Shown here: positions 1 through 64,000 of the stretch, one piece after another
Numbering within the stretch: the stretch's first letter is position 1
How the letters are laid out: every line of letters begins with the position of its first letter
From: a virus
Virus genome (UHGV): UHGV-0018629
DNA: 64,000 nucleotides
Direction: 5' to 3' (one strand)
Notes under the pieces: generated by a model
The model's database searches: none
What the model saw: the letters and a program-made list of their open reading frames with translations, nothing else
What the model was told of the DNA's origin: nothing
Made by a program: the position numbers and the translations under genes

Positions 1-159
1 GGTATTCAAAGCGTTCTCGGAAATAGTGGAGGTGTTACTGGACTATCTAATTCGCTTTCACGACTTAGTAGATTAGGGGGAACTGCAGGAAGCATTTCAA
101 ATATTAATACTATGACAGGAATTGTCAATTCGCAAAGTAAAATATTAGGAGCAATATAA
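1..159 (+). CDS. 3' end (C-terminal ~52 aa) of a late structural gene entering from upstream; by synteny with T4, possibly the baseplate gp54 homologue
   Basis: Frame 1 open from window edge to TAA at 157-159, followed by a perfect hairpin; identity from position only. Confidence 0.35.
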   Translation, partial: GIQSVLGNSGGVTGLSNSLSRLSRLGGTAGSISNINTMTGIVNSQSKILGAI

Positions 160-478
160 CAATGGGGACCTTTCGGTCCCCATTGTTATATTTACGGAAT
201 GAAATAAAAGCAGCAACTGAAGCAACTAAACTTTCTTCAATATAAACCTCAATTTTTACCGGAGCTTCTGACTCAAATTTACCTGTTACTACACCTTGGA
301 AAATACTTTCAGTCTGCTCTGGCTTTGAAAAATTTTCAGAAGGAAAAATTCCGAACTTTTTATCGGTTCCGAAAATTTTAATAAATTCATCATAAACTGC
401 TTCATTGAAAGCGTTATCAGCTGGAATAACGCCCTCAACGACGAGTTCTTGACCTAAAAAGCGCAAAGAAGATTTCAT
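125..478 (-). CDS. Hypothetical early protein (117 aa)
   Basis: ORF track; GAGGA Shine-Dalgarno 8 nt upstream of ATG; early promoter at 510-539; 3' end overlaps the convergent plus-strand CDS. Confidence 0.5.
   Translation of the reverse strand: MKSSLRFLGQELVVEGVIPADNAFNEAVYDEFIKIFGTDKKFGIFPSENFSKPEQTESIFQGVVTGKFESEAPVKIEVYIEESLVASVAAFISFRKYNNGDRKVPIVILLLIFYFAN
159..187. terminator. Perfect hairpin (caatggggacc-tttc-ggtccccattg) between convergent genes
   Basis: 13-bp stem read directly. Confidence 0.55.
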
Positions 479-509
479 TTTGTGTTCCTCATATTATGTC
501 AGTAAGACT

Positions 510-539
510 ATTATAACACAACACGAGGGACTTGTAAAC
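510..539 (-). promoter_or_regulatory. T4-type early promoter (-35 GTTTAC, 18 bp, -10 TATAAT)
   Basis: Reverse complement of gtaaac (534-539) and attata (510-515). Confidence 0.7.
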
Positions 540-2596
540 TACATCTTGAACTTTTTAGACATTCCGTTGATGTTAACCAAAGAAGCCAATATTTGAGAAA
601 CTTCGTTTTCCTCTTCTTTTGATTCTTCTACAAGGAATTGATTAAACCCAGCCATTGGACGAACTTCACCAGTTTCCATTAGATGATCGCCATCATATAC
701 TGATTCTTCTAATTGTTCAGAAGGAGGAACGATTGTGCCTTCGATTAGATACTTATTATAAGCAGTTTCTTTCGTCATGTACGTACTTACTTTATTAATC
801 TTCAGTAAAATTCCACGTGGCAAAATAACTTCAGCTTCGGATGGAAATCCTGATAAATGACCTGGAACGATAACTTTAACTCGTTCAGCTCCTTTAATTA
901 CCATACCTACATTAGTTTCAGCGTCTTCATTCGCATATGTAGAATGACTACCCATATGCATTAAATCTTCGGCATCAACTGAACCTTCTCCTTCGCCAGA
1001 AAATACTGCTCCGGAATCATCTAGAGCCATATAATTTTTACCATACTCACCAAAGATATTTGGTTTAAGTGATGTCGATACGAAGTTCTTGAAATAGAAC
1101 ATTTTATTTTCAATGTTATGACGCAAAGTTTTAAAGGTAACTTCTTGCCCGCGATAAAGAGTAGTTCCTGGAGGAAGAACTGAACCTTTAGTAAATGCAG
1201 AATCCAACGCTTCGATGTTCTTAATAGCACGTTCCATATATTCTTCACGGGTGGAATCTGGTTTACCTAAAAGGAACGAGTTCATTTCAACATATGAATC
1301 TGCACAATACTCTTCAATTACATCAGACTCAGCCTGAGTTAATCCTTTTGGAGTTACTTCAGTGCTTGCATATTCATACGCCTGAGCAGCGGATTCATCA
1401 ATCAATTTATAAATTCCATTCATTACAAATTGAATAATAGCTGTCTTTTCATCTGGTGTAGCTTTAGAACCTTTAACTAAATCATTGATAATTTTCTTAA
1501 TAACATCAAAGCTATTAGAAATATTAATATCAGCAAGATCGCTTAAAATTTTATCAGCTTTATAATTAAAAAATTCTTTATTCTTTGAATATTCCTGAGA
1601 ACCTTGATATGATATATCGCTCTGCAACTTGATAGATGGATCACGTAAACGTGCATGAGCCAATGCAATATGATTTCTGAAGCTTTCTAATTCATAATCG
1701 CTAGATTTAAAACGAGAAGCACTTCTCATACCACCGATAGCTCCTTTGCTGAAGTTTGAACCAACTTGAATAACACCAGAGTTCATCGGTCCTTCTGCTT
1801 TATATACCGGAACTTTAGATTCAAACTCTTGATATTTCTTGGCAGCGAAGCTATCACCCTGAAGTGAAGCATCAACAGTAGAATATTGAGCTTGTGCTGC
1901 TAATCGACGACTAATTTTAGTTTTTTGAATAACAACTTGATCCGTGCGCTTATCATTTTCTAAAGCAATAGAAGCAGCAACAGCAACAGCTTTAGGAACA
2001 GCATTTCCTGTTTTAACGTCTACATAAACATCACCGACCTTTGATTCAACTTTTGTGAATAGCTCTGTTGAAATAGGAGGTACACCTGGAATGTCTTCTA
2101 AATTGGCATTTTTACGGTAAACCATAATATATGCATACTTTTTATCATAATCCCAGATTTCCTTTAAAAGAACGTATCGACCTGCTCCTTTAGTACGTAC
2201 TAAACGGTCAGCAATAACTTGCATTTGACGAGCTGCGCCATTTGTTTTACTCTTTAGTACGCGGAATAAGCATGCATCAATTTTATACTGTTTCATTGTT
2301 TGAAGAGCAGTATCAAAAACCGCATTAATGACACCAATTGGATTTCCACCTAAGTTTTTAAGTTTAACTAATGATAGTTTCTCATTAACACCTATCATTA
2401 CGATATGCATCATTTTATCGCCTGGCTTAACGTTTTTATTTGTATCACCACCAGAAGTGTATGTACAAAATCTAAATCCAGGGAGAACACTTTCTTCACC
2501 GGCTTGAATAGCAAAAATTTGAGGTATTTTATGCTTAGGATTTAAGTTAACAACCGGCGCCGAAGCGCCGTCAAATAATTCTGTAATAAGTTCCAT
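539..2596 (-). CDS. alt: Alt-like ADP-ribosyltransferase (685 aa), packaged internal-protein type, paralogue 1
   Basis: N-terminus MELITELFD (capsid-targeting/prohead-protease-type leader); C-terminal R-S-E ART motifs (YRGQ, FVSTSL, EAEVILPRG); size close to T4 Alt. Confidence 0.8.
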   Translation of the reverse strand: MELITELFDGASAPVVNLNPKHKIPQIFAIQAGEESVLPGFRFCTYTSGGDTNKNVKPGDKMMHIVMIGVNEKLSLVKLKNLGGNPIGVINAVFDTALQTMKQYKIDACLFRVLKSKTNGAARQMQVIADRLVRTKGAGRYVLLKEIWDYDKKYAYIMVYRKNANLEDIPGVPPISTELFTKVESKVGDVYVDVKTGNAVPKAVAVAASIALENDKRTDQVVIQKTKISRRLAAQAQYSTVDASLQGDSFAAKKYQEFESKVPVYKAEGPMNSGVIQVGSNFSKGAIGGMRSASRFKSSDYELESFRNHIALAHARLRDPSIKLQSDISYQGSQEYSKNKEFFNYKADKILSDLADINISNSFDVIKKIINDLVKGSKATPDEKTAIIQFVMNGIYKLIDESAAQAYEYASTEVTPKGLTQAESDVIEEYCADSYVEMNSFLLGKPDSTREEYMERAIKNIEALDSAFTKGSVLPPGTTLYRGQEVTFKTLRHNIENKMFYFKNFVSTSLKPNIFGEYGKNYMALDDSGAVFSGEGEGSVDAEDLMHMGSHSTYANEDAETNVGMVIKGAERVKVIVPGHLSGFPSEAEVILPRGILLKINKVSTYMTKETAYNKYLIEGTIVPPSEQLEESVYDGDHLMETGEVRPMAGFNQFLVEESKEEENEVSQILASLVNINGMSKKFKM

Positions 2597-2599
2597 GAT

Positions 2600-4696
2600 T
2601 TATCCTTGAACGAACTTGTAAGGCATGTTTGTAATATCTATGCAAGACGCAATAATTCCAAGAGATGATTCTACTTTTTGTTTAACATTTGATGAAACAA
2701 ATGATGCAAAGTCAACTCTGTCTTCTATTTCAATATCACCTGTCATTGCAACTACTTCACCGGTTTCCATTAGATGGTCTCCGTCATAGATTACCGATTC
2801 GGTGAGTTCTTCTATGGTCATAACTTCAGCTTGAATGAGTTTTGTATTATTAGATGTTGTTCCGTCATTATTAGAAGCATCAGTTATTTTATTAACTTTA
2901 ACCATCAATCCGCGCGGTAGAATAACTTCAGCTTCTGTTGCTATTCCGAGACTTCCTGGATATACAACATTAACTTTATGAGCTCCATCAATTGCCCATC
3001 CTATTTGAACTTTAACGTATTCAGGATTTTCTTTATACGCTCTTATTTCATTTGGATTAATAGTTATTCCTTCTTCATTTTTATCAACTGTCAATTCATT
3101 ACGAGCTTCTGGTTCTAAAAGACCAATACCAGCATGTGTAATTCCAAAACGTCCAAAAATGATAGGAGTTAAAGAAGTAGATACAAAATTTCTGAAATAG
3201 AACACTTTATTTTTAACTAGTGCTTCGTATATAGGAGCAGTCATACTTTGAGCACGATAAACTGTGATGCCTTCCGGTATACGGTCACCATTTTCAAAAG
3301 CTGAATCTAAGTTATTTATAGCAGATTCAATTTCTTTTTCACTCATTACATCATATCGTTCTGGATTGTAACGACCTAAAAGAAGATTATTGATGTCAGT
3401 ATATCCTGAACCGCAATATTCTCTAATGCCACGCTTTTGTAATGGAGTATATTTAGAACCATCGCGGGCAATAGTAATATCAATCATTGAACCAGCACCA
3501 ATTCCAGAAAAACTGTAAATCATTCGTTTGAGGAATTTAGTTTTTGCTGCGTTCCAGGAATTTTTAGTTATTTCTTCCCAGACTTCATCTGGTTGTCCTT
3601 TACGGGTTTTATTATGACTAGCAAGCCATTTATCTTTATAATCTTCAAAGAATTTATTAACAGCTGCTGCGTATTTCTCTAAACATTTTATTGAAGTAGT
3701 TGGTTCATTTTTAATCGCGTTAAAAATTACATCTTTAATTTTTTCTGAAACTTCACCGACTTGACTCATTGGAAAGAATTTATAGTCATAGTGAAGTTCA
3801 TCTGCAGTTCCTTCAGCAATAATTTTTGCTGCCTTAGTTTTAGAAGCCAATGAATTAATTCCAAGTTTCATTTCTTCTGCTTCGGGAATTAAAGGAGCGG
3901 TAGCAGGTTTATTGAAATTAGCTGCGGTAGATTCATACTTCTGGAATAATTCACTTTCAAATCTAGAAGATTCTAATGATTGACTTTGTGCAATTGCTCT
4001 ACGGGAAATTTTAACTTTAACGATTACAGCTTGGTCAGAACGTTTATCGTTTTCTTGCGCAATAGATGCTGCAATTGCCTCATTTTTAGTTACTTGAGCT
4101 CCGGTATCTTTATTGATATAAACATCACCGACCTTCGATTCAACTTTAGTAAAGAGCTCGGTACTAATTTCCGGAACTCCTGGAATGTCTTCTAGTGATA
4201 CATTTTTGCGATGTATAAGAATATATGCATACTTTTTATCATAATCCCAGAGTTCCTTAAGAAGGACATATCTGCCACCTGAACGACTACGGATAAGTCT
4301 ATCAGCAATAACTTGAATTTGTCGAGCTTGACCAGCGGTTTTAGACTTAAGAATACGAAGCATGCAAGCATCAATTTTATACTGACGCATTGTTTGCATT
4401 GCAACAGTAAAAACTGAATTAATATAATTAATTGGGCTTGGACCGAGACCTTTCAATTTAGCAATTGAACCTTTAGCGGTTAATGTAAAAGGAACAATGT
4501 GCATCATTTTATCGCCCATTTTTAAATCACGGTTAGTATCACCTCCAGATGTATAGGTGCATAGACGAAAGCCTGGTTGTTCAATTGCATCATCAACGTG
4601 AACTGAAAAAATTTGTGGTATTTTCTTCTTTGGATTTAAGTTTGTAATCGGAAGAGTAGTATCTTCGTCAAATAATTCTGTAATAAGTTCCATCAT
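2600..4696 (-). CDS. alt: Alt-like ADP-ribosyltransferase (698 aa), paralogue 2, in tandem with the first
   Basis: First ~240 aa nearly collinear with ORF 539-2596, divergent centre, conserved ART motifs (YRAQ, FVSTSL, EAEVILPRG); 3-nt intergenic gap. Confidence 0.8.
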   Translation of the reverse strand: MMELITELFDEDTTLPITNLNPKKKIPQIFSVHVDDAIEQPGFRLCTYTSGGDTNRDLKMGDKMMHIVPFTLTAKGSIAKLKGLGPSPINYINSVFTVAMQTMRQYKIDACMLRILKSKTAGQARQIQVIADRLIRSRSGGRYVLLKELWDYDKKYAYILIHRKNVSLEDIPGVPEISTELFTKVESKVGDVYINKDTGAQVTKNEAIAASIAQENDKRSDQAVIVKVKISRRAIAQSQSLESSRFESELFQKYESTAANFNKPATAPLIPEAEEMKLGINSLASKTKAAKIIAEGTADELHYDYKFFPMSQVGEVSEKIKDVIFNAIKNEPTTSIKCLEKYAAAVNKFFEDYKDKWLASHNKTRKGQPDEVWEEITKNSWNAAKTKFLKRMIYSFSGIGAGSMIDITIARDGSKYTPLQKRGIREYCGSGYTDINNLLLGRYNPERYDVMSEKEIESAINNLDSAFENGDRIPEGITVYRAQSMTAPIYEALVKNKVFYFRNFVSTSLTPIIFGRFGITHAGIGLLEPEARNELTVDKNEEGITINPNEIRAYKENPEYVKVQIGWAIDGAHKVNVVYPGSLGIATEAEVILPRGLMVKVNKITDASNNDGTTSNNTKLIQAEVMTIEELTESVIYDGDHLMETGEVVAMTGDIEIEDRVDFASFVSSNVKQKVESSLGIIASCIDITNMPYKFVQG

Positions 4697-4716
4697 ATCC
4701 TCTCTAGTGTTTATTC

Positions 4717-4724
4717 TATTTATA
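4717..4724 (-). promoter_or_regulatory. Late promoter TATAAATA for the alt tandem
   Basis: Reverse complement of tatttata about 20 nt upstream of alt paralogue 2 ATG. Confidence 0.6.
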
Positions 4725-4728
4725 AAAT

Positions 4729-4748
4729 TAAAGGCCCGAAGGCCTTTA
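4729..4748 (-). terminator. Hairpin ttaaaggcc-cgaa-ggcctttaa separating the early unit from the alt late promoter
   Basis: Inverted repeat with CGAA loop. Confidence 0.45.
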
Positions 4749-4934
4749 ATAATCTATTGGTAAGAGAGTACGGTATATTTCAAACTTTGGACCTTTTTCA
4801 TAGGCATCAAATGTTTCTGTAAATTTATTATAAGCGTATGCATCTACAAATTCAAGCATGATTTGTGATACAGAAGTAGAAACATCTCCACCTTCTTTTT
4901 GAGCAACGACAATTGTTTCTAAGTAAGCTTTCAT
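4746..4934 (-). CDS. Hypothetical small protein (62 aa)
   Basis: ORF track; start overlaps ligase stop (coupled). Confidence 0.45.
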   Translation of the reverse strand: MKAYLETIVVAQKEGGDVSTSVSQIMLEFVDAYAYNKFTETFDAYEKGPKFEIYRTLLPIDY

Positions 4935-6394
4935 AGACCAGTTACCTCATGAAAATCACCAAATACATCCTCGAATGTATTAGCTTTAGTTTTATCTTCA
5001 CGCAAACGAATCGCAATCGGAAGAAATAATTTAACGTAATCAGTGCGACCATCAGATTTTAACCAACCGTTGCATTCGCACTCTAGAATTTTTCCAATAT
5101 AATAATTTTGGTTTTCCATAATGCGAGTACGGTCAAGTTCATGCGATTTTACACCGGCTTTATCTTTTAAGCCTGAACCAGCATTTACTTTAATTTTTCC
5201 ACATTCTGATTCAAGAATAAATCCACCCGCTTTAGTAGGGTCTTTACGGTGAGGATAAATTCCTACAATTTTTAAATCAACATCAATTACTTCTTTAAAT
5301 TTATAGAGATTTTTTGAACGAGCATTTTCCCATAACCCATCAACGTTTTTGAGAATAATACCTTCAAGACCTTGGTCAATATATTTTTTATAAATTACCT
5401 TAGCTTCGTCTAAATTATTTACTACCTGGTTTTCAATTAAAATTACTTTGTCGTATCCTGATGTCATTTGTTCTAGTTTAGAAAAACGTACATCATACTT
5501 CAAACGAAATGCTGGAAGACCGTATATTTCTACCAACGGAACATAATCCCAGACCTGAAACTTCATACATTGAGCTTCTTTTTCTGAAATAGTCCCCTTT
5601 AAAGATTTATTAGCAATTCCATTAGATGCAGTACGTGATTCAGCTACTTCGGCAAACTCTTTAGCTTTACTAATTTCAGGATAAGCATCAAAAAGAAAAT
5701 CTAGGCCTTCTGGCTCCTTTTCAACTTGCTCATGGTATACCAATTCGCCATCAATTAACACACCTTCTGGATGAATCTGGCGGGCTTCAGCGGTCATTTT
5801 GATTAACTCTTCTTTAAGAAAATCTAATCCTAGATATTCATTACCAGCTCGTGATAAAAGACGAACATCGTCTAATTCATCACCTCTGATTTCGGCAAAA
5901 CACCGAGCTCCATCTGCTTTTAACTGTGCAAAGGCTGGAAATTTGATATTCTTATTAATGCCTTTTTCGTCATAAGAACTTGCAAGCATTTGAGGCTGTT
6001 CAGGAATTAAACCTGGCCAGACTTTGTTTGCAATAGATACAGAAGCACCACATTCAAGGTCTCGCATCATCACTCGACGCAAAACTTCAACATCATCTTT
6101 TTTACCGTCAGTAATATAACCAATTAATTCTTCAATTGCCGCATTTCCGGTTAATTTCCGAGTAGCTAACGTGAATTCAATAAAATCAAGCATATCGGTA
6201 ATAGTCAACATTCCAAAACTCTGGGTGGCAATGCCGGGTTTAGGCCATTTTTTGATATAATACTGCAACCCGCGAGAATAAGTTAGACGATATACTCGTT
6301 TAAGCAATTCATTATCTTTATTCTTTTCAAGAATTGCCTGCTTCTGTTTAGTTGATCCAATAGATGCTATTTCATTCAGAATTTTAAGAATCAT
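4931..6394 (-). CDS. 30: ATP-dependent DNA ligase (gp30)
   Basis: 487 aa, same length as T4 ligase as I recall it; KADG adenylation motif (QLKADGARCF); N-terminus MILKILNEIAS. Confidence 0.93.
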   Translation of the reverse strand: MILKILNEIASIGSTKQKQAILEKNKDNELLKRVYRLTYSRGLQYYIKKWPKPGIATQSFGMLTITDMLDFIEFTLATRKLTGNAAIEELIGYITDGKKDDVEVLRRVMMRDLECGASVSIANKVWPGLIPEQPQMLASSYDEKGINKNIKFPAFAQLKADGARCFAEIRGDELDDVRLLSRAGNEYLGLDFLKEELIKMTAEARQIHPEGVLIDGELVYHEQVEKEPEGLDFLFDAYPEISKAKEFAEVAESRTASNGIANKSLKGTISEKEAQCMKFQVWDYVPLVEIYGLPAFRLKYDVRFSKLEQMTSGYDKVILIENQVVNNLDEAKVIYKKYIDQGLEGIILKNVDGLWENARSKNLYKFKEVIDVDLKIVGIYPHRKDPTKAGGFILESECGKIKVNAGSGLKDKAGVKSHELDRTRIMENQNYYIGKILECECNGWLKSDGRTDYVKLFLPIAIRLREDKTKANTFEDVFGDFHEVTGL

Positions 6395-6660
6395 TATTCG
6401 TCCTTCAGAGTTTGGTTTACAGCTCTATTATAAATCAATTCATCATTAAGCTCAGTCAAAGACCTATGATATGTAGTTCTAACTTTATTTCCTTGCATCC
6501 AGTGCTTGATATAAATGAAACCTTGCTCTACACATTTTTTAAAAATTCGTTCGTCTTTTTGAGCTCGGAATTCTGGATTGCATCTAAAAAATTGATTTAC
6601 GTGACCGTAATCACGTGTAGTATTACCTTCATTTTCATAAATAGTGTGAACGACAAACAT
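6394..6660 (-). CDS. Hypothetical protein (30.1 position)
   Basis: ORF track, 88 aa, coupled to neighbours. Confidence 0.5.
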   Translation of the reverse strand: MFVVHTIYENEGNTTRDYGHVNQFFRCNPEFRAQKDERIFKKCVEQGFIYIKHWMQGNKVRTTYHRSLTELNDELIYNRAVNQTLKDE

Positions 6661-7505
6661 TAGAATGCTCCTTGGAAAATATTATCACCACAAGTAGGTC
6701 TATTATACAAATACTCTATGCCACCAGGTTTAATATAGTTCCATGTCTGAAATGGATGTGTCTGATATAGATGATATGGATTATAATGATTATAAGGATT
6801 AAATCCAGGAGTTCTCCAGGTAGTGTTCCAAGGAAAAGAATCGTTTTTAATCATCTTCTCGATTGCATCTTTTATAGCTTTTTCACTATCAAAACTTTCT
6901 TTATTTTCCTTTGGTGAAAAAAGCTTATTTTCTATATCATTCCATGTATAAACTCGCTGAGCAGTTTTTGGAATATTGTCACGCTCTCCTCGAGCCATCC
7001 AATAAACAGGAACATTTAATATTTCACTCGCATGATCACAATGATGAGCGAGATCGTCAATATAACAAATTACATTATATTTCTCTTTTGCCTTTTTGAA
7101 CAACTCTTCTTTTGAAGAATCATGTCCACACATCATTACTTCTGAGAAGGCACCAGGAAAAAGAGCATTCAAATTAAATTGACGATTCAACAGAGCATCA
7201 ATAGAATCACCCAGTGCTGTAACAGCCACAAAATTATAATCTTCTTTTAATTTGTTAATTACACACAGAGCATCTTTGTACGGAGACAAGTAACGAATAA
7301 AATCTGAGCGATTGTATTTTTCAATTAACTTGACACCAAGCTCTTCATCACAATTAAAGAGTTTACCTGGAGAAATAAATTTCTCATCTTGGATCATTTT
7401 TAAAATATGTTCTAATGGAAGATTATATTTCTGAGCAAAATAAGGAAGGCCCGATTGCCAGCTTAAACATACTCCATCAATATCAGTTAAAATAGTAGGC
7501 TTCAT
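6660..7505 (-). CDS. HAD-superfamily hydrolase-like protein (30.2 position)
   Basis: N-terminal DIDGV motif typical of HAD phosphatases/nucleotidases; 281 aa. Confidence 0.6.
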   Translation of the reverse strand: MKPTILTDIDGVCLSWQSGLPYFAQKYNLPLEHILKMIQDEKFISPGKLFNCDEELGVKLIEKYNRSDFIRYLSPYKDALCVINKLKEDYNFVAVTALGDSIDALLNRQFNLNALFPGAFSEVMMCGHDSSKEELFKKAKEKYNVICYIDDLAHHCDHASEILNVPVYWMARGERDNIPKTAQRVYTWNDIENKLFSPKENKESFDSEKAIKDAIEKMIKNDSFPWNTTWRTPGFNPYNHYNPYHLYQTHPFQTWNYIKPGGIEYLYNRPTCGDNIFQGAF

Positions 7506-7966
7506 AGAGAGTCTCTTAATAGGTTTAACACATCAATAAATTCAGCTTCGGTTAGTATTGTATCATCTTTTGTTAGACCACTAGCCATGCTATGCTTCAA
7601 AACTTTTCCTTTCGAGGCTTGTAATGCATCGCGAAAGCCCCTGTTTTGGAACGCTGCTTCAAAATATGCATTTGTGTATAATTCTTTCCACGCTGGAGAG
7701 TATCTTGAAAACGGAGTTCCAAGCCAGAAGAGGGTCCCACGGTCCTGAGCTCTAGCATAAGACCTTCCAGCTTGTTGGGCGGCAAGCCCGGATAACCCAA
7801 ATATACGACGTTGCTGTTCAACATTTTTCACCTTGCAACCTTGGAGGAATCCTTCGAGACCTCCAAATTGAATGCCATCCATAATGAAAGGCCATTGGGC
7901 GAAATTACTTAATGCGCATGATGGCCATCTAAAATTGCTTCTAATCTCTAACTCAGACATTTTCAA
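7502..7966 (-). CDS. NADAR/YbiA-like (DUF1768) domain protein (30.3 position)
   Basis: Motif LSNFAQWPF...DG..F...EGFLQGCK resembles the SNFAxWP signature of E. coli YbiA/NADAR; 154 aa. Confidence 0.5.
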   Translation of the reverse strand: MKMSELEIRSNFRWPSCALSNFAQWPFIMDGIQFGGLEGFLQGCKVKNVEQQRRIFGLSGLAAQQAGRSYARAQDRGTLFWLGTPFSRYSPAWKELYTNAYFEAAFQNRGFRDALQASKGKVLKHSMASGLTKDDTILTEAEFIDVLNLLRDSL

Positions 7967-8159
7967 TGCTTATAATTTCAACATCAGACCAATGACCATA
8001 GCAAGGAAGACGAAATTCAACTGGCCAATCACTACCTTTTTCTAGTATAATAGACTTAACTTGTGGTTCTTCATGTTCATCAGTATATGGATTTTTATCT
8101 GTTACTTTATATGTGACCTTAATGTACTGAATTCCAAAAATCTTATTAATTATGTTCAT
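7953..8159 (-). CDS. Hypothetical protein (68 aa)
   Basis: ORF track. Confidence 0.4.
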   Translation of the reverse strand: MNIINKIFGIQYIKVTYKVTDKNPYTDEHEEPQVKSIILEKGSDWPVEFRLPCYGHWSDVEIISIENV

Positions 8160-8353
8160 ACTAATTCCTTTAATCCGTAAATAGGAGATAATTCATCACC
8201 CATACGAAGGTCTTCATTTCCATCTACCCAGGAAACAATATAAGCCTCCTTTATTTGAATACCACTCCATTTAAATGGAGGTAGAACCTTAGAAATTAAT
8301 CCAGGTATACCGACTCCCTTTAATTCAACAGTTTGACCTAAAAAGAATTTCAT
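8156..8353 (-). CDS. Hypothetical protein (65 aa)
   Basis: ORF track. Confidence 0.4.
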   Translation of the reverse strand: MKFFLGQTVELKGVGIPGLISKVLPPFKWSGIQIKEAYIVSWVDGNEDLRMGDELSPIYGLKELV

Positions 8354-8640
8354 TAGAACCTCATCTGAAAGCCATGTGATTTAACATTACCACCATCAAT
8401 ATCAGAAATATTGATTTCACACGCAATTGAAGGATCAATGTCAATTTCACGATTAAGTTTAGCGATAGCTAAAGTATCGCGCCCATTTACGGTACGGAAT
8501 TCTAAAGGACAAACCAAATTAACGTAGTTCTTAATCGATTCGCGGGTAGGTTGCAAATGAGCAGGAAGGTCTTTAGGCGCCTTAGAGAAAACCACTTCAC
8601 AGAAATTTTTGCGAGTATCAAAATAAGTAGTCATAAACAT
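8353..8640 (-). CDS. Hypothetical protein (95 aa)
   Basis: ORF track. Confidence 0.45.
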   Translation of the reverse strand: MFMTTYFDTRKNFCEVVFSKAPKDLPAHLQPTRESIKNYVNLVCPLEFRTVNGRDTLAIAKLNREIDIDPSIACEINISDIDGGNVKSHGFQMRF

Positions 8641-8681
8641 AGTATTTTCCTCAGTAAGGGGCCGAAGCCCCTCATTTCATT

Positions 8682-9047
8682 TTAAATATCAAATTCGTTA
8701 AGAACTACATCAAAGATTGCTTCAAGATGCTCAGGTTTAGCTCTGTTACTCAGAATATGACGAATCCAAGTTTTAACTAAGAGTTTACGATTAACACCAT
8801 TCCAGCAAGGATGAGTCCCTAAATCGCGTTGACGAAAATCATCATCCAGAGCGATTTTGAAGTTTGAACCTTCCATTGTGATTGAAACCGTGATGCCATT
8901 TTCAAATCGCATATAAACGTAGTTAGGAGTCATATACTGTTCAATTTCGCATACTGATCCATTTTGATGTTTCCAAAGGCAGATGGTATCAATAGAACCT
9001 GCAATACCATTAGAAACATATTTACGTTCGAAGTTGATGTAGTTCAT
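8682..9047 (-). CDS. Hypothetical protein (121 aa)
   Basis: ORF track; early promoter at 9084-9113. Confidence 0.5.
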   Translation of the reverse strand: MNYINFERKYVSNGIAGSIDTICLWKHQNGSVCEIEQYMTPNYVYMRFENGITVSITMEGSNFKIALDDDFRQRDLGTHPCWNGVNRKLLVKTWIRHILSNRAKPEHLEAIFDVVLNEFDI

Positions 9048-9083
9048 TTTATTCTCCAGGATGTTTAATTGCGGTACAGGTAT

Positions 9084-9113
9084 ATAATATCATGTCCTGT
9101 ACCAAAGTAAACT
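9084..9113 (-). promoter_or_regulatory. Early promoter (-35 GTTTAC, AT-rich -10)
   Basis: gtaaac at 9108-9113; flanking inverted repeat gtacagg...cctgtac. Confidence 0.55.
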
Positions 9114-9116
9114 GTT

Positions 9117-9485
9117 TTATGCAACTTTAATCCAATTATCTAAATTTAAAACACCTTTGGCTTTCATTTTTTCGATCAGGTTATCTGCGGTAATGCGTCC
9201 ATTTTGATACCATGTAACATCTTCAGCGTAATCAGTTTCTTCGTCAACGTATGTTTCTGAACGAATTTTACCTGTGATAATAGTTTTTAATTCGTATGTG
9301 TCGCCTGTGAAAAAGTTAGTTAACATGATTTTCCAAGAGAAATCATCAGAAGGACCCTCAGGAGTCATGCAACCTACAAATTCAAATTGTTCTTTATATA
9401 AATGCCACTGAAGTTCTTTAGTTTCGATAGCTTTATAGCCGTCGTGATCTTTACCTTTGATGTATGAGTTAAGATTGATTTTCAT
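9117..9485 (-). CDS. Hypothetical protein (122 aa)
   Basis: ORF track; early promoter at 9513-9542. Confidence 0.5.
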   Translation of the reverse strand: MKINLNSYIKGKDHDGYKAIETKELQWHLYKEQFEFVGCMTPEGPSDDFSWKIMLTNFFTGDTYELKTIITGKIRSETYVDEETDYAEDVTWYQNGRITADNLIEKMKAKGVLNLDNWIKVA

Positions 9486-9512
9486 TTTATTCTCCTTTGT
9501 TTGTGTAAGATA

Positions 9513-9542
9513 ATACTATCACAAAGGAACTATACTGTAAAC
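9513..9542 (-). promoter_or_regulatory. Early promoter (-35 GTTTAC, -10 TAGTAT)
   Basis: gtaaac at 9537-9542. Confidence 0.55.
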
Positions 9543-9560
9543 AACTTTGTGCAATCTTTG

Positions 9561-9590
9561 GAAAATAAAAAAGGACTCCCGAAGGAGTCC
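9561..9590 (-). terminator. Intrinsic terminator (ggactcc-cgaa-ggagtcc followed by U-run on minus strand)
   Basis: Hairpin 9573-9590; A-run 9561-9572 on plus strand. Confidence 0.65.
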
Positions 9591-9595
9591 TCAAC

Positions 9596-9772
9596 TTATG
9601 CTTTCTGCTTACCAAAACGAGAAGCATCATCTCGAAGAACCGCACGTGCTCGGCGCATGATCTTCTCAACAGTTTGATTGATACGAGAGTTCGACCCACG
9701 CTTGTAACCAGCGCGTTTAGAATCACCAATTTTCTTTTCAACTGCTTTCTTTGCTTTAGCTTGTTTTGCCAT
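9596..9772 (-). CDS. Small basic protein (58 aa from MAKQAKAKK)
   Basis: ORF track trimmed to first ATG; followed by terminator hairpin 9573-9590. Confidence 0.45.
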   Translation of the reverse strand: MAKQAKAKKAVEKKIGDSKRAGYKRGSNSRINQTVEKIMRRARAVLRDDASRFGKQKA

Positions 9773-10061
9773 TATAAATTCTCTTTTAAATGAAAATGCA
9801 GGACTTATTGGCATTGCCTGCGCAAGCCCTCAAGGGGGTACTTAGGTTTTGAATATTTACCGACAGGATAACCATAAACCTCGTCATCATACCACCAAGA
9901 CTTACACAGATAACACTTTTCTGACGCATGATAGTAACATTCAAGAGGTACACCATAAAACTGCCGGGGTCTTAAAACTATAATGATTCGCAAATCATCA
10001 ATCAGACAGTTCGATGGCTCCTCGATTTTAGCTCACACTAAGGCAGTGAATCTCCAATAAA

Positions 10062-10310
10062 TTACTTCAATGTTACCACAAAGTGACGAACTGCTTTTCG
10101 TGCGGCAGAAGCCAGAGGCTTAGCATATTTAAGCTCATCTTTTTCCTGAAGCTCAGCAGCTAATGCAGTTTGTGCAGGATTCAGATGTTTGAAATAACGC
10201 AGGATTTCAAGAGCTTCGGCTTCAACATCAATAGATGCGCCATAGTTTTCGTGACCATTATTCCATGCGTTTCGTTGCAGTTCAAGAGCGTGTTGTAATT
10301 GTTTAATCAT
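10062..10310 (-). CDS. rIII: Lysis-inhibition accessory protein rIII
   Basis: 82 aa, N-terminus MIKQLQHALELQRNAWNNGHENYG recognised as rIII; position between gp31 and ligase. Confidence 0.8.
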   Translation of the reverse strand: MIKQLQHALELQRNAWNNGHENYGASIDVEAEALEILRYFKHLNPAQTALAAELQEKDELKYAKPLASAARKAVRHFVVTLK

Positions 10311-10436
10311 TTAAAAATTCTCGTTAGAGATTAAAACTCGGTAGTCACGTTCTTCTGAATTTCATCTTCTTTCGACAGATCTCTCAGTTGTAGACTACCA
10401 CATAGAATTGAAACTCAATTCATATTATTATTTATA

Positions 10437-10772
10437 TCACTTATAAAGACATGGAATAGCTTTATAGTGACAGGTAACGAATTTTTGTTTAATTTCTTTT
10501 GGCTGCTTAAGACCCAGAGCTACAAAAGGATGCGGAACGTTTCGAATTTGACCAACTGGAAGAGAAGTCAAATCACCAACTTCACAGAAACCTTCAGGAA
10601 CATCAGGACCAACAGAGTGAACTACACACAGTTCAGGAACTTCACCTTGAACACGTTTACCGATAATAAGTCCTGATTCTGTAACTTCTTCATCACCGGC
10701 TTGTGCAGGTTCAGAAACTAAAATCACATATTCACCGACAGCACGAATTGGTAGCTGTTGTACTTCAGACAT
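10437..10772 (-). CDS. 31: Co-chaperonin gp31 (GroES functional analogue)
   Basis: 111 aa, same length as T4 gp31 as I recall it; N-terminus [22 protein letters not shown]. Confidence 0.88.
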
Positions 10773-10801
10773 CGTTTTTCCTTTTTGTTAGCAGATGAAT
10801 T

Positions 10802-10830
10802 AATAATAACAAATAATTCTTAAAGCATTT
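10802..10830 (-). promoter_or_regulatory. MotA-dependent middle promoter candidate for gene 31 (MotA box AAATGCTTTA, 13 bp, -10 TATTAT)
   Basis: Reverse complement of taaagcattt at 10821-10830 and ataata at 10802-10807. Confidence 0.55.
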
Positions 10831-11137
10831 ATTTACCAATAAATTGAAGCAAATGCTCAACTTTCATACCATTAACGGAAATCAATTTGTCAATAGAAAA
10901 ACCTCGCCATGCACCAAGCTCAACATCAAATACTGGAATCATATCAGTAGATTCTTTCCGAGCAGATTCAGTCAATTTACCAGTTTGCATGGTTGGCATA
11001 AAATCAGCATCACGAGTACCTTTCATAGTACGAATAGTACCATCAGACTTTTCAAAAACTACGTTTGAAACCCCCATAGACAATTTAGTTTTCAAAATTT
11101 CACGAATTGCTACTTTCTGTTCAGTTGTCAGTTTCAT
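10829..11137 (-). CDS. Hypothetical protein (31.1 position)
   Basis: ORF track 102 aa. Confidence 0.5.
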   Translation of the reverse strand: MKLTTEQKVAIREILKTKLSMGVSNVVFEKSDGTIRTMKGTRDADFMPTMQTGKLTESARKESTDMIPVFDVELGAWRGFSIDKLISVNGMKVEHLLQFIGK

Positions 11138-11374
11138 TTATTTACCTATTACAGTTTTAATATGGGTTGTTCCACGCTCTTTAAGAGTGGAAAGCAATTT
11201 TTGGCATTTTTCTAAATCAGATTTCCAACTATATGGTCTATCAATACTAGTCCAATCAGTTTTATAATACTGTTTCCATTTAGAGAAAAAATATTTCTTA
11301 TACTCTACAGCAAATGAAATATTCTCGTTAGAATAAGAACTGATTGCTGTGAGCTGTACCAAACGAAATTTCAT
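11138..11374 (-). CDS. Hypothetical protein (31.2 position)
   Basis: ORF track 78 aa. Confidence 0.45.
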   Translation of the reverse strand: MKFRLVQLTAISSYSNENISFAVEYKKYFFSKWKQYYKTDWTSIDRPYSWKSDLEKCQKLLSTLKERGTTHIKTVIGK

Positions 11375-11955
11375 TATTCACCACAGAATTCGTTGATATT
11401 TTCCCAGTTTAACTTATTCAAGTTTTTCTTAGGAACATTAAACACTTCAATACCCGCATTTCGCAGAATATCATCCCAGCCAGGTTTATTTTTATCGTAT
11501 GTTTCGCAATAAACCAGCTTTTTAATACCGGATTGAGCTATCGCTTTTGCACAATCTGGGCAAGGAGAAAGTGTTACATACATAGTAGCACCTTCAATTG
11601 AAGAACCGTTTCGTGCAGCAAACAAAATCGCATTTAGTTCAGCATGAATTTCATTTTTAGACGACCATTCAGAGTGAGCGCTGCGGTGTTCTTTCGCTAA
11701 GACAAAACGATCGGCTGAACCAAATGATACGCATTCAGGCTTATGACCTTGAATGATAGTATGTTTAGGCTTATTCAACAACCAACCTTGCTCAGCAGCA
11801 TAATCACAACAGTTCACACCCCCTGCGGGTGAACCATTATATCCGGTAGAAATAATACGTCCATTCTTTTCAATTACTGCTCCTACCTTCCAGGAGCAAC
11901 ATTTTGATTCCTGTGATACTAAATATGCAATTTGAAGTACTGTACTCGCTTTCAT
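11374..11955 (-). CDS. cd: dCMP deaminase
   Basis: 193 aa; zinc-binding HAELNAI and SPCPDCAKAI motifs of the cytidine/dCMP deaminase fold. Confidence 0.9.
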   Translation of the reverse strand: MKASTVLQIAYLVSQESKCCSWKVGAVIEKNGRIISTGYNGSPAGGVNCCDYAAEQGWLLNKPKHTIIQGHKPECVSFGSADRFVLAKEHRSAHSEWSSKNEIHAELNAILFAARNGSSIEGATMYVTLSPCPDCAKAIAQSGIKKLVYCETYDKNKPGWDDILRNAGIEVFNVPKKNLNKLNWENINEFCGE

Positions 11956-12290
11956 TTCATAATCACCAGATAAGCGGATTTAGCAGTTTCAACACGATAA
12001 ATTTCGTGACGAAGTTTAGTTATACTTTTAATAACAGAACTAATTATATTCTGCCCATCTTTAAAGCGGTTTTTCTTATCAATAAAAACTGCGCCAGTCA
12101 TCTTTTTGTGAAGCTCAACTGGATACTTCGTCACAATAATAGCATCATACACAGAAGGATGAATACTATTCACTAGAGTGTCGTTCATTAAAGTTATTCT
12201 AATGAACTGTGCTGTTTCAGAGTCAAGCGCTCTATGATCGCCAGTATCATTTTCAAGACAATTATCAATTATATCAGTTAAATTCATCAT
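11952..12290 (-). CDS. Hypothetical protein (112 aa)
   Basis: ORF track. Confidence 0.45.
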   Translation of the reverse strand: MMNLTDIIDNCLENDTGDHRALDSETAQFIRITLMNDTLVNSIHPSVYDAIIVTKYPVELHKKMTGAVFIDKKNRFKDGQNIISSVIKSITKLRHEIYRVETAKSAYLVIMK

Positions 12291-12523
12291 AGTACGCCAT
12301 ACACCCTTTGTGCTTCAACTAATCCATCAAAATCCAGTTTAAGATGCGTTATTTGGTCACCATCACCTGGATTCACAATTACTAATACAGAACGAGGAGT
12401 TTCAGTAATAACACGAACCGATGTTTCAGGAAATCGTTCAGAAACCTTATTTACTAATTCCTGCGCAAATAGTTTAACTTTTTCTTGGAATTCTTTAACA
12501 GTAATTGGTTTTTCACTTAGCAT
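12287..12523 (-). CDS. Hypothetical protein (78 aa)
   Basis: ORF track. Confidence 0.45.
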   Translation of the reverse strand: MLSEKPITVKEFQEKVKLFAQELVNKVSERFPETSVRVITETPRSVLVIVNPGDGDQITHLKLDFDGLVEAQRVYGVL

Positions 12524-13047
12524 GTTGATCCCAGCTCCTTACTTTCAACGTTTTTAACTAATTTAACAGAAACTAATTCGGCATCTTGGGTAATCATTAC
12601 CGGACCTTCTTCATACTCTTCAAGATATTCTAGAGCTTTCTTTTTAGCTTCTTCCTTCGTATCAGTTTGAGCATAGATATAAAACATGCAACCACCAGTA
12701 ATACCTACTACTTTCCACTTAATTTCTTTATCAGTTTTAATTTCAAATTTACTGACAGAATCATCCTTTTGAACTTCTTCGAAAAAAGAATATTCTAACA
12801 TATAAGCAATTGAAAATAACGGGCTAACTTTATAGGATTCGCCCATTACATCAACAGCTTTATACCAGCAGTCATCAATTTCGCGTTTAATGCTAATAAC
12901 ATTCTTTGCAGGGTCAATTTTTACTTTAAATGAATTTTCCCCAATAAACTGGGCAATTCGTTTATTAGCCCCGCAAGTTTCATTAAAAATATCTTTATAT
13001 CCAGCTTTAAAGCGATAAACCTTATCTTCTTCAAACCATTCGCTCAT
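12517..13047 (-). CDS. Hypothetical protein (176 aa)
   Basis: ORF track; early promoter at 13068-13098. Confidence 0.5.
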   Translation of the reverse strand: MSEWFEEDKVYRFKAGYKDIFNETCGANKRIAQFIGENSFKVKIDPAKNVISIKREIDDCWYKAVDVMGESYKVSPLFSIAYMLEYSFFEEVQKDDSVSKFEIKTDKEIKWKVVGITGGCMFYIYAQTDTKEEAKKKALEYLEEYEEGPVMITQDAELVSVKLVKNVESKELGSTC

Positions 13048-13067
13048 TTCAATTTCCTCGTTTGTTT

Positions 13068-13098
13068 TGGTAGAGCCATAATATCACAACTCTACCGT
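13068..13098 (-). promoter_or_regulatory. Early promoter (-35 GTTTAC)
   Basis: gtaaac at 13093-13098 with AT-rich -10. Confidence 0.5.
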
Positions 13099-13109
13099 AA
13101 AGTAAACTA

Positions 13110-13385
13110 TTAAATCGCTTTAAATTCCGCAGTTTGAGATTCAAAGCGAATGTCGCCTTTAATGACTAGCTCAGCATCAAGACCAAATACGACAATGATA
13201 TGCGCGGAACCTGGATACAGCGTAATGGCAACAGAATCCACCTGGTCTGGAAGCAAAGTGTTCAATACATGAGTCACTTGAGCATGAATTCGAAGCTCAG
13301 CTGCGTTATCAAGCTTTTCAAACATATTATTAGCGATAATTTGGCTAAACACTACTTCTACGATTTTAGAGTAAGTCGGAAACAT
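13110..13385 (-). CDS. Hypothetical protein (91 aa)
   Basis: ORF track. Confidence 0.45.
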   Translation of the reverse strand: MFPTYSKIVEVVFSQIIANNMFEKLDNAAELRIHAQVTHVLNTLLPDQVDSVAITLYPGSAHIIVVFGLDAELVIKGDIRFESQTAEFKAI

Positions 13386-13387
13386 AT

Positions 13388-13580
13388 TTACCTCACATAA
13401 TTTTCTTCAAGCCAATCAATAACATCCAACGCATTATCAAAAGTTGCGCCATCTACCTTGTCTTCTGTTTCATAATCAAGAACATCTAAACCTACTCTTC
13501 CATTAACAATAGGCCATAAACAAAATAGATATTTCTTTTCTTTTTCAATTTTATCACAAAGTCGATAAATCTTTTCTATG

Positions 13581-13588
<8 letters not shown>
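13388..13588 (-). CDS. Hypothetical protein (66 aa)
   Basis: ORF track. Confidence 0.4.
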
Positions 13589-14982
<1,394 letters not shown>

Positions 14983-14985
14983 TTA

Positions 14986-15216
14986 TTATTTCTCAACCAA
15001 TGATTGAATATAATCATGCAGGTCTTTAGATGCTTTACCCCACTTATTTTGATATTCATTTTTGAGATTAGCGCGTGATTGAGCTAATAAAACATCATTA
15101 GTTGGAGGTAAAGATTCTAATCGCTGAATCTGACGTCCATAAATCATTGCAGCCATCTCGGATTCATAAATCAATCCTTTGAGATGTTCAAATTGATGCC
15201 ATGAAATCATTTGCAT
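14986..15216 (-). CDS. Hypothetical protein (76 aa)
   Basis: ORF track. Confidence 0.45.
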   Translation of the reverse strand: MQMISWHQFEHLKGLIYESEMAAMIYGRQIQRLESLPPTNDVLLAQSRANLKNEYQNKWGKASKDLHDYIQSLVEK

Positions 15217-15506
15217 TTATCCTCTTTTAAATCTGCACGATAATAACATATCATAGTTTTCTGATCATGTACATATCGTTTTACATCATTAAGCCAAATA
15301 CGAAACTCCTGAGAATCTTCAAATGGCATACCGACCCAAGCTTTACCATCAATAACTTTAACTTGCCAAGATAGTTTAGCTTCGTCATATGACTTTATTT
15401 GCACAGGCCAATTAGGATGAACTGTTTCTTTCTTTACTTCTAGAGGCTTTGTCGAACAACCAACTAGAAGACCAATAGATAATATTACTGCAGATAATTT
15501 AATCAT
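15207..15506 (-). CDS. Outer-membrane spanin (o-spanin, Rz1-type lipoprotein)
   Basis: Signal peptide with lipobox LLVGC; 99 aa; immediately downstream of, and overlapping, the i-spanin. Confidence 0.7.
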   Translation of the reverse strand: MIKLSAVILSIGLLVGCSTKPLEVKKETVHPNWPVQIKSYDEAKLSWQVKVIDGKAWVGMPFEDSQEFRIWLNDVKRYVHDQKTMICYYRADLKEDKCK

Positions 15507-15856
15507 TTAGAAAGGTCCTGGATGTCTTCTGCGAACTTATTGAAGGAGTTGTTGATTTGTTTTTCAACCAATCCTGGCTTACGAGCCACCACATCCGCCT
15601 TCTTTGCATCTTTGCGCAGTTTTTCATTTTCACGCTCAATAGCAGCAATTGCCTCACGATTTTTATTATTCATCGCATCAATATAATTATACTGAATTCG
15701 CAAATTATTTAATGCTAAAGCGTTTTCATTGGCCGTTTTTGTAATTTCTACAACAGACGTTTCTAATCTTTCAATTTTATTTTTTAAAATTAAAGAAGTT
15801 CCGCCCAATGCAATTACAATTAATAACAAGCCTGTTGTCGTATTACTTAATTGCAT
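15503..15856 (-). CDS. Inner-membrane spanin (i-spanin, Rz-type)
   Basis: N-terminal TM segment (LLLIVIALGGTSLIL) followed by coiled-coil-like sequence; 117 aa; paired with lipoprotein. Confidence 0.7.
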   Translation of the reverse strand: MQLSNTTTGLLLIVIALGGTSLILKNKIERLETSVVEITKTANENALALNNLRIQYNYIDAMNNKNREAIAAIERENEKLRKDAKKADVVARKPGLVEKQINNSFNKFAEDIQDLSK

Positions 15857-16353
15857 AAAGTTTTAATAACCTCTATAATATCGTCTTGAGAAAGACCGTT
15901 AATTAAAATATGATGTTCAGCAGGAGATTTAGAAATTTTAAAGCATGCCTCAACATCTTCTGCCATATCCGATGCACTACGATTTGGATTACTAATTCCA
16001 AGACGATGCTTTCCTGTCAAAGGATTAACGATAATATAACATTTACAGTTGTTAATATGAACATTAGGTTGAGTCTGATTAATGAACACATCACAATCAT
16101 ATTTCGCAAGCTGATTTTCTAAAAAGACTTTCATCTCCTCAACCGCATCAGGAAGCATATCACGGGCTTGCTCAAGACGACGATTTCGATATTCTTTAAT
16201 GGTCGTTTTCCGCTTGACTTGTTTAGCTAAATCTTTCTTAAGATCGGTGATATATCCAACTCGACGATTTCCTTTGAATACAGAAATCCCATCTGTATTA
16301 TCACCGTATGCTTCAACGACCATTTCAGTAGTAATAAGCTGCAAATCCATCAT
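15847..16353 (-). CDS. alc: Alc-like protein (host transcription shutoff on cytosine DNA), assigned by size and synteny
   Basis: 168 aa between spanins and RNA ligase 1, the T4 alc position; sequence itself not independently recognised. Confidence 0.6.
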   Translation of the reverse strand: MMDLQLITTEMVVEAYGDNTDGISVFKGNRRVGYITDLKKDLAKQVKRKTTIKEYRNRRLEQARDMLPDAVEEMKVFLENQLAKYDCDVFINQTQPNVHINNCKCYIIVNPLTGKHRLGISNPNRSASDMAEDVEACFKISKSPAEHHILINGLSQDDIIEVIKTLCN

Positions 16354-16391
16354 AAAGTCCTCATGTTATGTCAGTAAGACTACTATAACAC

Positions 16392-18002
<1,611 letters not shown>

Positions 18003-18029
18003 AATAAAATGGGCCTTGCGGCCCACTCC

Positions 18030-19196
18030 TTAAAAATATTTTTTAAAACTCATCATAACTTTATCATCAACATCATTATCAATCTGTGCTACAAGGTAAG
18101 ATGACAGTTCTACTTCTTGTGGCGCGGATTGAACATTATCAGAATTAAGATATTCACGAATCCAAGGATACGGGTGTTTAACCGGAGCATCGGTAATTGG
18201 GCATGGAAGACCGCACTGTTTCATACGAGATACAGTTAAGTAATCAATAAAGCTCCACATGCTATTTGTATTTAATCCAGGAACATCACCGTCTTTAAAT
18301 AAATGAACTGCCCAATCTTTTTCTTGACGGTTAACTTCCATGAAAATATCAACTGCTTCTTGTTCGCACTCTTGGGCGATTTTAACCCATTCATCACCAT
18401 CAGTTCCAAGTTGAAGTTGACGAATAATATATTGGGTGCCTTTAAGATGAAGCTGCTCATCGCGCGCAATGAACTTCATAATCTTAGCATTACCTTCCAT
18501 GATTTCCATGTTCTTATGGAAGTTAAATGTACATGCGAAAGATACGTAAAAACGAATAGCTTCCAGTGCGTTGATTACGTGCAGGCAGAGGTAAAGAGAG
18601 CGCATTAGTTCACGTTTAGCTCTTTGCTCAGCATCTTTATCAACTAAAGTTAGACCTTGGTCTTTATAATACTTAGCCATGTCTTTGGTATTTTCCCAGG
18701 CACGGGTTTTAATCAGAACATCATCGTAATAATGACCGATAGATTCAGCGCGTTTCATAATAGCTTCATCTAATACAATCTCATCAAACACCTTCGATGG
18801 ATCAGTATAAAGATTTCGCATGATATGAGTATATGAACGGCTGTGAATAGTTTCACTAAAAGTCCATGTAGCAACCCATGTATCAAGACTTGGGTCTGAA
18901 ATTAATGACATAAGTACAGCAGACGGTGCACGCCCCTGAATGCTATCCAAAAGTGATTGATACTTCAGGTTATTAGTAAAAATATTTTGCTGATACTGAG
19001 GAAGCTTGTTAAATTGTGCAGCATCCATCATCAAGTTTACTTCTTCAGGACGCCAAAAGAATGATAAAGATTTCTCAGTAAGTTCTTCAAATACTCTATG
19101 TCGTTGAATATCATAACGCGCAATACCAAGACCTGAACCAAAAAACATAGGTTCTTTTAAAACATCAACTGGATTTGTATTAAAAACTGTGCTCAT
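18030..19196 (-). CDS. nrdB: Ribonucleotide reductase small subunit, uninterrupted
   Basis: 388 aa continuous ORF; no intron. Confidence 0.92.
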   Translation of the reverse strand: MSTVFNTNPVDVLKEPMFFGSGLGIARYDIQRHRVFEELTEKSLSFFWRPEEVNLMMDAAQFNKLPQYQQNIFTNNLKYQSLLDSIQGRAPSAVLMSLISDPSLDTWVATWTFSETIHSRSYTHIMRNLYTDPSKVFDEIVLDEAIMKRAESIGHYYDDVLIKTRAWENTKDMAKYYKDQGLTLVDKDAEQRAKRELMRSLYLCLHVINALEAIRFYVSFACTFNFHKNMEIMEGNAKIMKFIARDEQLHLKGTQYIIRQLQLGTDGDEWVKIAQECEQEAVDIFMEVNRQEKDWAVHLFKDGDVPGLNTNSMWSFIDYLTVSRMKQCGLPCPITDAPVKHPYPWIREYLNSDNVQSAPQEVELSSYLVAQIDNDVDDKVMMSFKKYF

Positions 19197-19247
19197 AAAT
19201 TTTCCGCTTAGTTAATAGATAGTGACTCGTCCGTGAGTCAAATTATA

Positions 19248-21512
19248 TCATAATTTACAAGATGAACAATCTTCAGCTTTTGGAGTTTCTATTTCATAAT
19301 CATCAGTACCAGAACCATCACGAGTATTATGATAGTAGAAGTTTTTAATGCCATAATACCATCCGTATAGCATGTCATCAATCATTACAGACATTGGAAC
19401 CTTTCCTTTTGGAAAAATCTGCGGGTCATAATATGTATTCGCTGAAGCTGATTGACATACCCATTTAAGCATAATAGCTACCTGCGTAAGATAAGGTTTA
19501 TTACCTTTCTTAGCTAATTTCCACGTATAATCATATAGGTCTATGTTATGTTCAATATTGGGCACGACTTGATTAAAGGAACCCTCTTTTGATTCTTTAA
19601 CAGAGACTGGTCCACGTGGAGGCTCGATACCGTTTGTACTGTTAGAAACTTGGGAAGATGACTCACATGGCATAAGTGCTGATAATGTGCTATTACGGAT
19701 GCCAAAGAGCTTAAGGTCTTCCCGCAGCGACGACCAGTCACAAACGTATTTTGGAGCTGCGATTTGGTCAATCTTTTTATTGTACCAGTCGATAGGTAAT
19801 TCGCCTCGAGACCAACGAGTGTCTGAATAATATTCGCAAGGTCCTTTTTCTTTGGCGAGCTTAATGGATGCTTTAATGAGTCCATACTGTAATCTCTCAA
19901 ATAGTTCATGTGTTAAATCGTTAGCATCTTCATAAGAAGCGAAGTTACTTGCCAGCCAAGCTGCATAGTTAGTAACACCTACGCCAAGGTTTCGACGCTT
20001 TTTAGCTTTTTCTGCTTCAGGAACAGGATATCCTTGGTAATCCAATAGATTATCAAGAGCGCGAACTTGAACTTCTGCCAATTCATTAATTTTATCTTGG
20101 TCTTGCCAATCGAAGTTATCTAACACAAATGCAGATAATGTACACAATCCAATTTCAGCATCAGGACTATTCACGTCATTTGTTGGAATAGCGATTTCAC
20201 AACACAAGTTACTCTGACGAATAGGTGCCTTTTCACGAATAAATGGCGTATAGTTATTCGTATTATCAATGAACTGCACATAAATCCTTGCTGTTCCTGA
20301 GCGTTCAGTCATGAGCAATTCAAATAGTTCACGGGCTTTAATACGCTTTTTACGAATATTAGGGTCTTTTTCTGCTGCTTCGTATAATTCACGGAAACGG
20401 TCTTGGTCTTTAAAATAAGAATAATAAAGCTCTCCACCCATTTCATGTGGACTGAACAAAGTAATGTAATCGTTCTTTCCGAATCGTTCCATCATTAGGT
20501 CATTAAGTTGAACGCCATAATCCATATGACGGATACGGTTTTCTTCTACACCTTTGTTATTTTTCAAAACGAGAAGATTTTCAACTTCCAAATGCCAAAT
20601 AGGATAATAAGCAGTAGCAGCGCCGCCACGAATTCCACCCTGTGAGCATGATTTAACAGCAGTCTGAAAATGTTTCCAAAAAGGAATGACACCAGTATGA
20701 CGCACTTCACCCATACCAATCTTAGAACCTTCGGCACGAATCATACCAACGTTAATACCAATTCCAGCGCGTTTGGAGATATATTCAACAATTGAAGCAG
20801 AAGCCTTATTGATAGACTTCAATGAATCACCTGCCTCAATAACAACGCATGAACTAAATTGTCGAGTCGGAGTACGGCAACCAGCCATAATAGGAGTTGG
20901 TAATGAAATCTGTCGAGTAGATACTGCTTCATAAAAACGGATAACATGTTTTAATCTATCAACAGGTTCATCTTGATGCAATGCCATTCCAATAGTCATA
21001 AATGCAAACTGTGGAGTTTCATAAATTTGACCAGTGGTTTTATCTTTAACTAGATATTTTTCCTTTAGCTGCATCGCCCCGGAATAAGTAAATTCCATAT
21101 CCCGCTCATGCTTAATTTTTGATTCTAAAAATGTAATTTCTTCTGCAGAATATTTTGATAACAGTTCAGGGTCATATTTCCCTGCATTTACACAATAAGA
21201 AATATGGTCAATAAATGAACGTGGTTCATACTGTCCATAAACATGCTTACGAAGAGCAAACATTAAACAACGCGCAGCTACATATTGATAATCAGGCTCT
21301 TCAACCGAAATAGAATTCGCAGCAGCCTTAATGACAATAGTCTGAATATCATCAGTTGTCATTCCATCACGGAGATAAGATTTAATATTTTCATATAATT
21401 CATAAGGATCGACTGATGTTCCTTCAGCTGCCCAAGATAAAACTTTAATAATTTTTTGCGGGTCAAAGCTCTGAGAAACACCACTACTTTTGATAACATT
21501 AATTAATTGCAT
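19248..21512 (-). CDS. nrdA: Ribonucleotide reductase large subunit
   Basis: 754 aa; N-terminal ATP-cone; active-site NLCCEIA; C-terminal cysteine pair. Confidence 0.93.
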   Translation of the reverse strand: MQLINVIKSSGVSQSFDPQKIIKVLSWAAEGTSVDPYELYENIKSYLRDGMTTDDIQTIVIKAAANSISVEEPDYQYVAARCLMFALRKHVYGQYEPRSFIDHISYCVNAGKYDPELLSKYSAEEITFLESKIKHERDMEFTYSGAMQLKEKYLVKDKTTGQIYETPQFAFMTIGMALHQDEPVDRLKHVIRFYEAVSTRQISLPTPIMAGCRTPTRQFSSCVVIEAGDSLKSINKASASIVEYISKRAGIGINVGMIRAEGSKIGMGEVRHTGVIPFWKHFQTAVKSCSQGGIRGGAATAYYPIWHLEVENLLVLKNNKGVEENRIRHMDYGVQLNDLMMERFGKNDYITLFSPHEMGGELYYSYFKDQDRFRELYEAAEKDPNIRKKRIKARELFELLMTERSGTARIYVQFIDNTNNYTPFIREKAPIRQSNLCCEIAIPTNDVNSPDAEIGLCTLSAFVLDNFDWQDQDKINELAEVQVRALDNLLDYQGYPVPEAEKAKKRRNLGVGVTNYAAWLASNFASYEDANDLTHELFERLQYGLIKASIKLAKEKGPCEYYSDTRWSRGELPIDWYNKKIDQIAAPKYVCDWSSLREDLKLFGIRNSTLSALMPCESSSQVSNSTNGIEPPRGPVSVKESKEGSFNQVVPNIEHNIDLYDYTWKLAKKGNKPYLTQVAIMLKWVCQSASANTYYDPQIFPKGKVPMSVMIDDMLYGWYYGIKNFYYHNTRDGSGTDDYEIETPKAEDCSSCKL

Positions 21513-21829
21513 AAGTCCTCAACTTGAAAATCGTCTTTAAACAATCGGTTAACTATATGAGCTATTATATCACCATGACACGGCTTTGGTTTACATGTGC
21601 ATCCTAGCCTCATTCCACGTAAAGGCTCTAAATGTGCTTTAGTTATTTCTCCGGATTTAATTCGACGTATAAAATCTTTTTTGAATAATTCAATGGCAGC
21701 CTCCCGGCTGCCAGCATCTTTACCGACGTAATTTCCCCAAAATGTACCACGGTGAATATTAACATCAAAGTCGGATTTATATATATTCACTACCCGGCAT
21801 AGACGGCCCGGTTGGTAATAATTCTTCAT
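21503..21829 (-). CDS. Hypothetical protein with C-terminal CxC...PCHGD motif (nrdA.1 position)
   Basis: ORF track 108 aa; overlaps upstream ORF by 53 nt. Confidence 0.5.
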
Positions 21830-22058
21830 ATTGTTGTTCCGTTAAAACAGTAATATCATAATAACAATCAGAAGAAGTTTTAACTGTGGAAATTTTATTA
21901 TCAAAATACTCACGAGTCATTTTATAAGTATAGTATTTTTTACCATAAATGATAATAGGCTGATTTGGTCCTGGAACTTCTAACTCACTTGGATTAGGAA
22001 GTGTAAAAAGAACGACACCAGAAGTATCTTTAAATCGTAAAATCATATATCCTCGCAA
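21777..22058 (-). CDS. Hypothetical protein (nrdA.2 position)
   Basis: ORF track 93 aa. Confidence 0.5.
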
Positions 22059-22066
22059 TAATAAAA

Positions 22067-22927
22067 TTACACCGCCATTTTTCCTTTAATTGGCGGATGA
22101 GATACATAGTTGTTAAGAACAAAATTATGCGGCTTTGCGAATTGACTCAACCAAAATACCTGCGATTCTGTGTCCCATTCATCAAATTCATCTGGAAATT
22201 TTAATTGCAATTCACATAAATCCATAGGTTCACGGCGTAAAATTTCTTTACATTGTTCTACGTGATTCATATAGATATGAGTATTACCACCAGAAAATAT
22301 CAAATCTCCAGGAATAAGATTACACATCTTAGCTACAATATGAACTAATGCAGCATATGATGCAATATTAAATGGAAGACCGAGAAAAACATCTACCGAG
22401 CGTTGATACCACTGCAAATCTAAATATCCATTACGAACATTAAATTGATAGAACATATGACAAGGTGGTAATGCCATATATTTAAGTTCAGCTGGATTCC
22501 ATGCAGAAACAATTTGACGTCTATCATTTGGCAGTTTTTTAATACGATCAACAACTTCTATAATTTGGTCTACACCGCCAAAATCGCGCCATTGTTTTCC
22601 ATAAATTGGACCAAGTTCACCACTATGGTATCCTAAATCTTTTGCTTGATTTTCGTAATTTTCATCCCAGACTGTTTTGCCTTGAATTAATGAATCATGT
22701 TGAATTAATCGCAAATCATTGACATTTGTACTTCCCGATAAAAACCATATTAGCTCAGCAATGCAAGCTTTCCAGGCAAGCTTCTTAGTTGTTACTGCAG
22801 GAAAACCTTTAGTTAAATCCCAACGCAATTTAGTACCAAACAGAGCAATTGTTCCTGTGCCTGTTCGGTCATCGGTTTCATAGCCATTTTCAAGGATATT
22901 TTTAATTAAATCTTGGTATTGTTTCAT
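22067..22927 (-). CDS. td: Thymidylate synthase, uninterrupted (no group I intron)
   Basis: 286 aa continuous; active-site [10 protein letters not shown]. Confidence 0.93.
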
Positions 22928-22940
22928 TTAGCACCTATAA

Positions 22941-23288
22941 TTAATATGGCTTTGCATCAAATTTTCTTCCAATTTCAGGTGTGAAATATAATTCTTTGCC
23001 GCGTTTGGAAAAGCGACCATTAATATGATAATTATTCTCATCAAACGTAATATTGCCAATATCCATAGCTTTCAACCAAGTATCGATATTTCTATCCAGC
23101 TTTATGTCAAAATTCCAATACGGAGAACTATTACCGAAAATAATACAAGCGGATTCAGTGAAACAACTACTATAAATCTTGTCTTTAGGAACTACTAATT
23201 GATAGACACCTTTAATAAATTGAGGACCCTGCCATTTTGGTTGTTTCGCGTCTTTTTCTAATAGAATAGGGTAATAATTAAAATTCAT
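22941..23288 (-). CDS. Hypothetical protein (115 aa) inserted between frd and td
   Basis: ORF track trimmed to ATG with GGTGGA Shine-Dalgarno; no recognisable nuclease motifs. Confidence 0.5.
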   Translation of the reverse strand: MNFNYYPILLEKDAKQPKWQGPQFIKGVYQLVVPKDKIYSSCFTESACIIFGNSSPYWNFDIKLDRNIDTWLKAMDIGNITFDENNYHINGRFSKRGKELYFTPEIGRKFDAKPY

Positions 23289-23308
23289 ATTTTCCACCAC
23301 GTATTATT

Positions 23309-24131
<823 letters not shown>

Positions 24132-24147
<16 letters not shown>

Positions 24148-24491
24148 TGAAAAGGGTCATGAGCATATCCGCTAGCGTCAATCATTTTAACTAAAGTTAC
24201 CATTCCTCTGTTAACTGCTTGCGCGATTTCATCAAAAACTTCGTCACTATCATCGTAAAGGTCATTAAAAAGTTCTAATACGTTCTTCTGAACTTTTAAT
24301 TTACGGCCGGCAATTTCGCCTACAGTAAATTCGTTTCCGCCAAATCCAGCGTAAAATGTAATTACACCCATTAACTGGCTTTCACGGGAATCTATATCGT
24401 GTGATAAATTAATAAAAGCCGTCCCAGGCGCGGTTTTAAGTTGGCAACGAATTTTTACTTGGGTAATTCCAGTTATATGAATGTTAGACAT
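24132..24491 (-). CDS. Hypothetical protein (119 aa)
   Basis: ORF track. Confidence 0.45.
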
Positions 24492-24501
24492 AATATTTTC
24501 C

Positions 24502-24744
24502 TCAGACAGACTTTTTCACAATTTTCCAATCAGCTTTAAACTGCTCGACGTCAGAATGGTAAATCCAAAATCCTGCACTTTCTCCATCCTCATAAAGAGG
24601 ACATCCATCACATTCATCTTCCCATCCCATATCACGTAAAAGATGTTCAGCTTTTTCAACAAGTTCAGAATCTTTACCGATGATATTAAAATACCATTTA
24701 CCTCTAACTTCTGAATCTTTGATGCTCTGACGTTGTAATCTCAT
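24502..24744 (-). CDS. Hypothetical protein (80 aa from MRLQRQ)
   Basis: AGGAG Shine-Dalgarno before internal ATG; ORF-track extension covers promoter 24770-24799. Confidence 0.5.
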   Translation of the reverse strand: MRLQRQSIKDSEVRGKWYFNIIGKDSELVEKAEHLLRDMGWEDECDGCPLYEDGESAGFWIYHSDVEQFKADWKIVKKSV

Positions 24745-24769
24745 TTTATTCTCCTTAGTTGATAAGGCT

Positions 24770-24799
24770 ATAGTATCACTACCATAGCCTGTTGTAAAC
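24770..24799 (-). promoter_or_regulatory. Early promoter (-35 GTTTAC, -10 TACTAT)
   Basis: gtaaac 24794-24799; atagta 24770-24775. Confidence 0.6.
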
Positions 24800-24801
24800 A
24801 A

Positions 24802-25062
24802 TTATTTTTGAATTTTATCGAGCCACTTACCAAGCTTAATCATTTCTTTAGTAGCCTTTTCCATACTTCTGAACTTAACCAATAGAGGATAGGTATCGAC
24901 ACCCATAACTAAACTGGTTACAAGACTGTGTTCACCCACAAGCCATAACGAATACGTTTGAATATCGAGCCCGTAATTTCTGTCTTTATGGACCCGTACA
25001 CCCATCACTTCAAATTTCTCACTAGCTTTTTCTACCGCATCCAGGAAATCATCTTTAGTCAT
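24802..25062 (-). CDS. Hypothetical protein (86 aa from MTKDDF)
   Basis: ORF track trimmed to coupled ATG. Confidence 0.4.
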   Translation of the reverse strand: MTKDDFLDAVEKASEKFEVMGVRVHKDRNYGLDIQTYSLWLVGEHSLVTSLVMGVDTYPLLVKFRSMEKATKEMIKLGKWLDKIQK

Positions 25063-25063
25063 A

Positions 25064-25450
25064 TTAGGCCTTAAATGTTTTTCGCAAAAGTTCAATGATT
25101 TCATCTACATTGTTTTCGTCAACAATGCAGTGAATTTTTGTCACGCCAGAAACTGTACCTTCATTAGCGGATTGAGGCTTTTCTAAAGTTACCTCAGTAA
25201 AGTATTTGAATTCTTCAGAGTAAATCTCAAAATACGTCTCAAGTGGGCCACCCGCCATGCATTCAGTGCCATCTTCCATAGTTACACGTACCACACATTC
25301 ACCAGCACAATCATCACTTTCCATTTCATCTACAACAAAACTAGGTCCGTGCTTCTCTATTAAATTTAGCATCATTACATTGCAACGGCACTCGTTAGCA
25401 AAGTCATTTTTAAATAAAGGGTTAATGATATAAGTTTTTCCAACTTCCAT
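25064..25450 (-). CDS. Hypothetical acidic, Cys-containing protein (128 aa)
   Basis: ORF track. Confidence 0.5.
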   Translation of the reverse strand: MEVGKTYIINPLFKNDFANECRCNVMMLNLIEKHGPSFVVDEMESDDCAGECVVRVTMEDGTECMAGGPLETYFEIYSEEFKYFTEVTLEKPQSANEGTVSGVTKIHCIVDENNVDEIIELLRKTFKA

Positions 25451-25495
25451 TTTGATTTCCTCATTTTAACGGGGCTGTAATAGCCCCCTTGATAA

Positions 25496-25726
25496 TTATT
25501 GTTCAATCAGTCCCATGTAAAATTCTGCGTCTTCAGAATCCATGCCATCGCAATATTCATTAGCCATAAAACGGGTGAGGTCTTCAAGAGGACCTTCAAT
25601 GACAATAGAAAAATTGCAATAATTAGGGTCATCGTGAATACTTGTGATACTAAGTTCAGGATAACGATTACGAATAATTTCTTCAATATATTCAAAATCA
25701 ACGATGTCAATATCAACTTTAGCCAT
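25496..25726 (-). CDS. Hypothetical acidic protein (76 aa from MAKVDIDIV)
   Basis: AAGAGGA Shine-Dalgarno before ATG at 25726; upstream extension in ORF track covers promoter/terminator. Confidence 0.55.
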
Positions 25727-25769
25727 ATTATTTTCCTCTTTAATCATCAGCAGTATTGCCGATAGTTGT

Positions 25770-25799
25770 ATAGTACCACAGTTTTTATAGTATGTAAAC
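25770..25799 (-). promoter_or_regulatory. Early promoter module (-35 GTTTAC, -10 TACTAT) with upstream A/T UP-like element
   Basis: Member of repeated ~90-bp module also at 42430 and 46245. Confidence 0.65.
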
Positions 25800-25820
25800 C
25801 GTTTTGTGAAAAATTTTTGA

Positions 25821-25847
25821 AATAAAAAGGGGACCTCTAAGGTCCCC
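25821..25847 (-). terminator. Intrinsic terminator after gene 32 (ggggacc-tctaa-ggtcccc plus U-run)
   Basis: Hairpin 25829-25847; A-run on plus strand. Confidence 0.65.
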
Positions 25848-25869
25848 AATTAATTAGTAATATAATCTA

Positions 25870-26778
25870 TTAAAGGTCATTCAAAAGGTCATCCAGGTCC
25901 GTGTCATCAGCACTAGATGAACTGCCAGAGCTTGAGCTCATAAAATCATCTTCAGTTTTTGTATTGAAGTCATCAACATTGAATGCATCCAAATCATCAG
26001 CAACTTTATCAGCTTTCTTAGCGGCAGTTGCTGCGGCACCACCCATCACAGCAGTTCCCATAACTTGACTGAACTTAGTGCTCAGTTCTTCAAACGATTT
26101 AAATTTATCTTTAGAAGTCATTTCAGAAAGGTCAACCATTTGTTCGAACAGTTCTTTCTGGAAAGATTCATCATCAATGTTTGGAATCGCAGATTGATTC
26201 AGGAATTTAGATTCGTCGTAGTTACTAAAACCAGAAACTTGTTTAACTTTCAGTACAAAGTTAGCACCTTCCCACGGACAAGTTACATCAACCGGAGTTT
26301 CACCCATTTCGACATCAACTGCAATCATTGCATTGATTTTATCCCAGATTTTCTTACCGAAACGATATTTAAATACTTTACCTTCATTTTCTGGAGCAGC
26401 TGGGTCTTTTACTACAAGAATGTTAGCCCAGTAAGAAGTTTTACGTTTAACAAGACCGTACTCTTTATTGTCAGTGTTGTACAAATCATTTTTACTGATG
26501 TACTGACATACTGGGCAAGAATCGTAATCACCGTGGGTAGATGAACAGTTTTCAATATACCATTTACCATTTTTCTTGAAACCGTGATTTACAAGAATTG
26601 CGAATGGTGCTTGTTCATCATTTTTAGACGGAAGAAAACGAATTACTGCTTGACCGTTACCCGCATTGTCGAGTTTCAGTTTCCACTCACCTTTATCTTC
26701 AGAAGAAAAACCACCTTTATTTCCAGCCAGTTTAGCCATTTGTGCAGCGAGTTCAGCAGTAGATTTACGTTTAAACAT
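25870..26778 (-). CDS. 32: Single-stranded DNA-binding protein gp32
   Basis: N-terminus [17 protein letters not shown] and acidic C-terminal tail recognised; about 301 aa. Confidence 0.95.
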
Positions 26779-26877
26779 TTTTATTTCCTTTTTAATTTAA
26801 TTAACAGTTGGTGCTATGACGATGTATGACCTCATAGCTGGTCAGTGAGATAATTATAATCTATTTATAATAAGCAA

Positions 26878-27531
26878 TTAATACTTACACGATTTCACAG
26901 TTTCAATGAAAACACTTTTAGCTTTCTGTGAATCAATATTTAAAATTTTTCTATAAGCCTTTAACTTTATAGAATAATTATTCCAGACTAAATTATCAGT
27001 CTGTTCATCATGTTTATCAATTATATTTAAAAACGAATCAAGCAAGATAAACGTCTCAAACGAAATTATATTCGATTGCAGAAGTTTAAAAATATAACTT
27101 GACTGAACCTTTGGATTGTATTCAAAAATTTCTTTAAAAGCAGAAACTTCAACTTTTTTACTAAAATAATAAATGTTGCGAATATCTTCTTCAAACTTAA
27201 ATTTAATTTGCTTTAAGCGTCCGATATATTCACGATAAAACACAAGTGCATCAGCGTCAGAGATGTCACCAATCCAAGCATCTTGGTTAGCAACCAAATT
27301 GCTTATAAAGATTAAAGCAAGTTCCTTTAATTTATATTTTTCTGATAACTTCTGGAAAAAATACTTATCCCTTCGCTTTTGATAAGCGGCATCAGACACC
27401 CGCATGCACCAATTATACTTAATTACATCATACTTTCCATTCATATGCTGTTTTATCATTAAGTATAATTTATAAACTGATTTACCATCAATGTATCTTT
27501 CACCACCAGCAGGCATGCGGAGTTTAATCAT
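26878..27531 (-). CDS. 59: Helicase loader gp59
   Basis: 217 aa; N-terminus MIKLRMPAGGERYIDGKSVYKLYLMIK. Confidence 0.9.
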   Translation of the reverse strand: MIKLRMPAGGERYIDGKSVYKLYLMIKQHMNGKYDVIKYNWCMRVSDAAYQKRRDKYFFQKLSEKYKLKELALIFISNLVANQDAWIGDISDADALVFYREYIGRLKQIKFKFEEDIRNIYYFSKKVEVSAFKEIFEYNPKVQSSYIFKLLQSNIISFETFILLDSFLNIIDKHDEQTDNLVWNNYSIKLKAYRKILNIDSQKAKSVFIETVKSCKY

Positions 27532-27866
27532 AGTAGAAAATCTAATGTATTAGTTTTTTCACAACGAACAACAGAAGGACGTAAAAGATTTTCGTCAATA
27601 GCTTCTGACTGAATTTTTTCAATTATACCCGAAGGAATAAATTTAGCAAATTGAGTTTCAGGAATAGAATTTTCTTCTAAGAATGCTGTTGTAGCTTCAA
27701 GATAACTCATTCCAAACTCTTCTACCATTTTTTCAATAATAAATCCATTTTCTTGACGATCAAGAAGCTTTGCAATTTCATCTTTTTCTTTCTTAATTGA
27801 AAGTTCTTTTTCTGAAAGACCGGTCTCATCGACCGGACGAATATCATTTAGAGAAAACTGTGTCAT
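27528..27866 (-). CDS. 33: Late transcription co-activator gp33
   Basis: 112 aa from MTQFSLNDIRPVDETGLSEKE; position between dsbA and 59. Confidence 0.85.
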   Translation of the reverse strand: MTQFSLNDIRPVDETGLSEKELSIKKEKDEIAKLLDRQENGFIIEKMVEEFGMSYLEATTAFLEENSIPETQFAKFIPSGIIEKIQSEAIDENLLRPSVVRCEKTNTLDFLL

Positions 27867-28113
27867 AAAGTTCAACTACCTCTTCAGTTTCAGCTTCAAA
27901 CACATCACGGTTATCTTTATGATACAAAGCTAACAGACGATTAAACATCTTGCCATCAACACCAAGTTCATCTTTGGCGCGAATTCGAATATCTTTAATC
28001 AATTCATTATAACCAGAAATTTTCAGTTTATGATCAGATGCTTCTTTAATAAATTTAGCCAAGTCTTCGCCATGAATAGCTTCATCAAATTCAACCATTT
28101 CTTTTTTAGCCAT
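27844..28113 (-). CDS. dsbA: dsDNA-binding late-transcription enhancer DsbA
   Basis: 89 aa; position and size. Confidence 0.75.
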   Translation of the reverse strand: MAKKEMVEFDEAIHGEDLAKFIKEASDHKLKISGYNELIKDIRIRAKDELGVDGKMFNRLLALYHKDNRDVFEAETEEVVELYDTVFSK

Positions 28114-28121
28114 TATTCACC

Positions 28122-29039
28122 TCAAAATTCATTAATGCTATTAGTTAATTTAGAAAGACCCGCTTTTACAAAATATGAATAAATTTTGCCACGCGGTGGT
28201 AATTTATATGAATTATAGTAATTCACGATGTTTGAAGCAATATTATCAGGAATATAATCAAAATCAATTAGAACTAGATTTTCTTTATATCGATTATATT
28301 CAGATTCAGTGAGAAGCACCTTAGCTTGCTCACGGTCATTAGCAATAGCTTCAACGATTGAAGTTTTCATTGAAGGGGTTCGTTCACCATCGACTTTGGT
28401 AAACCAAAAGTCAGATCGTACTTTAACTGAAGCAACGTTATCCTTTTTGTCGCCTTTAAGGATTTTAGTCATACAGTCAATTTCAGCAGAACCGCTTTTA
28501 ATTTTAACCCATTTCTTATGCATCGGTGACCATTGCTTAACATTTGGATATTTGTGAAGTTGAGTAAAGTCACCATCCGACGAAATGATTAAAATCTTAT
28601 GTCCTTCTAAAGAGAACTTTTTAACAAGAACAGCAATATGGTCATCTGCTTCATACTTATCGATATCCATAACAATGTATGGCATATAAGCTTTCAATTC
28701 ATCTATAACTTTATGACTGGATTCAAAATAACCTTCCCAGTCCCAAGTAGATTCTTCTCGTGCTTTTCCGCGGTTTTTCTTGTAATAATATGCGAAATCA
28801 CGGCGCCAATATCCAGATTTCGCATTATCAATACACAGCACGATTTTAGTGTATCCAAGCGTTTTTGCTTTTTTGACATTAAACTTAATTGAGTTCAATA
28901 TCAAATGACGAACCATTGATAAATTAATTTTTTCTTTATCTGGAAAGTTTACCAAAGCAGTTGAAAGCGCAATTTGACTAAAGTCAATAAAGCAAATTCC
29001 TTCTTTGTAATCTTCATCCAGCATCATTTCTAAATCCAT
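28122..29039 (-). CDS. rnh: RNase H / 5'-3' flap exonuclease
   Basis: 305 aa from MDLEMMLDEDYKEG; FEN-family acidic clusters. Confidence 0.88.
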   Translation of the reverse strand: MDLEMMLDEDYKEGICFIDFSQIALSTALVNFPDKEKINLSMVRHLILNSIKFNVKKAKTLGYTKIVLCIDNAKSGYWRRDFAYYYKKNRGKAREESTWDWEGYFESSHKVIDELKAYMPYIVMDIDKYEADDHIAVLVKKFSLEGHKILIISSDGDFTQLHKYPNVKQWSPMHKKWVKIKSGSAEIDCMTKILKGDKKDNVASVKVRSDFWFTKVDGERTPSMKTSIVEAIANDREQAKVLLTESEYNRYKENLVLIDFDYIPDNIASNIVNYYNSYKLPPRGKIYSYFVKAGLSKLTNSINEF

Positions 29040-29102
29040 ATGAACCTCGTTCAATTAGTGAGATTTCTATTATATACCATCCAAATCTTAAAGTAAACAA
29101 GT

Positions 29103-29110
29103 ATAAATAC
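29103..29110 (+). promoter_or_regulatory. Late promoter TATAAATA for gene 34
   Basis: Exact TATAAATA about 35 nt upstream of ATG. Confidence 0.7.
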
Positions 29111-29143
29111 TTATTATTGAAAACACAATAGGAGCCCGGGAGA

Positions 29144-32100
29144 ATGGCCGAGATTAAAAGAAAGTTCAGAGCGGAAGACGGTCTGGACGCAGGTGGCGAT
29201 AAAATAATCAACGTAGCTTTAGCTGATCGTACCGTAGGAACTGACGGTGTTAACGTTGATTACTTAATTCAAGAAAACACAGTTCAACAATATGATCCAA
29301 CTCGTGGATATTTAAAAGATTTTGTAATCATTTATGATAACCGCTTTTGGGCTGCTATAAATGATATTCCAAAACCAGCAGGAGCTTTTAATAGTGTACG
29401 ATGGAGAGCGTTACGTACTGATGCAAACTGGACAACTGTTTCGTCAGGACCTTATCAATTAAAATCAGGCGAATCAATTTCAGTTAACACTGCAGCGGGT
29501 AATGACATTACATTTACTTTGCCAACTTCTCCAATTGATGGAGATACTATCGTTCTTCAAGATATTGGTGGAAAACCTGGAGTTAACCAGGTTTTAATTA
29601 CAGCTCCGGTACAAAGCATTGTAAACTTCAGAGGTCAACAAGTACGCTCAGTACTAATGACTCATCCAAAATCACAGATAGTTTTAATTTTTAGTAATCG
29701 TCTGTGGCAAATGTATGTTGCTGATTATAGCAGAGAAGCGGCAGTTGTAACGCCAGCGAGTCTTTATCAAGCGCAATCAAACGATTTTATCGTGCGTAGA
29801 TTTACTTCTGCTTCAGCAATTAATATTAAACTTCCGAGATTTGCTAATCACGGGGATATCATTAATTTCGTTGATTTGGATAAATTAAATCCTCTTTATC
29901 ATACAATTGTTACTACATATGATGAAACGACTTCAGTGCAAGAAGTTGGAACTCATTCCATTGAAGGCCGTACATCTATTGATGGTTTCTTGATGTTTGA
30001 TGATAATGAGAAACTGTGGAGATTGTTTGACGGGGATAGTAAAGCCCGTTTACGTATCATAACGACTAATTCAAACATTCGTCCAAATGAAGAAGTTATG
30101 GTATTTGGTGCGAATAATGGAACAACTCAAACGATTGAACTTCAGCTTCCGACCGATATTTCCATTGGTGATACTGTTAAAATTTCCATGAATTATATGA
30201 GAAAAGGACAAACAGTTAAAATCAAAGCTGCCGGTGAAGATAAAATTGCTTCTTCAGTTCAATTGCTGCAATTCCCAAAACGTTCAGAATATCCGCCTGA
30301 AACTAAATGGGTGACTGTTCAAGAATTAGTTTTTAATGGTGAAACCAATTATGTTCCAGTTTTACAGCTTGCTTATATCGAAGATTCTGATGGAAAATAT
30401 TGGGTTGTACAGCAAAACGTTCCAACTGTAGAAAGAGTAGACTCTTTAAATAATTCTACCAGAGCAAGATTAGGCGTAATTGCTTTAGCTACACAGGCTC
30501 AAGCTAATGCAGATTTAGAAAATTCTCCACAAAAAGAATTAGCAATTACTCCAGAAACGTTAGCTAATCGTACTGCTACAGAAACTCGTAGAGGTATTGC
30601 AAGAATAGCAACAACTGCACAAGTTAACCAGGATACTACATTCTCTTTTGCAGATGACCTTATCATCACTCCTAAAAAGCTGAATGAAAGAACTGCTACA
30701 GAAACTCGCAGGGGTGTCGCTGAAATTGCTACGCAGCAGGAAACTAACACAGGTACTGATGATACTACAATCATCACTCCTAAAAAGCTTCAAGCTCGAC
30801 AAGGTTCTGAATCATTATCTGGTATTGTAACCTTTGTATCTACTGCAGGAGCTACTCCAGCTTCTAGTCGTGAATTAAATGGTACAAATGTTTATAATAA
30901 AAACACTAATAATTTAGTTGTTTCGCCTAAAGCACTGGATCAATATAAAGCTACTCCAACGCAACAAGGTGCGGTAATTTTAGCAGTTGAAAGTGAAGTA
31001 ATTGCTGGACAAAGCCAAGAAGGATGGGCAAATGCGGTTGTAACGCCAGAAACGTTACATAAAAAGACATCAACTGATGGAAGAATTGGTTTAATTGAAA
31101 TTGCTACGCAAAGTGAAGTTAATACAGGAACTGATTATACTCGTGCAGTCACTCCTAAAACTTTAAATGACCGTAAAGCAACTGAAAGTTTAAGTGGTAT
31201 AGCTGAAATTGCTACACAAGTTGAATTCGACGCAGGCGTCGACGATACTCGTATCTCTACACCATTAAAAATTAAAACCAGATTTAATAGTACTGATCGT
31301 ACTTCTGTTGTTGCTCTATCTGGATTAGTTGAATCAGGAACTCTCTGGGACCATTATACCCTTAATATTCTTGAAGCAAATGAGACACAGCGTGGTACAC
31401 TTCGTGTGGCTACACAAGTTGAAGCTGCTGCAGGAACATTAGATAATGTTCTAATAACTCCTAAAAAGCTTTTAGGTACTAAATCTACTGAAGCGCAAGA
31501 AGGCGTTATTAAAGTTGCAACTCAGGTTGAAACTGTAGCTGGAACGTCAGCAAATACTGCTGTATCTCCAAAAAATTTAAAATGGATTGTACAGAGTGAA
31601 CCTACTTGGGCAGCAACTACTTTGGTAAGAGGTTTTGTTAAAACTTCATCTGGTTCAATTACATTCGTTGGTAATGATACCGTTGGTTCAACACAGTCAT
31701 TAGAATTATACGAAAAAAATAGCTATGCAGTATCGCCATATGAATTAAACCGTGTATTAGCAAATTATTTGCCGTTAAAAGCAAAAGCTGCAGATAGTAA
31801 TTTATTAGATGGTCTAGATTCATCTCAGTTCATTCGTAGGGATATTGCGCAGACGGTTAATGGTTCACTAACCTTAACCCAACAAACGAATCTGAGTGCC
31901 CCTCTTGTATCATCTAGTACTGCTACGTTTGGTGGGTCAGTTTCAGCAAATAGTACATTAACTATTTCTAATACTGGAACAGCAACTCGATTGATTTTTG
32001 AGAAAGGACCTCAAACTGGAACAAACCCAGCTCAAACGATGACTGTTAGAGTGTGGGGAAATCAATTTAGTGGGGAATCAGACACAACACGTTCTACCGT

Positions 32101-33013
32101 ATTTGAAGTTAGTGATGAAACATCTAGTCATTTTTATTCACAGCGCAATAAAGCCGGAAATATAACATTTAATATCAACGGTACAGTAACTCCGATAAAT
32201 GTTAATGCTTCAGGAACATTGAATGCAAATGGTGCAGCAACATTTGGTAATTCAGTTACTGCAAGCGGTGAAATTATTTCTCGAAGCGCGAATGCTTTCC
32301 GTGCTATTAACGGAAATTATGGTTTCATTGTTCGCAATGACGGATCAGTAACGAATTTTATGCTTACTGCATCAGGTGATCAGACTGGTGGATTTAATGG
32401 ATTACGCCCATTAGCTATTAATAATGCATCTGGTCAAGTAACGATTGGTGAAAGCTTAATAATCGCCAAAGGTGCTACTATAAATTCAGGTGGTTTGACT
32501 GTTAACTCGAGAATTCGTTCTCAAGGTACTAAAACTTCTGATTTATATACCCGTGCGCCAACATCTGATACTGTAGGATTCTGGTCAATCGATATTAACG
32601 ATTCAGCCACTTATAACCAATTCCCAGGTTATTTTAAAATGGTTGAAAAAACTAATGAAGTGACTGGGCTTCCGTACTTAGAACGTGGCGAAGAAGTTAA
32701 ATCTCCTGGTACATTAACTCAGTTTGGTAACACACTTGATTCACTTTACCAAGATTGGATTACTTATCCAATAACTCCAGAAGCACGTACCACTCGCTGG
32801 ACGCGTACATGGCAGAAAACCAAAAACTCTTGGTCAAGTTTTGTTCAGGTATTTGATGGAGGTAACCCTCCACAACCATCTGATATTGGTGCTTTACCAT
32901 CTGATAATGCTACAATGGGGAATCTTACTATTCGTGATTTCTTACGAATTGGTAATGTTCGCATTATTCCTGACCCAGTGAATAAAACTGTTAAATTTGA
33001 ATGGGTTGAATAA
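29144..33013 (+). CDS. 34: Long tail fibre proximal subunit gp34
   Basis: 1289 aa; late promoter TATAAATA at 29103-29110; internal repeat array. Confidence 0.93.
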   Translation: MAEIKRKFRAEDGLDAGGDKIINVALADRTVGTDGVNVDYLIQENTVQQYDPTRGYLKDFVIIYDNRFWAAINDIPKPAGAFNSVRWRALRTDANWTTVSSGPYQLKSGESISVNTAAGNDITFTLPTSPIDGDTIVLQDIGGKPGVNQVLITAPVQSIVNFRGQQVRSVLMTHPKSQIVLIFSNRLWQMYVADYSREAAVVTPASLYQAQSNDFIVRRFTSASAINIKLPRFANHGDIINFVDLDKLNPLYHTIVTTYDETTSVQEVGTHSIEGRTSIDGFLMFDDNEKLWRLFDGDSKARLRIITTNSNIRPNEEVMVFGANNGTTQTIELQLPTDISIGDTVKISMNYMRKGQTVKIKAAGEDKIASSVQLLQFPKRSEYPPETKWVTVQELVFNGETNYVPVLQLAYIEDSDGKYWVVQQNVPTVERVDSLNNSTRARLGVIALATQAQANADLENSPQKELAITPETLANRTATETRRGIARIATTAQVNQDTTFSFADDLIITPKKLNERTATETRRGVAEIATQQETNTGTDDTTIITPKKLQARQGSESLSGIVTFVSTAGATPASSRELNGTNVYNKNTNNLVVSPKALDQYKATPTQQGAVILAVESEVIAGQSQEGWANAVVTPETLHKKTSTDGRIGLIEIATQSEVNTGTDYTRAVTPKTLNDRKATESLSGIAEIATQVEFDAGVDDTRISTPLKIKTRFNSTDRTSVVALSGLVESGTLWDHYTLNILEANETQRGTLRVATQVEAAAGTLDNVLITPKKLLGTKSTEAQEGVIKVATQVETVAGTSANTAVSPKNLKWIVQSEPTWAATTLVRGFVKTSSGSITFVGNDTVGSTQSLELYEKNSYAVSPYELNRVLANYLPLKAKAADSNLLDGLDSSQFIRRDIAQTVNGSLTLTQQTNLSAPLVSSSTATFGGSVSANSTLTISNTGTATRLIFEKGPQTGTNPAQTMTVRVWGNQFSGESDTTRSTVFEVSDETSSHFYSQRNKAGNITFNINGTVTPINVNASGTLNANGAATFGNSVTASGEIISRSANAFRAINGNYGFIVRNDGSVTNFMLTASGDQTGGFNGLRPLAINNASGQVTIGESLIIAKGATINSGGLTVNSRIRSQGTKTSDLYTRAPTSDTVGFWSIDINDSATYNQFPGYFKMVEKTNEVTGLPYLERGEEVKSPGTLTQFGNTLDSLYQDWITYPITPEARTTRWTRTWQKTKNSWSSFVQVFDGGNPPQPSDIGALPSDNATMGNLTIRDFLRIGNVRIIPDPVNKTVKFEWVE
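30530..31590 (+). repeat. In-frame array of ~35-40-aa repeats within gene 34 (motif TPK(K)L..ATE..G...IAT..E.N.G.D.T.I), with DNA-level direct repeats
   Basis: Repeated peptide motif at least 7 times; DNA repeats such as atcatcactcctaaaaagct at 30662 and 30772 and actgctacagaaactcg at 30572 and 30692. Confidence 0.7.
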
Positions 33014-33021
33014 GAGGTATT

Positions 33022-34137
33022 ATGGAAAAATTTATGGCAAAGTTTGGACAAGGATACGTCCAAACGCCATTTTTATCGGAAAGCAATTCAGTAAGATATA
33101 AAATAAGCATAGCGGGTTCTTGCCCGCTTTCTACTGCAGGACCATACGTTAAATTTCAAGATAATCCTGTAGGAAGTCAAACATTTAGTGCAGGTCTTCA
33201 TTTAAGAGTTTTTGACCCTTCCACGGGAGCATTGGTTGATAGTAAGTCATATGCTTTTTCTACTTCAAATGATACAACATCTGCTGCTTTCGTTAGTTTC
33301 ATGAATTCTTTTTCAAACAATAGACTTGTTGCTATATTAACTAGCGGAAAGGTTAATTTTCCTCCTGAAGTAGTATCATGGTTAAGAACAGCAGGAACAT
33401 CTGCTTTTCCATCTGATTCTATATTGTCAAGATTTGATGTATCATATGCTGCTTTTTACACTTCTTCTAAAAGAGCTATTGCATTAGAGCATGTTAAACT
33501 GAGTAACAGAAAAAGCACAGATGACTATCAAACTATATTAGATGTAGTATTTGATAGTTTAGAAGATGTTGGAGCGACAGGATTTCCTAAAAGAACATAT
33601 GAAAGCGTTGAGCAATTTATGTCAGCTGTTGGTGGAACTAATAACGAAATTGCGCGTTTACCAACTTCATCCGCGATAAGTAAACTTTCTGACTACAATT
33701 TAATTCCTGGAGATGTGCTTTATCTTAAAGCACAACTATATGCTGATGCTGATTTACTTGCTCTTGGAACTACGAATATATCCATTCGATTTTATAATGC
33801 ATCAAATGGATATATTTCCTCAACACATGCTGAGTTTACTGGACAAGCTGGGTCTTGGGAATTAAAAGAAGATTATGTAGTTGTTCCTGAAAATGCAGTA
33901 GGATTTACGATATACGCACAGAGAACTGCACAAGCGGGTCAAGGCGGTATGAGAAATTTAAGCTTTTCTGAAGTGTCAAGAAATGGCGGCATTTCAAAAC
34001 CTGCTGAATTTGGCGTCAATGGTATTCGAGTTAATTATATCTGCGAATCTGCTTCACCTCCGGATATAATAGTACTTCCTACGCAAGCATCGTCTAAAAC
34101 TGGTAAAGTGTTTGGACAAGAATTTAGAGAAGTTTAA
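33022..34137 (+). CDS. 35: Long tail fibre hinge connector gp35
   Basis: 371 aa; position between 34 and 36. Confidence 0.85.
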   Translation: MEKFMAKFGQGYVQTPFLSESNSVRYKISIAGSCPLSTAGPYVKFQDNPVGSQTFSAGLHLRVFDPSTGALVDSKSYAFSTSNDTTSAAFVSFMNSFSNNRLVAILTSGKVNFPPEVVSWLRTAGTSAFPSDSILSRFDVSYAAFYTSSKRAIALEHVKLSNRKSTDDYQTILDVVFDSLEDVGATGFPKRTYESVEQFMSAVGGTNNEIARLPTSSAISKLSDYNLIPGDVLYLKAQLYADADLLALGTTNISIRFYNASNGYISSTHAEFTGQAGSWELKEDYVVVPENAVGFTIYAQRTAQAGQGGMRNLSFSEVSRNGGISKPAEFGVNGIRVNYICESASPPDIIVLPTQASSKTGKVFGQEFREV

Positions 34138-34142
34138 ATTGA

Positions 34143-34165
34143 GGGAGCCTTCGGGTTCCCTTTTT
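34143..34165 (+). terminator. Intrinsic terminator after gene 35 (gggagcc-ttcg-ggttccc plus TTTTT)
   Basis: Read directly. Confidence 0.65.
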
Positions 34166-34168
34166 CTT

Positions 34169-34176
34169 TATAAATA
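34169..34176 (+). promoter_or_regulatory. Late promoter TATAAATA for gene 36
   Basis: Exact TATAAATA following the terminator hairpin. Confidence 0.7.
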
Positions 34177-34199
34177 CTATTAAAATAAAGGGGCATACA

Positions 34200-34856
34200 A
34201 TGGCTGATTTAAAAGTAGGTTCAACAACTGGAGGCTCTGTCATTTGGCATCAAGGAAATTTTCCATTGAATCCAGCCGGTGACGATGTACTCTATAAATC
34301 ATTTAAAATATATTCAGAATACAATAAACCACAAGCTGTTGATAACGATTTCGTTTCTAAAGCTAATGGCGGTACTTATTTAAATAAAGTAATTTTTAAT
34401 AAAGGAATGACTGTTCCTGGTGCTGGGTCAGGTGACAATGGTATTTTTGCCGGTCCTGGTGATAATGCCACGTATGATACTACAAATATGGATATTGTTT
34501 CATGGTATGGTATCGGCTTTAAATCATCACAAGGAACAGCAGGTAGAACTGTAGTAATTAACACACGAAACGGAGATATTAGCTCAAAGGGTGTAATTGA
34601 AGCATCACAAATACGCGCAACTTCATTATCCCCAGTAAATAATTATGACCTTACGAGAAAAGATTATGTTGATGGAGCAATAAATATTGTTACAACAAAC
34701 GCAAACTCTAGGGTGTTACGCTCTGGAGACACTATGACAGGAAATTTAACTGCGCCAAACCTTTTTTCACAGAATCCTGCATCTCAACCCTCACATGTTC
34801 CGCGATTTGACCAAATCGTAATTAAGGATTCTGTTCAAGATTTCGGCTATTATTAA
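34200..34856 (+). CDS. 36: Long tail fibre distal connector gp36
   Basis: 218 aa; late promoter TATAAATA at 34169-34176. Confidence 0.88.
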   Translation: MADLKVGSTTGGSVIWHQGNFPLNPAGDDVLYKSFKIYSEYNKPQAVDNDFVSKANGGTYLNKVIFNKGMTVPGAGSGDNGIFAGPGDNATYDTTNMDIVSWYGIGFKSSQGTAGRTVVINTRNGDISSKGVIEASQIRATSLSPVNNYDLTRKDYVDGAINIVTTNANSRVLRSGDTMTGNLTAPNLFSQNPASQPSHVPRFDQIVIKDSVQDFGYY

Positions 34857-34864
34857 GAGGACTT

Positions 34865-38987
<4,123 letters not shown>

Positions 38988-39017
38988 TTTGAATAAATAT
39001 CCTTAAAAGGAGGGTCT

Positions 39018-39674
39018 ATGGCAGCACCTAGAATATCATTTTCGCCCTCTGATATTCTGTTTGGTGTTCTAGATCGCTTGTTCAAAGATAACGCTACCGG
39101 GAAAGTTCTTGCTTCCCGGGTAGCTGTCGTAATTCTTTTGTTTATAATGGCGATTGTTTGGTATAGGGGAGATAGTTTCTTTGAGTACTATAAGCAATCA
39201 AAGTATGAAACATACAGTGAAATTATTGAAAAGGAAAGAAATGCACGCTTTGAATCTGTCGCCCTGGAACAACTCCAGATAGTTCATATATCATCTGAGG
39301 CAGACTTTAGTGCGGTGTATTCTTTCCGCCCTAAAAACTTAAACTATTTTGTTGATATTATAGCATATGAAGGAAAATTACCTTCAACAATAAGCGAAAA
39401 ATCACTTGGAGGATATCCTGTTGATAAAACTATGGATGAATATGCAGTTCATTTAAATGGACGTCATTATTATTCCAATTCAAAATTTGCTTTTTTACCA
39501 ACCAAAAAGCCTACTCCCGAAATAAATTACATGTACAGTTGTCCATATTTTAATTTGGATAATATCTATGCTGGAACAATAACCATGTACTGGTATAGAA
39601 ATGATCATATAAGTAATGACCGCCTTGAATCAATATGTGCTCAGGCGGCCAGAATATTAGGAAGGGCTAAATAA
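39018..39674 (+). CDS. t: Holin T
   Basis: 218 aa; N-terminus MAAPRISFSPSDILFGVLDRLFKDN, single TM and large periplasmic domain. Confidence 0.93.
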   Translation: MAAPRISFSPSDILFGVLDRLFKDNATGKVLASRVAVVILLFIMAIVWYRGDSFFEYYKQSKYETYSEIIEKERNARFESVALEQLQIVHISSEADFSAVYSFRPKNLNYFVDIIAYEGKLPSTISEKSLGGYPVDKTMDEYAVHLNGRHYYSNSKFAFLPTKKPTPEINYMYSCPYFNLDNIYAGTITMYWYRNDHISNDRLESICAQAARILGRAK

Positions 39675-39947
39675 TTATTTGTTTGTATACATTTCTAGAT
39701 ATCGATATACACCTTCAAAACCCTCGTTGAATTCGTCGATGAGGGTTTTCTTATCTTCTTGAGTTAATTCAGAAACAATTTTACGGAATGAATTCTGATT
39801 CAACTTTCTACCTTCATGCGTTACTCCAATCTCATTCAGAAATGCAATAAAATTAGCACGATTCTCAACAATATCTTCTCGGGAAAATTTAATTAAAATA
39901 GACGCAACAGTAATAATTTCACGAATTGTATCAATATTCTTATTCAT
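39675..39947 (-). CDS. asiA: Anti-sigma70 factor AsiA
   Basis: 90 aa; MNKNIDTIREIITVASILIKFSREDIVENRANFIAFLNEIG recognised. Confidence 0.93.
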   Translation of the reverse strand: MNKNIDTIREIITVASILIKFSREDIVENRANFIAFLNEIGVTHEGRKLNQNSFRKIVSELTQEDKKTLIDEFNEGFEGVYRYLEMYTNK

Positions 39948-39959
39948 TAATTATACCAC

Positions 39960-40112
39960 TCAATTAGTTGACTTTATTATAGTATCATCAGACACTTGAT
40001 TTGTAAACTGGTCTGTGTTATTTTCTTCAAAAATTTTTTCTACGAATTCCTTGAACGACTCACGTTCCTGAGCTACATTATGCTCGATTACCTTTTCAAG
40101 ATTATGACTCAT
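39960..40112 (-). CDS. Small acidic ORF (50 aa), coupled to arn via an ATGA overlap
   Basis: Translated by hand (MSHNLEKVIEHNVAQERESFKEF...); contains the asiA early promoter in its 3' part; not in ORF track (<60 aa). Confidence 0.4.
   Translation of the reverse strand: MSHNLEKVIEHNVAQERESFKEFVEKIFEENNTDQFTNQVSDDTIIKSTN
39979..40008 (-). promoter_or_regulatory. Early promoter for asiA (-35 GTTTAC, -10 TACTAT)
   Basis: gtaaac 40003-40008; atagta 39979-39984. Confidence 0.65.
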
Positions 40113-40387
40113 TCGAAATAATCTTCAATTTCGTAATCATGGACGTAAATCATTATAGTTTTTAATACATCATCAATACTTTTTCCTGGAGCTGGAATTA
40201 CGTAAAAATATCCCGCCTTTGAGTTATCTTTATAAGTTCCAACCAAGAAATCATTATTCTCGAGATGTAGTTCTTCAACTAATTCATTAACAATTGAGTG
40301 GTATAAATTTGGTAGTAACTTGTATAGCTTTTCTAGAATATCAATTTTGATTGTGTATTGAACCACAGACTGAGAATCAATAATCAT
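40109..40387 (-). CDS. arn: Arn-like acidic protein (anti-restriction DNA mimic), assigned by size and synteny
   Basis: 92 aa acidic ORF immediately upstream of asiA, as in T4. Confidence 0.6.
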   Translation of the reverse strand: MIIDSQSVVQYTIKIDILEKLYKLLPNLYHSIVNELVEELHLENNDFLVGTYKDNSKAGYFYVIPAPGKSIDDVLKTIMIYVHDYEIEDYFE

Positions 40388-40470
40388 AGACCTTCCCCTT
40401 ATGTTTCTGTTTGCGATTAGATTCTTTAAACGCTTTCTTCTTATCTTTATGGACAGAAGCTTTATTAAAA

Positions 40471-40689
40471 TTATGTTTTGCGACTAAATTGTTCATAGTG
40501 CTGAATTACCTCTCTCAAACATTTGCATGTGAATGAAAACTTTTTAGCTACACCACATTCAAATATATGTTCTCTTAAATCACGTGTGTCAGTATATCCC
40601 ATCTCAACAATAAAATGCCGTATTAGATTTTTATCTTTATCATTGAGAGAATTAAAATAATCGGATTTTGAATTAATTTCCCTGGCCAA
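40471..40689 (-). CDS. Hypothetical protein (72 aa, arn.x position)
   Basis: ORF track. Confidence 0.45.
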   Translation of the reverse strand: MAREINSKSDYFNSLNDKDKNLIRHFIVEMGYTDTRDLREHIFECGVAKKFSFTCKCLREVIQHYEQFSRKT

Positions 40690-40969
40690 ATTGAATCACC
40701 TTCAGTTGACGTTTTAGTTCTTTTATCATTTCTTCGTTCATCGCAATATAAAGATCTCGTAAAGCAGGTTTTAACATTCCATTTACTGGAGAACTAAATG
40801 GACATACATAATCTTTTCCTACGAGCTTTTTGGTGAATTCCATATTACAGAACTGAAATGCCGGTTCATTGGCATAAATTCCCCAATTAGTTGACATCAT
40901 TTTATTGGCATATTCCAGTGCCTGGATTTGATTCATAATTCCATCAATTTGAAACTTTTTAATATTCAT
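40673..40969 (-). CDS. Hypothetical protein (98 aa)
   Basis: ORF track. Confidence 0.45.
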   Translation of the reverse strand: MNIKKFQIDGIMNQIQALEYANKMMSTNWGIYANEPAFQFCNMEFTKKLVGKDYVCPFSSPVNGMLKPALRDLYIAMNEEMIKELKRQLKVIQFGQGN

Positions 40970-41430
40970 TAGTAAAGGTCCTCAGAGTAAAGTTCTTTTT
41001 CACTACCACCACGTTCAATACGTACTTGTCCGGCGTAAGTTGCAATAATCATTGCTTCTTCACGTGTCCAATAATTACTATATTGGTCAATAAATCCTTG
41101 GTCATCATCACAAACTTGCTGAGTAACTAATTGGGGTTTAACTACATCTAAAACTTCTGCCATATCTTTAGAATAATGACGAGCACCTGGAATAACAAGA
41201 GTTCGTCCATCTTTTAATTTAAAACGGTTGGCTGCGCAAACAATTCGTCGTTGATACTTTTGGTTTTCGTCCCAATATGCAGTCTGCCAACAGATTTCAG
41301 GAACTTCATCTAAAACATTTTGTTCTGTGTATTCACCGCTGTAAGAAGCTAATTTAGCCGCCAAACTTTCTGGAGTCTCACGTGACAAAGCTTTATCTAA
41401 CAGAGCTAAACGTTCTTTAAAAGTTTTCAT
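40969..41430 (-). CDS. Hypothetical protein (153 aa)
   Basis: ORF track. Confidence 0.5.
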
Positions 41431-41756
41431 TTAAACCATCCTTTAATACGCTGCCACAAAGTTTTCTGTTGAGCTTTGTTAACACCAATTGAGCGAATAA
41501 CTGACTGAGATTCCTGGAATTCTTTATAATCAGCAAGGTAAATTTCGTAAGCTGCATCTGTAAATGAACTTATCGCTGCCATAAAATTATTGCGAATACC
41601 TACTGGAGCATCTTTACTTTCACGAATAATCATGTATTTACCAGTCTTAATCTTTACAATAGTTCCAAGATAAGCTCCGTGGTACCAGATGTCCCACCCC
41701 TCTTGAGTGGGTTCTGCACAACGACGAAGTTCATTAACAATTTCTAACTTGTTCAT
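41427..41756 (-). CDS. Hypothetical protein (109 aa)
   Basis: ORF track. Confidence 0.5.
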
Positions 41757-41766
41757 TATTTATTCC

Positions 41767-42402
41767 TCACAGTTCAGATGCTACGGTGATTACTGCTTCA
41801 ATGTTTTCTGCCGAGCGTTTAATGTCAAGATACACATTACCATTTTTAGCGATTTTACATGACATTCCGATATCAGTAAATTTCTGAATATGATGTTCCA
41901 TCATTTTGTATCCAAAAATTCGCATATTTCCATTGTTGTTAATTTCAAAATTGCGAATTCCATGAGTGCGTTTTTCTAAAATAGCAAGATAGTTACTGCG
42001 GTAAGTTTCAACCTTTTTAAGAACAAATCCATTTTCATCTAAAAGTTTTAACATGAAGTCTTTATCTTCTTCCATATCGGAAGTAATCTCACGAGCTTTA
42101 CGAGTTGCTCGTTTTTTCAGCAGTTCAGGAGCATTTTCCTGCGCGTATAAAGTTGCTGCATTTGAAATAATATCCTGAGCTTCACCTGTAATGATTAATC
42201 CATCACCAGATTTCTCCACCAGGCCTTTTTTAATCAATACCCCAATATTACTATTAACTACTGCGTTACCTAAATCTGGATGCACCTCACGAACTTCTGC
42301 AGCTGTAATGAAATCTTTCTTAGCAATGGTAATTAAAATCGCAGCAGTTTTTTCATTCAGAACATCGTTAGAAGCTTTGATGATGTAAGTTACTTTAGAC
42401 AT
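41767..42402 (-). CDS. motA: Middle-transcription activator MotA
   Basis: 211 aa; MSKVTYIIKASNDVLNEKTAAILITIAKKDFITAAEV recognised. Confidence 0.92.
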   Translation of the reverse strand: MSKVTYIIKASNDVLNEKTAAILITIAKKDFITAAEVREVHPDLGNAVVNSNIGVLIKKGLVEKSGDGLIITGEAQDIISNAATLYAQENAPELLKKRATRKAREITSDMEEDKDFMLKLLDENGFVLKKVETYRSNYLAILEKRTHGIRNFEINNNGNMRIFGYKMMEHHIQKFTDIGMSCKIAKNGNVYLDIKRSAENIEAVITVASEL

Positions 42403-42443
42403 TTTCTAATCTCCGTAATTCTGTATCAGTAGTTGATAGTTGT

Positions 42444-42473
42444 ATAGTACCACAGTATGCTTTGGTTGTAAAC
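42444..42473 (-). promoter_or_regulatory. Early promoter for motA (-35 GTTTAC, -10 TACTAT)
   Basis: Same module as 25770 and 46243. Confidence 0.65.
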
Positions 42474-42494
42474 CGTTTTGTGAAAAAATTTTTG

Positions 42495-42524
42495 AAATAA
42501 AAAAGGGAGAGCCGAGGCTCTCCC
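42495..42524 (-). terminator. Intrinsic terminator after the 49-aa membrane ORF (gggagag...ctctccc plus U-run)
   Basis: Hairpin 42505-42524; A-run on plus strand. Confidence 0.6.
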
Positions 42525-42529
42525 TAAAA

Positions 42530-42679
42530 TTACTGCATGACTGTGATAACTGTCATGATAACACGTTGAATTCCGAACGCAAGAAGACCTCCTGCTACGG
42601 CTGGAACAACACCTAAACCCGCCAGTAAAATGCTACCAGATACTAATGCAGCGCTTGTAATACCAATGAATGGACTCAT
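42530..42679 (-). CDS. Small hydrophobic membrane peptide (49 aa), coupled to gene 52
   Basis: Hand translation MSPFIGITSAALVSGSILLAGLGVVPAVAGGLLAFGIQRVIMTVITVMQ; start overlaps gp52 stop; followed by terminator. Confidence 0.5.
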   Translation of the reverse strand: MSPFIGITSAALVSGSILLAGLGVVPAVAGGLLAFGIQRVIMTVITVMQ

Positions 42680-44004
42680 TTGATTTCCTCTAAATCTTTG
42701 GTGTATTCTGTAACTACATCAGTAGTTTTCCAATATTCGTTTTCTTCTTTTTTAGCTTTAGCTTCTTCAGCAAGTTTCTTTGCTTCGTCAGAAGTCATAT
42801 GAAAAATGTTCATTCCAACTAGTTTATCAACATAAGAAGAATACATATCAATTTTAGAAAGTTCTTCGGTCAGTTCTTTGCGAGTTTTACCTTGTACAAC
42901 AATTTCACCTGAAATTACTTTCTTAATGAAATGCGCCTTGGCAAAAGCTAAACGAAATGCTGATTCAGTTTCTTTTATTTTGTTATCAATTCGTTTTTGG
43001 ACATAAGTTTTACGAACTTCAACGAAGTCTTTGATTAAATCAACTACGTTATCGTAAACTTGTAGTTTTCCTTTCTCATTAATAACGGTAATATTCTGGG
43101 AACGACGCTCAATCAACCCGAAGTCTTTCATAATTTTTGCATGGCGTTCTTCTTCATTATCGCTCAAAGAATATTCTTTGCGGAATTTAACTTTGAATCC
43201 AAAACCATGCTCACCGCAAGCATCATCCCATGTAATGAAGCCTTTATCTTCAAGTGGGTCTAAGATTTTACTCACATAAGTTTCACGATCATACTTATAC
43301 GGAATCTCAGTGATATGCATTTGAGTTCGTGAAGTAAACTTGTACGTTCCACGAATTTCATATTGACCGTCAATTTCAACGACTTCACCACGAAATTCTG
43401 GGAATTCTACCTTCGGTTTAGTTACTTTCTTTCCTTGAAGAGCTTGTAGTACAGCTTTCTTGACAGAAGAAACACTATGAGGAAGAATGTAAGTTGCATA
43501 ACCAGTTGCAATACCGGAAACACCGTTAAGAAGAACAGTAGGAATAATAGGCAAATAGAAAGCAGGCGGAATGTGTTCTTTATCTTGATGTACCGGAGCA
43601 TATTCAGTATCTTTATATACGCTATAGAAATTTTTACTTACACGAGCAAAAATATAACGACTTGCCGCTGCTTTTTGAACGGTACGAGAACCAAAGTTTC
43701 CTTGACCATCTAACAAAGGAAAGTTATTATTCCAAGTATTAGCCATCAAAGCCCCAGCATCTTGCGCAGAGTTTTCACCATGATGATATCCAAGGTCTGC
43801 TACACCGCCTGCAATAGAAGCGAGTTTGTGAAACTTATCTTTATTTCCTCGTGCCAAATCAAGAGCTCGAGCAATAACAAATCGTTGAACTGGCTTAAAT
43901 CCATCAATCATATTTGGGATAGCACGATTTTCAACCGTGTACATAGCATAAGCCAATGCTTCATTATCAATGATACTTTTTAAATCGCGATTATTCAGTT
44001 GCAT
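42676..44004 (-). CDS. 52: DNA topoisomerase II medium (GyrA-like) subunit gp52
   Basis: 442 aa; N-terminal topo II cleavage-core-like sequence. Confidence 0.9.
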   Translation of the reverse strand: MQLNNRDLKSIIDNEALAYAMYTVENRAIPNMIDGFKPVQRFVIARALDLARGNKDKFHKLASIAGGVADLGYHHGENSAQDAGALMANTWNNNFPLLDGQGNFGSRTVQKAAASRYIFARVSKNFYSVYKDTEYAPVHQDKEHIPPAFYLPIIPTVLLNGVSGIATGYATYILPHSVSSVKKAVLQALQGKKVTKPKVEFPEFRGEVVEIDGQYEIRGTYKFTSRTQMHITEIPYKYDRETYVSKILDPLEDKGFITWDDACGEHGFGFKVKFRKEYSLSDNEEERHAKIMKDFGLIERRSQNITVINEKGKLQVYDNVVDLIKDFVEVRKTYVQKRIDNKIKETESAFRLAFAKAHFIKKVISGEIVVQGKTRKELTEELSKIDMYSSYVDKLVGMNIFHMTSDEAKKLAEEAKAKKEENEYWKTTDVVTEYTKDLEEIK

Positions 44005-44141
44005 AAATTTACCATACTAGTGAATGTAGTGCCATAATAACATCAGAAATGAAAAGCACGACTTGAATTAATCCGAACATTACTCCATAATATAGTGCTA
44101 CCAATAAAGTAGCAAGGGCTAATGAATAGCCCAAGATTTTC

Positions 44142-44300
44142 TTAATCATTAGTAGATAACAACACAAATGTTAAATATGCACACATACCCTGGGCTAAAG
44201 CTTGTGAAAACACACTGCTAGCATCGATACAGATAGTTAAAACACATGCTACTATCCAACAAATAAATGAAATAACTCCTAATAATTTTGCGATATTCAT
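44142..44300 (-). CDS. Small membrane protein, paralogue of the adjacent ac-like ORF (52.1 position)
   Basis: 52 aa from MNIAKLL; GAGGAG Shine-Dalgarno; similar to ORF 44311-44466. Confidence 0.55.
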   Translation of the reverse strand: MNIAKLLGVISFICWIVACVLTICIDASSVFSQALAQGMCAYLTFVLLSTND

Positions 44301-44310
44301 AATATTCTCC

Positions 44311-44466
44311 TCAACTATTTTTAGAACCAATGTACGCGAATAATGATAAAATCGCTAATACGCCCTGAGCTGATGCTTGCAAAAATACTGAAGTTTCTCC
44401 AGTTATTACTGTTCCGATGCATAAAAAGAACCAACAGAAAAAGGCTATACCGTGAACAAATTTCAT
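44311..44466 (-). CDS. ac: Small membrane protein, ac-like (acridine sensitivity) by position next to stp
   Basis: Hand translation MKFVHGIAFFCWFFLCIGTVITGETSVFLQASAQGVLAILSLFAYIGSKNS (51 aa). Confidence 0.55.
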   Translation of the reverse strand: MKFVHGIAFFCWFFLCIGTVITGETSVFLQASAQGVLAILSLFAYIGSKNS

Positions 44467-44473
44467 ATTTTCC

Positions 44474-44554
44474 TCACTGGCGTCCGAAGACGCCTTTGGT
44501 TTTAAGATTGTTACGATAGAACTGCATCACATGTTCGTTATGGAAATTACTCAT
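44474..44554 (-). CDS. stp: Stp peptide (activator of host PrrC anticodon nuclease)
   Basis: Hand translation [26 protein letters not shown] (26 aa) matches the T4 Stp peptide as I recall it; start overlaps ndd stop (TAATG). Confidence 0.8.
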
Positions 44555-45009
44555 TAATATGCCTGCAAAACGAATTTAAAATTATCAGCCAACATACGGT
44601 TCATTTCTTCAAGTGTTTGATACTCAGAATGATGATTACGAGTAAACGCTAAAGCTAACTGACCTTTTCCAAATCCTGTCGTCAAAGGTTTCATCTTAGA
44701 AGCAGGAAGATAAAATACTGTATATGGAACATTATTATTTGCAATAGTACGCGCAAGCTGAGACCGACGCTGACGAATATGACTTAGAACTGCACTGAAT
44801 CCTTGCTTAGAACGCTGATTACCTACATAAAATCGTGCAGATACACACGGACTATCAAATGGACCACCAAATTTACTCACTAAAAAGTAAAATCCAGGTG
44901 TAGATAAAATGTCTTTATGTGGAGTTCCAAAAACCCATTCACCGCCCTTGATTGTACCAATAACAGTAGCACCTGCATTATTCAAATCAGTAACAGTCAT
45001 GTATTTCAT
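44554..45009 (-). CDS. ndd: Nucleoid disruption protein Ndd
   Basis: 151 aa; position upstream of stp. Confidence 0.85.
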
Positions 45010-45068
45010 ATTAATTTCCTCTAATTATTTTCTACTCCAAGGCCGCATGAATACACACGGCCGATAAA

Positions 45069-45284
45069 TTAATCGTCGCAGTCGACGCTCAATTCCCAGA
45101 ACTCTTCTACAGTATAAGTTTCAGTATCGTTTTCAATACAGAAACGTTCATTACTGTTATTTGCTAAAGTAGCATTAACTGTCATTTTCTCGCTAGTGCT
45201 CTTAAGAGGTGAAATACGAATTAACTGATCACCACTATCCAAGCAAAAAATTTCGCCAACTTTTACATCTTTAAAAATTTTCAT
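45069..45284 (-). CDS. Hypothetical protein (71 aa)
   Basis: ORF track. Confidence 0.45.
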   Translation of the reverse strand: MKIFKDVKVGEIFCLDSGDQLIRISPLKSTSEKMTVNATLANNSNERFCIENDTETYTVEEFWELSVDCDD

Positions 45285-45399
45285 AATTCACCTCAGGGAG
45301 TATAAAATCCAAATGCAGTTGTTGACCATCCCATCCAATACGGAAAATTTGCACCAACGTAAAACATGAGAATATAAAACCAACCACTCAGCAAATTCA

Positions 45400-45597
45400 T
45401 CATTTTACACCATTCCAAATTGTTTCAACCACAGATTTTAAGCCATTTTGATGAATGTCCATTCCGACAACTGCCATCAAATAAATTCCAACTACAACTG
45501 AACCTAAGGCAAAAATCAGCATGAAAATGAATAAAGCTGGAAAAATATTATCGAAAAACCATTCAATAAATGTAAAAGCACTGCGTTTACGCTTCAT
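45400..45597 (-). CDS. Small membrane protein (65 aa from MKRKRSAFTF)
   Basis: GAGGA Shine-Dalgarno before internal ATG; hydrophobic core. Confidence 0.5.
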   Translation of the reverse strand: MKRKRSAFTFIEWFFDNIFPALFIFMLIFALGSVVVGIYLMAVVGMDIHQNGLKSVVETIWNGVK

Positions 45598-45604
45598 ATT
45601 TTCC

Positions 45605-45718
45605 TCACATAAATCCAAAGTAAGCGTTTAATACATCAATCATTAAAACGATTGGGAATATACTCAAAACTACTAGTATTATAACTACATTCCATATAGC
45701 TTTAACAATCTTTTTCAT
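45605..45718 (-). CDS. Small membrane peptide (37 aa from MKKIVKAIWN)
   Basis: GGAGGA Shine-Dalgarno; early promoter at 45747-45776. Confidence 0.5.
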   Translation of the reverse strand: MKKIVKAIWNVVIILVVLSIFPIVLMIDVLNAYFGFM

Positions 45719-45746
45719 TTTCTGTTCCTCCGTAGTTGATAGAGTA

Positions 45747-45776
45747 ATAATACCACAGAGGAACAGTCTTGTAAAC
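45747..45776 (-). promoter_or_regulatory. Early promoter (-35 GTTTAC, -10 TATTAT)
   Basis: gtaaac 45771-45776. Confidence 0.55.
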
Positions 45777-45961
45777 AACTTTTTTAAAAATATTCGTAAT
45801 AAATGTGAATACCAACTACTACCGCTGAAACTTGCGCAACCCACCATGCACAAGCAATAAGCACAGAATTCAAAATTTTCATAATAACCTCATTACAAAA
45901 GTAAATGTTAAACAAATTACTGGAATACTAATTAACCAAACAAAACACCACCACAATGAAC

Positions 45962-46225
45962 TCATAGTTCAATCTCAGCGATTTTCATTTCATTACTATT
46001 AATAGCCGCTTTAAGACTATCTGAAAGAATTACATTCCAGTGGTCATTCATATGACCATTAACTAAGCGTGTAATTTCTTCGGGAGTTGAAAAATAAGGT
46101 GTATCAGACTCCCAATGCGATAGTCCCAAGCGAGTATAAATCATGCCTTCATCATCGCTAGAATATTCAACTGACACAAACTCATCAGTTATTTTATGTT
46201 TAGCGTAATAAAATTTAAATTTCAT
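45962..46225 (-). CDS. Hypothetical protein (87 aa from MKFKFYYAKH)
   Basis: GGAGGAG Shine-Dalgarno; early promoter at 46243-46272. Confidence 0.55.
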   Translation of the reverse strand: MKFKFYYAKHKITDEFVSVEYSSDDEGMIYTRLGLSHWESDTPYFSTPEEITRLVNGHMNDHWNVILSDSLKAAINSNEMKIAEIEL

Positions 46226-46242
46226 TTTTACTCCTCCGTAGC

Positions 46243-46272
46243 TGATAGTTGTATAGTACCACAGTCCTTGTG
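46243..46272 (-). promoter_or_regulatory. Early promoter (-35 GTTTAC, -10 TACTAT)
   Basis: Same module as 25770 and 42444. Confidence 0.65.
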
Positions 46273-46299
46273 GTATGTAAACCGTTTTGTGAAAATTTT

Positions 46300-46857
46300 T
46301 TAAATGGAAAGATACCATCCGTTGTAGTTGCTTTTTCTTACAACCTTACGAAGGTCTTCTCTATCACCGATGAACTTCGGAGTGTACTGGATGACACCTG
46401 GATGAATTTCTTTAGTGTTGAATATAATTATACAGTCAGCGACCTGATGATTCAGAATGGGCCCTAGATTTATTCCAGAACCATATGGATACTCTCCGCT
46501 GCATCCTGTTGTTACAGAAATCCAACGTGAGTCAGTTTGATGTGTCTTAACTTCTACACGAAGCCCGCAGTATCTTGGATGCGCCAATACATCCCATGCA
46601 TATGTATACGGGTCATTAACATCTTCTTGGCCTTTGTTAACATACCCACTTAGCCAATCTGCTACAAAAAATTCTGCGTACACCGCGATACGACATCTTT
46701 CAATAACTTCTGCTTTATCCTGATTTGGATTTTGTTTTAAAGAGTATCTTGCTGTATCAGCAATTTTGACCTTCATTTCACTAGTCAAGTCACTGTTCGA
46801 TAGGGTAAATGTCGGAATCTGAAATAGTCTCTGTAAACCCGGATTCGTTTTCTGCAT
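46300..46857 (-). CDS. denB: Endonuclease IV-like protein, assigned by size and synteny
   Basis: 185 aa ORF between rIIB and the ndd cluster. Confidence 0.6.
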   Translation of the reverse strand: MQKTNPGLQRLFQIPTFTLSNSDLTSEMKVKIADTARYSLKQNPNQDKAEVIERCRIAVYAEFFVADWLSGYVNKGQEDVNDPYTYAWDVLAHPRYCGLRVEVKTHQTDSRWISVTTGCSGEYPYGSGINLGPILNHQVADCIIIFNTKEIHPGVIQYTPKFIGDREDLRKVVRKSNYNGWYLSI

Positions 46858-47119
46858 TTAGACTTTCCTTTTTACCGCTGAGATAAGCGTTATATACTTT
46901 AAGAGTGCCGTAATAAATTCGGTCATTTTCATCTAAAAACTCATGGTCAAGTTCATCGAGTTCCTTTTTATCCATGACTATAATATCATTGCAGTAAAGA
47001 AACCCAAGTTTTTCGTGACCAAACTCAAATTTATTGCAGTACACAATATTAGCATGATGATTTCCGTGCAGTTTAATCTCTTTCATGTCGGAATCACCGA
47101 TATTCATACAATAAATCAT
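46790..47119 (-). CDS. Hypothetical protein (109 aa)
   Basis: ORF track; 3' end overlaps denB start region. Confidence 0.45.
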   Translation of the reverse strand: MIYCMNIGDSDMKEIKLHGNHHANIVYCNKFEFGHEKLGFLYCNDIIVMDKKELDELDHEFLDENDRIYYGTLKVYNAYLSGKKESLNAENESGFTETISDSDIYPIEQ

Positions 47120-47136
47120 AATTTTTCCTTAAAACA

Positions 47137-47151
47137 AAAGGGCCGAAGCCC
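47137..47151 (-). terminator. Hairpin gggc-cgaa-gccc with flanking T-runs
   Basis: Read directly. Confidence 0.4.
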
Positions 47152-47157
47152 CTTATT

Positions 47158-47352
47158 TTATTTGAATTGTGCAATTCTTTTTTCTAAACAATCTGCGTAA
47201 GATTTCATTGAGATGAACTGTGAAAGCAGTAATTCTTGCTCAACTTCATTAATCGTTAGAAACTTTGTGCTTTCTAAAAATTTGCTCAGTGCATTAATTT
47301 TGAGCATTAATTGATCGTATTCTTCTTTTACTCGTGCTTGATAACCTAACAT
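47158..47352 (-). CDS. Hypothetical protein (64 aa)
   Basis: ORF track; hairpins on both sides. Confidence 0.45.
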   Translation of the reverse strand: MLGYQARVKEEYDQLMLKINALSKFLESTKFLTINEVEQELLLSQFISMKSYADCLEKRIAQFK

Positions 47353-47380
47353 AATTTTCCTTAGTTAAGGGCCGAAGCCC

Positions 47381-48319
47381 TTATTTAAATTGTTCAGTAA
47401 CGTCTTCAACTACTTCGTATTGGCAGGTACGCATTTTAGCATCATTGTAATCAATCGGAATTGATACTACATCGCGAGGATGTACTTTAACTTTTACAAC
47501 TCGACTGGTTGAACTGCCAAAGTGACGAATATAAGATTTAGAACACACATGCAGACCACGAGAACAAGTTTGTGTATCATCGTCATTCACACGAGTGCGT
47601 GGCATTTTAACTACTTTACCAGGACTGTTATCAAAAGTATTTGAATGGCAGTCAAAGTAATTACTGCGAACTACTTTCCAAGCATAGAAGTAGCCATCTT
47701 CTGTGATTTCAATATCGTTTGCTACCAAGAAATCAAAGAGTCGAGATACCGCTTTTTGGCTCGGGTTTTCCAACAGATTTTCCAAGAACGGAAAATAAAA
47801 TTCAAAGTTTTCGCCTTTTTCCATCGAATCGAGAATACGATCGACTAAACCAGATCGCAATTCAATATTTTGATAGAACAAGCTTCCACCTTCAATTCGA
47901 ACATCACCGGAAATATATTTTTCAACAGCGCGACGAACGTTAATTTTTTGTGCCGCTTCTTCCAATTTATCTGCAACAAGCAGATTAAGAATTTCCTGGA
48001 AGTTTGAATGAGTATTAGGAGTTGCGTTATAAGTTACACCGTCAACAGTAATTGAAATGAATTTTTTAGAAGCATTCCAAATAATGTCAGATTTATCAAC
48101 TGGAGCAATAGCTACATCGCTATTAACTTTGACCGTAATATCACCGCTAATAGTAACTTTAGAGCGTTCAGCTTCTTCAGCATTTTTCAAAACACGACGG
48201 ATTGTGTCAACCGATACACCTTGCCAATCAGCCAATTCCTGTTGGGTATAATTACCACTTGAATACAGTTTGACAATTTCAGCTTGTTCGTTTTTGGTCA
48301 GGCATTTAATATTGTACAT
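47381..48319 (-). CDS. rIIB: rIIB rapid-lysis protein
   Basis: 312 aa; MYNIKCLTKNEQAEIVKLYSSGNYTQQELADWQGV recognised. Confidence 0.92.
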   Translation of the reverse strand: MYNIKCLTKNEQAEIVKLYSSGNYTQQELADWQGVSVDTIRRVLKNAEEAERSKVTISGDITVKVNSDVAIAPVDKSDIIWNASKKFISITVDGVTYNATPNTHSNFQEILNLLVADKLEEAAQKINVRRAVEKYISGDVRIEGGSLFYQNIELRSGLVDRILDSMEKGENFEFYFPFLENLLENPSQKAVSRLFDFLVANDIEITEDGYFYAWKVVRSNYFDCHSNTFDNSPGKVVKMPRTRVNDDDTQTCSRGLHVCSKSYIRHFGSSTSRVVKVKVHPRDVVSIPIDYNDAKMRTCQYEVVEDVTEQFK

Positions 48320-48330
48320 AATTTTCCTTA

Positions 48331-50508
48331 TTAGGCCGCAAGGGCCTTCATAGTTTTAGCGATTTGAGAAACTTCATCATCACTTAAAGAGTTGCGATAA
48401 CCGATGAAGTCGGAAACAATACGGAATTTCTTGGTAAACTCAGCAACCATTTTATCACTGTTTTTTGAAGCATTATTTGATAATACATCAAAAAGATTAG
48501 TTACTGTCCAGATGTCATGACCGATGGTACCTTTTCCACCGTTGAAATATATACCCTGCAATGAACTAACCATATTACCAAGGCGAGTATATTCTTCAGA
48601 AACTTCATCTACACTGAAGTACTTCATCATAAAATCGAGTTCAGGATACTTAATAATTTTATCAATATATCGTTTAGCTGAACTTGAATAACCTACATAC
48701 TTATCATAATCTACAGCATCAAAAGCATCTACATATAAATCACGCAGAGTTTCAAAAATACATTGGCACTGATCAAGTTCTTTTACCTTTTTCTGCAAAA
48801 GCGGACGAATAACATAAAATTCATTAATGCCAATAAGATTAGCCATACGAATCAAAATATTCATAGATGGATTACAAAGAGATGTAGTACCATCCATAGA
48901 GAAAATATCAGAACGATGCATATACGCTACATAACCAGTAATTTCATCTGCTTCTGATGTGAGCGTAAATAGTTCCTCTTTTTCCCAGCGCCCGTCTTTA
49001 ATTTCAAACTTAAATGCAGTGGCAGCTTTAGGACGAGGAGCTTTACTTTTAACTACCTTCGGAATATAACTTTTAACTAAAGCTTCAATTTCTGACAAAT
49101 AATGAATGTTAACTTCATCACTTTCAAACATCGCCATAATATCAGGAAGTAAATCAATTTGTGATTCTACTTCTGGATTAATAAACAGAAGACGCTCATT
49201 ATGATGAATATTTAAAGTGTTATTAAATTCACTATCATCTAACGCATGCGCTAATCCACGGACAATATTAACACGATTTTTAATATTATCAATAACGATA
49301 TTAATTTTTGTTGTATTAATACCGAACAGACGATAACTTGATGCAATGGCTGAAGTTTCATGGCTTTGCTTAATGCGTTTCAGTCGAGGGTCAAGATTTA
49401 CTTCATACACAACTCCTGCATTACATAACTTACTATCAGGTTCAAACATGCTCTGCATCTTCTTATATGACAGATTTTTAGTCGTGAATTTGACTGAATT
49501 ACTAATCATATAATCTCGAGCAGAATATCCCATCTTCATCAATTCACGGTATGTATGACGAGGAGATGTAGATTCTTTAAATCGTTTTACATCTTCATTG
49601 AATGCTTTCTCACTAAGCTCTTTAACACGCTCAATAATATTTTTACGGGTACGATCATCTAGTGAAAGAGCTTCGCGTGATGGAGCAATATCAAGTGAAC
49701 CCATTGGAAACTTAATGTAATTCACTTCATTGCGGATGCTTAACCAGTTACGGTCTCTAATAACACCATCGATAGGATAAACAATACCACCATAGATAGC
49801 ATACAATCCACCACGATCTGGCCAGTATCTTTCTGGATTTACGCCGTAATAGTCATCAAAATCCGGAAAATAATCAATTTCGCGGTCAAGACCATTAATA
49901 ATAGCCAAATCTTTGAATGGTCGCATGATATAAGAAACTTCATAAGCAAAGTTTCTAAAGTCTTTTTCTTCAACTGGAACTACAATTTCAATACCAGTTT
50001 TATCGTCTGGACCCATTTCCTTTACGAATGTAGGTTTAATCTGCGGACCATCACCATCCATGTAAGCTACATAACCACGAATTTCACCTTTATGATACGA
50101 AGTAATACTAAACGTATCAGTATAACTAAATGGAGATTTAGAACCTAAACCAAATCCGCCAATGAAATCATTAGATTCAGCCTTAGATGAACTGAAGTAT
50201 GAATTATACAGACCAGGAGAATTATCATCACCCTGAATATCAAAATCACTCATACCCGGACCAAAATCTCGACAAACAAATCGTGGATCTAATCGTCCTG
50301 GAACTTGAATGATAAATTTTTCAGGATTTCCATTGAGAGCATGGGCATCAATCATGTTAGTAATCAATTCACGAACTACTGCGCGAATCTTGTTTGTATA
50401 CAAATCAGATGACAGAATTTTAAATACTTTAGGATTTGCTGCGATGCTAAATGCTTTTGATTTAGAACCATTGCCAAGAATTGTTTCTTTTTCAGTGGTG
50501 ATAATCAT
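48331..50508 (-). CDS. rIIA: rIIA rapid-lysis protein (GHKL-type ATPase-like N-terminus)
   Basis: 725 aa; position upstream of rIIB. Confidence 0.92.
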
Positions 50509-50518
50509 AATTTCCTCA

Positions 50519-50722
50519 TTAATTCATATTACGTTTAATAACTTCGGCAACTTCTAGTAGTTCATCTTTAGTTGCGGTATCGGATTGAATTTTATCTCTA
50601 ATATCCTTAAAGCGGTTTTTAAATTCTTCGGCTTCTCCCATATCGAAAAAGCGTTGAATGATTCTATATTCTCGATGAACTGCTTTATCAAAAAGTTCTA
50701 AATTTACTCTATATGATTTCAT
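50519..50722 (-). CDS. Hypothetical protein (rIIA.1 position)
   Basis: 67 aa; GAGGA Shine-Dalgarno; early promoter at 50748-50777. Confidence 0.55.
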
Positions 50723-50747
50723 TTCAATATCCTCATTTGCCCAATTA

Positions 50748-50777
50748 ATTGTACCACATCCTTGTGGTAAAGTAAAC
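50748..50777 (-). promoter_or_regulatory. Early promoter (-35 GTTTAC, -10 TACAAT) upstream of rIIA.1/rIIA
   Basis: gtaaac 50772-50777; attgta 50748-50753. Confidence 0.6.
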
Positions 50778-52597
50778 TACTGGCTCATCCATTCTTTACG
50801 AAGGTCAGCATTATCTCCCATGAGCATTTCAAAAAGTTCTTTCCAATTCTCAGGAAGTTTAACAACATCATATACTGGATTTTGAATCATCTCACGATAT
50901 TCAGATTTTTCCAAAGAGCCAAGTCCTTTAATATAACGGATGCTATGTTTAGGTAGAGCATCTTTGGCACTCTCATATTCAGCGACTGTATAAAACCATT
51001 CTTGTTTTTTACCGACCTGAGCGATGATTACAGGAGTTTTGACAAAGCGAATTCTTCCTTGCTCAAACAATTCTGGCCAATTACTAAAAAATCCGAGCAG
51101 AGAAGGATAAATGCTTCCTAGACCATCATGGTCAGCATCAGTCATAATAGCGATATTATGATAATTCAAGTTTTCAGCTTTTTCGCCAAGAACTAGACCA
51201 GTGATTGCGCAAATATCAAATAGTTCTTTGTTTTTAAGCATGTCAGCATATGACATACCCCAACTGTTGAGAACTTTACCACGCAATGGATAACCACCAT
51301 GAAGTTCTTTATCACGAACATCAATAAGATATCCGATAGCAGAATCACCCTCAGTCAAGAAAAGAGTAGTGTCAGCATCTTTACCGCAAAGATTCGCTTT
51401 GATATGTTTATGAACCTTAGCTTTAGAAGCCTTTTTAGCTGCCTTTGTTTCTGCTGCTTTTTCTGCCGCCAATTTACGAGCCAAAGCAGCTTCAATAATC
51501 GGCATCAGAATTGCTTCATTATTTAGAATAGCACGTGAAATCTTTTTAGCATCAAGCTGAATATGACTACGGATTTCACCAAATGGAGAAGTCAAACGCT
51601 CTTTAGTTTGAGAATCAAATCGCATGTTTTTCATATCACGAACAAACATGACGATAGTCAAACATTCTTTAACACGTGCTTTAGTTACATCAATTTTGAA
51701 CTTGCGTTTGATTTGTGGAATAAGGTCTTCACAAATATCATCCATAACACAGTCAATGTGATGGCCACCATTCTTAGTATGAATGTTATTGACGTATGTT
51801 AATTGACGAAAACCATCCGGTGAACGACCAACCGCAATAGAACAATTTTCTTGTTCTTGAACAATAGCATGCTCATCATATTGGCGTGCATATTTCTTAA
51901 AATTGCCCTGAACCTTTTTACCATTAAAGGTAAATTGAATATCAGGATAAACAACAGCAAGTGTCTGGAGACGATCTAATGTAATGTCAAGATAAACTTG
52001 GGACAGCTCATTAGTTTCAAATGACATAAAATCAGGAATGAAAGTAACACGGGTTCCTTTCCATTTTCCAGGAATATCTTCCCATGATTTATTTTCCATG
52101 CCATTTGAGCAACGAACTACAATATTATTTTGACCATCGCCAGTTTCACCGACAAACATCACAGAAAAAATGTTTGTCAAACTAGAACCAACACCATTCA
52201 TACCACCAGTGACGCGTTCTTTATCATCACCGAAGTTACCACCTGCTTTTGGAATAGTCCATGCGGCAACAGGACCAGGAATTTCTTCACCGGTAGGTGT
52301 TTTAACCATCGCTTGTGGAATACCACGACCGTTATCTTCAACTGTTACTTGATTGTTTTTAATAGTAACATTAATTTTATTCGCGAATTTAAACTTAGTA
52401 CGAATACCTTCATCTACTGAGTTATCGATAATTTCATCAATAAGCTTAACAAGACCAGGTACATACTGAACACTTTCCCATTTACCAAACAGAAAGCGCT
52501 CATGCATTTCATTAGCTGAAGAGCCAATGTACATGCCGCTACGCTTTTTGATATGTTCAATATCGCTCAGAATTTTAATTTCATTCTTAATCATCAC
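50777..52597 (-). CDS. 39: DNA topoisomerase II large (GyrB-like ATPase) subunit, uninterrupted full-length form (covers T4 genes 39 + 60)
   Basis: 606 aa continuous; GHKL motifs DNSVDE, EDNGRGIP, GGMNGVGSSL; TOPRIM region TEGDSA. Confidence 0.9.
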   Translation of the reverse strand: MMIKNEIKILSDIEHIKKRSGMYIGSSANEMHERFLFGKWESVQYVPGLVKLIDEIIDNSVDEGIRTKFKFANKINVTIKNNQVTVEDNGRGIPQAMVKTPTGEEIPGPVAAWTIPKAGGNFGDDKERVTGGMNGVGSSLTNIFSVMFVGETGDGQNNIVVRCSNGMENKSWEDIPGKWKGTRVTFIPDFMSFETNELSQVYLDITLDRLQTLAVVYPDIQFTFNGKKVQGNFKKYARQYDEHAIVQEQENCSIAVGRSPDGFRQLTYVNNIHTKNGGHHIDCVMDDICEDLIPQIKRKFKIDVTKARVKECLTIVMFVRDMKNMRFDSQTKERLTSPFGEIRSHIQLDAKKISRAILNNEAILMPIIEAALARKLAAEKAAETKAAKKASKAKVHKHIKANLCGKDADTTLFLTEGDSAIGYLIDVRDKELHGGYPLRGKVLNSWGMSYADMLKNKELFDICAITGLVLGEKAENLNYHNIAIMTDADHDGLGSIYPSLLGFFSNWPELFEQGRIRFVKTPVIIAQVGKKQEWFYTVAEYESAKDALPKHSIRYIKGLGSLEKSEYREMIQNPVYDVVKLPENWKELFEMLMGDNADLRKEWMSQ

Positions 52598-52647
52598 TTA
52601 TCCTCGTTTGGTTTCGGGAATATTATACTCCGGCAATCATAAAGCTA

Positions 52648-52665
52648 AAGGCCCGAAGGCCTTTT
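52648..52665. terminator. Hairpin ggcc-cgaa-ggcc upstream of gene 39
   Basis: Read directly; T-run on plus side. Confidence 0.4.
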
Positions 52666-52924
52666 ATTTAAAACGAATAGTCGAATCCTTAAAGAACAGC
52701 CCAGAACACACAGTTCCTTCTACTTTCTGCCCAGTAGGTCCAATAGCACGAAATCCAGTATGTTGGAAATCATTTTCAGAGCAACCGAACCAGTTATATC
52801 CGGTGATTTCAATATTAGTAAAACCACTTGAAGACAAAACTTTAGTTGCATTATCAGCATCAGTACATCCTACTAAAGATACTGCTAATACTAATGCTGC
52901 GATAGAACGATTAATATATTTCAT
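52664..52924 (-). CDS. Putative lipoprotein (86 aa from MKYINRS)
   Basis: Signal peptide with lipobox LVGC. Confidence 0.55.
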   Translation of the reverse strand: MKYINRSIAALVLAVSLVGCTDADNATKVLSSSGFTNIEITGYNWFGCSENDFQHTGFRAIGPTGQKVEGTVCSGLFFKDSTIRFK

Positions 52925-52928
52925 AATT

Positions 52929-53303
52929 TCACTCAAATTTAATGGCTTGAAGAAGACTAATAATTCTCAAGCGACTTCTTTCATCTTTAACTGTAAAAGA
53001 AAGAGGGTCACCAGATTTCATAGTGATAGTGCATTCAAAATCAAAATTTTCGGGAACTTCTTCGAAGAAGTCAGATTCTTCATCATAAATTAGAACTTCA
53101 CTCCGCAGACTGTGAAGAATTTTTCCAGCATTTCTGCTAGTTGCTGTACTAATCATCGTAACATTACGACCTTTCATATCTTCAACGATAAATTCGTTTG
53201 TAGATATTACAGCATTAATAGAACCATTCCTGTAAATAGCAGACATTAGATATTTCTTTTCTTCGCCTTCGCGAATGCGATATTTCTTACCGATTTTAAA
53301 CAT
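52929..53303 (-). CDS. Hypothetical protein (124 aa)
   Basis: ORF track. Confidence 0.5.
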   Translation of the reverse strand: MFKIGKKYRIREGEEKKYLMSAIYRNGSINAVISTNEFIVEDMKGRNVTMISTATSRNAGKILHSLRSEVLIYDEESDFFEEVPENFDFECTITMKSGDPLSFTVKDERSRLRIISLLQAIKFE

Positions 53304-53305
53304 AA

Positions 53306-53482
53306 TTATCCTTTAAGTAAGTCGTAAAATCCACCATTCACATGCTTAGGAGCAGAAGCCCGACGAGTAGACAAACGATGACATTTAGGGCAAACATCAT
53401 TTTCTCGTTCAGAAATCTTTTTAATTTTTTCATATTCATGCCCGCAATCTTCGGATTGGCATTTATAATCATACATTGGCAT
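53306..53482 (-). CDS. FmdB-family zinc-ribbon protein (58 aa)
   Basis: Hand translation MPMYDYKCQSEDCGHEYEKIKK...DVCPKCHRLSTRR; two CxxC pairs; not in ORF track. Confidence 0.5.
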   Translation of the reverse strand: MPMYDYKCQSEDCGHEYEKIKKISERENDVCPKCHRLSTRRASAPKHVNGGFYDLLKG

Positions 53483-53484
53483 AA

Positions 53485-53910
53485 TTATTCCTTAAAGTGT
53501 GCTTTCAACATCTGATACAAGGACCATGCCTGTTCATTATTTTCAATAGTAACTTTCATGACAGGAAATGCTGTGAAATCTTCTATTTGTTCTTGCTCTT
53601 TCTCTTCCTGCTCTTGCTCTTCAGCTGCCTGATATGGATTTTCCACTTCATCAAAGAACCCAGCTTCGTTAGTAGAAAGCCAGATAAAGTTTTCGTCAAG
53701 GATATCCCCATGTGTTGCATATCCAACTGTGCCAGTAGATGTCACAATTTTAGTAGGACGACCAAGATGGTCAACATCTAAAATTTTAAAAGGATGCATA
53801 CCTAAACGTCGTGCATAAATTCCGTTATCAGTATGGTCTTTAATAAAATTTTCTTGAGCTTGTTTATTTTTAAATTGATACCATTTATTAACTTCAAATT
53901 TAATAGCCAT
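53485..53910 (-). CDS. goF-like protein by size and synteny
   Basis: 141 aa ORF at the T4 goF position; acidic [11 protein letters not shown] stretch. Confidence 0.45.
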
Positions 53911-54125
53911 TAATAAATTTCCTTCCAGTAAGTTGTGCCATCTTCAGTAATTTCACGAAATACACCGTAAATTGGTTGTTTATCACCAACCTTTTCATAC
54001 ACATAAACCGAAGTCAAGTGAGTAAACTTAGCAGTGTGTTCCTTTTGAACTACTACCAAATCTGGATCGAATAATACATCTTCAAATTCGTCGTTGGTGC
54101 AATTCTGAACAGTTTTACGTTTCAT
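53910..54125 (-). CDS. Hypothetical protein (71 aa)
   Basis: ORF track. Confidence 0.45.
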
Positions 54126-54138
54126 TACAATTTCCTCA

Positions 54139-54408
54139 TTAATTGAACAGTGGAGCGATGCGTTTCAGAAGAGTAGCAGCACCTTTGGCGAATTTTACAT
54201 CATGAAAAACAGTTTCTTCTTCCGTTACAACACGAGCTTTAATGTTTTCACAATCCCAATTTTTACGAACAATCTTCAAAAGCTGCAGTAAATCTTTGCA
54301 TTCAGCAATATCGATAACACATCCACGAGAATCTTCCATTATCGCACGATAACCGTAAGCCATACCATAATCGTTGAAAGATTGTTCGATGATAATTAAG
54401 TTTTCCAT
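54139..54408 (-). CDS. Hypothetical protein (89 aa from MENLIIIEQ)
   Basis: GGAG Shine-Dalgarno; promoter-like module upstream. Confidence 0.5.
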   Translation of the reverse strand: MENLIIIEQSFNDYGMAYGYRAIMEDSRGCVIDIAECKDLLQLLKIVRKNWDCENIKARVVTEEETVFHDVKFAKGAATLLKRIAPLFN

Positions 54409-54505
54409 TTTATTCTCCAAGTTGTTTTCTGTATCAGTAGTTGATATTGATATAGTACCATAATCAACTACTGATGTATATAGTTTTATGAAAAAATTTT
54501 AAACT

Positions 54506-55003
54506 TTATGCATAGCGAGCTTTGCTATAATGTTTAATCCAGCTTTCAGGAATGACTTTGTATGTTCCTAAAAATACTGCGTTGTACAACTTAACGCCAT
54601 CTTCTACCCACTGATCGGTAATGTATGCACACATAGCGCGAGTACGGTGTTTTTGAACAACCCCTTCCTCATCTTCAGTAAATTCGAATTCATAAGGAGC
54701 AACGAACTTAATAGCTTGACCGAGTTTCCACTTAAAGTCTATACCTACATGTGAAGTATCAATCGTTTCAATTCCTTTAGCAGGAACAGCTTTCAAAAAC
54801 GCAGATTCAAGAAATTTCGCGCGAACATAACCAAACTGAGGTTTAGACTTTCCATCTTTAGGAATGATACGAACTTTTACTTCAGAATCTTCATCTTTAA
54901 CACCATGCTTAAGCTGAATGCTTACAATTTCGACCAATTTTCCTGCTGCTTTAGAACGGGATTTATCAGATACACGAGCAATTTCACCAATATTAATAAT
55001 CAT
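54506..55003 (-). CDS. motB: MotB-like protein by size and synteny
   Basis: 165 aa; early promoter 55049-55077 upstream; position before dexA. Confidence 0.55.
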   Translation of the reverse strand: MIINIGEIARVSDKSRSKAAGKLVEIVSIQLKHGVKDEDSEVKVRIIPKDGKSKPQFGYVRAKFLESAFLKAVPAKGIETIDTSHVGIDFKWKLGQAIKFVAPYEFEFTEDEEGVVQKHRTRAMCAYITDQWVEDGVKLYNAVFLGTYKVIPESWIKHYSKARYA

Positions 55004-55048
55004 AGTTATCTCTCACTTGTTAAAAAGATTTTATACTCCACGGGACCA

Positions 55049-55077
55049 TTATACTCTGGTCCCAAGAGTTTGTAAAC
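55049..55077 (-). promoter_or_regulatory. Early promoter (-35 GTTTAC, -10 TATAAT) upstream of motB
   Basis: gtaaac 55072-55077; attata 55049-55054. Confidence 0.6.
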
Positions 55078-55100
55078 TATTAATTCAAAATAGCTACTTT

Positions 55101-55784
55101 TTATCGTTTTGTTGGAAGAGACAGAGGATCGCACTCTTCCTCTGACGGAGCATCTTCAAGACCCATAGCATACCGCAAAGCATACTTCATCATCAGGATG
55201 TCTTTCGCACAGTCATGAATAGAATCATGTGCAACGAATCCATCTAAAGTTCCCTTTGGAAGAGGACATGTAGTCATATCACGAACAAGCAGAAGTGCTT
55301 CAATTCTGGTACGAATATCACGCTGATTCCAGAATTTACATGGTTCTAACTTAAATGTATCAAGCTCATTCTCGGAAACGCCATTAAGACGTTGAATATC
55401 ACGAATGAGATCAACTAAAATTGGAAAATCAAACGACATTCCACGACACCAGCCTTGAGATTTCCAAGGATCGATATTATGCGCATTGATATAATCATTA
55501 AATTTTGCAATACCGTCGATAGTGCTTACATCTTCATCTGATGGCGCAATATTTTTTCGAGCTTCAGGAGATTGATTTTTCCACCATTCGATAGTGCTTT
55601 TAGTAAAAAGACGATGTCCTTTTTGGCTTTTTAAATCAAACTTGATTTTAATGCCGCGTGAAACTAATTCATCAAATGTTTCAACTACTTCTGGATTAGG
55701 GTCAAAGGCAATAACAGCCAAATCAATAACAGCTGCCTTTTCACCGCTTCCCATTGTTTCAAAATCTATAATAAAATCAAACAT
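55101..55784 (-). CDS. dexA: Exonuclease A (DEDD 3'-5' exonuclease)
   Basis: 227 aa; N-terminal IIDFETMG exonuclease motif. Confidence 0.88.
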   Translation of the reverse strand: MFDFIIDFETMGSGEKAAVIDLAVIAFDPNPEVVETFDELVSRGIKIKFDLKSQKGHRLFTKSTIEWWKNQSPEARKNIAPSDEDVSTIDGIAKFNDYINAHNIDPWKSQGWCRGMSFDFPILVDLIRDIQRLNGVSENELDTFKLEPCKFWNQRDIRTRIEALLLVRDMTTCPLPKGTLDGFVAHDSIHDCAKDILMMKYALRYAMGLEDAPSEEECDPLSLPTKR

Positions 55785-56059
55785 TAAATTTTCCTCGCTA
55801 AATCGCGAATTTGACCTACAGTATAATCTTGGATATAAACTTTATTAATGGGCTCATCAATAAATTTTGCCATAGATTCAATATCTTTTTGTATCTCTTC
55901 AAGACTGTATACTATCTTTAAAGCTTTTTCGCGAATAGTAACATTATCAGGTCCTGAATTTTCTTGGATGACAGCTTTAACATTTGTCATAAGAGATTTA
56001 AACTGCTGCAAACTTAATTCAATCATTAATAACCGCCTTATAAAGATGGCTAATTTCAC
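55784..56059 (-). CDS. Hypothetical protein (91 aa)
   Basis: ORF track. Confidence 0.45.
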   Translation of the reverse strand: MKLAIFIRRLLMIELSLQQFKSLMTNVKAVIQENSGPDNVTIREKALKIVYSLEEIQKDIESMAKFIDEPINKVYIQDYTVGQIRDLARKI

Positions 56060-56279
56060 CTAAAACATAATCACTGATTGTAACAGTTTTCACTTCGCCA
56101 CAAAAGAATTCTAACGCAATCAAATCTCGTTCAATTTCTTCCAATTGAAGCATTAACTTGCCTGATTCAGTTTTCACGTTTTTGCGATTTTTACTATAAG
56201 CTATTTCATAAATTTCGCTCACTTTATCTTGAAGCAGATAAAACTGATCTTTAGTTATTTCCACGAATAGCTTCCTCAA
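56019..56279 (-). CDS. Hypothetical protein (86 aa)
   Basis: ORF track; overlaps neighbour. Confidence 0.4.
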   Translation of the reverse strand: MRKLFVEITKDQFYLLQDKVSEIYEIAYSKNRKNVKTESGKLMLQLEEIERDLIALEFFCGEVKTVTISDYVLGEISHLYKAVIND

Positions 56280-56511
56280 ATTTAATCAGCAACTTACAGA
56301 CACTTTCATCTAATGTAATTACCGTATCTGTATTACTGTGATATGATTGTTTTTCAATTCGTTTAATTGCTAGTATAGTATCACTTATAAGATTAAGCTT
56401 ATAAAGGAGCTCAGCTCCTGTTACCATAACACTGAGGTTATCTTGCTTATCAGTATGCTTCTTTATACTATCTATTAGACGATTTAAATATTTTGAATTG
56501 ATGTTAATCAT
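56251..56511 (-). CDS. Hypothetical protein (86 aa)
   Basis: ORF track. Confidence 0.4.
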   Translation of the reverse strand: MININSKYLNRLIDSIKKHTDKQDNLSVMVTGAELLYKLNLISDTILAIKRIEKQSYHSNTDTVITLDESVCKLLIKFEEAIRGNN

Positions 56512-56517
56512 ATATCC

Positions 56518-57837
56518 TCACACATAAAACACATCATAACGACCACGAGTGACACCAACATAAAGAAGCTGCTGAGCCAATTCAGCATCTGCATAATGAA
56601 TACAAGGCGTATAGATGAAAGCACGGTCTACAGACATGCCCTGTGCTTTATGGAATGTTGATGCAGGAAGTGCTTTCACTTTACTAAACTGTGATTTAGC
56701 ATCCCAAAAATCACTCCACGGAGCTTTTCCGCCCTTATTCCAATTTTTATAAGTTTCTGCCGTTTTACCTAAAAATAAGTTAAACTTATACAGCTCTTCA
56801 TCGGATGAAATTATTTTAATCTTTTCACGATAATATTCATCATCGCCGTAAGTTTCTACTGTTAAATCCCAATGACGAATTAAGTATTCTCCAGAAACAC
56901 CACGAGCTTTAACAAATGTTGATGTATACTCTGCTTCTATAATACGAACTAATTGTCCGTTATTAAAAATAATTTCTGACACAGGCTTTCCATCAATTTT
57001 ATATGTTTTAATTAATGGTTCCTGCATTACAATAATTTCACCGACGATAAAATCTTTATCAGTTTCAAAAATCTTTTTGCGAATAATACTATTTAACTTG
57101 TCGACAGATTTATTCGTAAATGCCATTACGCGATTTTCAAACAAATCATCTAGTGATTTTACGATTGAAAAATAATTTACCATAAAATCGCGTAAAGCGG
57201 TATCACCAGTAAATCCACGTACTCCATGCCCGTCAACAACTTTATCATAAATCCACTTACCGTTACGAACATCAGTAGCTACATCAATAATAGGAGCATT
57301 ACTGCGTTTAACTTCAGTGAGTTCACACTGATAAAAATCTTTATGTGTAAAGAATGGACTGATATAAGCAGTGTTTTCTCCTGGGTCAACAGGTCTAATT
57401 TGCTTATTATCCCCTATTCCAATTATAGTACACCATGGCGGGATAGTTGAAAGTAGAATTTTGAATAGCTTTCTATCATACATTGACACTTCGTCGCAGA
57501 TTAATACTCTGCATTTAGCTAAATCCGGTACTTCTTTTTGTTCAAAAAGAACGTTTTCTTCATATGTTACTGGGTTAATTTTAAGAATACTGTGAATAGT
57601 ACTCGCTTCTTTCCCTGACAGTTTTGAAAGAATCTTTTTAGCTGCATGAGTAGGAGCTGCTAAAATAATACCAGTTTCGCCTGTAGATATTAAGGCTTCA
57701 ATGATGAACTTAGTAAGAGTAGTCTTACCAGTACCAGCAGGTCCATTAATAGTTACATGATGTTTCTTTTCTTTAATAGCCCTCATAACGATGTTAAAGG
57801 CATTTTTCTGGCCTTCTGTCAAATCATCAAATGTCAT
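56518..57837 (-). CDS. dda: Dda DNA helicase (SF1B)
   Basis: 439 aa; Walker A GPAGTGKTT; N-terminus MTFDDLTEGQKNAFNIV. Confidence 0.93.
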   Translation of the reverse strand: MTFDDLTEGQKNAFNIVMRAIKEKKHHVTINGPAGTGKTTLTKFIIEALISTGETGIILAAPTHAAKKILSKLSGKEASTIHSILKINPVTYEENVLFEQKEVPDLAKCRVLICDEVSMYDRKLFKILLSTIPPWCTIIGIGDNKQIRPVDPGENTAYISPFFTHKDFYQCELTEVKRSNAPIIDVATDVRNGKWIYDKVVDGHGVRGFTGDTALRDFMVNYFSIVKSLDDLFENRVMAFTNKSVDKLNSIIRKKIFETDKDFIVGEIIVMQEPLIKTYKIDGKPVSEIIFNNGQLVRIIEAEYTSTFVKARGVSGEYLIRHWDLTVETYGDDEYYREKIKIISSDEELYKFNLFLGKTAETYKNWNKGGKAPWSDFWDAKSQFSKVKALPASTFHKAQGMSVDRAFIYTPCIHYADAELAQQLLYVGVTRGRYDVFYV

Positions 57838-58145
57838 CGTAAATTCCCTGCAATTGGTATACTAACAATACGCCCAGTATCTAAAATTCGCCGATATAAT
57901 CTTTGTGTGTCTACATCAGGCTTAACATGTTTAACTTCTATTTTATTAAACCAAAACTTGCGTGGAGTCTCAACTAATCTCGGAATTCCCATACCTAAAG
58001 CTAGTCGATACTGATCTTTAAGAGTGGTAAATACTTTATCAGCAATCTCCCTTTCAAAAAATACAGCAGGGCGATGTTCATCAAGCGGAACTGGCACTGC
58101 AAATCCATCTTTGTCTCTATACACTATCGCATATACATAAAACAT
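57834..58145 (-). CDS. Hypothetical protein (dda.1 position)
   Basis: ORF track 103 aa. Confidence 0.5.
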   Translation of the reverse strand: MFYVYAIVYRDKDGFAVPVPLDEHRPAVFFEREIADKVFTTLKDQYRLALGMGIPRLVETPRKFWFNKIEVKHVKPDVDTQRLYRRILDTGRIVSIPIAGNLR

Positions 58146-58146
58146 A

Positions 58147-58902
58147 TTATCCTCGGATAAGTTTAAAAATTGAACAATTTAGCGGGTATCCTCTTTTCAG
58201 TTTAAGTTTATCAATAAAAGACAAGTTTTGATACCGCTCTACACCTTGAATAATTTTATCACACATATCATATTGCATTTCTGCTTCTGACAACTTTTTC
58301 ACAGTTTTCCAATCAGAGCCTTTAAGAAGAACGTTCAATTTAACAACTTCAGTTCCTTCTGCTATACGAGAACCATCAATACGAGCTTTGAGTGCTACAA
58401 TCGTTAGCTTAATGTCAGAGGTTTGTTTTGATTTAGAAAGCTGAGAAATGTGCTCAATTCGGTTTTCACGTTTTTTCTGTATAGCTTTAATTTGATTATA
58501 AGTCTTTTTGATTTTAGCCCATTTCTTTTCATCTAAATTTAGTTTATGAACTTTTTTCGCAGATGAACGACCAATTCGCAAAGCAAATAAATCACGCTTT
58601 TCAATCAACTCTTCTAAAGTATAATCAGAACGAAATGTATTGTACTTTTTCTTTACTGCAATAACATTCCCTTTAATGTATCCAACGTTATTATCAAAAC
58701 GTTCTAATGATAATTTCTCTCCTTCAATACGATTATCAAAAGGTTCTCCTGAGTAAGCGCAAACTTTCTGATCTAAAATGTTCTTAATGTAATTGAAGTC
58801 TAAGTTAAAATCTTTAGAACGTCTTTTAGCAGATGCCTGAGTGTGCTCTAGACGACGTGTAATTTTACGAATTTGATTTTTGGACATATTATGCAGTTTC
58901 AT
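58147..58902 (-). CDS. srd: Srd-like protein by size and synteny
   Basis: 251 aa between dda.1 and modA; early promoter 58933-58962. Confidence 0.55.
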   Translation of the reverse strand: MKLHNMSKNQIRKITRRLEHTQASAKRRSKDFNLDFNYIKNILDQKVCAYSGEPFDNRIEGEKLSLERFDNNVGYIKGNVIAVKKKYNTFRSDYTLEELIEKRDLFALRIGRSSAKKVHKLNLDEKKWAKIKKTYNQIKAIQKKRENRIEHISQLSKSKQTSDIKLTIVALKARIDGSRIAEGTEVVKLNVLLKGSDWKTVKKLSEAEMQYDMCDKIIQGVERYQNLSFIDKLKLKRGYPLNCSIFKLIRG

Positions 58903-58932
58903 ATTTTTCTCACGGACGGGTTAACTACTTAT

Positions 58933-58962
58933 ACTATAACATTTTTACTTCAGCTTGTAAAC
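58933..58962 (-). promoter_or_regulatory. Early promoter (-35 GTTTAC, -10 TATAGT) upstream of srd
   Basis: gtaaac 58957-58962. Confidence 0.6.
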
Positions 58963-59018
58963 AACTTTATGAAAAATGCTTTAAAACTTTCACGGTATAA
59001 TGAATCTAAGTCCTTCCA

Positions 59019-59621
59019 TTATAGATTAAATCCTTCAAAATCAAGAGTATAGACAGTGTATGTTGAATACTTTTTATACTCGTATCTATCCGCAATTCTA
59101 AATACACTTCCAGCTGGTATCATTACTTCTTGTTCATCTGAAACTAATTCCATATTACGATAGCGATGGCTATCCGGAAATTTAAAACTCGGGCTATATT
59201 CTTTACAACGTAAAGCTTTTATAGCATACTCCTGGAAATTAAACACCATAGGAGCTTTGAATTCAAAAATAATTTGTGTATTGTATTCTAATCCAGAAGC
59301 AAAATGTAGAGCTATATTTTTATCATATGAAGCTGATACGACTTTATCAAATGTAATAATATCAATTCCTTGATTTAACACTTGTTTAGTCTCGACTGGA
59401 ACACCTCTCCAAAGAGGTTTATCGTTTGGTTCCAAACGAGATTTGATTATTTCATTTAACCAAGTATGGTCATCTGGCTTATTAGTAATACAATGAATTA
59501 AAAGTTCAATTTCAGATAAATTAAACCCTTCAGAAAGTAATTCTTCACGAATAGAAGCACGCACCGATGCATCCATTGATTTGATTTTAAAATCTTTTAA
59601 TTGCATTGCTGAGTATTTCAT
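59019..59621 (-). CDS. modA: ADP-ribosyltransferase ModA
   Basis: 200 aa; tandem with 207-aa paralogue; ART-like R...S...E spacing. Confidence 0.8.
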   Translation of the reverse strand: MKYSAMQLKDFKIKSMDASVRASIREELLSEGFNLSEIELLIHCITNKPDDHTWLNEIIKSRLEPNDKPLWRGVPVETKQVLNQGIDIITFDKVVSASYDKNIALHFASGLEYNTQIIFEFKAPMVFNFQEYAIKALRCKEYSPSFKFPDSHRYRNMELVSDEQEVMIPAGSVFRIADRYEYKKYSTYTVYTLDFEGFNL

Positions 59622-60241
59622 TCAACTACCTCAATATCATACACTTTAAATGTTCCAAACGAATCGTGTAATTTTTCTTTTGAAATAGAAGTTATTTTAT
59701 ACTTTCCAATTGGAATCATCCATTCTTGTTCACGTACAATCATCATTAAGTTATCAGTACGTTCTGAATCTAATCCATCTGTATCTTCATATGTATACTT
59801 AAACTCAGTATTAGGAGAAGAAAGTATAATATCGCTAATATGGTCAGAATAATTAAAAGCTTTATCAGTTTTTAAACGAAATATTATTTCAGTGGAATAT
59901 TCAACATAAGAAAAACCACATGCTGTGTGCAAACTAGTAGTAAATGAATCTACCCTGTTCGTTGAAAACACTTCTCCAACTTGTAAATCTTTAATGAGTT
60001 CTTTTGTTGATTTTGATATACCACGATATAACTGATAAGGTGATTTAGTTAAATGCTTTTTAACGATTTTATTCAACTGCCGATGAAGAGCTTCATTCTT
60101 TTTGGCTTCCATACATTGCCAAAGAATTGACTGTTCAAAGTCAGTAAATTTTTCACAGACCTTTTTATACATATCATATTGAAAATCGACGCTTTCAGCT
60201 TTTATAGATAACTGTTCAACATCTGCAGGATTAATAATCAT
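59618..60241 (-). CDS. modB: ADP-ribosyltransferase ModB
   Basis: 207 aa; paralogue of modA, coupled. Confidence 0.8.
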   Translation of the reverse strand: MIINPADVEQLSIKAESVDFQYDMYKKVCEKFTDFEQSILWQCMEAKKNEALHRQLNKIVKKHLTKSPYQLYRGISKSTKELIKDLQVGEVFSTNRVDSFTTSLHTACGFSYVEYSTEIIFRLKTDKAFNYSDHISDIILSSPNTEFKYTYEDTDGLDSERTDNLMMIVREQEWMIPIGKYKITSISKEKLHDSFGTFKVYDIEVVE

Positions 60242-60267
60242 GATAGCCTCCGTATACTTCAGAAGCT

Positions 60268-60297
60268 ATCATATCATTGTTAGGAAGGAAAGTAAAC
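60268..60297 (-). promoter_or_regulatory. Early promoter (-35 GTTTAC, -10 TATGAT) upstream of modB
   Basis: gtaaac 60292-60297. Confidence 0.5.
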
Positions 60298-60308
60298 AAC
60301 TTTTTGAA

Positions 60309-60491
60309 TTATTTTGCCCAGGGAGCCCAGGGCGGAGGGTCAAGATGGTATGAAGCTAGTTCTTCTAGAAGAGCATCTGGGGCTTCAATTCCATAATTCT
60401 GTAATACTATACGGTACTCTTTCTTATAATCACTAGAATCATTCTGGATATTCGTAGAATGATTATCTTCTAACATCTCAAATAAATCCAT
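60309..60491 (-). CDS. Hypothetical protein (60 aa)
   Basis: ORF track. Confidence 0.4.
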   Translation of the reverse strand: MDLFEMLEDNHSTNIQNDSSDYKKEYRIVLQNYGIEAPDALLEELASYHLDPPPWAPWAK

Positions 60492-60499
60492 ATTAATTC

Positions 60500-60970
60500 C
60501 TAACGATAAAAACCAAAATGACGATTAGCTTCAATAATCTTTCTTTCTTCTTCGGACATTCTCCAGCGTAGTCCAACATCAAAATGAGCCCAGACCATCT
60601 TAACAAATGCATTTATATCTTTAATATCTTCAATAATGAATGTTTTACTTTTAGAAGGTTGACTAACTAATTTAACTTTATCGTCTTCAAACAGGTCAAA
60701 AAGACCATATTCATGAGCTCTTTTATAGCCTTTAATAGTTAAAGCTTCAGAAGAAGAAAACGGTGAATCAGTATTCTGCAAAATATCTTCAGTATGCTTT
60801 ATAATTAGAATAATATTTTCTGGGTATTTTCTTTCTTTTATATCTTTAATTAAAATATCCGGATTTTCTGCTAAAGGAATAATTAATGAGCACTTTTTAT
60901 CAAGTGTATTTACTGATTTACCTTCTTTAGACATAAATTCTATTGAATAATGTTTTGCTACTTCAATCAT
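60500..60970 (-). CDS. Hypothetical protein (156 aa)
   Basis: ORF track. Confidence 0.5.
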
Positions 60971-61123
60971 GTGATTTCCTCTTGCCTACTAATGGGCCGT
61001 CAGGAATTTTGTTTTCCTGGATATATTTCTCATTTTCTTCCATCATTTTACTGCCAATTTTAAGAAGCAAATCCATTGCTTCATTTGCTTTAGCTTTAGC
61101 CTCTTCTAGCGTCATATCTCTGT

Positions 61124-61327
61124 TCATGATTTATCCCCATAGATGTCTCTCATCAATTTAAGCGCTGAGCGTTCTAATTTCTTTTCTTTCTCAGCACTAA
61201 TCATTGATTTCATCCATTCTTCCGATTCGTTCTGCATTTCTTTATTTGCCTGTTCAACCCAACCATCATCAATATACATTGAGTTTGGTCTACTGAACCA
61301 TTCAAGCATCTTCTTCAGAACTTTCAT
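61124..61327 (-). CDS. Hypothetical protein (67 aa)
   Basis: ORF track. Confidence 0.4.
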
Positions 61328-61799
61328 TTGTTTTACCTAAAATAACAGTAGGAACATCATCAAATTCATGAATTTTTAGCAAATTTGGATGTAAACTATT
61401 CCATACAGAAGAAATAAAGTATGATAAAGCATCTTCACTCGCAATTATAAATTTATTTCCTTTATCTATTTTCCAACTATATACTGAATCATACGAATAG
61501 AAAGATAAAGGATTATCATTATATTGTTCTGCGCTAACATTAATGTATTCTGATTTAGTAAATGCTTCAATTGCTCTAAATGGAATATTTGGTACAGTTT
61601 CAATAATTCCGATCTTTTTAAGTTTTATTTCAGCATCTTCTGGAACTGGCATTGAAACGAAATTTTCTACGAGATACATTGGGTCACAATAACCCTTATC
61701 AATCATTACTGCTACGGTAATTGGAACGTCTTTAGCAAACGACAAACTATTACTGCTAATATACATTTCAAACAAAATCGCTTCCATAATTTTCCTCAA
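61302..61799 (-). CDS. Hypothetical protein (165 aa)
   Basis: ORF track. Confidence 0.5.
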
Positions 61800-62134
61800 T
61801 CACAAGATGTAGATGAACAACTAGAATCACAAGAACTTCCACACGAATCGCCCATCCATACATGAACAGGAACATTAGTATCATATGAATCAGAACTAGA
61901 CTGTGTATTCTGCGTATTAGATGATGTAGGTATTGACCAGCGCCAAGGATTTTTATAATATTCCTGGGCTTCTTCATAAGTCATAGTAACTGCTTCTACT
62001 GTTCCATCTCCCATATAAACATATTCAACTACAGTTAAAGGGAGGTAGTCATTTGAAATAGGAACTACACCTTCTCCGGGAGTCGTAGAGAAAAAATCCG
62101 TAAAGAAACTTTTAAACCAATTAAAGATAAACAT
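61796..62134 (-). CDS. Hypothetical protein with Cys/Ser-rich C-terminal tail
   Basis: 112 aa; C-terminus [18 protein letters not shown]. Confidence 0.5.
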
Positions 62135-62346
62135 TACAAAAAGCCTCTTTGAAATTCGACTCTTTGAAATCCACCCCAGTCAGTGTATCGCATTTCAGCA
62201 TTGAACTCGACTGAACCATCTGCATGCATCATGAATGAATGCGTGACGATATCACAATCCCAGCTTTTCATACCCCATTTATCAGAGATAGCTTTATCAA
62301 GAACCTTCTGGAGGTCTTCATTTGGTTTAATCCAACGATTTAACAT
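62134..62346 (-). CDS. Hypothetical protein (70 aa)
   Basis: ORF track; early promoter 62373-62402. Confidence 0.5.
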   Translation of the reverse strand: MLNRWIKPNEDLQKVLDKAISDKWGMKSWDCDIVTHSFMMHADGSVEFNAEMRYTDWGGFQRVEFQRGFL

Positions 62347-62372
62347 AGTGCTCTCCTCTATAAGATAATTCT

Positions 62373-62402
62373 ATTATACCACACTTGTTTTGGAAAGTAA
62401 AC
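62373..62402 (-). promoter_or_regulatory. Early promoter (-35 GTTTAC, -10 TATAAT)
   Basis: gtaaac 62397-62402; attata 62373-62378. Confidence 0.6.
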
Positions 62403-62410
62403 CGGTAAAA

Positions 62411-62436
62411 TGAAAAAAGGACTCCCGAAGGAGTCC
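62411..62436 (-). terminator. Intrinsic terminator after soc; hairpin identical to that at 9573-9590
   Basis: ggactcc-cgaa-ggagtcc plus U-run. Confidence 0.65.
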
Positions 62437-62444
62437 TTGAATTA

Positions 62445-62690
62445 TTAACCACCAGTTACTTTCCACAAATCTTCGTTTGCAGTAATCCATGCATCACGTT
62501 GATTTTCTTCGTATACAGTAGTATATGCTGCTTTTTCTGAAGGGAATGTCTGGTAATGAGCGCCAGAAATTTTGTGAACGTCAGAATAAAGAGGGAAAGC
62601 TACAGAAATTTCCTTTCCTTCAATTTTCTTATTTCCATCTAATTTCTGCTCAAATGTTTTAATATTAACATAACCGCGAGTACTAGCCAT
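62445..62690 (-). CDS. soc: Small outer capsid protein Soc
   Basis: 81 aa; MASTRGYVNIKTFEQKLDGNKKIEGKEISVAF recognised; late promoter TATAAATA upstream; terminator downstream. Confidence 0.92.
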   Translation of the reverse strand: MASTRGYVNIKTFEQKLDGNKKIEGKEISVAFPLYSDVHKISGAHYQTFPSEKAAYTTVYEENQRDAWITANEDLWKVTGG

Positions 62691-62720
62691 GTAATTCTCC
62701 TTTTATTTAAATTACATGAC

Positions 62721-62728
62721 TATTTATA
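62721..62728 (-). promoter_or_regulatory. Late promoter TATAAATA for soc
   Basis: Reverse complement of tatttata about 30 nt upstream of soc ATG. Confidence 0.65.
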
Positions 62729-62762
62729 ATAAATTCTCACAGCTTTTAAGCCGTCGTTTATA

Positions 62763-63281
62763 TTAATAACCTCGGTCTTGACGAGCGAAGTTTTCAGCAT
62801 TTTTCAGATAATAAAGTTTAAAGATTTCTTCAGCCGTAAGACCGAGACCTTGGAACATGTTCAGAACGAAATGAAGAATATCAATCATTTCGAATTTAAT
62901 TTCCAACTGGTCTTGTGGAGACAAATCAGTAATTAAAGTTTCACGGCGTTCACCATGCTGTGACTTCCAAGGTTTCCATACAGCAGATGCATCTTTTTCA
63001 CCATTGCTCATACCACCAAGAGAAGTCAGTAGTTCGCGGAATTCATCATCAATATAATCTTTCTGATTACGCAACCAATCAACAACTTCGCCTGCGGTAG
63101 CCAAATCATCAGGATGACGGTTATATTCAGGTTTATCTTTAGCTAAACGAACCTGCAGAGATTTCTGCATATCAAGCATAACCTGCAGTGGGTCTTTTTC
63201 ATCACCGAGAATATCCCAGTATTCATTTTGAGCTTTATCAGCGCCTTCAATCAGTTGTGAACATTCATTAAAGTATGCCAT
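62763..63281 (-). CDS. 56: dCTP pyrophosphatase gp56 (MazG-like)
   Basis: 172 aa from MAYFNECSQLIEGADKAQNEYWD; ORF-track N-terminal extension discarded. Confidence 0.8.
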   Translation of the reverse strand: MAYFNECSQLIEGADKAQNEYWDILGDEKDPLQVMLDMQKSLQVRLAKDKPEYNRHPDDLATAGEVVDWLRNQKDYIDDEFRELLTSLGGMSNGEKDASAVWKPWKSQHGERRETLITDLSPQDQLEIKFEMIDILHFVLNMFQGLGLTAEEIFKLYYLKNAENFARQDRGY

Positions 63282-63352
63282 TATTTTTCCTTTCAATTCA
63301 TGGGTTAGTAGATTAATTATACAATAAATATATAAAGCAATAAGGAGGACAT

Positions 63353-63553
63353 ATGGTACAAAAATTAATGGCACTTATTAATGCCATAAAAGGTAATAAA
63401 AAACGTATAGCTTTTACTATTTCTGCTATGGTAGGAATTTTACTCTGGAACTTTATTTTATCACCAATTGCAATTGCGCATGGTGTTAATATTCCAGTAG
63501 TTACTCTTGATACATTCGTAGATTTAGCATTTGCTTTAGTTGGGCTAATTTAA
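63353..63553 (+). CDS. Small membrane protein (66 aa) on the opposite strand to its neighbours
   Basis: AGGAGG Shine-Dalgarno 4 nt before ATG; two hydrophobic segments; possible late-promoter-like AATAAATA upstream. Confidence 0.5.
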   Translation: MVQKLMALINAIKGNKKRIAFTISAMVGILLWNFILSPIAIAHGVNIPVVTLDTFVDLAFALVGLI

Positions 63554-64000
63554 ATCTTGGCATATTTAGATAGCCGCATTTTAGCCATTAACCCCTGGGC
63601 AATATTATTTTTCATATATTCCATAATTTGTTCAGGGGTTGCACCTTCCTTTCTAATCATATCATTAACATCTTTAGATTTCCAGGGAGATTTATCCCAA
63701 AACATAACCCTTTCTCCTGCATTGACTAATTTAGTCATTCGCTTAATTGTATCAGGATGCCGAGGTTCATTATCTAAGACCCACACACGTCTATCTTTAA
63801 ATGGAACAACTTCTAGGTCTAATTGACCACCCGTAATGGCTATACCATTTTCAATAAAAAGTGAATCGATAGGTCCTTCTAGAACATATACATCACCATC
63901 TTTAACTCGTTCAACACCGTAAATTTTTGTTGCCTCAGGATAAGCTTTGATAGTGATATATTTTTGAGGAGCATCTTTCTTTAATGCACGTCCTTGAAAA
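63550..64000 (-). CDS. 61: DNA primase gp61, C-terminal part (5' end lies beyond window)
   Basis: Frame open to window edge; TOPRIM-like EGPIDSLF...VLDNEPRH motifs. Confidence 0.7.
   Translation of the reverse strand, partial: FQGRALKKDAPQKYITIKAYPEATKIYGVERVKDGDVYVLEGPIDSLFIENGIAITGGQLDLEVVPFKDRRVWVLDNEPRHPDTIKRMTKLVNAGERVMFWDKSPWKSKDVNDMIRKEGATPEQIMEYMKNNIAQGLMAKMRLSKYAKI

Follow-up and report, generated by a model that had tools for sequence, protein, structure and literature searches.

A tandem pair of Alt-type ADP-ribosyltransferase genes in a T-even phage and its predicted role as a late operon of packaged effectors

Alt of phage T4 (gpAlt, NP_049811) is a head protein that is injected into the host, where it modifies Arg265 of the RNA polymerase alpha subunit as well as other targets (PMC2988021, PMC9026906), and its cleavage at ITE-6 and LTE-619 has been mapped by mass spectrometry (PMC5694885). 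Knowledge of injected ADP-ribosyltransferases (ARTs) comes almost wholly from T4, a phage that lacks a second such enzyme. At the T4 locus, as an earlier note on the DNA studied here correctly stated, a single alt gene (682 aa) is followed by the small ORFs alt.-1, alt.-2, and alt.-3. In T2 and T6, the locus holds a tandem pair of full-length genes of 697 and 685 aa, the same sizes as in the genome described below, and the corresponding genes of Dhakavirus JS98 have been named altA and altB since 2007. In RefSeq, both genes are labelled "Alt-like RNA polymerase ADP-ribosyltransferase". Full-length alt duplications were reportedly noted in 2006.

Here, we analyze such a pair, AltA and AltB, in a 64,000-nucleotide stretch of the virus genome UHGV-0018629 (the window). 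The experimental data on packaging, processing, and targets belong to T4 Alt alone. With a probability of roughly three in four, we read the locus as the late alt operon of a Tequatrovirus, encoding two functional paralogous ARTs that would both be packaged and injected, with AltB most likely acting on targets that differ from those of Alt.

Two adjacent alt genes and their domain architecture

The two genes lie on the minus strand, to which all coordinates below refer, and are separated by 3 nt. AltA (2600..4693, stop codon 2600-2602) is the T4 alt orthologue and comprises 697 aa from the T4-equivalent ATG; an extra in-frame ATG one codon upstream (4694-4696) would extend the ORF to 2600..4696 and 698 aa, and the second ATG (4693) was taken as the start, as is annotated for T4 alt. 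AltB (539..2596, stop codon 539-541) is a second full-length Alt paralogue of 685 aa. The earlier note had described two adjacent full-length Alt-type ORFs (685 aa and, from the first ATG, 698 aa) with a common N-terminus, a divergent centre, and R-S-E motifs in both, and each of these observations holds. Pairwise alignment, which it had proposed as a check, gave 42% identity overall (BLASTP, E = 2e-162), with 68% over residues 1-238, 15% over residues 239-425, 37% over residues 426-625, and 47% in the C-terminal tail; both proteins start with MELITELFD, and YRAQ/YRGQ, FVSTSL, and EAEVILPRG are present.

PHROG 802 is matched end to end by AltA and AltB (E = 6e-272 and 6e-255, respectively), and PF03496 (ADPrib_exo_Tox; E = 1.3e-36 and 1.8e-20) is the sole family reported by a Pfam scan of the two proteins, while NCBIfam returned no match for any of three proteins scanned. 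Each combines a C-terminal R-S-E ART domain containing Arg, Ser-Thr-Ser, and Glu-x-Glu with an N-terminal domain particular to the family (about 240 aa; PF26846, Tevenvirinae_ADPRT), for which a precomputed assignment exists on AltA-type proteins and on proteins sharing 97% identity with AltB. The PHROG 802, PF26846, and PF03496 assignments point to T4 Alt-type ADP-ribosyltransferases with predicted head packaging.

AltB begins with a predicted N-terminal propeptide or capsid-targeting sequence (residues 1-6, MELITE; 2579..2596) that ends at the gp21 site I-T-E, followed by an alpha/beta domain (residues 7-238; 1883..2578; PF26846 on near-identical proteins), a paralogue-specific central domain predicted to be all-helical (residues 239-425; 1322..1882), the ART domain (residues 426-631; 704..1321), and, after the gp21-type site Q-L-E-E↓S, a predicted C-terminal propeptide (residues 632-685; 542..703) containing a conserved YDGDHLMETGEV motif. 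The AltA equivalents are MELITE at 4676-4693, the N-terminal domain at 3974-4675, a centre at 3404-3973 with no detectable relation to that of AltB, the ART domain at 2798-3403, and the C-terminal propeptide at 2603-2797, after E-L-T-E↓S. Catalytic residues are located at R482 (1151-1153), S507-T-S509 (1070-1078), and E587-x-E589 (830-838) in AltB, and at R480 (3254-3256), STS (3173-3181), and ExE (2927-2935) in AltA; an alignment of 13 family sequences shows no variation at R482, S507, S509, E587, or E589 (AltB numbering). Both ART domains are of the C3/VIP2 type and are predicted to be arginine-specific mono-ADP-ribosyltransferases.

In AF2 models, which rest on shallow family alignments (12-13 sequences), the AltB N-domain alone reached a pLDDT of 83, and residues 1-10 and 631-685 of AltB were disordered (pLDDT <50 for 631-685), coinciding with the propeptides. 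The C-terminal propeptides of both proteins are predicted to be acidic, disordered segments of 54-65 residues following an L-x-E↓S site. Comparison of the A-type and B-type central profiles gave an hhalign probability of 1%, the profiles being shallow and both centres predicted helical, so that the two may still share an origin. A GNAT fold was considered for the shared N-domain and not assigned: no GNAT Pfam match appeared at E up to 0.1, and the acetyl-CoA pyrophosphate-binding motif Q/R-x-x-G-x-G/A is absent before helix 86-103, where AltB has K-N-L-G-G-N and AltA has K-G-L-G-P-S. L79, K80, and G83 are the only invariant residues of the loop ahead of this helix in the family alignment.

Late-expression layout and prohead-protease motifs

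The locus lies between gene 30/alt.1 and alt.-3/gene 54, in a gene order that is the same in T4, T2, T6, and JS98. A T4 late-promoter motif, TATAAATA, is located at 4717..4724, preceding the AltA start codon by 23 nt, and the same motif stands at the same spacing upstream of T4 alt. Since the number of such motifs in the window is not above chance, the case for its function lies in position and conservation, which are consistent with a late promoter serving both AltA and AltB. AltB has no TATAAATA of its own directly upstream, the sole other copy lying about 720 nt upstream, within AltA; sigma-70-like matches are not above shuffled expectation, and a separate early-type promoter occurs only after AltB, for alt.-3. 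A Shine-Dalgarno-like AAGGA (2603..2607) is situated within the last AltA codons, 6 nt before the AltB ATG, and the sequence there reads GTTCAAGGATAAATCATGG. This layout suggests late expression of AltB by co-transcription with AltA, and probable translational coupling from AltA to AltB. The neighbouring alt.-3 is a rare 117-aa read-through allele, the tail of which resembles that of T4 mutants escaping the CmdTAC defence.

Both gp21 motifs, I-T-E and an L-x-E about 55-65 residues before the C-terminus, are conserved in AltA, AltB, and every aligned family member. The MELITE motif of AltB is identical to that of T4 Alt, with I-T-E at residue 6, and its C-terminal Q-L-E-E↓S aligns with the LTE-619 site. 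The calculated mass of T4 Alt residues 7-619 is 68.2 kDa, equal to the published mature mass, and that of AltB residues 7-631 is 69.0 kDa. AltB keeps both prohead-protease motifs, from which its cleavage is predicted.

The missing late-promoter motif directly upstream of AltB would also suit an active ART that stays outside the virion and acts late in the producing cell only, in the manner of the unpackaged ModA and ModB of T4. We consider this improbable: AltB has retained the MELITE leader unchanged, along with the L-x-E↓S site used in T4 Alt and a 230-residue N-domain found only in Alt-type proteins, and it follows AltA closely behind the alt late-promoter motif, with a Shine-Dalgarno sequence available. 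ModA and ModB, in contrast, are small (about 200 aa), early, and unpackaged; they have neither propeptides nor a leader, C-terminal site, N-domain, or other head-targeting part. Under the preferred reading of two packaged enzymes, and by analogy with T4 Alt, AltA and AltB would be expressed late from the TATAAATA promoter preceding AltA, enter the prohead core via their shared N-terminal part, be trimmed at both ends by gp21, and be injected with the DNA, after which they would ADP-ribosylate host proteins on arginine.

Among 1.84 billion proteins, the N-domain occurs in only 69 clusters, always at the N-terminus. Ten atypical clusters were scanned, seven of which carry PF03496; the other three are a cluster with a degenerate ART-like motif, a 221-aa fragment, and P0228, the only one with an unrelated C-terminal part. 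A polymorphic effector family, with the N-domain as a general delivery module, was therefore rejected because the N-domain is nearly always joined to an ART, and among the 69 clusters there is one possible case of another effector type.

Distribution among relatives and evolutionary history

AltB is found at 95% identity or above in 397 phage records, and the 697-aa AltA allele at 90% identity or above in 317; AltB shares 97% protein identity with the T2 copy and is intact in about four in five sequenced relatives. The altA/altB pairs of T2, T6, Sf24, and JS98 show the same tandem arrangement, with no essential difference from the window. The tandem pair is an already known and annotated feature, and the majority genotype among T-even relatives. 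The novelty implied by the earlier note fails because T2, T6, about 400 other Tequatrovirus records, and JS98 carry the annotated pair; relatives with the same pair and a known redundant function had been named there as evidence against a diversified effector, and the pair is indeed present in relatives, although a known redundant function is not. A search of the open-access literature found no paper on the function or proteomics of the second paralogue.

T4 itself departs from the norm, having arisen by deletion. Its alt.-1 (NP_049810) corresponds to AltB residues 1-56 (95% identity) and its alt.-2 (NP_049809) to residues 62-116 (98% identity); these fragments match PHROG 23015 and 15247, families with better scores for AltB than for AltA, and together they are a remnant of the full-length AltB that is intact here. 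The segment missing from T4 corresponds to 559..2248 (1,690 bp, AltB codons ~117-679), the deletion flanks share a 9-nt microhomology, CTAAA(G/A)AGT (blastn of T4 against the window, and junction sequences), and T4 also carries a frameshift near codon 57 of the remnant. The T4 junction occurs in 91 of 498 records, the rest splitting it across two places, which means that AltB is intact. The T4 record presents alt.-1 and alt.-2 as the product of an old duplication of the beginning of alt, in contrast to the full-length paralogue indicated by this comparison, and the T6 record, where AltB is termed an "apparent insertion in alt.-2", has the event the wrong way round.

T4 Alt occupies the same locus as the pair and has the same late-promoter motif, an R-S-E ART domain, and gp21 motifs at both ends. 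AltA shares 70% identity with it over the full length: the N-domains are identical (100%), and the centre, ART domain, and tail reach 36%, 63%, and 96%, respectively, the centre and ART domain marking AltA as a different allele. AltB is 67% identical to T4 Alt over the N-terminal 240 aa, 11% in the centre, and 37% in the ART domain.

AltB can be lost by a phage, as in T4, and the locus is unstable, with the T4-type internal deletion in 91 records and A::B fusion deletions in metagenomic contigs. These losses might suggest that AltB is a decaying duplicate or pseudo-enzyme heading to the T4 state, an idea to which we give very little credence. The 685-codon frame is intact in the 397 records noted above, the catalytic triad is invariant, and the fusions retain the AltB effector part. 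The idea is also contradicted by selection analysis: among the window, Sf24, T2, and T6, dN/dS for AltB is 0.04-0.065 at a substantial dS of 0.12-0.23 in all four regions, with dN about 0 in the C-terminal tail. AltB is under strong purifying selection (dN/dS ~0.05).

The altB gene of JS98 is 45/56/63% identical to AltB (centre/ART/tail) and 10/37/47% identical to AltA, and JS98 altA shows the reverse pattern, being closer to AltA, so that the two are A-type and B-type orthologues. Bootstrap support in the ART tree is 1.0 for the A-type clade and 0.97 for the B-type clade. The ART domains thus form old A and B lineages, common to Tequatrovirus and Dhakavirus and predating their split. The N-domains cluster by phage lineage and not by paralogue type, and exchange between the two copies is therefore indicated. 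Natural single-gene A::B hybrids occur in metagenomic phage contigs, the AltB effector part being the part kept. Assembly artefacts were considered as a source of these chimeras (P0003-P0007) and rejected for P0003 and P0005, the two inspected: they lie on 65-kb and 110-kb contigs from different sources, each with one clean A-to-B switch, and the two N-domain coding regions share identical stretches of at most 32 nt, which an assembly at k = 99 would not collapse.

AltB could instead be a redundant back-up or dosage copy, packaged and acting on the same targets as Alt, which would add quantity and no new specificity. The two proteins are alike in architecture, catalytic residues, and processing motifs; ARTs already overlap in T4, where Alt and ModA both modify alpha Arg265 (PMC2988021); and AltB may add little, given that T4 and 90 other records have lost it with no known defect and that alt is non-essential in T4. 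Yet the centres lack detectable homology, identity between the ART domains is only 37%, the A and B modules have stayed distinct as orthologous lineages in both genera at low dN/dS, and a purely redundant copy would be expected to decay or to be homogenised over its full length, whereas only the N-domain has been homogenised. We regard redundancy as unlikely, although less so than a role outside the virion.

Proposed function and comparison with known systems

AltB shows strong conservation and is predicted to be active; by analogy with T4 Alt, it is probably packaged as well. Its host-protein set most likely differs from that of Alt, which includes RNA polymerase alpha Arg265, because the two paralogues differ in their central domain and ART surface, and these have persisted as distinct A and B lineages from a time before the two genera split; distinct targets might include, for example, a defence or translation factor. 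The diversified packaged effector suggested by the earlier note is plausible and gains indirect support from purifying selection, gp21 motifs, late-operon layout, and the old A/B lineages. The fuller proposal, in which AltB is a second head-packaged, injected ART with targets unlike those of Alt, combining an exchangeable head-incorporation N-domain, which recombination between the tandem copies would keep similar, with old, separate effector lineages, is put forward tentatively, at slightly less than even odds. If it is true, T4, the reference phage, gives an incomplete picture of how T-even phages take over the host in the first seconds. As a discovery, the pair carries little weight, being annotated in hundreds of sequenced T-even phages. 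The domain-specific evolution and the A::B hybrids mark the boundary between head-targeting and effector parts, which is useful for engineering T4 heads for protein delivery.

Among known systems, T4 ModA and ModB belong to the same R-S-E (Alt/VIP2-Mod) ART clade, are arginine-directed, and act on the host transcription/translation machinery (PMC5512222, PMC2988021). The C3/VIP2/iota-type toxins (Vis, C3bot, Certhrax, and CdtA) share 14-25% sequence identity, but they are delivered by secretion or binary-toxin pores and not by a phage head, and their targets are eukaryotic (actin and Rho). MuF-fused and polyvalent effectors embody the same concept, a head-incorporation module joined to an injected enzyme (PMC9503650, PMC5512222); the Alt N-domain, however, is not MuF and is almost never joined to other effector types.

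Two alt genes in tandem and the T4 locus

In the window, the end of a T4-like gene 54 is followed by alt.-3, two large minus-strand open reading frames (ORFs), alt.1, and the DNA ligase gene 30. The earlier note described these ORFs as adjacent full-length Alt-type genes sharing an N-terminus and diverging in the centre, and the pairwise alignment that it proposed bears this out: AltA (2600–4696, minus strand; 698 aa from the first ATG, or 697 aa from the second ATG at 4693, the start annotated for T4 alt) and AltB (539–2596, minus strand; 685 aa) are 42% identical (BLASTP, E = 2e-162), with 68% identity over residues 1–238, 15% over 239–425, 37% over 426–625, and 47% in the C-terminal tail. 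Both match Pfam PF03496 and, over their full length, PHROG 802 ("Alt-like RNA polymerase ADP-ribosyltransferase"), and the R-S-E ADP-ribosyltransferase (ART) motifs ascribed to both ORFs are indeed present, with R482, S507, S509, E587, and E589 (AltB numbering) invariant in a 13-sequence family alignment.

The note is also right that T4 carries a single alt gene (682 aa), which is followed by the small ORFs alt.-1, alt.-2, and alt.-3. When AltA (2600–4693, minus strand) is compared with T4 alt (5455–7503 of the T4 sequence L001), the N-terminal domain (100% identity) and the tail (96%) are identical or nearly so, but the centre (36%) and the ART domain (63%) are far less alike; AltA is the orthologue of alt, in an allele other than that of T4. 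The alt gene itself is dimorphic in Tequatrovirus, a 697-aa allele (T2, T6, RB14, RB51, and the window) existing alongside the T4 allele. Across the centre, the two alleles have no detectable DNA similarity, and the dimorphism looks like the replacement of an effector cassette by recombination.

In the T4 record, alt.-1 and alt.-2 are already attributed to an ancient duplication of the beginning of alt. T4 alt.-1 is 95% identical to AltB residues 1–56 and alt.-2 is 98% identical to residues 62–116, whereas identity to the same stretches of AltA is only about 60%. Window positions 559–2248 (1,690 bp, corresponding to AltB codons ~117–679) are missing from T4 DNA. CTAAA(G/A)AGT stands on both flanks of this deletion and continues across the T4 junction; alt.-1 and alt.-2 are therefore what a microhomology-mediated deletion left of a full-length AltB, not a partial duplication.

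Predicted processing, expression layout, and the alt.-3 allele

The AlphaFold2 (AF2) model of AltB (pLDDT 78, pTM 0.72) comprises an alpha/beta domain (residues ~11–240), an all-helical domain (~250–470), and the ART domain (~470–625), with disordered ends at residues 1–10 and 631–685. T4 Alt is a prohead core component that is injected with the DNA (PMC9026906; PMC2988021), and mass spectrometry has shown that the prohead protease gp21 cuts it at ITE-6 and LTE-619 to yield a mature protein of 68.2 kDa (PMC5694885). The mass calculated for T4 Alt residues 7–619 is likewise 68.2 kDa, which validates the mapping of the cleavage sites. The MELITE leader of AltB is identical to that of T4 Alt, and Q-L-E-E|S occurs at the position aligned with the C-terminal cleavage site, where (L/I/M)-x-E precedes S, A, or N in every aligned family member. 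By analogy with T4 Alt, AltB would be packaged and trimmed by gp21 to residues 7–631, a predicted mature protein of 69.0 kDa; the predicted propeptides fall on the ends that are disordered in the model.

The late-promoter motif TATAAATA precedes AltA by 23 nt, as it precedes T4 alt, and AltB starts 3 nt past the AltA stop, preceded by AAGGA. This layout fits late co-expression of the two genes, as expected of head proteins. A second TATAAATA inside AltA (3313–3320, minus strand), ~720 nt before AltB begins, may serve AltB as an internal late promoter or may have arisen by chance; the window holds 8 matches to the motif, against 9.9 expected. A strong early-type promoter, GTTTACA...TATAAT (510–538, minus strand), is present only directly after the AltB stop, in front of alt.-3; it consists of TTTACA, a 17-nt spacer, TG, and TATAAT (11/12 matches) with a T4-style GTTTAC −35 element, and T4 retains it immediately past its deletion junction. 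Its position suggests that alt.-3 is expressed early, apart from the late alt genes.

The alt.-3 homologue itself (125–478, minus strand, with the changes of interest in 156–189) encodes 117 aa instead of the usual 96, the first 96 being 99% identical to T4 Alt.-3. Its stop was lost by three substitutions within 9 nt, which give TAT AAC AAT in place of the common TAA AAA TAT. The same substitutions turn an imperfect gene 54/alt.-3 hairpin into a perfect 18-bp stem (−29.7 versus −18.8 kcal/mol), a change that resembles templated correction of a quasipalindrome. In T4, a 1-nt deletion yields a tail, ...SVPIVILLLIFYSAN, that hardly differs from the new one, ...KVPIVILLLIFYFAN. This T4 tail belongs to the class of Alt.-3 extensions (110 or 117 aa) with which T4 reportedly escapes the CmdTAC defence, CmdA degradation being blocked (PMC11618068 and its preprint). 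The window allele occurs in 0/488 phage records (best match 97%) and is absent from IMG/VR; in the large collection, just 3 contigs encode the exact protein, and the remaining full-length members listed for its cluster are 96 aa long. The 117-aa form may be a natural counter-defence allele.

Domain-wise evolution of the paralogues

The altB gene of the Dhakavirus phage JS98 is 45/56/63% identical to AltB in the centre, ART domain, and tail but 10/37/47% identical to AltA, and JS98 altA has the opposite pattern, resembling AltA over AltB in these regions. In the N-domain, paralogues from a single phage share 64–68% identity (the window, JS98, and the pair P0018/P0008, two proteins whose contigs are recorded with the same length), versus only 46–47% for orthologues across genera. 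Neighbour-joining trees with 200 bootstraps, built separately for the two domains, repeat this discordance: the N-domain groups by phage lineage (Tequatrovirus A and B together 0.92, JS98 1.0, Aeromonas phage 44RR 1.0; A-type or B-type clades 0.0), whereas the ART domain groups by type (A 1.0, B 0.97; by lineage 0.0), with 44RR as the exception. The N-domain and the centre/ART/tail are thus clearly incongruent. This is most simply explained by an ancient duplication of the effector part and repeated exchange between the tandem N-domain coding regions, by gene conversion or crossover; alternatively, both copies may have co-adapted to a head partner specific to the lineage.

As for exchange between the tandem copies, hybrid proteins (P0003, P0004, P0005, and P0007) have an A-type N-terminus joined to AltB at residues ~54, 110, 192, and 222. 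Two hybrids are the sole alt gene between alt.1 and alt.-3, on metagenomic phage contigs of 65 and 110 kb (5001–7055 of L006 and 5001–7061 of L007), and informative sites mark one clean A-to-B switch in each of the two hybrids inspected. The hybrids show unequal recombination between tandem paralogues; the effector module retained is that of AltB, not AltA. Recombination between the copies does occur, and the alt locus is therefore found in at least four states: A plus B, A plus a B remnant (T4), an A::B fusion, and, apparently, either alt allele, each with AltB.

The N-domain family is small and phage-restricted: among 1.84 billion proteins, it is found in only 69 clusters (50% identity), invariably N-terminal and, with few exceptions, accompanied by an ART domain. 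It is not a broadly used delivery unit for diverse effectors. P0228, a 541-aa homologue, has an Alt-type N-domain (27% identity, E = 8e-7) and a C-terminal region with no ART match or Pfam hit, the only such family member found; it may be an Alt-like head protein with a different effector.

Maintenance of AltB and its distribution

Pairwise Nei–Gojobori comparisons among the window, Sf24, T2, and T6 give AltB a dN/dS of 0.04–0.065 at a dS of 0.12–0.23, with low values in all four regions, the C-terminal tail included, and the reading frame is intact across hundreds of genomes. Together with the invariant catalytic residues, these values rule out a decaying copy and indicate a maintained gene. 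The central domains of AltA and AltB are not matched by hhalign (probability 1%). AltB could in principle be plainly redundant with AltA, with which it shares catalytic motifs, but a distinct target set is more likely, because the centre is unrelated, the ART surface is much diverged, and the lineage has been kept separate under purifying selection. A search of the open-access literature found no experimental work on the second Alt paralogue. In being present in some phages and absent from others, AltB behaves as accessory host-takeover or counter-defence genes typically do.

In 402 phage records, at least 80% of the 8-kb region is covered, and many of these records list two ADP-ribosyltransferase genes at the alt locus; these and the following counts are approximate, as duplicate GenBank/RefSeq entries and laboratory variants are included. 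AltB is present at ≥95% identity in 397 records and the 697-aa AltA allele at ≥90% in 317, with a further 211 in the 60–80% band, where the T4-type allele falls. The T4 deletion junction occurs in 91/498 records; in the remainder, the junction query is split in two places overlapping by the 9-nt microhomology, and AltB is therefore intact.

The suggested novelty of the pair did not hold. The earlier note had set against diversification the possibility that close relatives carry the same pair with known redundant function, and the first part of this is what was found, in T2, T6, JS98, and the 397 AltB records. The pair is real and was accurately described, but it is the common, already annotated genotype of T-even phages: T2 and T6 have the same 697- and 685-aa proteins, the T6 record labelling AltB an "apparent insertion in alt.-2; also similar to alt"; in JS98 the two genes bear the names alta and altb; and 44RR too has two tandem full-length copies, as noted by Nolan et al. 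2006 (PMC1524935). Among T-even phages, it is T4 that is the deletion exception.

Follow-up and report, generated by a model that had tools for sequence, protein, structure and literature searches.

Gene organization of the locus

The window, which is the whole stretch of 64,000 nucleotides that was analyzed, represents a Tequatrovirus (T4/T6-like) genome. It contains a cluster of genes on the minus strand, among them genes 30, 30.1, 30.2, 30.3 (adfN), and 30.4 (Table 1). The ORF at positions 7502-7966 contains the sequence ...LSNFAQWPFIMDGIQFGGLEGFLQGCK..., while the ORF at positions 6660-7505 begins with MKPTILTDIDGVCLSW, and all of the NADAR and HAD sequence signatures claimed in a preliminary description of this DNA were found on the minus strand. 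The genomic context given there was also recovered: the genome is rich in ADP-ribosyltransferase (ART) genes, with two alt paralogs, modA, and modB. Gene 30.1 is located between the DNA ligase gene and 30.2.

Table 1. Positions of the genes, overlaps, and catalytic codons considered in this study
Feature	Position	Strand	Product or remark
alt paralog	539-2596		ADP-ribosyltransferase
Second alt paralog	2600-4696		ADP-ribosyltransferase
Gene 30	4931..6394	-	ATP-dependent DNA ligase; most conserved neighbor of 30.2
Gene 30.1 (DUF3045)	6394..6660	-	PF11243, E = 1e-64
Gene 30.2	6660..7505	-	281 aa; predicted HAD-superfamily phosphatase, NT5C-like branch
ATGA overlap	7502..7505	-	30.3 stop and 30.2 start; read from the sequence
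Gene 30.3 (adfN)	7502..7960	-	152 aa; putative DNA ADP-ribosylglycohydrolase by T4 orthology
adfN codon H123	7594-7592	-	Catalytic residue
adfN codon K43	7834-7832	-	Catalytic residue
adfN codon E36	7855-7853	-	Catalytic residue
30.3'	7597..7824	-	75 aa; out-of-frame ORF within adfN, internal translation product in the T4 annotation
ATGTCTGA overlap	7953..7960	-	30.4 stop (7955-7953) and adfN start (7960-7958); read from the sequence
Gene 30.4	7953..8159	-	68 aa; phrog_2042; directly upstream of adfN
modA	59019-59621		ADP-ribosyltransferase
modB	59618-60241		ADP-ribosyltransferase

The true start of adfN is almost certainly the ATG at position 7960, which gives a protein of 152 amino acids that matches the one in T4. 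The TTG at position 7966 is merely the first start codon that was picked by the ORF lister. Inspection of the sequence 5' of the adfN ATG (GATGTTGAAATTATAAGCATTGAAA-ATG) revealed no clear Shine-Dalgarno motif. Genes 30.2 and 30.3 are early genes of the phage, and the coupling that had been claimed for them is visible as an ATGA overlap, in which the ATG of 30.2 occupies positions 7505-7503 and the TGA of 30.3 positions 7504-7502. Shared stop and start bases such as ATGA are a layout typical of translational coupling. Genes 30.1 and 30.2 also overlap, by a single base between the start of the former and the stop of the latter. Because four successive junctions are tightly packed and have overlapping stop and start codons (alt.1/30, 30.1/30.2, 30.2/30.3, and 30.3/30.4), the ATGA overlap constitutes little evidence by itself.

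The AdfN protein

The 30.3 protein is identical to T4 gp30.3 at 147 of 152 positions (97%), and the five substitutions are conservative (V26I, V82T, I104F, K107R, and I125M), with none at E36, K43, or H123. It matches the family PF08010 (Phage_30_3) over profile positions 1-138 of 138 (E = 8e-69; 230.2 bits, with a cut-off of 36). Since this match and that of the 30.2 protein to phrog_420 (E = 6e-93) are so strong, the motifs in the two proteins are not due to chance. The AF2 model of the 30.3 protein (pLDDT 81, pTM 0.80) supported the NADAR fold that had been proposed: the top three Foldseek matches in the PDB were 2b3w, 8bau, and 8bat (probabilities 1.00, 0.99, and 0.82), which represent YbiA, a Phytophthora NADAR, and a Geobacter NADAR, and there was no other credible PDB match. 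Consistently, YbiA was also the best PDB match of the gp30.3-family profile (E = 0.06). The families PF08719 and PF13419, which were expected for the two proteins, were not matched by the window proteins at E ≤ 1; PF08010 was found for 30.3 and nothing for 30.2. Two relatives gave matches to PF08719 below the threshold, namely 30.3 of KVP40 (E = 0.0022) and a NADAR-HAD fusion protein (E = 0.0011; locus L024). When the 30.2 and 30.3 proteins were searched as single sequences, neither the PDB sequences nor NCBIfam nor the HAD and NADAR families of Pfam yielded a usable match, and the HAD and NADAR assignments required profiles and a fold search.

The catalytic residues E36 and K43 are invariant in the alignment of the gp30.3 family and are kept in 121 and 122, respectively, of 122 homologs in fusion proteins, while H123, located in the motif LKHS, is invariant in the alignment and present in all 122 fusions. 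The gp30.3 proteins form the phage branch of the NADAR superfamily, and the residue in the last strand is a His in this clade, a Glu in YbiA, and an Asp in the BC4488 and DarG1 types (PMC11125620). The C-terminal helix is intact in the window protein, which has all 152 residues and ends with ...EFIDVLNLLRDSL; the helix covers residues 140-153 in the model. These results confirm that 30.3 in the window is an ordinary, intact adfN allele with a NADAR fold.

T4 gp30.3 was renamed AdfN, for anti-DarT factor NADAR, in 2025 (Johannesman et al., Nat Commun 2025, PMC11825919). Deletion of adfN renders T4 sensitive to DarTG1, the substitutions E36A and K43A weaken the rescue, purified T4 AdfN strips ADP-ribose from DNA, and the RB69 allele, in which the C-terminal helix is lost, is inactive (PMC11825919). 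The T4 protein hydrolyzes guanine-ADPr in vitro, but not thymidine-ADPr (PMC11125620). The action of a NADAR protein against DarTG-type toxins, as suggested in the preliminary description, has been shown experimentally for this 97% identical protein (PMC11825919), and the reversal of guanine ADP-ribosylation by a phage NADAR to overcome DarTG is already known from work published in 2024-2025. [quoted passage not shown]

By transfer from the T4 protein, AdfN in the window is predicted to be a guanine-ADP-ribose DNA glycohydrolase. Host DarT1 ADP-ribosylates the phage DNA and thereby blocks its replication. The T4 enzyme, and by orthology probably also the window protein, cleaves the N-glycosidic bond that attaches ADP-ribose to guanine in DNA with the help of E36 and K43, plus H123 at the site where other NADAR clades carry Glu or Asp. 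T4 AdfN takes off the adduct and therefore enables the phage to replicate in DarTG1 hosts. It acts as an “orphan antitoxin”, for which the toxin gene is not adjacent and DarT1 is not bound. No DarT toxin gene is located beside adfN in the window, where 30.4 lies on one side of it and 30.2 on the other.

The window protein shares its length, E36/K43/H123, and its position between 30.4 and 30.2 with T4 AdfN. The NADAR clade that is closest to gp30.3 in the published phylogeny is the DarG1 type, the antitoxin of DarT1-NADAR operons represented by the Geobacter lovleyi (8bat) and E. coli C7 proteins, which have the fold in common with AdfN and likewise free guanine in DNA of ADP-ribose. However, gp30.3 differs from this type in that it has no adjacent DarT gene, no N-terminal extension, and a His rather than an Asp in the last strand, and the T4 protein, unlike the DarG1-type antitoxin, gives uninfected cells no protection against DarT1. 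The NADAR/DUF1768 family was founded on E. coli YbiA (2b3w), which aligns to 30.3 with a TM-score of 0.63 (probability 1.00) at roughly 18% identity, and both proteins carry the motif SNFxxWP...DG...E.FxQ..K. Like the phage enzyme, YbiA has G-ADPr activity in vitro and gives no protection in vivo, but it differs by the Glu in the last strand and by its housekeeping role in riboflavin metabolism.

The gp30.2 protein

The gp30.2 protein in the window is identical to its T4 homolog at 272 of 281 positions. gp30.2 occurs in about 1,450 phage genomes and is part of a family of about 1,400 sequence clusters. In the AF2 model, residues 1-200 (positions 6906-7505) have a pLDDT above 90, and the C-terminus consists of a helix (residues 204-221) followed by a disordered tail rich in aromatic residues, Asn, and Pro (residues 229-281; positions 6663-6821). 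The model shows a Rossmannoid core and a cap domain, and a C-terminal peptide, IEYL..PT, is conserved. A search with Foldseek yielded 100 matches at E ≤ 0.001, and among the 50 listed, all had the HAD fold or were HAD-based designs, which agrees with the HAD-like hydrolase with a DIDGV motif that had been described. The best match was to cdN (2jao, E = 1.7e-8), which was also the best PDB match of the gp30.2-family profile. The highest target-normalized TM-scores (0.60-0.70) and lowest rmsd values (4.2-5.2 Å) were obtained for structures of the NT5C family and the designed protein 3u13.

The HAD motifs of gp30.2 are D8-I-D10-G-V12 (motif I, with the Asp nucleophile and the acid/base Asp), T96 (motif II), K132 (motif III), and D150-D151 (motif IV), and the alignment placed these residues in the active site. 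D8, D10, and K132 are invariant and T96, D150, and D151 nearly so, both in the alignment of the gp30.2 family and in a more diverse one. The window protein matched no Pfam or NCBIfam family at E ≤ 1. However, 13 of 40 distant homologs matched PF06941 (best E = 3e-9), whereas just five to six of the 40 matched PF13419 or PF00702. A weak match was obtained to phrog_415 (E = 0.0025), in the part of a phage polynucleotide kinase that is a HAD phosphatase. The T5 deoxynucleotidase Dmp was considered as a relative and rejected (no Pfam match; hhalign probability 1.4%). The cdN and mdN proteins (NT5C, PF06941; 2jao, 2i7d, and 1q92) share the DxDGV motif I and the α-helical cap type with gp30.2, from which they differ in sequence (14-16% identity); in gp30.2, the cap insertion is also longer, and a tail of 80 residues is present that is composed of a helix and a disordered segment. 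A literature search on gp30.2 identified nothing relevant and no biochemical data. We infer that gp30.2 is a HAD phosphomonoesterase of the 5'(3')-deoxyribonucleotidase (NT5C)-like branch, a prediction for which the fold and the motifs were computed.

Association of NADAR and HAD domains across genomes

The neighborhoods were counted in 77 viral loci seeded with gp30.2. A DNA ligase gene is located within about 2 kb of gp30.2 in 72 of the 77 loci, mostly adjacent to it or with one small gene in between; several loci lack 30.1 at this site, and their ligase and gp30.2 ORFs overlap. This proximity persists at ligase identities of 36-39% and also in loci with an inverted order (L091, L095-L101). 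The gene for gp30.3 is located upstream of gp30.2 on the same strand in 30 loci and is missing within ±6 kb in the other 47. The order of the two genes is reversed in one locus (L021), and they are about 59 kb apart in Klebsiella phage KP185.

Other members of the gp30.3 clade are associated with a different HAD protein. The 30.3 gene of KVP40 overlaps a canonical NT5C gene, KVP40.0071 (PF06941, 43 bits), and the pair adjoins gene 47; overlaps of this type were found in 48 phage records. The KVP40-like phages also contain a separate gp30.2-like gene elsewhere in the genome. Furthermore, PF08010 and PF06941 are joined on one polypeptide in at least 120 protein clusters, 16 of which have an N-terminal domain of KptA, the RNA 2'-phosphotransferase. 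The fusions retain the HAD motifs, and the fused HAD is a canonical NT5C domain of about 150-170 amino acids. They are surrounded by RNA ligase/kinase/ARH islands, on contigs of up to 495 kb, some of which are labeled by NCBI as Bacteroidaceae or Prevotellaceae MAGs, and two of which are viral in IMG/VR. The survey of HAD associations covered the His-type NADAR clade, and no description of a coupling between gp30.3-type NADARs and HADs was found in the literature searched.

The KVP40 pair and the fusions resemble the genes in the window in that they belong to the same NADAR clade, have the NADAR before the HAD, and have kept both catalytic sets. However, their HAD is only distantly related to gp30.2, and the neighbors are gene 47 or the RNA ligase/kinase/ARH islands rather than DNA ligase. 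The fused and KVP40 HADs matched gp30.2 profiles weakly in HMMER (12-21 bits), and hhalign gave a probability of 43% for the gp30.2-family profile against a single fused HAD sequence. To recover the homology, a more diverse profile and an alignment of the fused HADs were needed, which gave a probability of 96.5% (E = 7e-10) over the full domain. Because the fused HAD is canonical and its match to gp30.2 weak, and because KVP40 has a separate gp30.2-like gene, gp30.2 may be a paralog with a job different from that of the fused NT5C HAD. A similar logic has been described for ARG (ADP-ribosylglycohydrolase), an ADP-ribose-removing hydrolase that is coupled to a phosphatase, sometimes “a HAD superfamily 5' nucleotidase”, for which further processing of the released ADP-ribose was proposed; this description concerns host operons that contain ARG (Iyer et al. 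2022, PMC9503650).

Transposon data and alternative explanations

In the published HIDEN-SEQ transposon data for T4 under DarTG1, only insertions in 30.3 (log2FC -7.25) and 30.4 (-1.79) were significant, while insertions in 30.2 (71 sites) were unchanged (-0.12, p = 0.61). The other comparisons read for 30.2 gave values of 0.00 under DarTG2, -0.10 for LB versus M9, and +0.34 in sheet S3, the first of the resampling sheets, and its insertions were neutral in each of these. Without DarTG1, neither 30.2 nor 30.3 insertions carry a fitness cost, and on K-12 the insertions in 30.2 are neutral, whereas the DNA ligase is essential. The putative HAD step of 30.2 is dispensable for escape from DarTG1 in laboratory conditions, and the suggestion that the pair acts jointly against the toxin is contradicted for this system.

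These data also bear on whether gp30.2 is the T4 factor postulated for AdfN (PMC11825919), which would account for the ability of AdfN-T4 to rescue RB69 yet not uninfected cells, T5, or Bas25. The independence of Bas32 and Bas60 from the factor, the fusion or adjacency of the His-type clade to NT5C-type HADs, and the absence of a detectable relationship between T5 Dmp and gp30.2 fit with this explanation. It was attractive after the fusions had been found and was dropped on the HIDEN-SEQ table, in which 30.2 does not respond to DarTG1; AdfN alone is moreover active in vitro, and we consider this role of gp30.2 very unlikely. A better alternative, which we nevertheless regard as rather improbable, is that gp30.2 works with the DNA ligase and not with the NADAR, for example in the healing of 3'-phosphate ends or the clearance of nucleotide by-products, so that its adjacency to adfN in the T-even phages is an inherited order without functional meaning. 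The ligase is found near gp30.2 far more often than gp30.3 is (72 versus 30 of the 77 loci), and there is the weak phrog_415 match to a polynucleotide kinase phosphatase. However, the nearest structures are deoxyribonucleotidases that act on small molecules, not end-healing phosphatases, and the fusions and the KVP40 pair associate HAD with NADAR without a DNA ligase. The neutrality of 30.2 insertions also differs from the essentiality of the ligase, and since synteny is broadly conserved in Straboviridae, the proximity to the ligase could also reflect inheritance.

Two further explanations assign the NADAR itself another role. The 30.2/30.3 pair could serve the phage's own Alt, ModA, and ModB in ADP-ribose recycling or the reversal of off-target modifications, given that there are four ART genes, that 30.3/30.2 is located about 2 kb from both alt genes, and that T4-like NADAR genes are expressed early together with ARTs (PMC9503650). 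However, these ARTs are annotated as modifying RNA polymerase and other host proteins, while the T4 enzyme is specific for guanine-DNA-ADPr, and is conditionally essential only under DarTG1, in the absence of which insertions in 30.3, like those in 30.2, carry no fitness cost. The link to Alt/ModA/ModB drawn in the preliminary description is therefore not upheld, and we regard it as highly improbable. It is less probable still that 30.3 is a YbiA-like housekeeping N-glycosidase that acts on riboflavin-pathway intermediates, and that the sugar phosphate set free in this reaction is the substrate of the HAD phosphatase. YbiA is the top fold and profile match of 30.3, NCBIfam gave a weak match to a riboflavin-intermediate N-glycosidase (E = 0.15), and a gp30.2 homolog is titled “FMN phosphatase YigB” in one JGI record. 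However, the NCBIfam match reached 12 bits against a curated cut-off of 73.7, the gp30.3 clade has His in place of the YbiA Glu, the published phylogeny places gp30.3 nearest to the DarG1-type NADARs and away from YbiA, and the experimental phenotype is specific to DarTG1.

A proposed shared pathway for AdfN and gp30.2

Because they are fused or overlapping in unrelated genomes, the His-type NADAR and the NT5C HAD most likely share a pathway. Such a pathway would act on nucleic-acid or nucleotide products that are (ADP-)ribosylated or phosphorylated, and the HAD could, for example, remove a phosphate from a product of de-ADP-ribosylation or end repair, or from a side-product of these reactions. 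We consider it very probable that adfN encodes an anti-DarT1 NADAR glycohydrolase and 30.2 an NT5C-like HAD phosphatase, and that the two act in one shared pathway, although the functional link between AdfN and gp30.2 in particular is suggestive but unproven. A bolder and rather doubtful proposal is that the His-type NADAR and the NT5C-like HAD represent an old two-enzyme module. In KVP40-like phages and in T-even phages, the module would consist of two genes that overlap, and in the RNA-repair/ADP-ribose islands of Bacteroidota-associated contigs of one polypeptide, sometimes with KptA. In the T-even phages, gp30.2 would then act beside or after AdfN on an intermediate, either phosphorylated ADP-ribose or a phosphorylated nucleic acid, and would matter against ADP-ribosylating or RNA-damaging defenses other than the plasmid-borne DarTG1.

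The analysis provides gp30.2 with a confident fold, an intact predicted active site, and two associations, with DNA ligase and with NADAR. While 30.2 is unlikely to be the T4 factor that potentiates AdfN, 30.4 is a second DarTG1-conditional gene and is worth attention in this respect. The NADAR-NT5C(-KptA) fusions suggest that the clade teams up with a phosphatase in nucleic-acid repair, and a partnership of this kind could extend the known role of the AdfN-like enzymes beyond DarT1.

Genomic context

The window is the genome of a Tequatrovirus. Over bases 6300-8200, it shares approximately 96% identity with T6, Salmonella phage SG1 and many T4-like phages, with matches in 664 phage records, and the minus-strand gene order from the alt paralogues to 30.4 agrees with that of T4. 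The preliminary description placed the NADAR-HAD gene pair in a genome with four ADP-ribosyltransferases (ARTs), which proved correct (two alt paralogues, modA and modB), and all motifs that it quoted were found in the sequence. The stop codon of 30.3 and the start codon of 30.2 share the ATGA at 7502-7505. The ATG used in T4 for 30.3 corresponds to 7960, and the TTG start listed at 7966 lies two codons upstream. The tandem full-length Alt paralogues show 42% and 70% identity to T4 Alt; for comparison, T4 has a single alt gene and the short remnants alt.-1, alt.-2 and alt.-3.

Features of the window around genes 30.2 and 30.3 and related ART genes
Feature	Coordinates	Strand
Two alt paralogues	539-2596, 2600-4696	minus
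alt.1	4746-4934	minus
Gene 30, DNA ligase	4931-6394	minus
30.1, DUF3045 protein	6394-6660	minus
30.2	6660-7505	minus
gp30.2 tail, residues 229-281	6663-6821	minus
30.3 (adfN)	7502-7960	minus
75-aa out-of-frame ORF within adfN	7597-7824	minus
30.4	7953-8159	minus
modA and modB	59019-60241	

Gene 30.3 encodes the NADAR protein AdfN

Gene 30.3 of the window is adfN. Its product matches PF08010 (Phage_30_3, E=8e-69) and is identical to T4 gp30.3 at 147 of 152 residues. A profile of 10 homologs identified E. coli YbiA as the best match among PDB sequences, at a sub-threshold E of 0.06, with an alignment that spans the SNFA.WP...DG...E.FLQ..K motif, and more distant homologs reached the general NADAR model PF08719, again below threshold (E 0.001-0.002). 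The AlphaFold2 model (pLDDT 81, pTM 0.80) gave three credible fold matches in the PDB, all of them NADAR/YbiA: YbiA (2b3w; probability 1.00, TM 0.63), a Phytophthora NADAR (8bau; probability 0.99) and a Geobacter NADAR (8bat; probability 0.82), while every other PDB fold had a probability of at most 0.03. The family match and the folds thus bear out the NADAR identity first proposed for this gene.

Resistance of T-even phages to DarTG1 was mapped to gene 30.3, hence renamed adfN; T4 without adfN is sensitive to DarTG1, the substitutions E36A and K43A weaken rescue, the RB69 allele, which is 15 residues shorter, is defective, and purified AdfN strips ADP-ribose from DarT1-modified DNA (Johannesman et al., Nat Commun 2025, PMC11825919). 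Guanine-ADPr, but not thymidine-ADPr, was hydrolysed in vitro, and “gp30.3 proteins” were defined as a NADAR clade with a histidine in the last strand (Toxins 2024, PMC11125620). The methods of the latter study give residues 1-208 for the “E. coli T4 phage NADAR (gp30.3)” construct, and T4 gp30.3 has 152 aa; another phage or annotation may be the source of this construct. The suggestion that the NADAR protein counters a DarT-type toxin was right, as the data on T4 AdfN (PMC11825919) and a transposon screen demonstrate, and this core finding is already known. With E36 (7855-7853), K43 (7834-7832), H123 (7594-7592) and the complete C-terminal helix all retained, the AdfN of the window is expected to be functional. 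The out-of-frame ORF within adfN has the same position as 30.3' in T4, annotated as “internal translation in a different reading frame”.

Gene 30.2 encodes a putative NT5C-like HAD phosphatase

The neighboring HAD-like hydrolase is predicted from motifs and modeled structure to be an NT5C-like HAD phosphatase. It is identical to T4 gp30.2 at 272 of 281 residues, matches no family in Pfam or NCBIfam, including the anticipated PF13419, and falls in phrog_420, a family without annotated function; a literature search on gp30.2 found no paper. Four HAD motifs are conserved in an alignment of 34 homologs (D8-x-D10-G-V, T96, K132 and D150-D151), and D8, D10 and K132 are invariant also in a far more diverse set. 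The AlphaFold2 model has very high confidence over residues 1-200 (block means of 80-98, in most cases >90), followed by a helix (204-221) and a disordered tail (229-281). Foldseek returned 100 matches at E<=0.001, and all 50 of those listed were HAD-fold proteins or designs based on them. The best was mouse cytosolic 5'(3')-deoxyribonucleotidase (2jao, E=1.7e-8), which was also the best PDB sequence match of the homolog profile, and the top target-normalised TM values (0.60-0.70) and lowest rmsd belonged to NT5C-family structures and the designed protein 3u13. At E<=0.001, an exhaustive profile search yielded 1,397 cluster representatives, the majority of 190-220 aa; among 40 sampled, 13 matched PF06941 (NT5C), six PF00702 and five PF13419.

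The tail has pLDDT <50 and a high content of Asn, Pro, Tyr, Trp and Phe. Close to its end, a short G-(I/V)EYL-x-x-(R/Q)PT motif is present in at least 11 of the 34 homologs, down to approximately 45% identity, even though the linkers are highly variable. This motif may act as a peptide through which a partner protein docks.

Association between NADAR and NT5C-type HAD proteins

A gp30.3 homolog is located upstream and on the same strand, overlapping or at most approximately 1.3 kb away, in 30 of 77 viral-contig loci seeded with gp30.2, and the order is reversed in one divergent locus (L021). In two IMG/VR contigs, an N-terminal NADAR (PF08010) and a C-terminal NT5C domain (PF06941) are joined in one protein. 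A search with this fusion gave 1,831 matches; both domains were present in all of the best 120 clusters, 16 of which additionally contain an N-terminal KptA/Tpt1 domain (PF01885). The NADAR Lys and His are kept in all 122 fusion sequences examined and the Glu in 121 (the remaining one has a gap there), and the HAD motifs DMD(N/G)V, ILST and IDDR in at least 95%. The fusions neighbor genes for RNA ligase, an HD+AAA_33 protein, a methyltransferase, an ADP-ribosylglycohydrolase, a WYL-domain protein (PF13280) and further NADARs; RNA-repair and ADP-ribose-processing contexts of this kind have been discussed (PMC9503650). Fused genes, with or without KptA, lie in islands (L024, 1533-5501, and L105-L107) on contigs of up to 495 kb, where the RNA ligase is PF09414 and the glycohydrolase PF03747, and which also encode a 456-aa protein with a CX5R phosphatase motif, a CTP_transf_like+NADAR protein and another stand-alone NADAR.

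In KVP40, 30.3 overlaps a downstream canonical NT5C gene by 23 nt, beside gene 47, an arrangement seen in 48 phage records. Only 82 phage records contain canonical NT5C, and Escherichia T-evens are not among them; in T-even phages, gp30.2 thus takes the slot that NT5C has in KVP40. Homology between the gp30.2 family and the fused HAD extends across the entire domain (hhalign probability 96.5%, E=7e-10). However, HMMER scores of the fused HAD against gp30.2 profiles were only 12-21 bits and KVP40-like phages have a separate gp30.2-like gene in addition to NT5C, so that the HADs represent two paralogous families.

The link between gp30.2 and DNA ligase is far more consistent than that with gp30.3 (72 versus 30 of 77 loci, L028-L104). 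The ligase lies within approximately 2 kb, rearranged loci included, mostly directly adjacent or with one small gene between, and the proximity persists where it is 36-39% identical and on the opposite side; 30.1 (DUF3045) was detectable between the two in 24 loci only. In Klebsiella phage KP185, the 30.3 and 30.2 homologs are approximately 59 kb apart. Both genes are near-universal in Straboviridae records (1,511 and 1,453, respectively), and their co-occurrence at the genome level is therefore uninformative.

A T4 transposon screen bears directly on a joint function (HIDEN-SEQ, bioRxiv 10.1101/2025.11.20.689424). Only 30.3 and 30.4 were significant between control and DarTG1. Insertions in 30.3 were lost (log2FC -7.25), whereas those in 30.2 (71 sites) were unchanged (-0.12, p=0.61), which contradicts a joint requirement for the NADAR and HAD proteins against DarTG1. 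Under DarTG2 (0.00) and in the comparison of M9 with LB (-0.10), 30.2 was neutral as well, and it is non-essential on K-12. Escape from DarTG1 in the laboratory thus does not need gp30.2. AdfN-T4 has been argued to require an unknown T-even factor (PMC11825919); the unchanged 30.2 insertions speak against gp30.2 in this role. Insertions in 30.4 were depleted under DarTG1 (log2FC -1.79, adjusted p=0.014) and not under DarTG2 (-0.03), an effect absent from the main text of the preprint. Since the stop codon of 30.4 overlaps the start of adfN (ATGTCTGA) and adfN lacks a clear Shine-Dalgarno sequence upstream, polarity on adfN is the simplest reading. The restriction of 30.4 to 721 T-even-type records (Escherichia, Shigella, Yersinia) also fits the T-even factor that AdfN has been argued to need.

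Taken as a whole, what the preliminary description observed is confirmed, and its reading is right for the NADAR, DarT idea included, and for the neighboring HAD hydrolase. Its link of the pair to the phage's own ARTs is unsupported, and a joint requirement against DarTG1 is contradicted. It is rather unlikely that AdfN and gp30.2 share a pathway in T-even phages. The recurrent association of NADAR with NT5C-type HAD proteins, together with the role of gp30.2, is the remaining lead, of moderate strength.

Follow-up and report, generated by a model that had tools for sequence, protein, structure and literature searches.

In the window, i.e., the whole 64,000-nt stretch of the virus genome UHGV-0018629 that was analyzed, the genes encoding dihydrofolate reductase (frd) and thymidylate synthase (td) are separated on the minus strand by an ORF of 115 codons (Table 1). 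The window belongs to Tequatrovirus and shows approximately 95% identity to several sequenced phages over 24 kb. The original prediction that an ORF with its own Shine–Dalgarno sequence stands between frd and td is borne out by the coordinates and by a GGTGG motif located in the 20 nt between the frd stop codon and the ATG of the ORF (position 23288). The frame can be extended to a GTG at 23300 (119 aa in the automatic ORF listing); the 348-nt form starting with ATG is the one annotated in T2 and T6. Two plus-strand ORFs within the frd–td interval (57 and 40 aa) were rejected as shadows of the minus-strand 115-aa gene.

Table 1. Features of the frd–td region of the window.
Feature	Position	Strand	Remarks
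frd, dihydrofolate reductase, 193 aa	23309–23890	−	stop codon TGA at 23311–23309
Left copy of the 15-nt direct repeat, TAAATGAAATAATAC	23301–23315	−	repeat search and direct reading
Shine–Dalgarno-like GGTGG, 5 nt before the ATG of the 115-aa ORF	23294–23298	−	direct reading
115-aa ORF (RB32ORF229c; PHROG 1928, short form)	22941–23288	−	13.6 kDa, pI 8.8
ORF–td spacer, 13 nt	22928–22940	−	short variant; holds the td Shine–Dalgarno sequence AGGTG
Right copy of the 15-nt direct repeat, TAAATGAAACAATAC	22916–22930	−	includes the td start codon
td, thymidylate synthase, 286 aa	22067–22927	−	intronless, uninterrupted frame

In addition, two further small minus-strand ORFs were noted between frd and frd.1. 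One of them (23890–24147, 85 aa, phrog_3183, "RB32ORF231c") occurs in T6 and T2 and is absent from T4; the other (24132–24491, 119 aa, phrog_3566, "RB51ORF237") occurs in T6 and is absent from T4.

The adjacency of frd and td in T4, as stated in the original prediction, is correct. In the T4 genome (NC_000866), frd occupies positions 145109–145690 and td ends at 145112, so that the two genes share a 4-nt ATGA overlap and have no ORF between them. Comparison of this junction across T-even genomes showed the 115-aa ORF in T2 and T6, and a check of T4 itself confirmed its absence there. The td gene of the window was likewise correctly described as intronless, since the alignment of the window Td with the T4 protein runs without a break over the exon boundary: residues 1–183 correspond to exon 1 and residues 184–286 to exon 2, which in T4 lies 1017 nt beyond exon 1. 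An association of the ORF with an intronless td was ruled out. T6 carries the 115-aa ORF together with the td intron and I-TevI, and T4, HY03, and SG1 carry the intron and lack the ORF.

As for the distribution of the ORF, it had been regarded as an unusual, extra element of the junction. The frequencies show the reverse. Of the 689 phage records that matched a 2-kb query around the ORF, 408 covered 80% or more of the query length. A tblastn search with the 115-aa protein found 549 phage records, of which 363 show 90–99% identity and 186 are below 60%; the former include T2, T6, RB27, RB32, RB18, Shfl2, and many field isolates. The contiguous T4-type junction, searched for with a 50-nt probe across the T4 junction, is present in only 32 records, namely, T4 with its re-sequenced stocks, RB55, RB59, vB_EcoM_112, G28, F1, FN, FL12, HY03, SG1, G2133, JEP6, and FL18. 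Approximately 349 other records match this probe only from the td-proximal repeat onward. The ORF is thus the majority state of Tequatrovirus (about 363 records versus 32), and at the frd–td junction T4 is the exception and not the rule. Nor is the arrangement new: the ORF is already annotated at the same position in T2, T6, and RB32, with T2 (AYD82824) and T6 (AXN58269) listing it as "hypothetical protein, RB32ORF229c", and hundreds of T-even genomes list the gene as encoding a hypothetical protein. As a discovery the finding is of little importance and ordinary for a T-even phage; its value is mainly corrective. No papers were found in the literature under the names "RB32ORF229c" and "phrog_1928"; the review by Petrov et al. 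2010 (PMC2993671) refers to frd and td solely in connection with auxiliary metabolism genes.

The orthologues of RB32ORF229c in T2, T6, RB27, RB18, Shfl2, and others have the same position and length (348 nt) and 95–97% amino acid identity to the window protein, with four amino acid differences between the window and T2 copies. The window differs from the T2 type in its left repeat, which is closer to the td start, and in the rarer, 13-nt spacer between the ORF and td. This short spacer was found in the window and 13 other records, among them Shf125875, OLB35, PTK, AlbertHofmann, KMB38, JoYop, F2, and JQD51, whereas T2, T6, and the majority of relatives have a spacer of 45 nt. This longer spacer contains AGCTTCA followed after 12 nt by TATAAT, a motif that resembles a T4 middle promoter (MotA box and −10 element) and is absent from the window.

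The 115-aa protein matches PHROG 1928 with E = 2.2e-34 (residues 4–111 against profile positions 2–125 of 126). All motifs of this family, i.e., Q16-x-K-W19, G27-x-Y29, G91-R-F93-x-K95-x-G97, and F102-x-P104, are present in the window protein; together with the profile match and the same-strand position between frd and td of a T4-like phage, they identify it as a member of PHROG 1928. Homologues with 29–44% identity are the next gene downstream of frd in Kanagawavirus CIP9, Jiaodavirus, Roskildevirus Cronus, Klebsiella phage phi1_146055, and Moonvirus Merlin, and homologues in this position were also found on three metagenome contigs. Copies with 61–64% identity are encoded by the metagenome contigs L009 and L010, in which frd and the ORF overlap by ATGA. 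The next ORF in L009, L010, CIP9, phi1_146055, and Merlin is comparable in size and is a long-form PHROG 1928 paralogue with an insert of approximately 22 residues (PTIxxYKxNPxxY) after the conserved Trp; in Cronus, a 144-aa paralogue is located upstream of the short form. The long form was found in 127 phage records, which represent a wide range of enterobacterial T4-like genera, and those matches for which an annotated neighboring gene is listed adjoin td or frd. L009, CIP9, and phi1_146055 carry a three-gene arrangement, frd-ORF1-ORF2-ORF3-td.

Members of the family in Kanagawavirus, Moonvirus, Jiaodavirus, Roskildevirus, Karamvirus, Gelderlandvirus, and other T4-like phages share with the window protein the motifs, a length of 95–140 aa, and the frd–td location, but only 29–64% identity, and their genes overlap the frd stop codon. 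In these genera the short form is often followed by the long-form paralogue and a 69-aa ORF (phrog_9550), whereas Tequatrovirus has the short form only. When 1.84 billion representative proteins were searched exhaustively with a profile, only 41 clusters were recovered, nearly all of 95–140 aa (a word-indexed protein search gave only 3 and then 12). One of the 41, an 899-aa repeat protein (P0030), was taken as spurious. PHROG 1928 is a small family, and each member of traceable origin comes from a T4-like phage. The suggestion of a mobile-element remnant at the junction gains no support from the synteny in several genera, according to which the family is native to the frd–td interval across the subfamily.

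The linkage to frd and td is not absolute, since a distant long-form member (P0036, 139 aa) is encoded in another context on the metagenome contig L014 (4001–4420), away from frd/td and after an NMN-transporter gene and small ORFs. A further observation concerns P0012, a 195-aa NCBI protein from a 100-kb contig, in which an unrelated N-terminal sequence of 160 aa is joined to the last 35 residues of a Jiaodavirus PHROG 1928 protein. The likely source of this chimera is a Klebsiella phage in which either a deletion or an assembly error produced the fusion.

Comparison of the 115-aa ORF with its orthologues in T2, T6, and FriedrichZschokke revealed 12–16 synonymous and only 4 non-synonymous differences (dN/dS 0.05–0.07), and the same comparison gave 0.24 for frd and 0.26 for td. 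Amino acid identity to T2 is 97% for the 115-aa protein, 91% for Frd, and 89% for Td. The ORF is a working gene under strong purifying selection and not a chance frame, as follows from the low dN/dS together with the PHROG 1928 match, the 549 tblastn records, and a confidently predicted fold. Of the two possibilities offered originally, a remnant of a mobile element does not agree with an intact ORF that is under stronger constraint than frd and td and contains no nuclease motif. The other one, an accessory gene, holds: T4 lacks the ORF, which is thus dispensable in the laboratory.

In a promoter and terminator scan, promoter-like sites did not exceed the number expected by chance, and the stretch between frd and td was free of terminator-like sites; an Rfam scan of positions 21000–26000 gave a single chance match (E = 0.16). 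We infer that the ORF is translated from the frd–td polycistronic message. This would be an early/middle message common to both genes, with the ORF using its own Shine–Dalgarno sequence. In the other genera, the PHROG 1928 gene is coupled to frd via overlapping stop and start codons.

According to the AlphaFold2 model built on an alignment of 45 sequences (pLDDT 93, pTM 0.85; pLDDT 79 for an earlier model), the protein is a small, basic, beta-rich single domain with six strands and one helix in the order E6–12, E27–34, E62–64, H68–77, E80–82, E86–96, and E99–104. The pI of the homologues compared ranges from 7.8 to 9.6. In the 45 sequences, W19, G91, K95, and G97 are invariant and Q16, G27, Y29, F93, and F102 nearly so; there is no D, E, H, C, or S among the invariant columns. 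The homology search called for by the original prediction produced a family, PHROG 1928, and 549 records, but no function-bearing match, and the statement that the protein has no recognizable motif agrees with the searches of Pfam, NCBIfam, PADLOC, and PDB sequences. Specifically, no functional lead emerged when the ORF and its distant relatives were scanned against Pfam, NCBIfam, and PADLOC, and a profile search of PDB sequences gave only chance-level matches to dynein and TagH. A Foldseek search of the PDB with both models found nothing significant (best E = 0.17, TM ≤ 0.38), and a search of BFVD with the first model returned only uncharacterized T4-like phage proteins at E ≤ 0.001.

A recurring weak theme among the Foldseek matches is formed by OB-fold and small-barrel proteins (RPA14/32, Stn1–Ten1, RuvA domain I, CheW), with the best OB matches at E = 1–2 and TM 0.3–0.38. 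The order of secondary structure elements is compatible with an OB fold, as are the similar size, the several strands, the helix between strands 3 and 4, and the basic charge; on the other hand, no match is significant, identity is 5–15% with TM ≤ 0.38, and the fold of the window protein may be a distinct one. As to binding of ssDNA, RNA, or oligosaccharide, the pI range of 7.8–9.6 and the conserved W, R, F, and K residues are indirect evidence only. The predicted product is best described as a 13.6-kDa basic, beta-rich single-domain protein with one helix. Since residues typical of catalysis are absent from the invariant set, it would be a binding module rather than an enzyme, a reading suggested by this absence and by the weak fold hints. 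Such a module could bind nucleic acid in an OB-like manner or bind a protein partner, e.g., the dihydrofolate reductase or thymidylate synthase part of the dNTP-synthesizing machinery. Our best guess, made with low confidence, is a small protein that binds rather than catalyzes and is produced together with dihydrofolate reductase and thymidylate synthase. For the reading as a whole, namely, that the ORF is a true accessory gene, expressed as part of the T-even nucleotide-metabolism operon, that belongs to PHROG 1928, is tied to the frd–td interval, and encodes a binding module, the probability can be put at roughly 60%. Of its parts, the identity of the ORF, its distribution, conservation, selection, and synteny are firmly shown, as are the flanking repeat and the lack of a known fold or motif, whereas co-translation with frd and td, the binding role, and the direction of the insertion or deletion event are inferred.

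The history of the junction was assessed from the sequences at its borders. A repeat search, independent of the direct reading, detected a 15-nt direct repeat (14/15 match, spacing 385) that brackets a cassette of 385 bp; repeats of such quality are expected 0.03 times per shuffled region. The left copy consists of the last frd codon and the frd stop codon followed by ATG-AAA-TAA, a vestigial sequence similar to the beginning of td (ATG AAA CAA TAC). This duplication, a mark of insertion, and the lack of the ORF in T4 are in line with the small insertion proposed by the original prediction. We tentatively favor an origin of the Tequatrovirus arrangement on a direct frd–td junction such as that of T4, RB69, and SP18. 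An old recombination event would have duplicated the first 12–15 nt of the junction on both sides of the 385-bp cassette, and the absence of the cassette from T4 would mean either that it never arrived there or that recombination between the repeats later removed it. In this case, the 15-nt duplication would be a scar documenting the entry or exit of small genes in a translationally coupled operon.

A possible, though less probable, history is pure vertical descent from an ancestor with the arrangement frd-ORF1-ORF2-ORF3-td, as found today in Kanagawavirus-like phages, followed by differential loss. Tequatrovirus would have kept ORF1 and Dhakavirus ORF3, and Mosigvirus, Gaprivervirus, and the T4 clade would have lost all three ORFs; T4 would then carry a deletion, nothing would have been inserted, and the flanking repeat would be a chance microhomology used by the deletion. 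The three-gene arrangement does exist in L009, CIP9, and phi1_146055, PHROG 1928 is native to the interval throughout the subfamily, and deletion between short direct repeats is a classical mutation mechanism in T4. More than 90% of Tequatrovirus records contain ORF1, and only T4 and its near relatives show the T4-type junction. Moreover, if frd is read through its stop codon, the frame stays open for 8 codons and ends at a TGA overlapping the ATG of the 115-aa ORF; an ATGA overlap of this kind is seen in L009, and it would fit an older frd–ORF overlap and vertical descent. JS98 (Dhakavirus) keeps an ORF3 with 81% identity to its L009 counterpart. However, the 9 nt after the frd stop codon, which are free of frd coding constraint, match td codons 2–4 at 8 of 9 positions (p ~3e-4). 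The single-copy, uninterrupted junction TATAAATGAAACAATACC, identical in T4 and RB69 (Mosigvirus) and near-identical in SP18 (Gaprivervirus), would need three independent precise deletions. Also, Tequatrovirus ORF1 has its own Shine–Dalgarno sequence and is set apart from frd by 20 nt, unlike the overlapping arrangement of other genera, and the ORF1 tree joins Tequatrovirus with L009/L010 (72% bootstrap), against the frd and td trees, which place L009 with CIP9. Taken together, the 8/9 match, the RB69 and SP18 junctions, the different small gene in the frd–td interval of JS98, and the ORF tree argue for insertion into a direct junction; against it, the left repeat of the T2 type matches the td start less well (6/9, p ~0.02).

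The gene of JS98 (NC_010105) is an unannotated ORF of 68 aa at 3214–3420 on the minus strand, which fills the 202-nt gap between frd and td and is related to the third frd–td ORF of L009 (phrog_9550). Its ATG overlaps the frd stop codon, with coupling by AAATGA, and its stop codon overlaps the td ATG. As for the direct junction, HY03 and SG1, the two phages other than T4 with such a junction that were inspected, both carry the td intron with I-TevI; hence, the ORF-less junction might spread through co-conversion during intron homing.

With respect to function, it is unlikely that the protein is a counter-defense or host-takeover factor that binds and neutralizes a host protein and is found at frd–td only because this interval tolerates cargo. 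Such a role would suit a small, basic, non-enzymatic, phage-restricted protein that is early-expressed by position and dispensable in laboratory hosts, as T4 lacks it; the cargo of the interval varies by genus (ORF1, ORF2, ORF3, and others), and paralogue expansion and tree incongruence are typical of arms-race genes. Arms-race genes evolve fast, though, and the ORF is under very strong purifying selection within Tequatrovirus, and its linkage to frd persists across genera in which Frd is below 50% identical. No match was found in PADLOC, a library of defense and not anti-defense proteins.

Improbable at present is the proposal that PHROG 1928 represents a previously unrecognized fold whose role would be to assist or regulate, as an accessory subunit or otherwise, the phage pair of dihydrofolate reductase and thymidylate synthase or the wider dNTP-synthesizing complex. 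The family has been kept beside frd, often as tandem paralogues, across much of Tevenvirinae; its absence from T4, the phage used as a model, would account for the lack of studies on it. Gene order is generally conserved among T4-like genomes, however, and proximity to frd is therefore not necessarily a sign of a shared function. Being strongly conserved and confidently folded, with no structural neighbor, the family is a reasonable low-cost target for studies of T-even accessory genes.

A free-standing homing endonuclease or its decayed remnant, whose selfish mobility at an intron/endonuclease junction would explain the patchy presence of the ORF, is very improbable: the ORF does lie approximately 550 nt from the I-TevI intron site in td, is flanked by a short duplication, varies between close relatives (T2 and T6 versus T4), and is labelled "putative homing endonuclease" in BASEL phage records (FriedrichZschokke, FriedrichMiescher, AlbertHofmann, and others), but Pfam gave no match to GIY-YIG, HNH, LAGLIDADG, or any other nuclease family even at E ≤ 10, and nine further members and paralogues of the family were equally negative at E ≤ 1; acidic residues, His, and Cys are missing from the invariant columns, and Foldseek with the pLDDT 93 model found no nuclease in the PDB and nothing at E < 0.1. 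The T4 Seg and Mob proteins and I-TevI are comparable in their variable presence among T-even phages and in the nucleotide-metabolism block adjoining td; unlike them, the 115-aa protein shows neither the motifs nor the fold of a nuclease, has half the length of seg/mob proteins, and is syntenic across distant genera, and a dN/dS of 0.05 with 97% identity across hundreds of phages indicates a stably kept gene beneficial to its host. The endonuclease label of these records was rejected as unsupported by sequence, motif, size, or fold.

Finally, the td gene of the window is a mosaic. Residues 1–183 are 98% identical to T4 exon 1. In the segment of td nt 720–810 (window 22118–22208, minus strand; codons ~235–268), identity to T4 and T2 is only 34%, and approximately 30 aa of the window Td are replaced in comparison with these phages, the counterpart of the replaced segment being KELCELVISGLPYKFRYLSTKEQLKYVLKLRPKDF. 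The td gene of RB69 has a third version of the segment around aa 235–268.

Follow-up and report, generated by a model that had tools for sequence, protein, structure and literature searches.

A compact gene 56-gene 61 junction without dam in a T4-like phage, and the conserved 66-codon frame that converges on the primase gene

What does it mean when a T4-like phage brings the genes for dCTPase/dUTPase (gene 56) and DNA primase (gene 61) much closer together than T4 does? The question arose for a stretch of 64,000 nucleotides of the virus genome UHGV-0018629 (hereafter, the window), whose source is a Tequatrovirus, i.e. a T4-like phage, and in which a small open reading frame on the opposite strand occupies the gap between the two genes. 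The original prediction read this arrangement as the apparent absence of a block of T4 genes comprising dam, sp, dmd and the 61.x genes, with a two-TM membrane ORF in their stead. The analysis reported here leads to another reading, which we hold to be quite likely: the window displays the common dam-less T-even junction, with a convergent 66-aa ORF (ORF66) and interleaved promoters, dam having been inserted in T4 and T2, and sp and dmd lying upstream of gene 61. The junction as such is an ordinary configuration, already sequenced and annotated.

The last 1.6 kb of the window carry, on the minus strand, soc, gene 56 and the C-terminal part of gene 61. The features of this region are the following:

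62445-62690, minus strand: soc, small outer capsid protein (phrog_1715, E=1e-42; 95% identity to T4 Soc by tblastn)
62763-63281, minus strand: gene 56, dCTPase/dUTPase, 172 aa, RB32-type allele (phrog_173, E=1.5e-46)
63316-63340, minus strand: predicted MotA-dependent middle promoter of gene 56 (from the sequence; T4 counterpart P(M)16.53)
63323-63330, plus strand: late-promoter-like octamer AATAAATA (7/8 match to the T4 late consensus TATAAATA)
63342-63348, plus strand: Shine-Dalgarno sequence AAGGAGG of ORF66, 4 nt before the ATG (from the sequence)
63353-63553, plus strand: ORF66, 66-aa predicted small membrane protein of the phrog_2024 / RB32ORF030w / RB69ORF029w family (phrog_2024, E=1e-31)
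63358-63387, minus strand: terminator-like hairpin AUGGCAUU/AGUGCCAU followed by a U-run (terminator scan; fold z-score -1.9)
63550-64000, minus strand: 3' part of gene 61, DNA primase, last 149 codons and stop, continuing past the window end (phrog_47, E=2e-52)

As regards this layout, the original prediction was accurate. Gene 56 starts at 63281 and the primase gene ends at 63550, the spacing being 268 bp where about 270 bp had been announced, and the sequence from 63550 to 64000 does encode primase: its product is 98.7% identical over 149 aa to residues 194-342 of T4 gp61 (tblastn). The plus-strand 66-aa ORF with a strong Shine-Dalgarno sequence and an overlap with the primase stop is also found as described; it is the sole substantial ORF in the gap, and its end overlaps that of the convergent primase gene by 4 nt (63550-63553). 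Packed into the 268-bp gap are thus ORF66, its promoter-like octamer and its RBS and, on the opposite strand, the promoter and the RBS of gene 56. On the other side of gene 56, the spacer to soc (62691-62762) measures 72 bp and contains none of segF, soc.1 and soc.2. The gp56 protein is 100% identical to that of RB32, 90% to that of Dhakavirus JS10, 73% to that of T4 and 71.5% to that of T6; this allele pattern, together with the absent segF, soc.1 and soc.2, amounts to mosaicism around the known SegF target gene. Another local mosaic patch is seen at 61302-61799 and 62134-62346 (minus strand), where mrh (76%) and mrh.2 (57%) are far more diverged from T4 than srh, modA.2-4 and mrh.1 (95-98%).

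The case for block loss depends on the T4 map, which the original prediction took to have dam and 61.1-61.5, including sp and dmd, between genes 61 and 56. Half of this is wrong. The order in the T4 reference (NC_000866.4) is 41-dmd-61.4-sp-61.2-61.1-61-(310-bp unannotated gap)-dam-56-segF-soc, so that dam alone lies between 61 and 56, and the segment from 61 to 41 contains 61.1, 61.2, sp, 61.4 and dmd. Since these genes stand upstream of 61 in T4, a position that falls past base 64000 here, their absence cannot be deduced from the junction; for sp and dmd, the T4 arrangement is the same relative position as in the window, and this part of the prediction fails. A tblastn search with the T4 proteins returned no match to segF, sp or dmd within the 64-kb window, and dmd was present upstream of 61 in all the compact-junction relatives examined, namely RB32, T6 and ECp13. 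More specifically, RB32 and ECp13 share this compact junction, and in both phages 61.1, sp, 61.4 and dmd fill the interval from 61 to 41; the T6 locus, which ends within dmd, contains sp and the start of dmd upstream of 61 in the same run. Over the last 25 kb, no complete relative is closer than ECp13 (97% identity), whose dmd and sp, found upstream of 61 with 61.4 and 61.1, show 96.7% and 95.9% identity, respectively (tblastn). Judging from these relatives, sp and dmd are expected upstream of gene 61, beyond the window end. The proposed absence of dmd and sp is therefore an artefact of a wrong map, and the sensitivity to RnlA/LsoA-type toxins that it implied is without basis in the window, the site of dmd lying outside it.

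What stands of the missing block is dam, which is found neither in the junction nor elsewhere in the window. This absence is what the idea of a lost block (dam, 61.1-61.5, sp and dmd gone, a membrane ORF in their place, the phage sensitised to restriction and to RnlA/LsoA) has in its favour. Against it weigh the T4 map, on which sp, dmd and 61.x are found across gene 61 from the junction, the presence of dmd upstream of 61 in the compact-junction relatives examined and, finally, the fact that T4 possesses dam and ORF66 together, which means that the ORF does not sit there "instead" of dam. We consider this explanation extremely improbable.

The absence of dam, for its part, is borne out. A tblastn search of the 64-kb window with T4 Dam came back empty, even with the cut-off relaxed to E<=10, and no credible ORF with a DPPY motif was seen there. 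The complete genome of ECp13, which was assembled from five pieces for the Dam, Dmd and Sp search, yielded only noise with Dam at E<=10 and no plausible DPPY-motif ORF. Given that ECp13 has no Dam homologue genome-wide, the phage studied here likely lacks one too; on the strength of the window and of its relatives, it is probably devoid of a Dam of its own. The original prediction was thus probably right on this point, although dam-lessness has long been known for T-even phages. In classical work from the 1960s-70s, induction of a DNA adenine methylase is reported for T2 and T4 and not for T6, in agreement with the dam-less T6 locus and with the presence of dam next to gene 56 in T2.

How common is the compact form? 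A 1301-bp query covering the junction aligns in a single piece, with 95-96% identity, to RB32, RB51, RB27 and others. T6 (NC_054907), RB32 (NC_008515; the ORF is RB32ORF030w) and RB51/RB27/RB68 all show the same succession of soc, 56, the plus-strand 66-aa ORF and 61, without dam, and in the T6/RB32 group the 1.3-kb segment can be aligned over its full length at 95-96%, with a few point differences. Of the T-even genomes to which an alignment had been proposed as a check, T6 is collinear with the window and has no dam at this locus, and T4 and T2 carry dam beside 56. Note that T6 departs from the window in having ATT in place of the first ATG of the ORF, and in the presence of two further small ORFs in its 56-soc spacer. 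In 294 phage records, a 191-bp probe that bridges the junction finds an uninterrupted match, and a T4-type Dam (at least 90% identity) is found in about 182, so that the compact form is the majority state in Tequatrovirus (about 294 versus about 182 records). It also extends beyond the genus. The dam-free compact junction is present in T6 (judged at the locus), RB32, RB69 and JS10, and the order 56, convergent 66-aa ORF, 61, with dam absent, is that of RB69 (Mosigvirus), JS10 (Dhakavirus) and Klebsiella phage Biddle. Because outgroup genera share the compact form, this form is most simply ancestral and dam an inserted cassette; the compact junction is probably the ancestral one, even though free recombination among these phages means that insertion and deletion of dam within Tequatrovirus cannot be told apart with certainty.

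Comparison with T4 suggests what was inserted. T4 (NC_000866.4) resembles the window in its flanking genes, in the 66-aa ORF lying on the primase stop (63/66 identical residues) and in the MotA-box promoter before 56; it differs by some 880 extra bp, by segF between 56 and soc, and by the fact that ORF66 is unannotated. The surplus of about 880 bp lies between the MotA box and the RBS of ORF66, and consists of dam and the 3' remnant of a 186-aa ORF. The intact version of the latter is found in an IMG/VR locus (L007), where dam and the complete 186-aa ORF (L007 1341-1901, minus strand; phrog_8706) lie between the MotA box of gene 56 and the 66-aa ORF. Relative to this locus, 540 bp are deleted in T4, where only the final ~28 codons of the 186-aa ORF persist (L001 4629-4711 in our T4 locus). 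This arrangement suggests that T4 dam arrived within a two-gene cassette, which in T4 and T2 would have been inserted between the MotA box and the late promoter, beside the remnant of the 186-aa ORF. The 186-aa protein has a sub-threshold match to the Pfam DpnII (GATC) endonuclease family (E=0.0045, 16.8 bits against a cut-off of 23), and the dam cassette may possibly derive from a restriction-modification system. With this sub-threshold DpnII match and an empty PDB search, we did not retain the 186-aa ORF as a restriction enzyme.

The converse scenario, in which an ancestor with a T4-type dam cassette gave rise to the compact junction by a recent deletion, deserves consideration: T4 and T2 have dam at exactly this site, deletions do occur here, as shown by the 540 bp of the 186-aa ORF gone from T4, and recombination among T-even phages has left both states within one genus. 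However, the compact form is common to the Mosigvirus RB69, the Dhakavirus JS10 and a Klebsiella T4-like phage, it predominates among the Tequatrovirus records, the middle and late promoters interlock precisely in it without any scar, and the dam segment looks like a two-gene cassette. We regard recent loss as unlikely, and insertion of dam into a pre-existing compact junction as the better reading. A third state of the junction was also encountered, with an HNH homing endonuclease gene between 56 and its middle promoter (L022 895-1545 in Yersinia phage fPS-90); the HNH-inserted junction exists in Killian and ECO07P1 as well. This insertion indicates that the 56-61 gap receives mobile cassettes repeatedly.

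We now turn to ORF66 itself. Residues 2-66 of its predicted product cover positions 1-65 of the 65-position phrog_2024 profile. By tblastn, the 66-aa ORF is present in 693 phage records, about 503 at Tequatrovirus-level and 190 at Mosigvirus-level identity, and members of the family occur in Tequatrovirus, Mosigvirus, Dhakavirus and a Klebsiella T4-like phage, which makes at least four lineages of Tevenvirinae. It is absent from the more distant phages Margaery (Pseudotevenvirus) and Erwinia phage COW86c. An exhaustive profile search of 1.8 billion representatives returned the family, confined to the phages that carry it here, together with one new sub-lineage (P0039) and one repetitive false match. 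The T4 copy (L001 4739-4939, i.e. T4 17738-17938, plus strand), with the same overlap with the primase stop, sits in the 310-bp gap between dam and 61 and is unannotated both in NC_000866.4 and in the original entry X01416; the JS10 copy (L020 1750-1950, minus strand in the locus) is unannotated as well. In hundreds of automated annotations of relatives, the 66-aa ORF is a 'hypothetical protein'.

Several traits of this frame are those of a gene. Its length is 65-66 aa in nearly all family members. Its convergence with the primase gene and the 4-nt overlap of the two ends recur in the window, T4, RB32, T6, RB69, JS10 and Biddle, and the GGAG(G) core of its RBS is kept in all the homologous loci examined. 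RB69ORF029w and the JS10 and Klebsiella-phage homologues are like ORF66 in all these respects (65-66 aa, 4-nt overlap with 61, NATAAATA and GGAG upstream, the same invariant residues), although identity to the window protein is 51-57% in the RB69 group and drops to 22-28% in the JS10/Klebsiella group; the JS10 group further differs by an Asp inside the transmembrane helix and by the absence of the second acidic residue of the tail. Across these three sub-families (22-57% identity), seven positions are invariant: the start Met, W32, N33, P38, G44, P48 and G64. ORF66 is under purifying selection: pairwise dN/dS is 0.1-0.3 within Tequatrovirus and within Mosigvirus, and the variable sites within Tequatrovirus fall 13 times at codon position 3, and 8 and 3 times at positions 1 and 2. 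Between Tequatrovirus and Mosigvirus, dN is 0.40 and dS is saturated (>1.9). Regarding T6 (NC_054907; L004 2501-2701), we observed that, the first codon being ATT, annotation places the start at Met6, a long way from the Shine-Dalgarno sequence; with ATT for ATG, the protein may be dispensable or weakly made in T6. The label carried by the T6 record, 'putative head morphogenesis protein', is the outcome of a chain of mislabelled similarity notes.

ORF66 shares its upstream region, 71 bp in length, with the promoter of gene 56. On the minus strand, in the canonical layout of a MotA-dependent middle promoter, a MotA box TTGCTTTA (63340-63333) is separated by an 11-nt spacer from a -10 element TATAAT (63321-63316), which is itself about 28 nt from the ATG of gene 56, RBS included. 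The element at the equivalent position in T4 appears in record X01416 as mot-box promoter P(M)16.53; for RB69, the predicted promoters include a middle one ahead of gene 56 (Pm:16038), and the fPS-90 annotation has one ahead of the homing-endonuclease/56 pair. Within the spacer of this middle promoter, on the plus strand and 22 nt before the ATG of ORF66, lies the late-promoter-like octamer. Such an octamer, NATAAATA, is found 19-22 nt upstream of the ATG in every lineage examined ([T/A/G]ATAAATA, five sequence contexts):

window and RB32: AATAAATA, 22 nt to the ATG
T4: GATAAATA, 21 nt to the ATG
RB69: AATAAATA, 21 nt to the ATG
JS10: AATAAATA, 21 nt to the ATG
Biddle: TATAAATA, 19 nt to the ATG

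The surroundings of the octamer cannot be aligned between lineages, and its position relative to the MotA box of gene 56 varies. Note that, owing to its location within the middle-promoter spacer, part of its conservation in Tequatrovirus could stem from the middle promoter.

The late consensus of T4, TATAAATA, extends from -13 to -6, and A or T at -13 is common in T4-like phages (PMC1524935). The G found at -13 in the T4 octamer counts against a late promoter, and Nolan et al. 2006 give no late promoter upstream of RB69ORF029w. On the other hand, the distribution of ATAAATA in the window is consistent with selection against stray late promoters: 13 copies are present against 35 +/- 6.6 expected from shuffles, i.e. 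an about 3-fold depletion. Nearly half of these copies lie 18-34 nt before ORFs, namely genes 34, 36, t and soc, a 698-aa ORF and ORF66 (examples from the window scan are the copies at 29102, 34169 and 38992 on the plus strand, and at 62728 and 4724 on the minus strand). Gene t is preceded by the very octamer found before ORF66, and soc by the consensus octamer, 30 nt upstream at 62728 (minus strand). ORF66 lies on the clockwise, late-gene strand and has a short leader after the octamer. Taken with the conservation of the octamer, this strand assignment leads us to infer that ORF66 is expressed late, in a gp55-dependent manner. Literature searches on RB69ORF029w/RB32ORF030w, on T4 ribosome profiling and small ORFs, and on late-transcript maps did not turn up transcript or proteome evidence for ORF66.

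The other element that overlaps ORF66 is the minus-strand hairpin, whose stem (63387-63368) is situated some 165 nt past the primase stop, within codons 6-12 of ORF66. The annotation of Yersinia phage fPS-90 gives this element as a terminator; it is not conserved in RB69, and the evidence that it terminates the primase transcript is weak. A search of 62600-64000 against Rfam gave nothing above noise. The possibility that ORF66 owes its conservation to a conserved RNA or terminator role was ruled out by the absence of the hairpin from RB69.

Could the 66-codon frame nevertheless be open by chance, within a spacer devoted to regulation (primase 3' UTR and terminator, gene 56 promoter, neighbourhood of oriA)? 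That the curated T4 and JS10 records leave it unannotated, that a terminator-like hairpin lies inside it and that Pfam and NCBIfam contain no family matching it, even at E<=10, would fit such a view. But a chance frame would not be expected to combine a dN/dS of 0.1-0.3 and most variable third codon positions with a frame held open at 65-66 codons in the lineages examined, down to 22-28% identity, around an invariant W-N...P...G...P...G pattern; moreover, the Shine-Dalgarno sequence and NATAAATA keep their distance to it despite unrelated flanks, and the hairpin is not conserved in RB69. A chance frame is accordingly very unlikely, and sequence conservation makes ORF66 very probably a protein-coding gene.

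The product was described in the original prediction as a two-TM protein. AlphaFold2 (two runs, mean pLDDT about 79) models three helices, at residues 2-13, 16-42 and 52-63. Residues 1-18 contain five Lys/Arg and no acidic residue, and residues 19-42 form a convincing transmembrane segment with a good insertion score. In contrast, the C-terminal hydrophobic segment scores poorly (5-8 kcal/mol on the Hessa scale) and its modelled helix is amphipathic and 12 residues long. The C-terminal 24 residues (43-66), which end in ...ALVGLI, are devoid of Lys/Arg and include two acidic residues, D53 and D57, of which only D53 is conserved family-wide. Likewise, TMHMM gave one TM for RB69ORF029w (Nolan et al. 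2006). The first of the two proposed segments thus stands, and the second is doubtful: the two-TM topology is a weaker reading than a single pass, and with a basic N-terminus and an acidic C-terminus the positive-inside rule favours one pass in the N-in/C-out orientation. The predicted product is therefore small, resides in the inner membrane and has a single transmembrane helix that is predicted with confidence. Its basic amphipathic N-terminus would be cytoplasmic, its single TM would place a Trp-Asn pair mid-membrane, and its short acidic amphipathic C-terminal helix would be periplasmic. In this model, the invariant Trp-Asn together with the Pro/Gly residues at the periplasmic end of the helix suggests helix-helix association, either with itself or with a partner: the polar Asn in the helix would mediate self-association or docking onto another membrane protein late in infection.

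Concerning function, a profile search of the PDB gave only noise and a fold search of the PDB gave nothing. A fold search of BFVD retrieved the family of ORF66 itself and, at weak E-values, two 63-aa phage proteins, and the PHROGs category of phrog_2024 is 'unknown function'. The labels 'Holin' (from a UniProt submitter) and 'head morphogenesis' found on homologues are submitter or pipeline names without support. The idea that ORF66 encodes a holin or a pinholin-like lysis protein can still be weighed on other grounds: the protein is small and membrane-embedded, it has a late-type promoter, one homologue bears the submitter label just mentioned, and the polar Asn that is invariant in its transmembrane helix would be in keeping with oligomerisation. 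Yet the Pfam/NCBIfam searches at E<=10 returned no holin family, the charged hydrophilic C-terminal tail typical of holins is missing, neither an endolysin nor a spanin gene adjoins, and the PDB offers no structural match; besides, T-even phages already use holin T, and gene t is present in the window with its own AATAAATA. A holin is, in our view, a distinctly unlikely identity.

Holin T, the antiholin RI and Imm provide the closest points of comparison. Like the ORF66 product as predicted, they are small phage inner-membrane proteins, and the promoter variant of gene t is the same as that of ORF66; unlike them, ORF66 has another location and no sizeable periplasmic or cytoplasmic domain, and no sequence or profile similarity to any of the three was detected. 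Our best guess, frankly speculative and with the odds clearly against it, is a role in late envelope or lysis-timing control. A more definite version, in which ORF66 would be a late inner-membrane accessory of envelope or lysis control kept in every examined lineage of Enterobacteriaceae-infecting Tevenvirinae, T4 included, and would use its Trp-Asn pair to modulate, for instance, holin T/RI or late superinfection exclusion, is put forward as a tentative proposal that we think improbable as it stands.

What this junction tells about the biology of the phage is limited: it is uninformative on dmd and sp, it is the form that most of the T4-like coliphages sequenced have, and the consequences are small. 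The phage probably lacks a Dam of its own, as does T6, in which case methylation of its GATC sites would depend on the host; this would be relevant to defence systems that read m6A, and is already known for T-even phages. Digestion with DpnI/DpnII, proposed as a check on adenine methylation, gives unreliable results on DNA that contains glucosyl-hmC. As for the family, the presence of T4 dam beside the remnant of a second cassette gene hints at how dam arrived, and the curated annotations of T4 and JS10 omit a conserved gene for a small predicted membrane protein that is probably expressed late.
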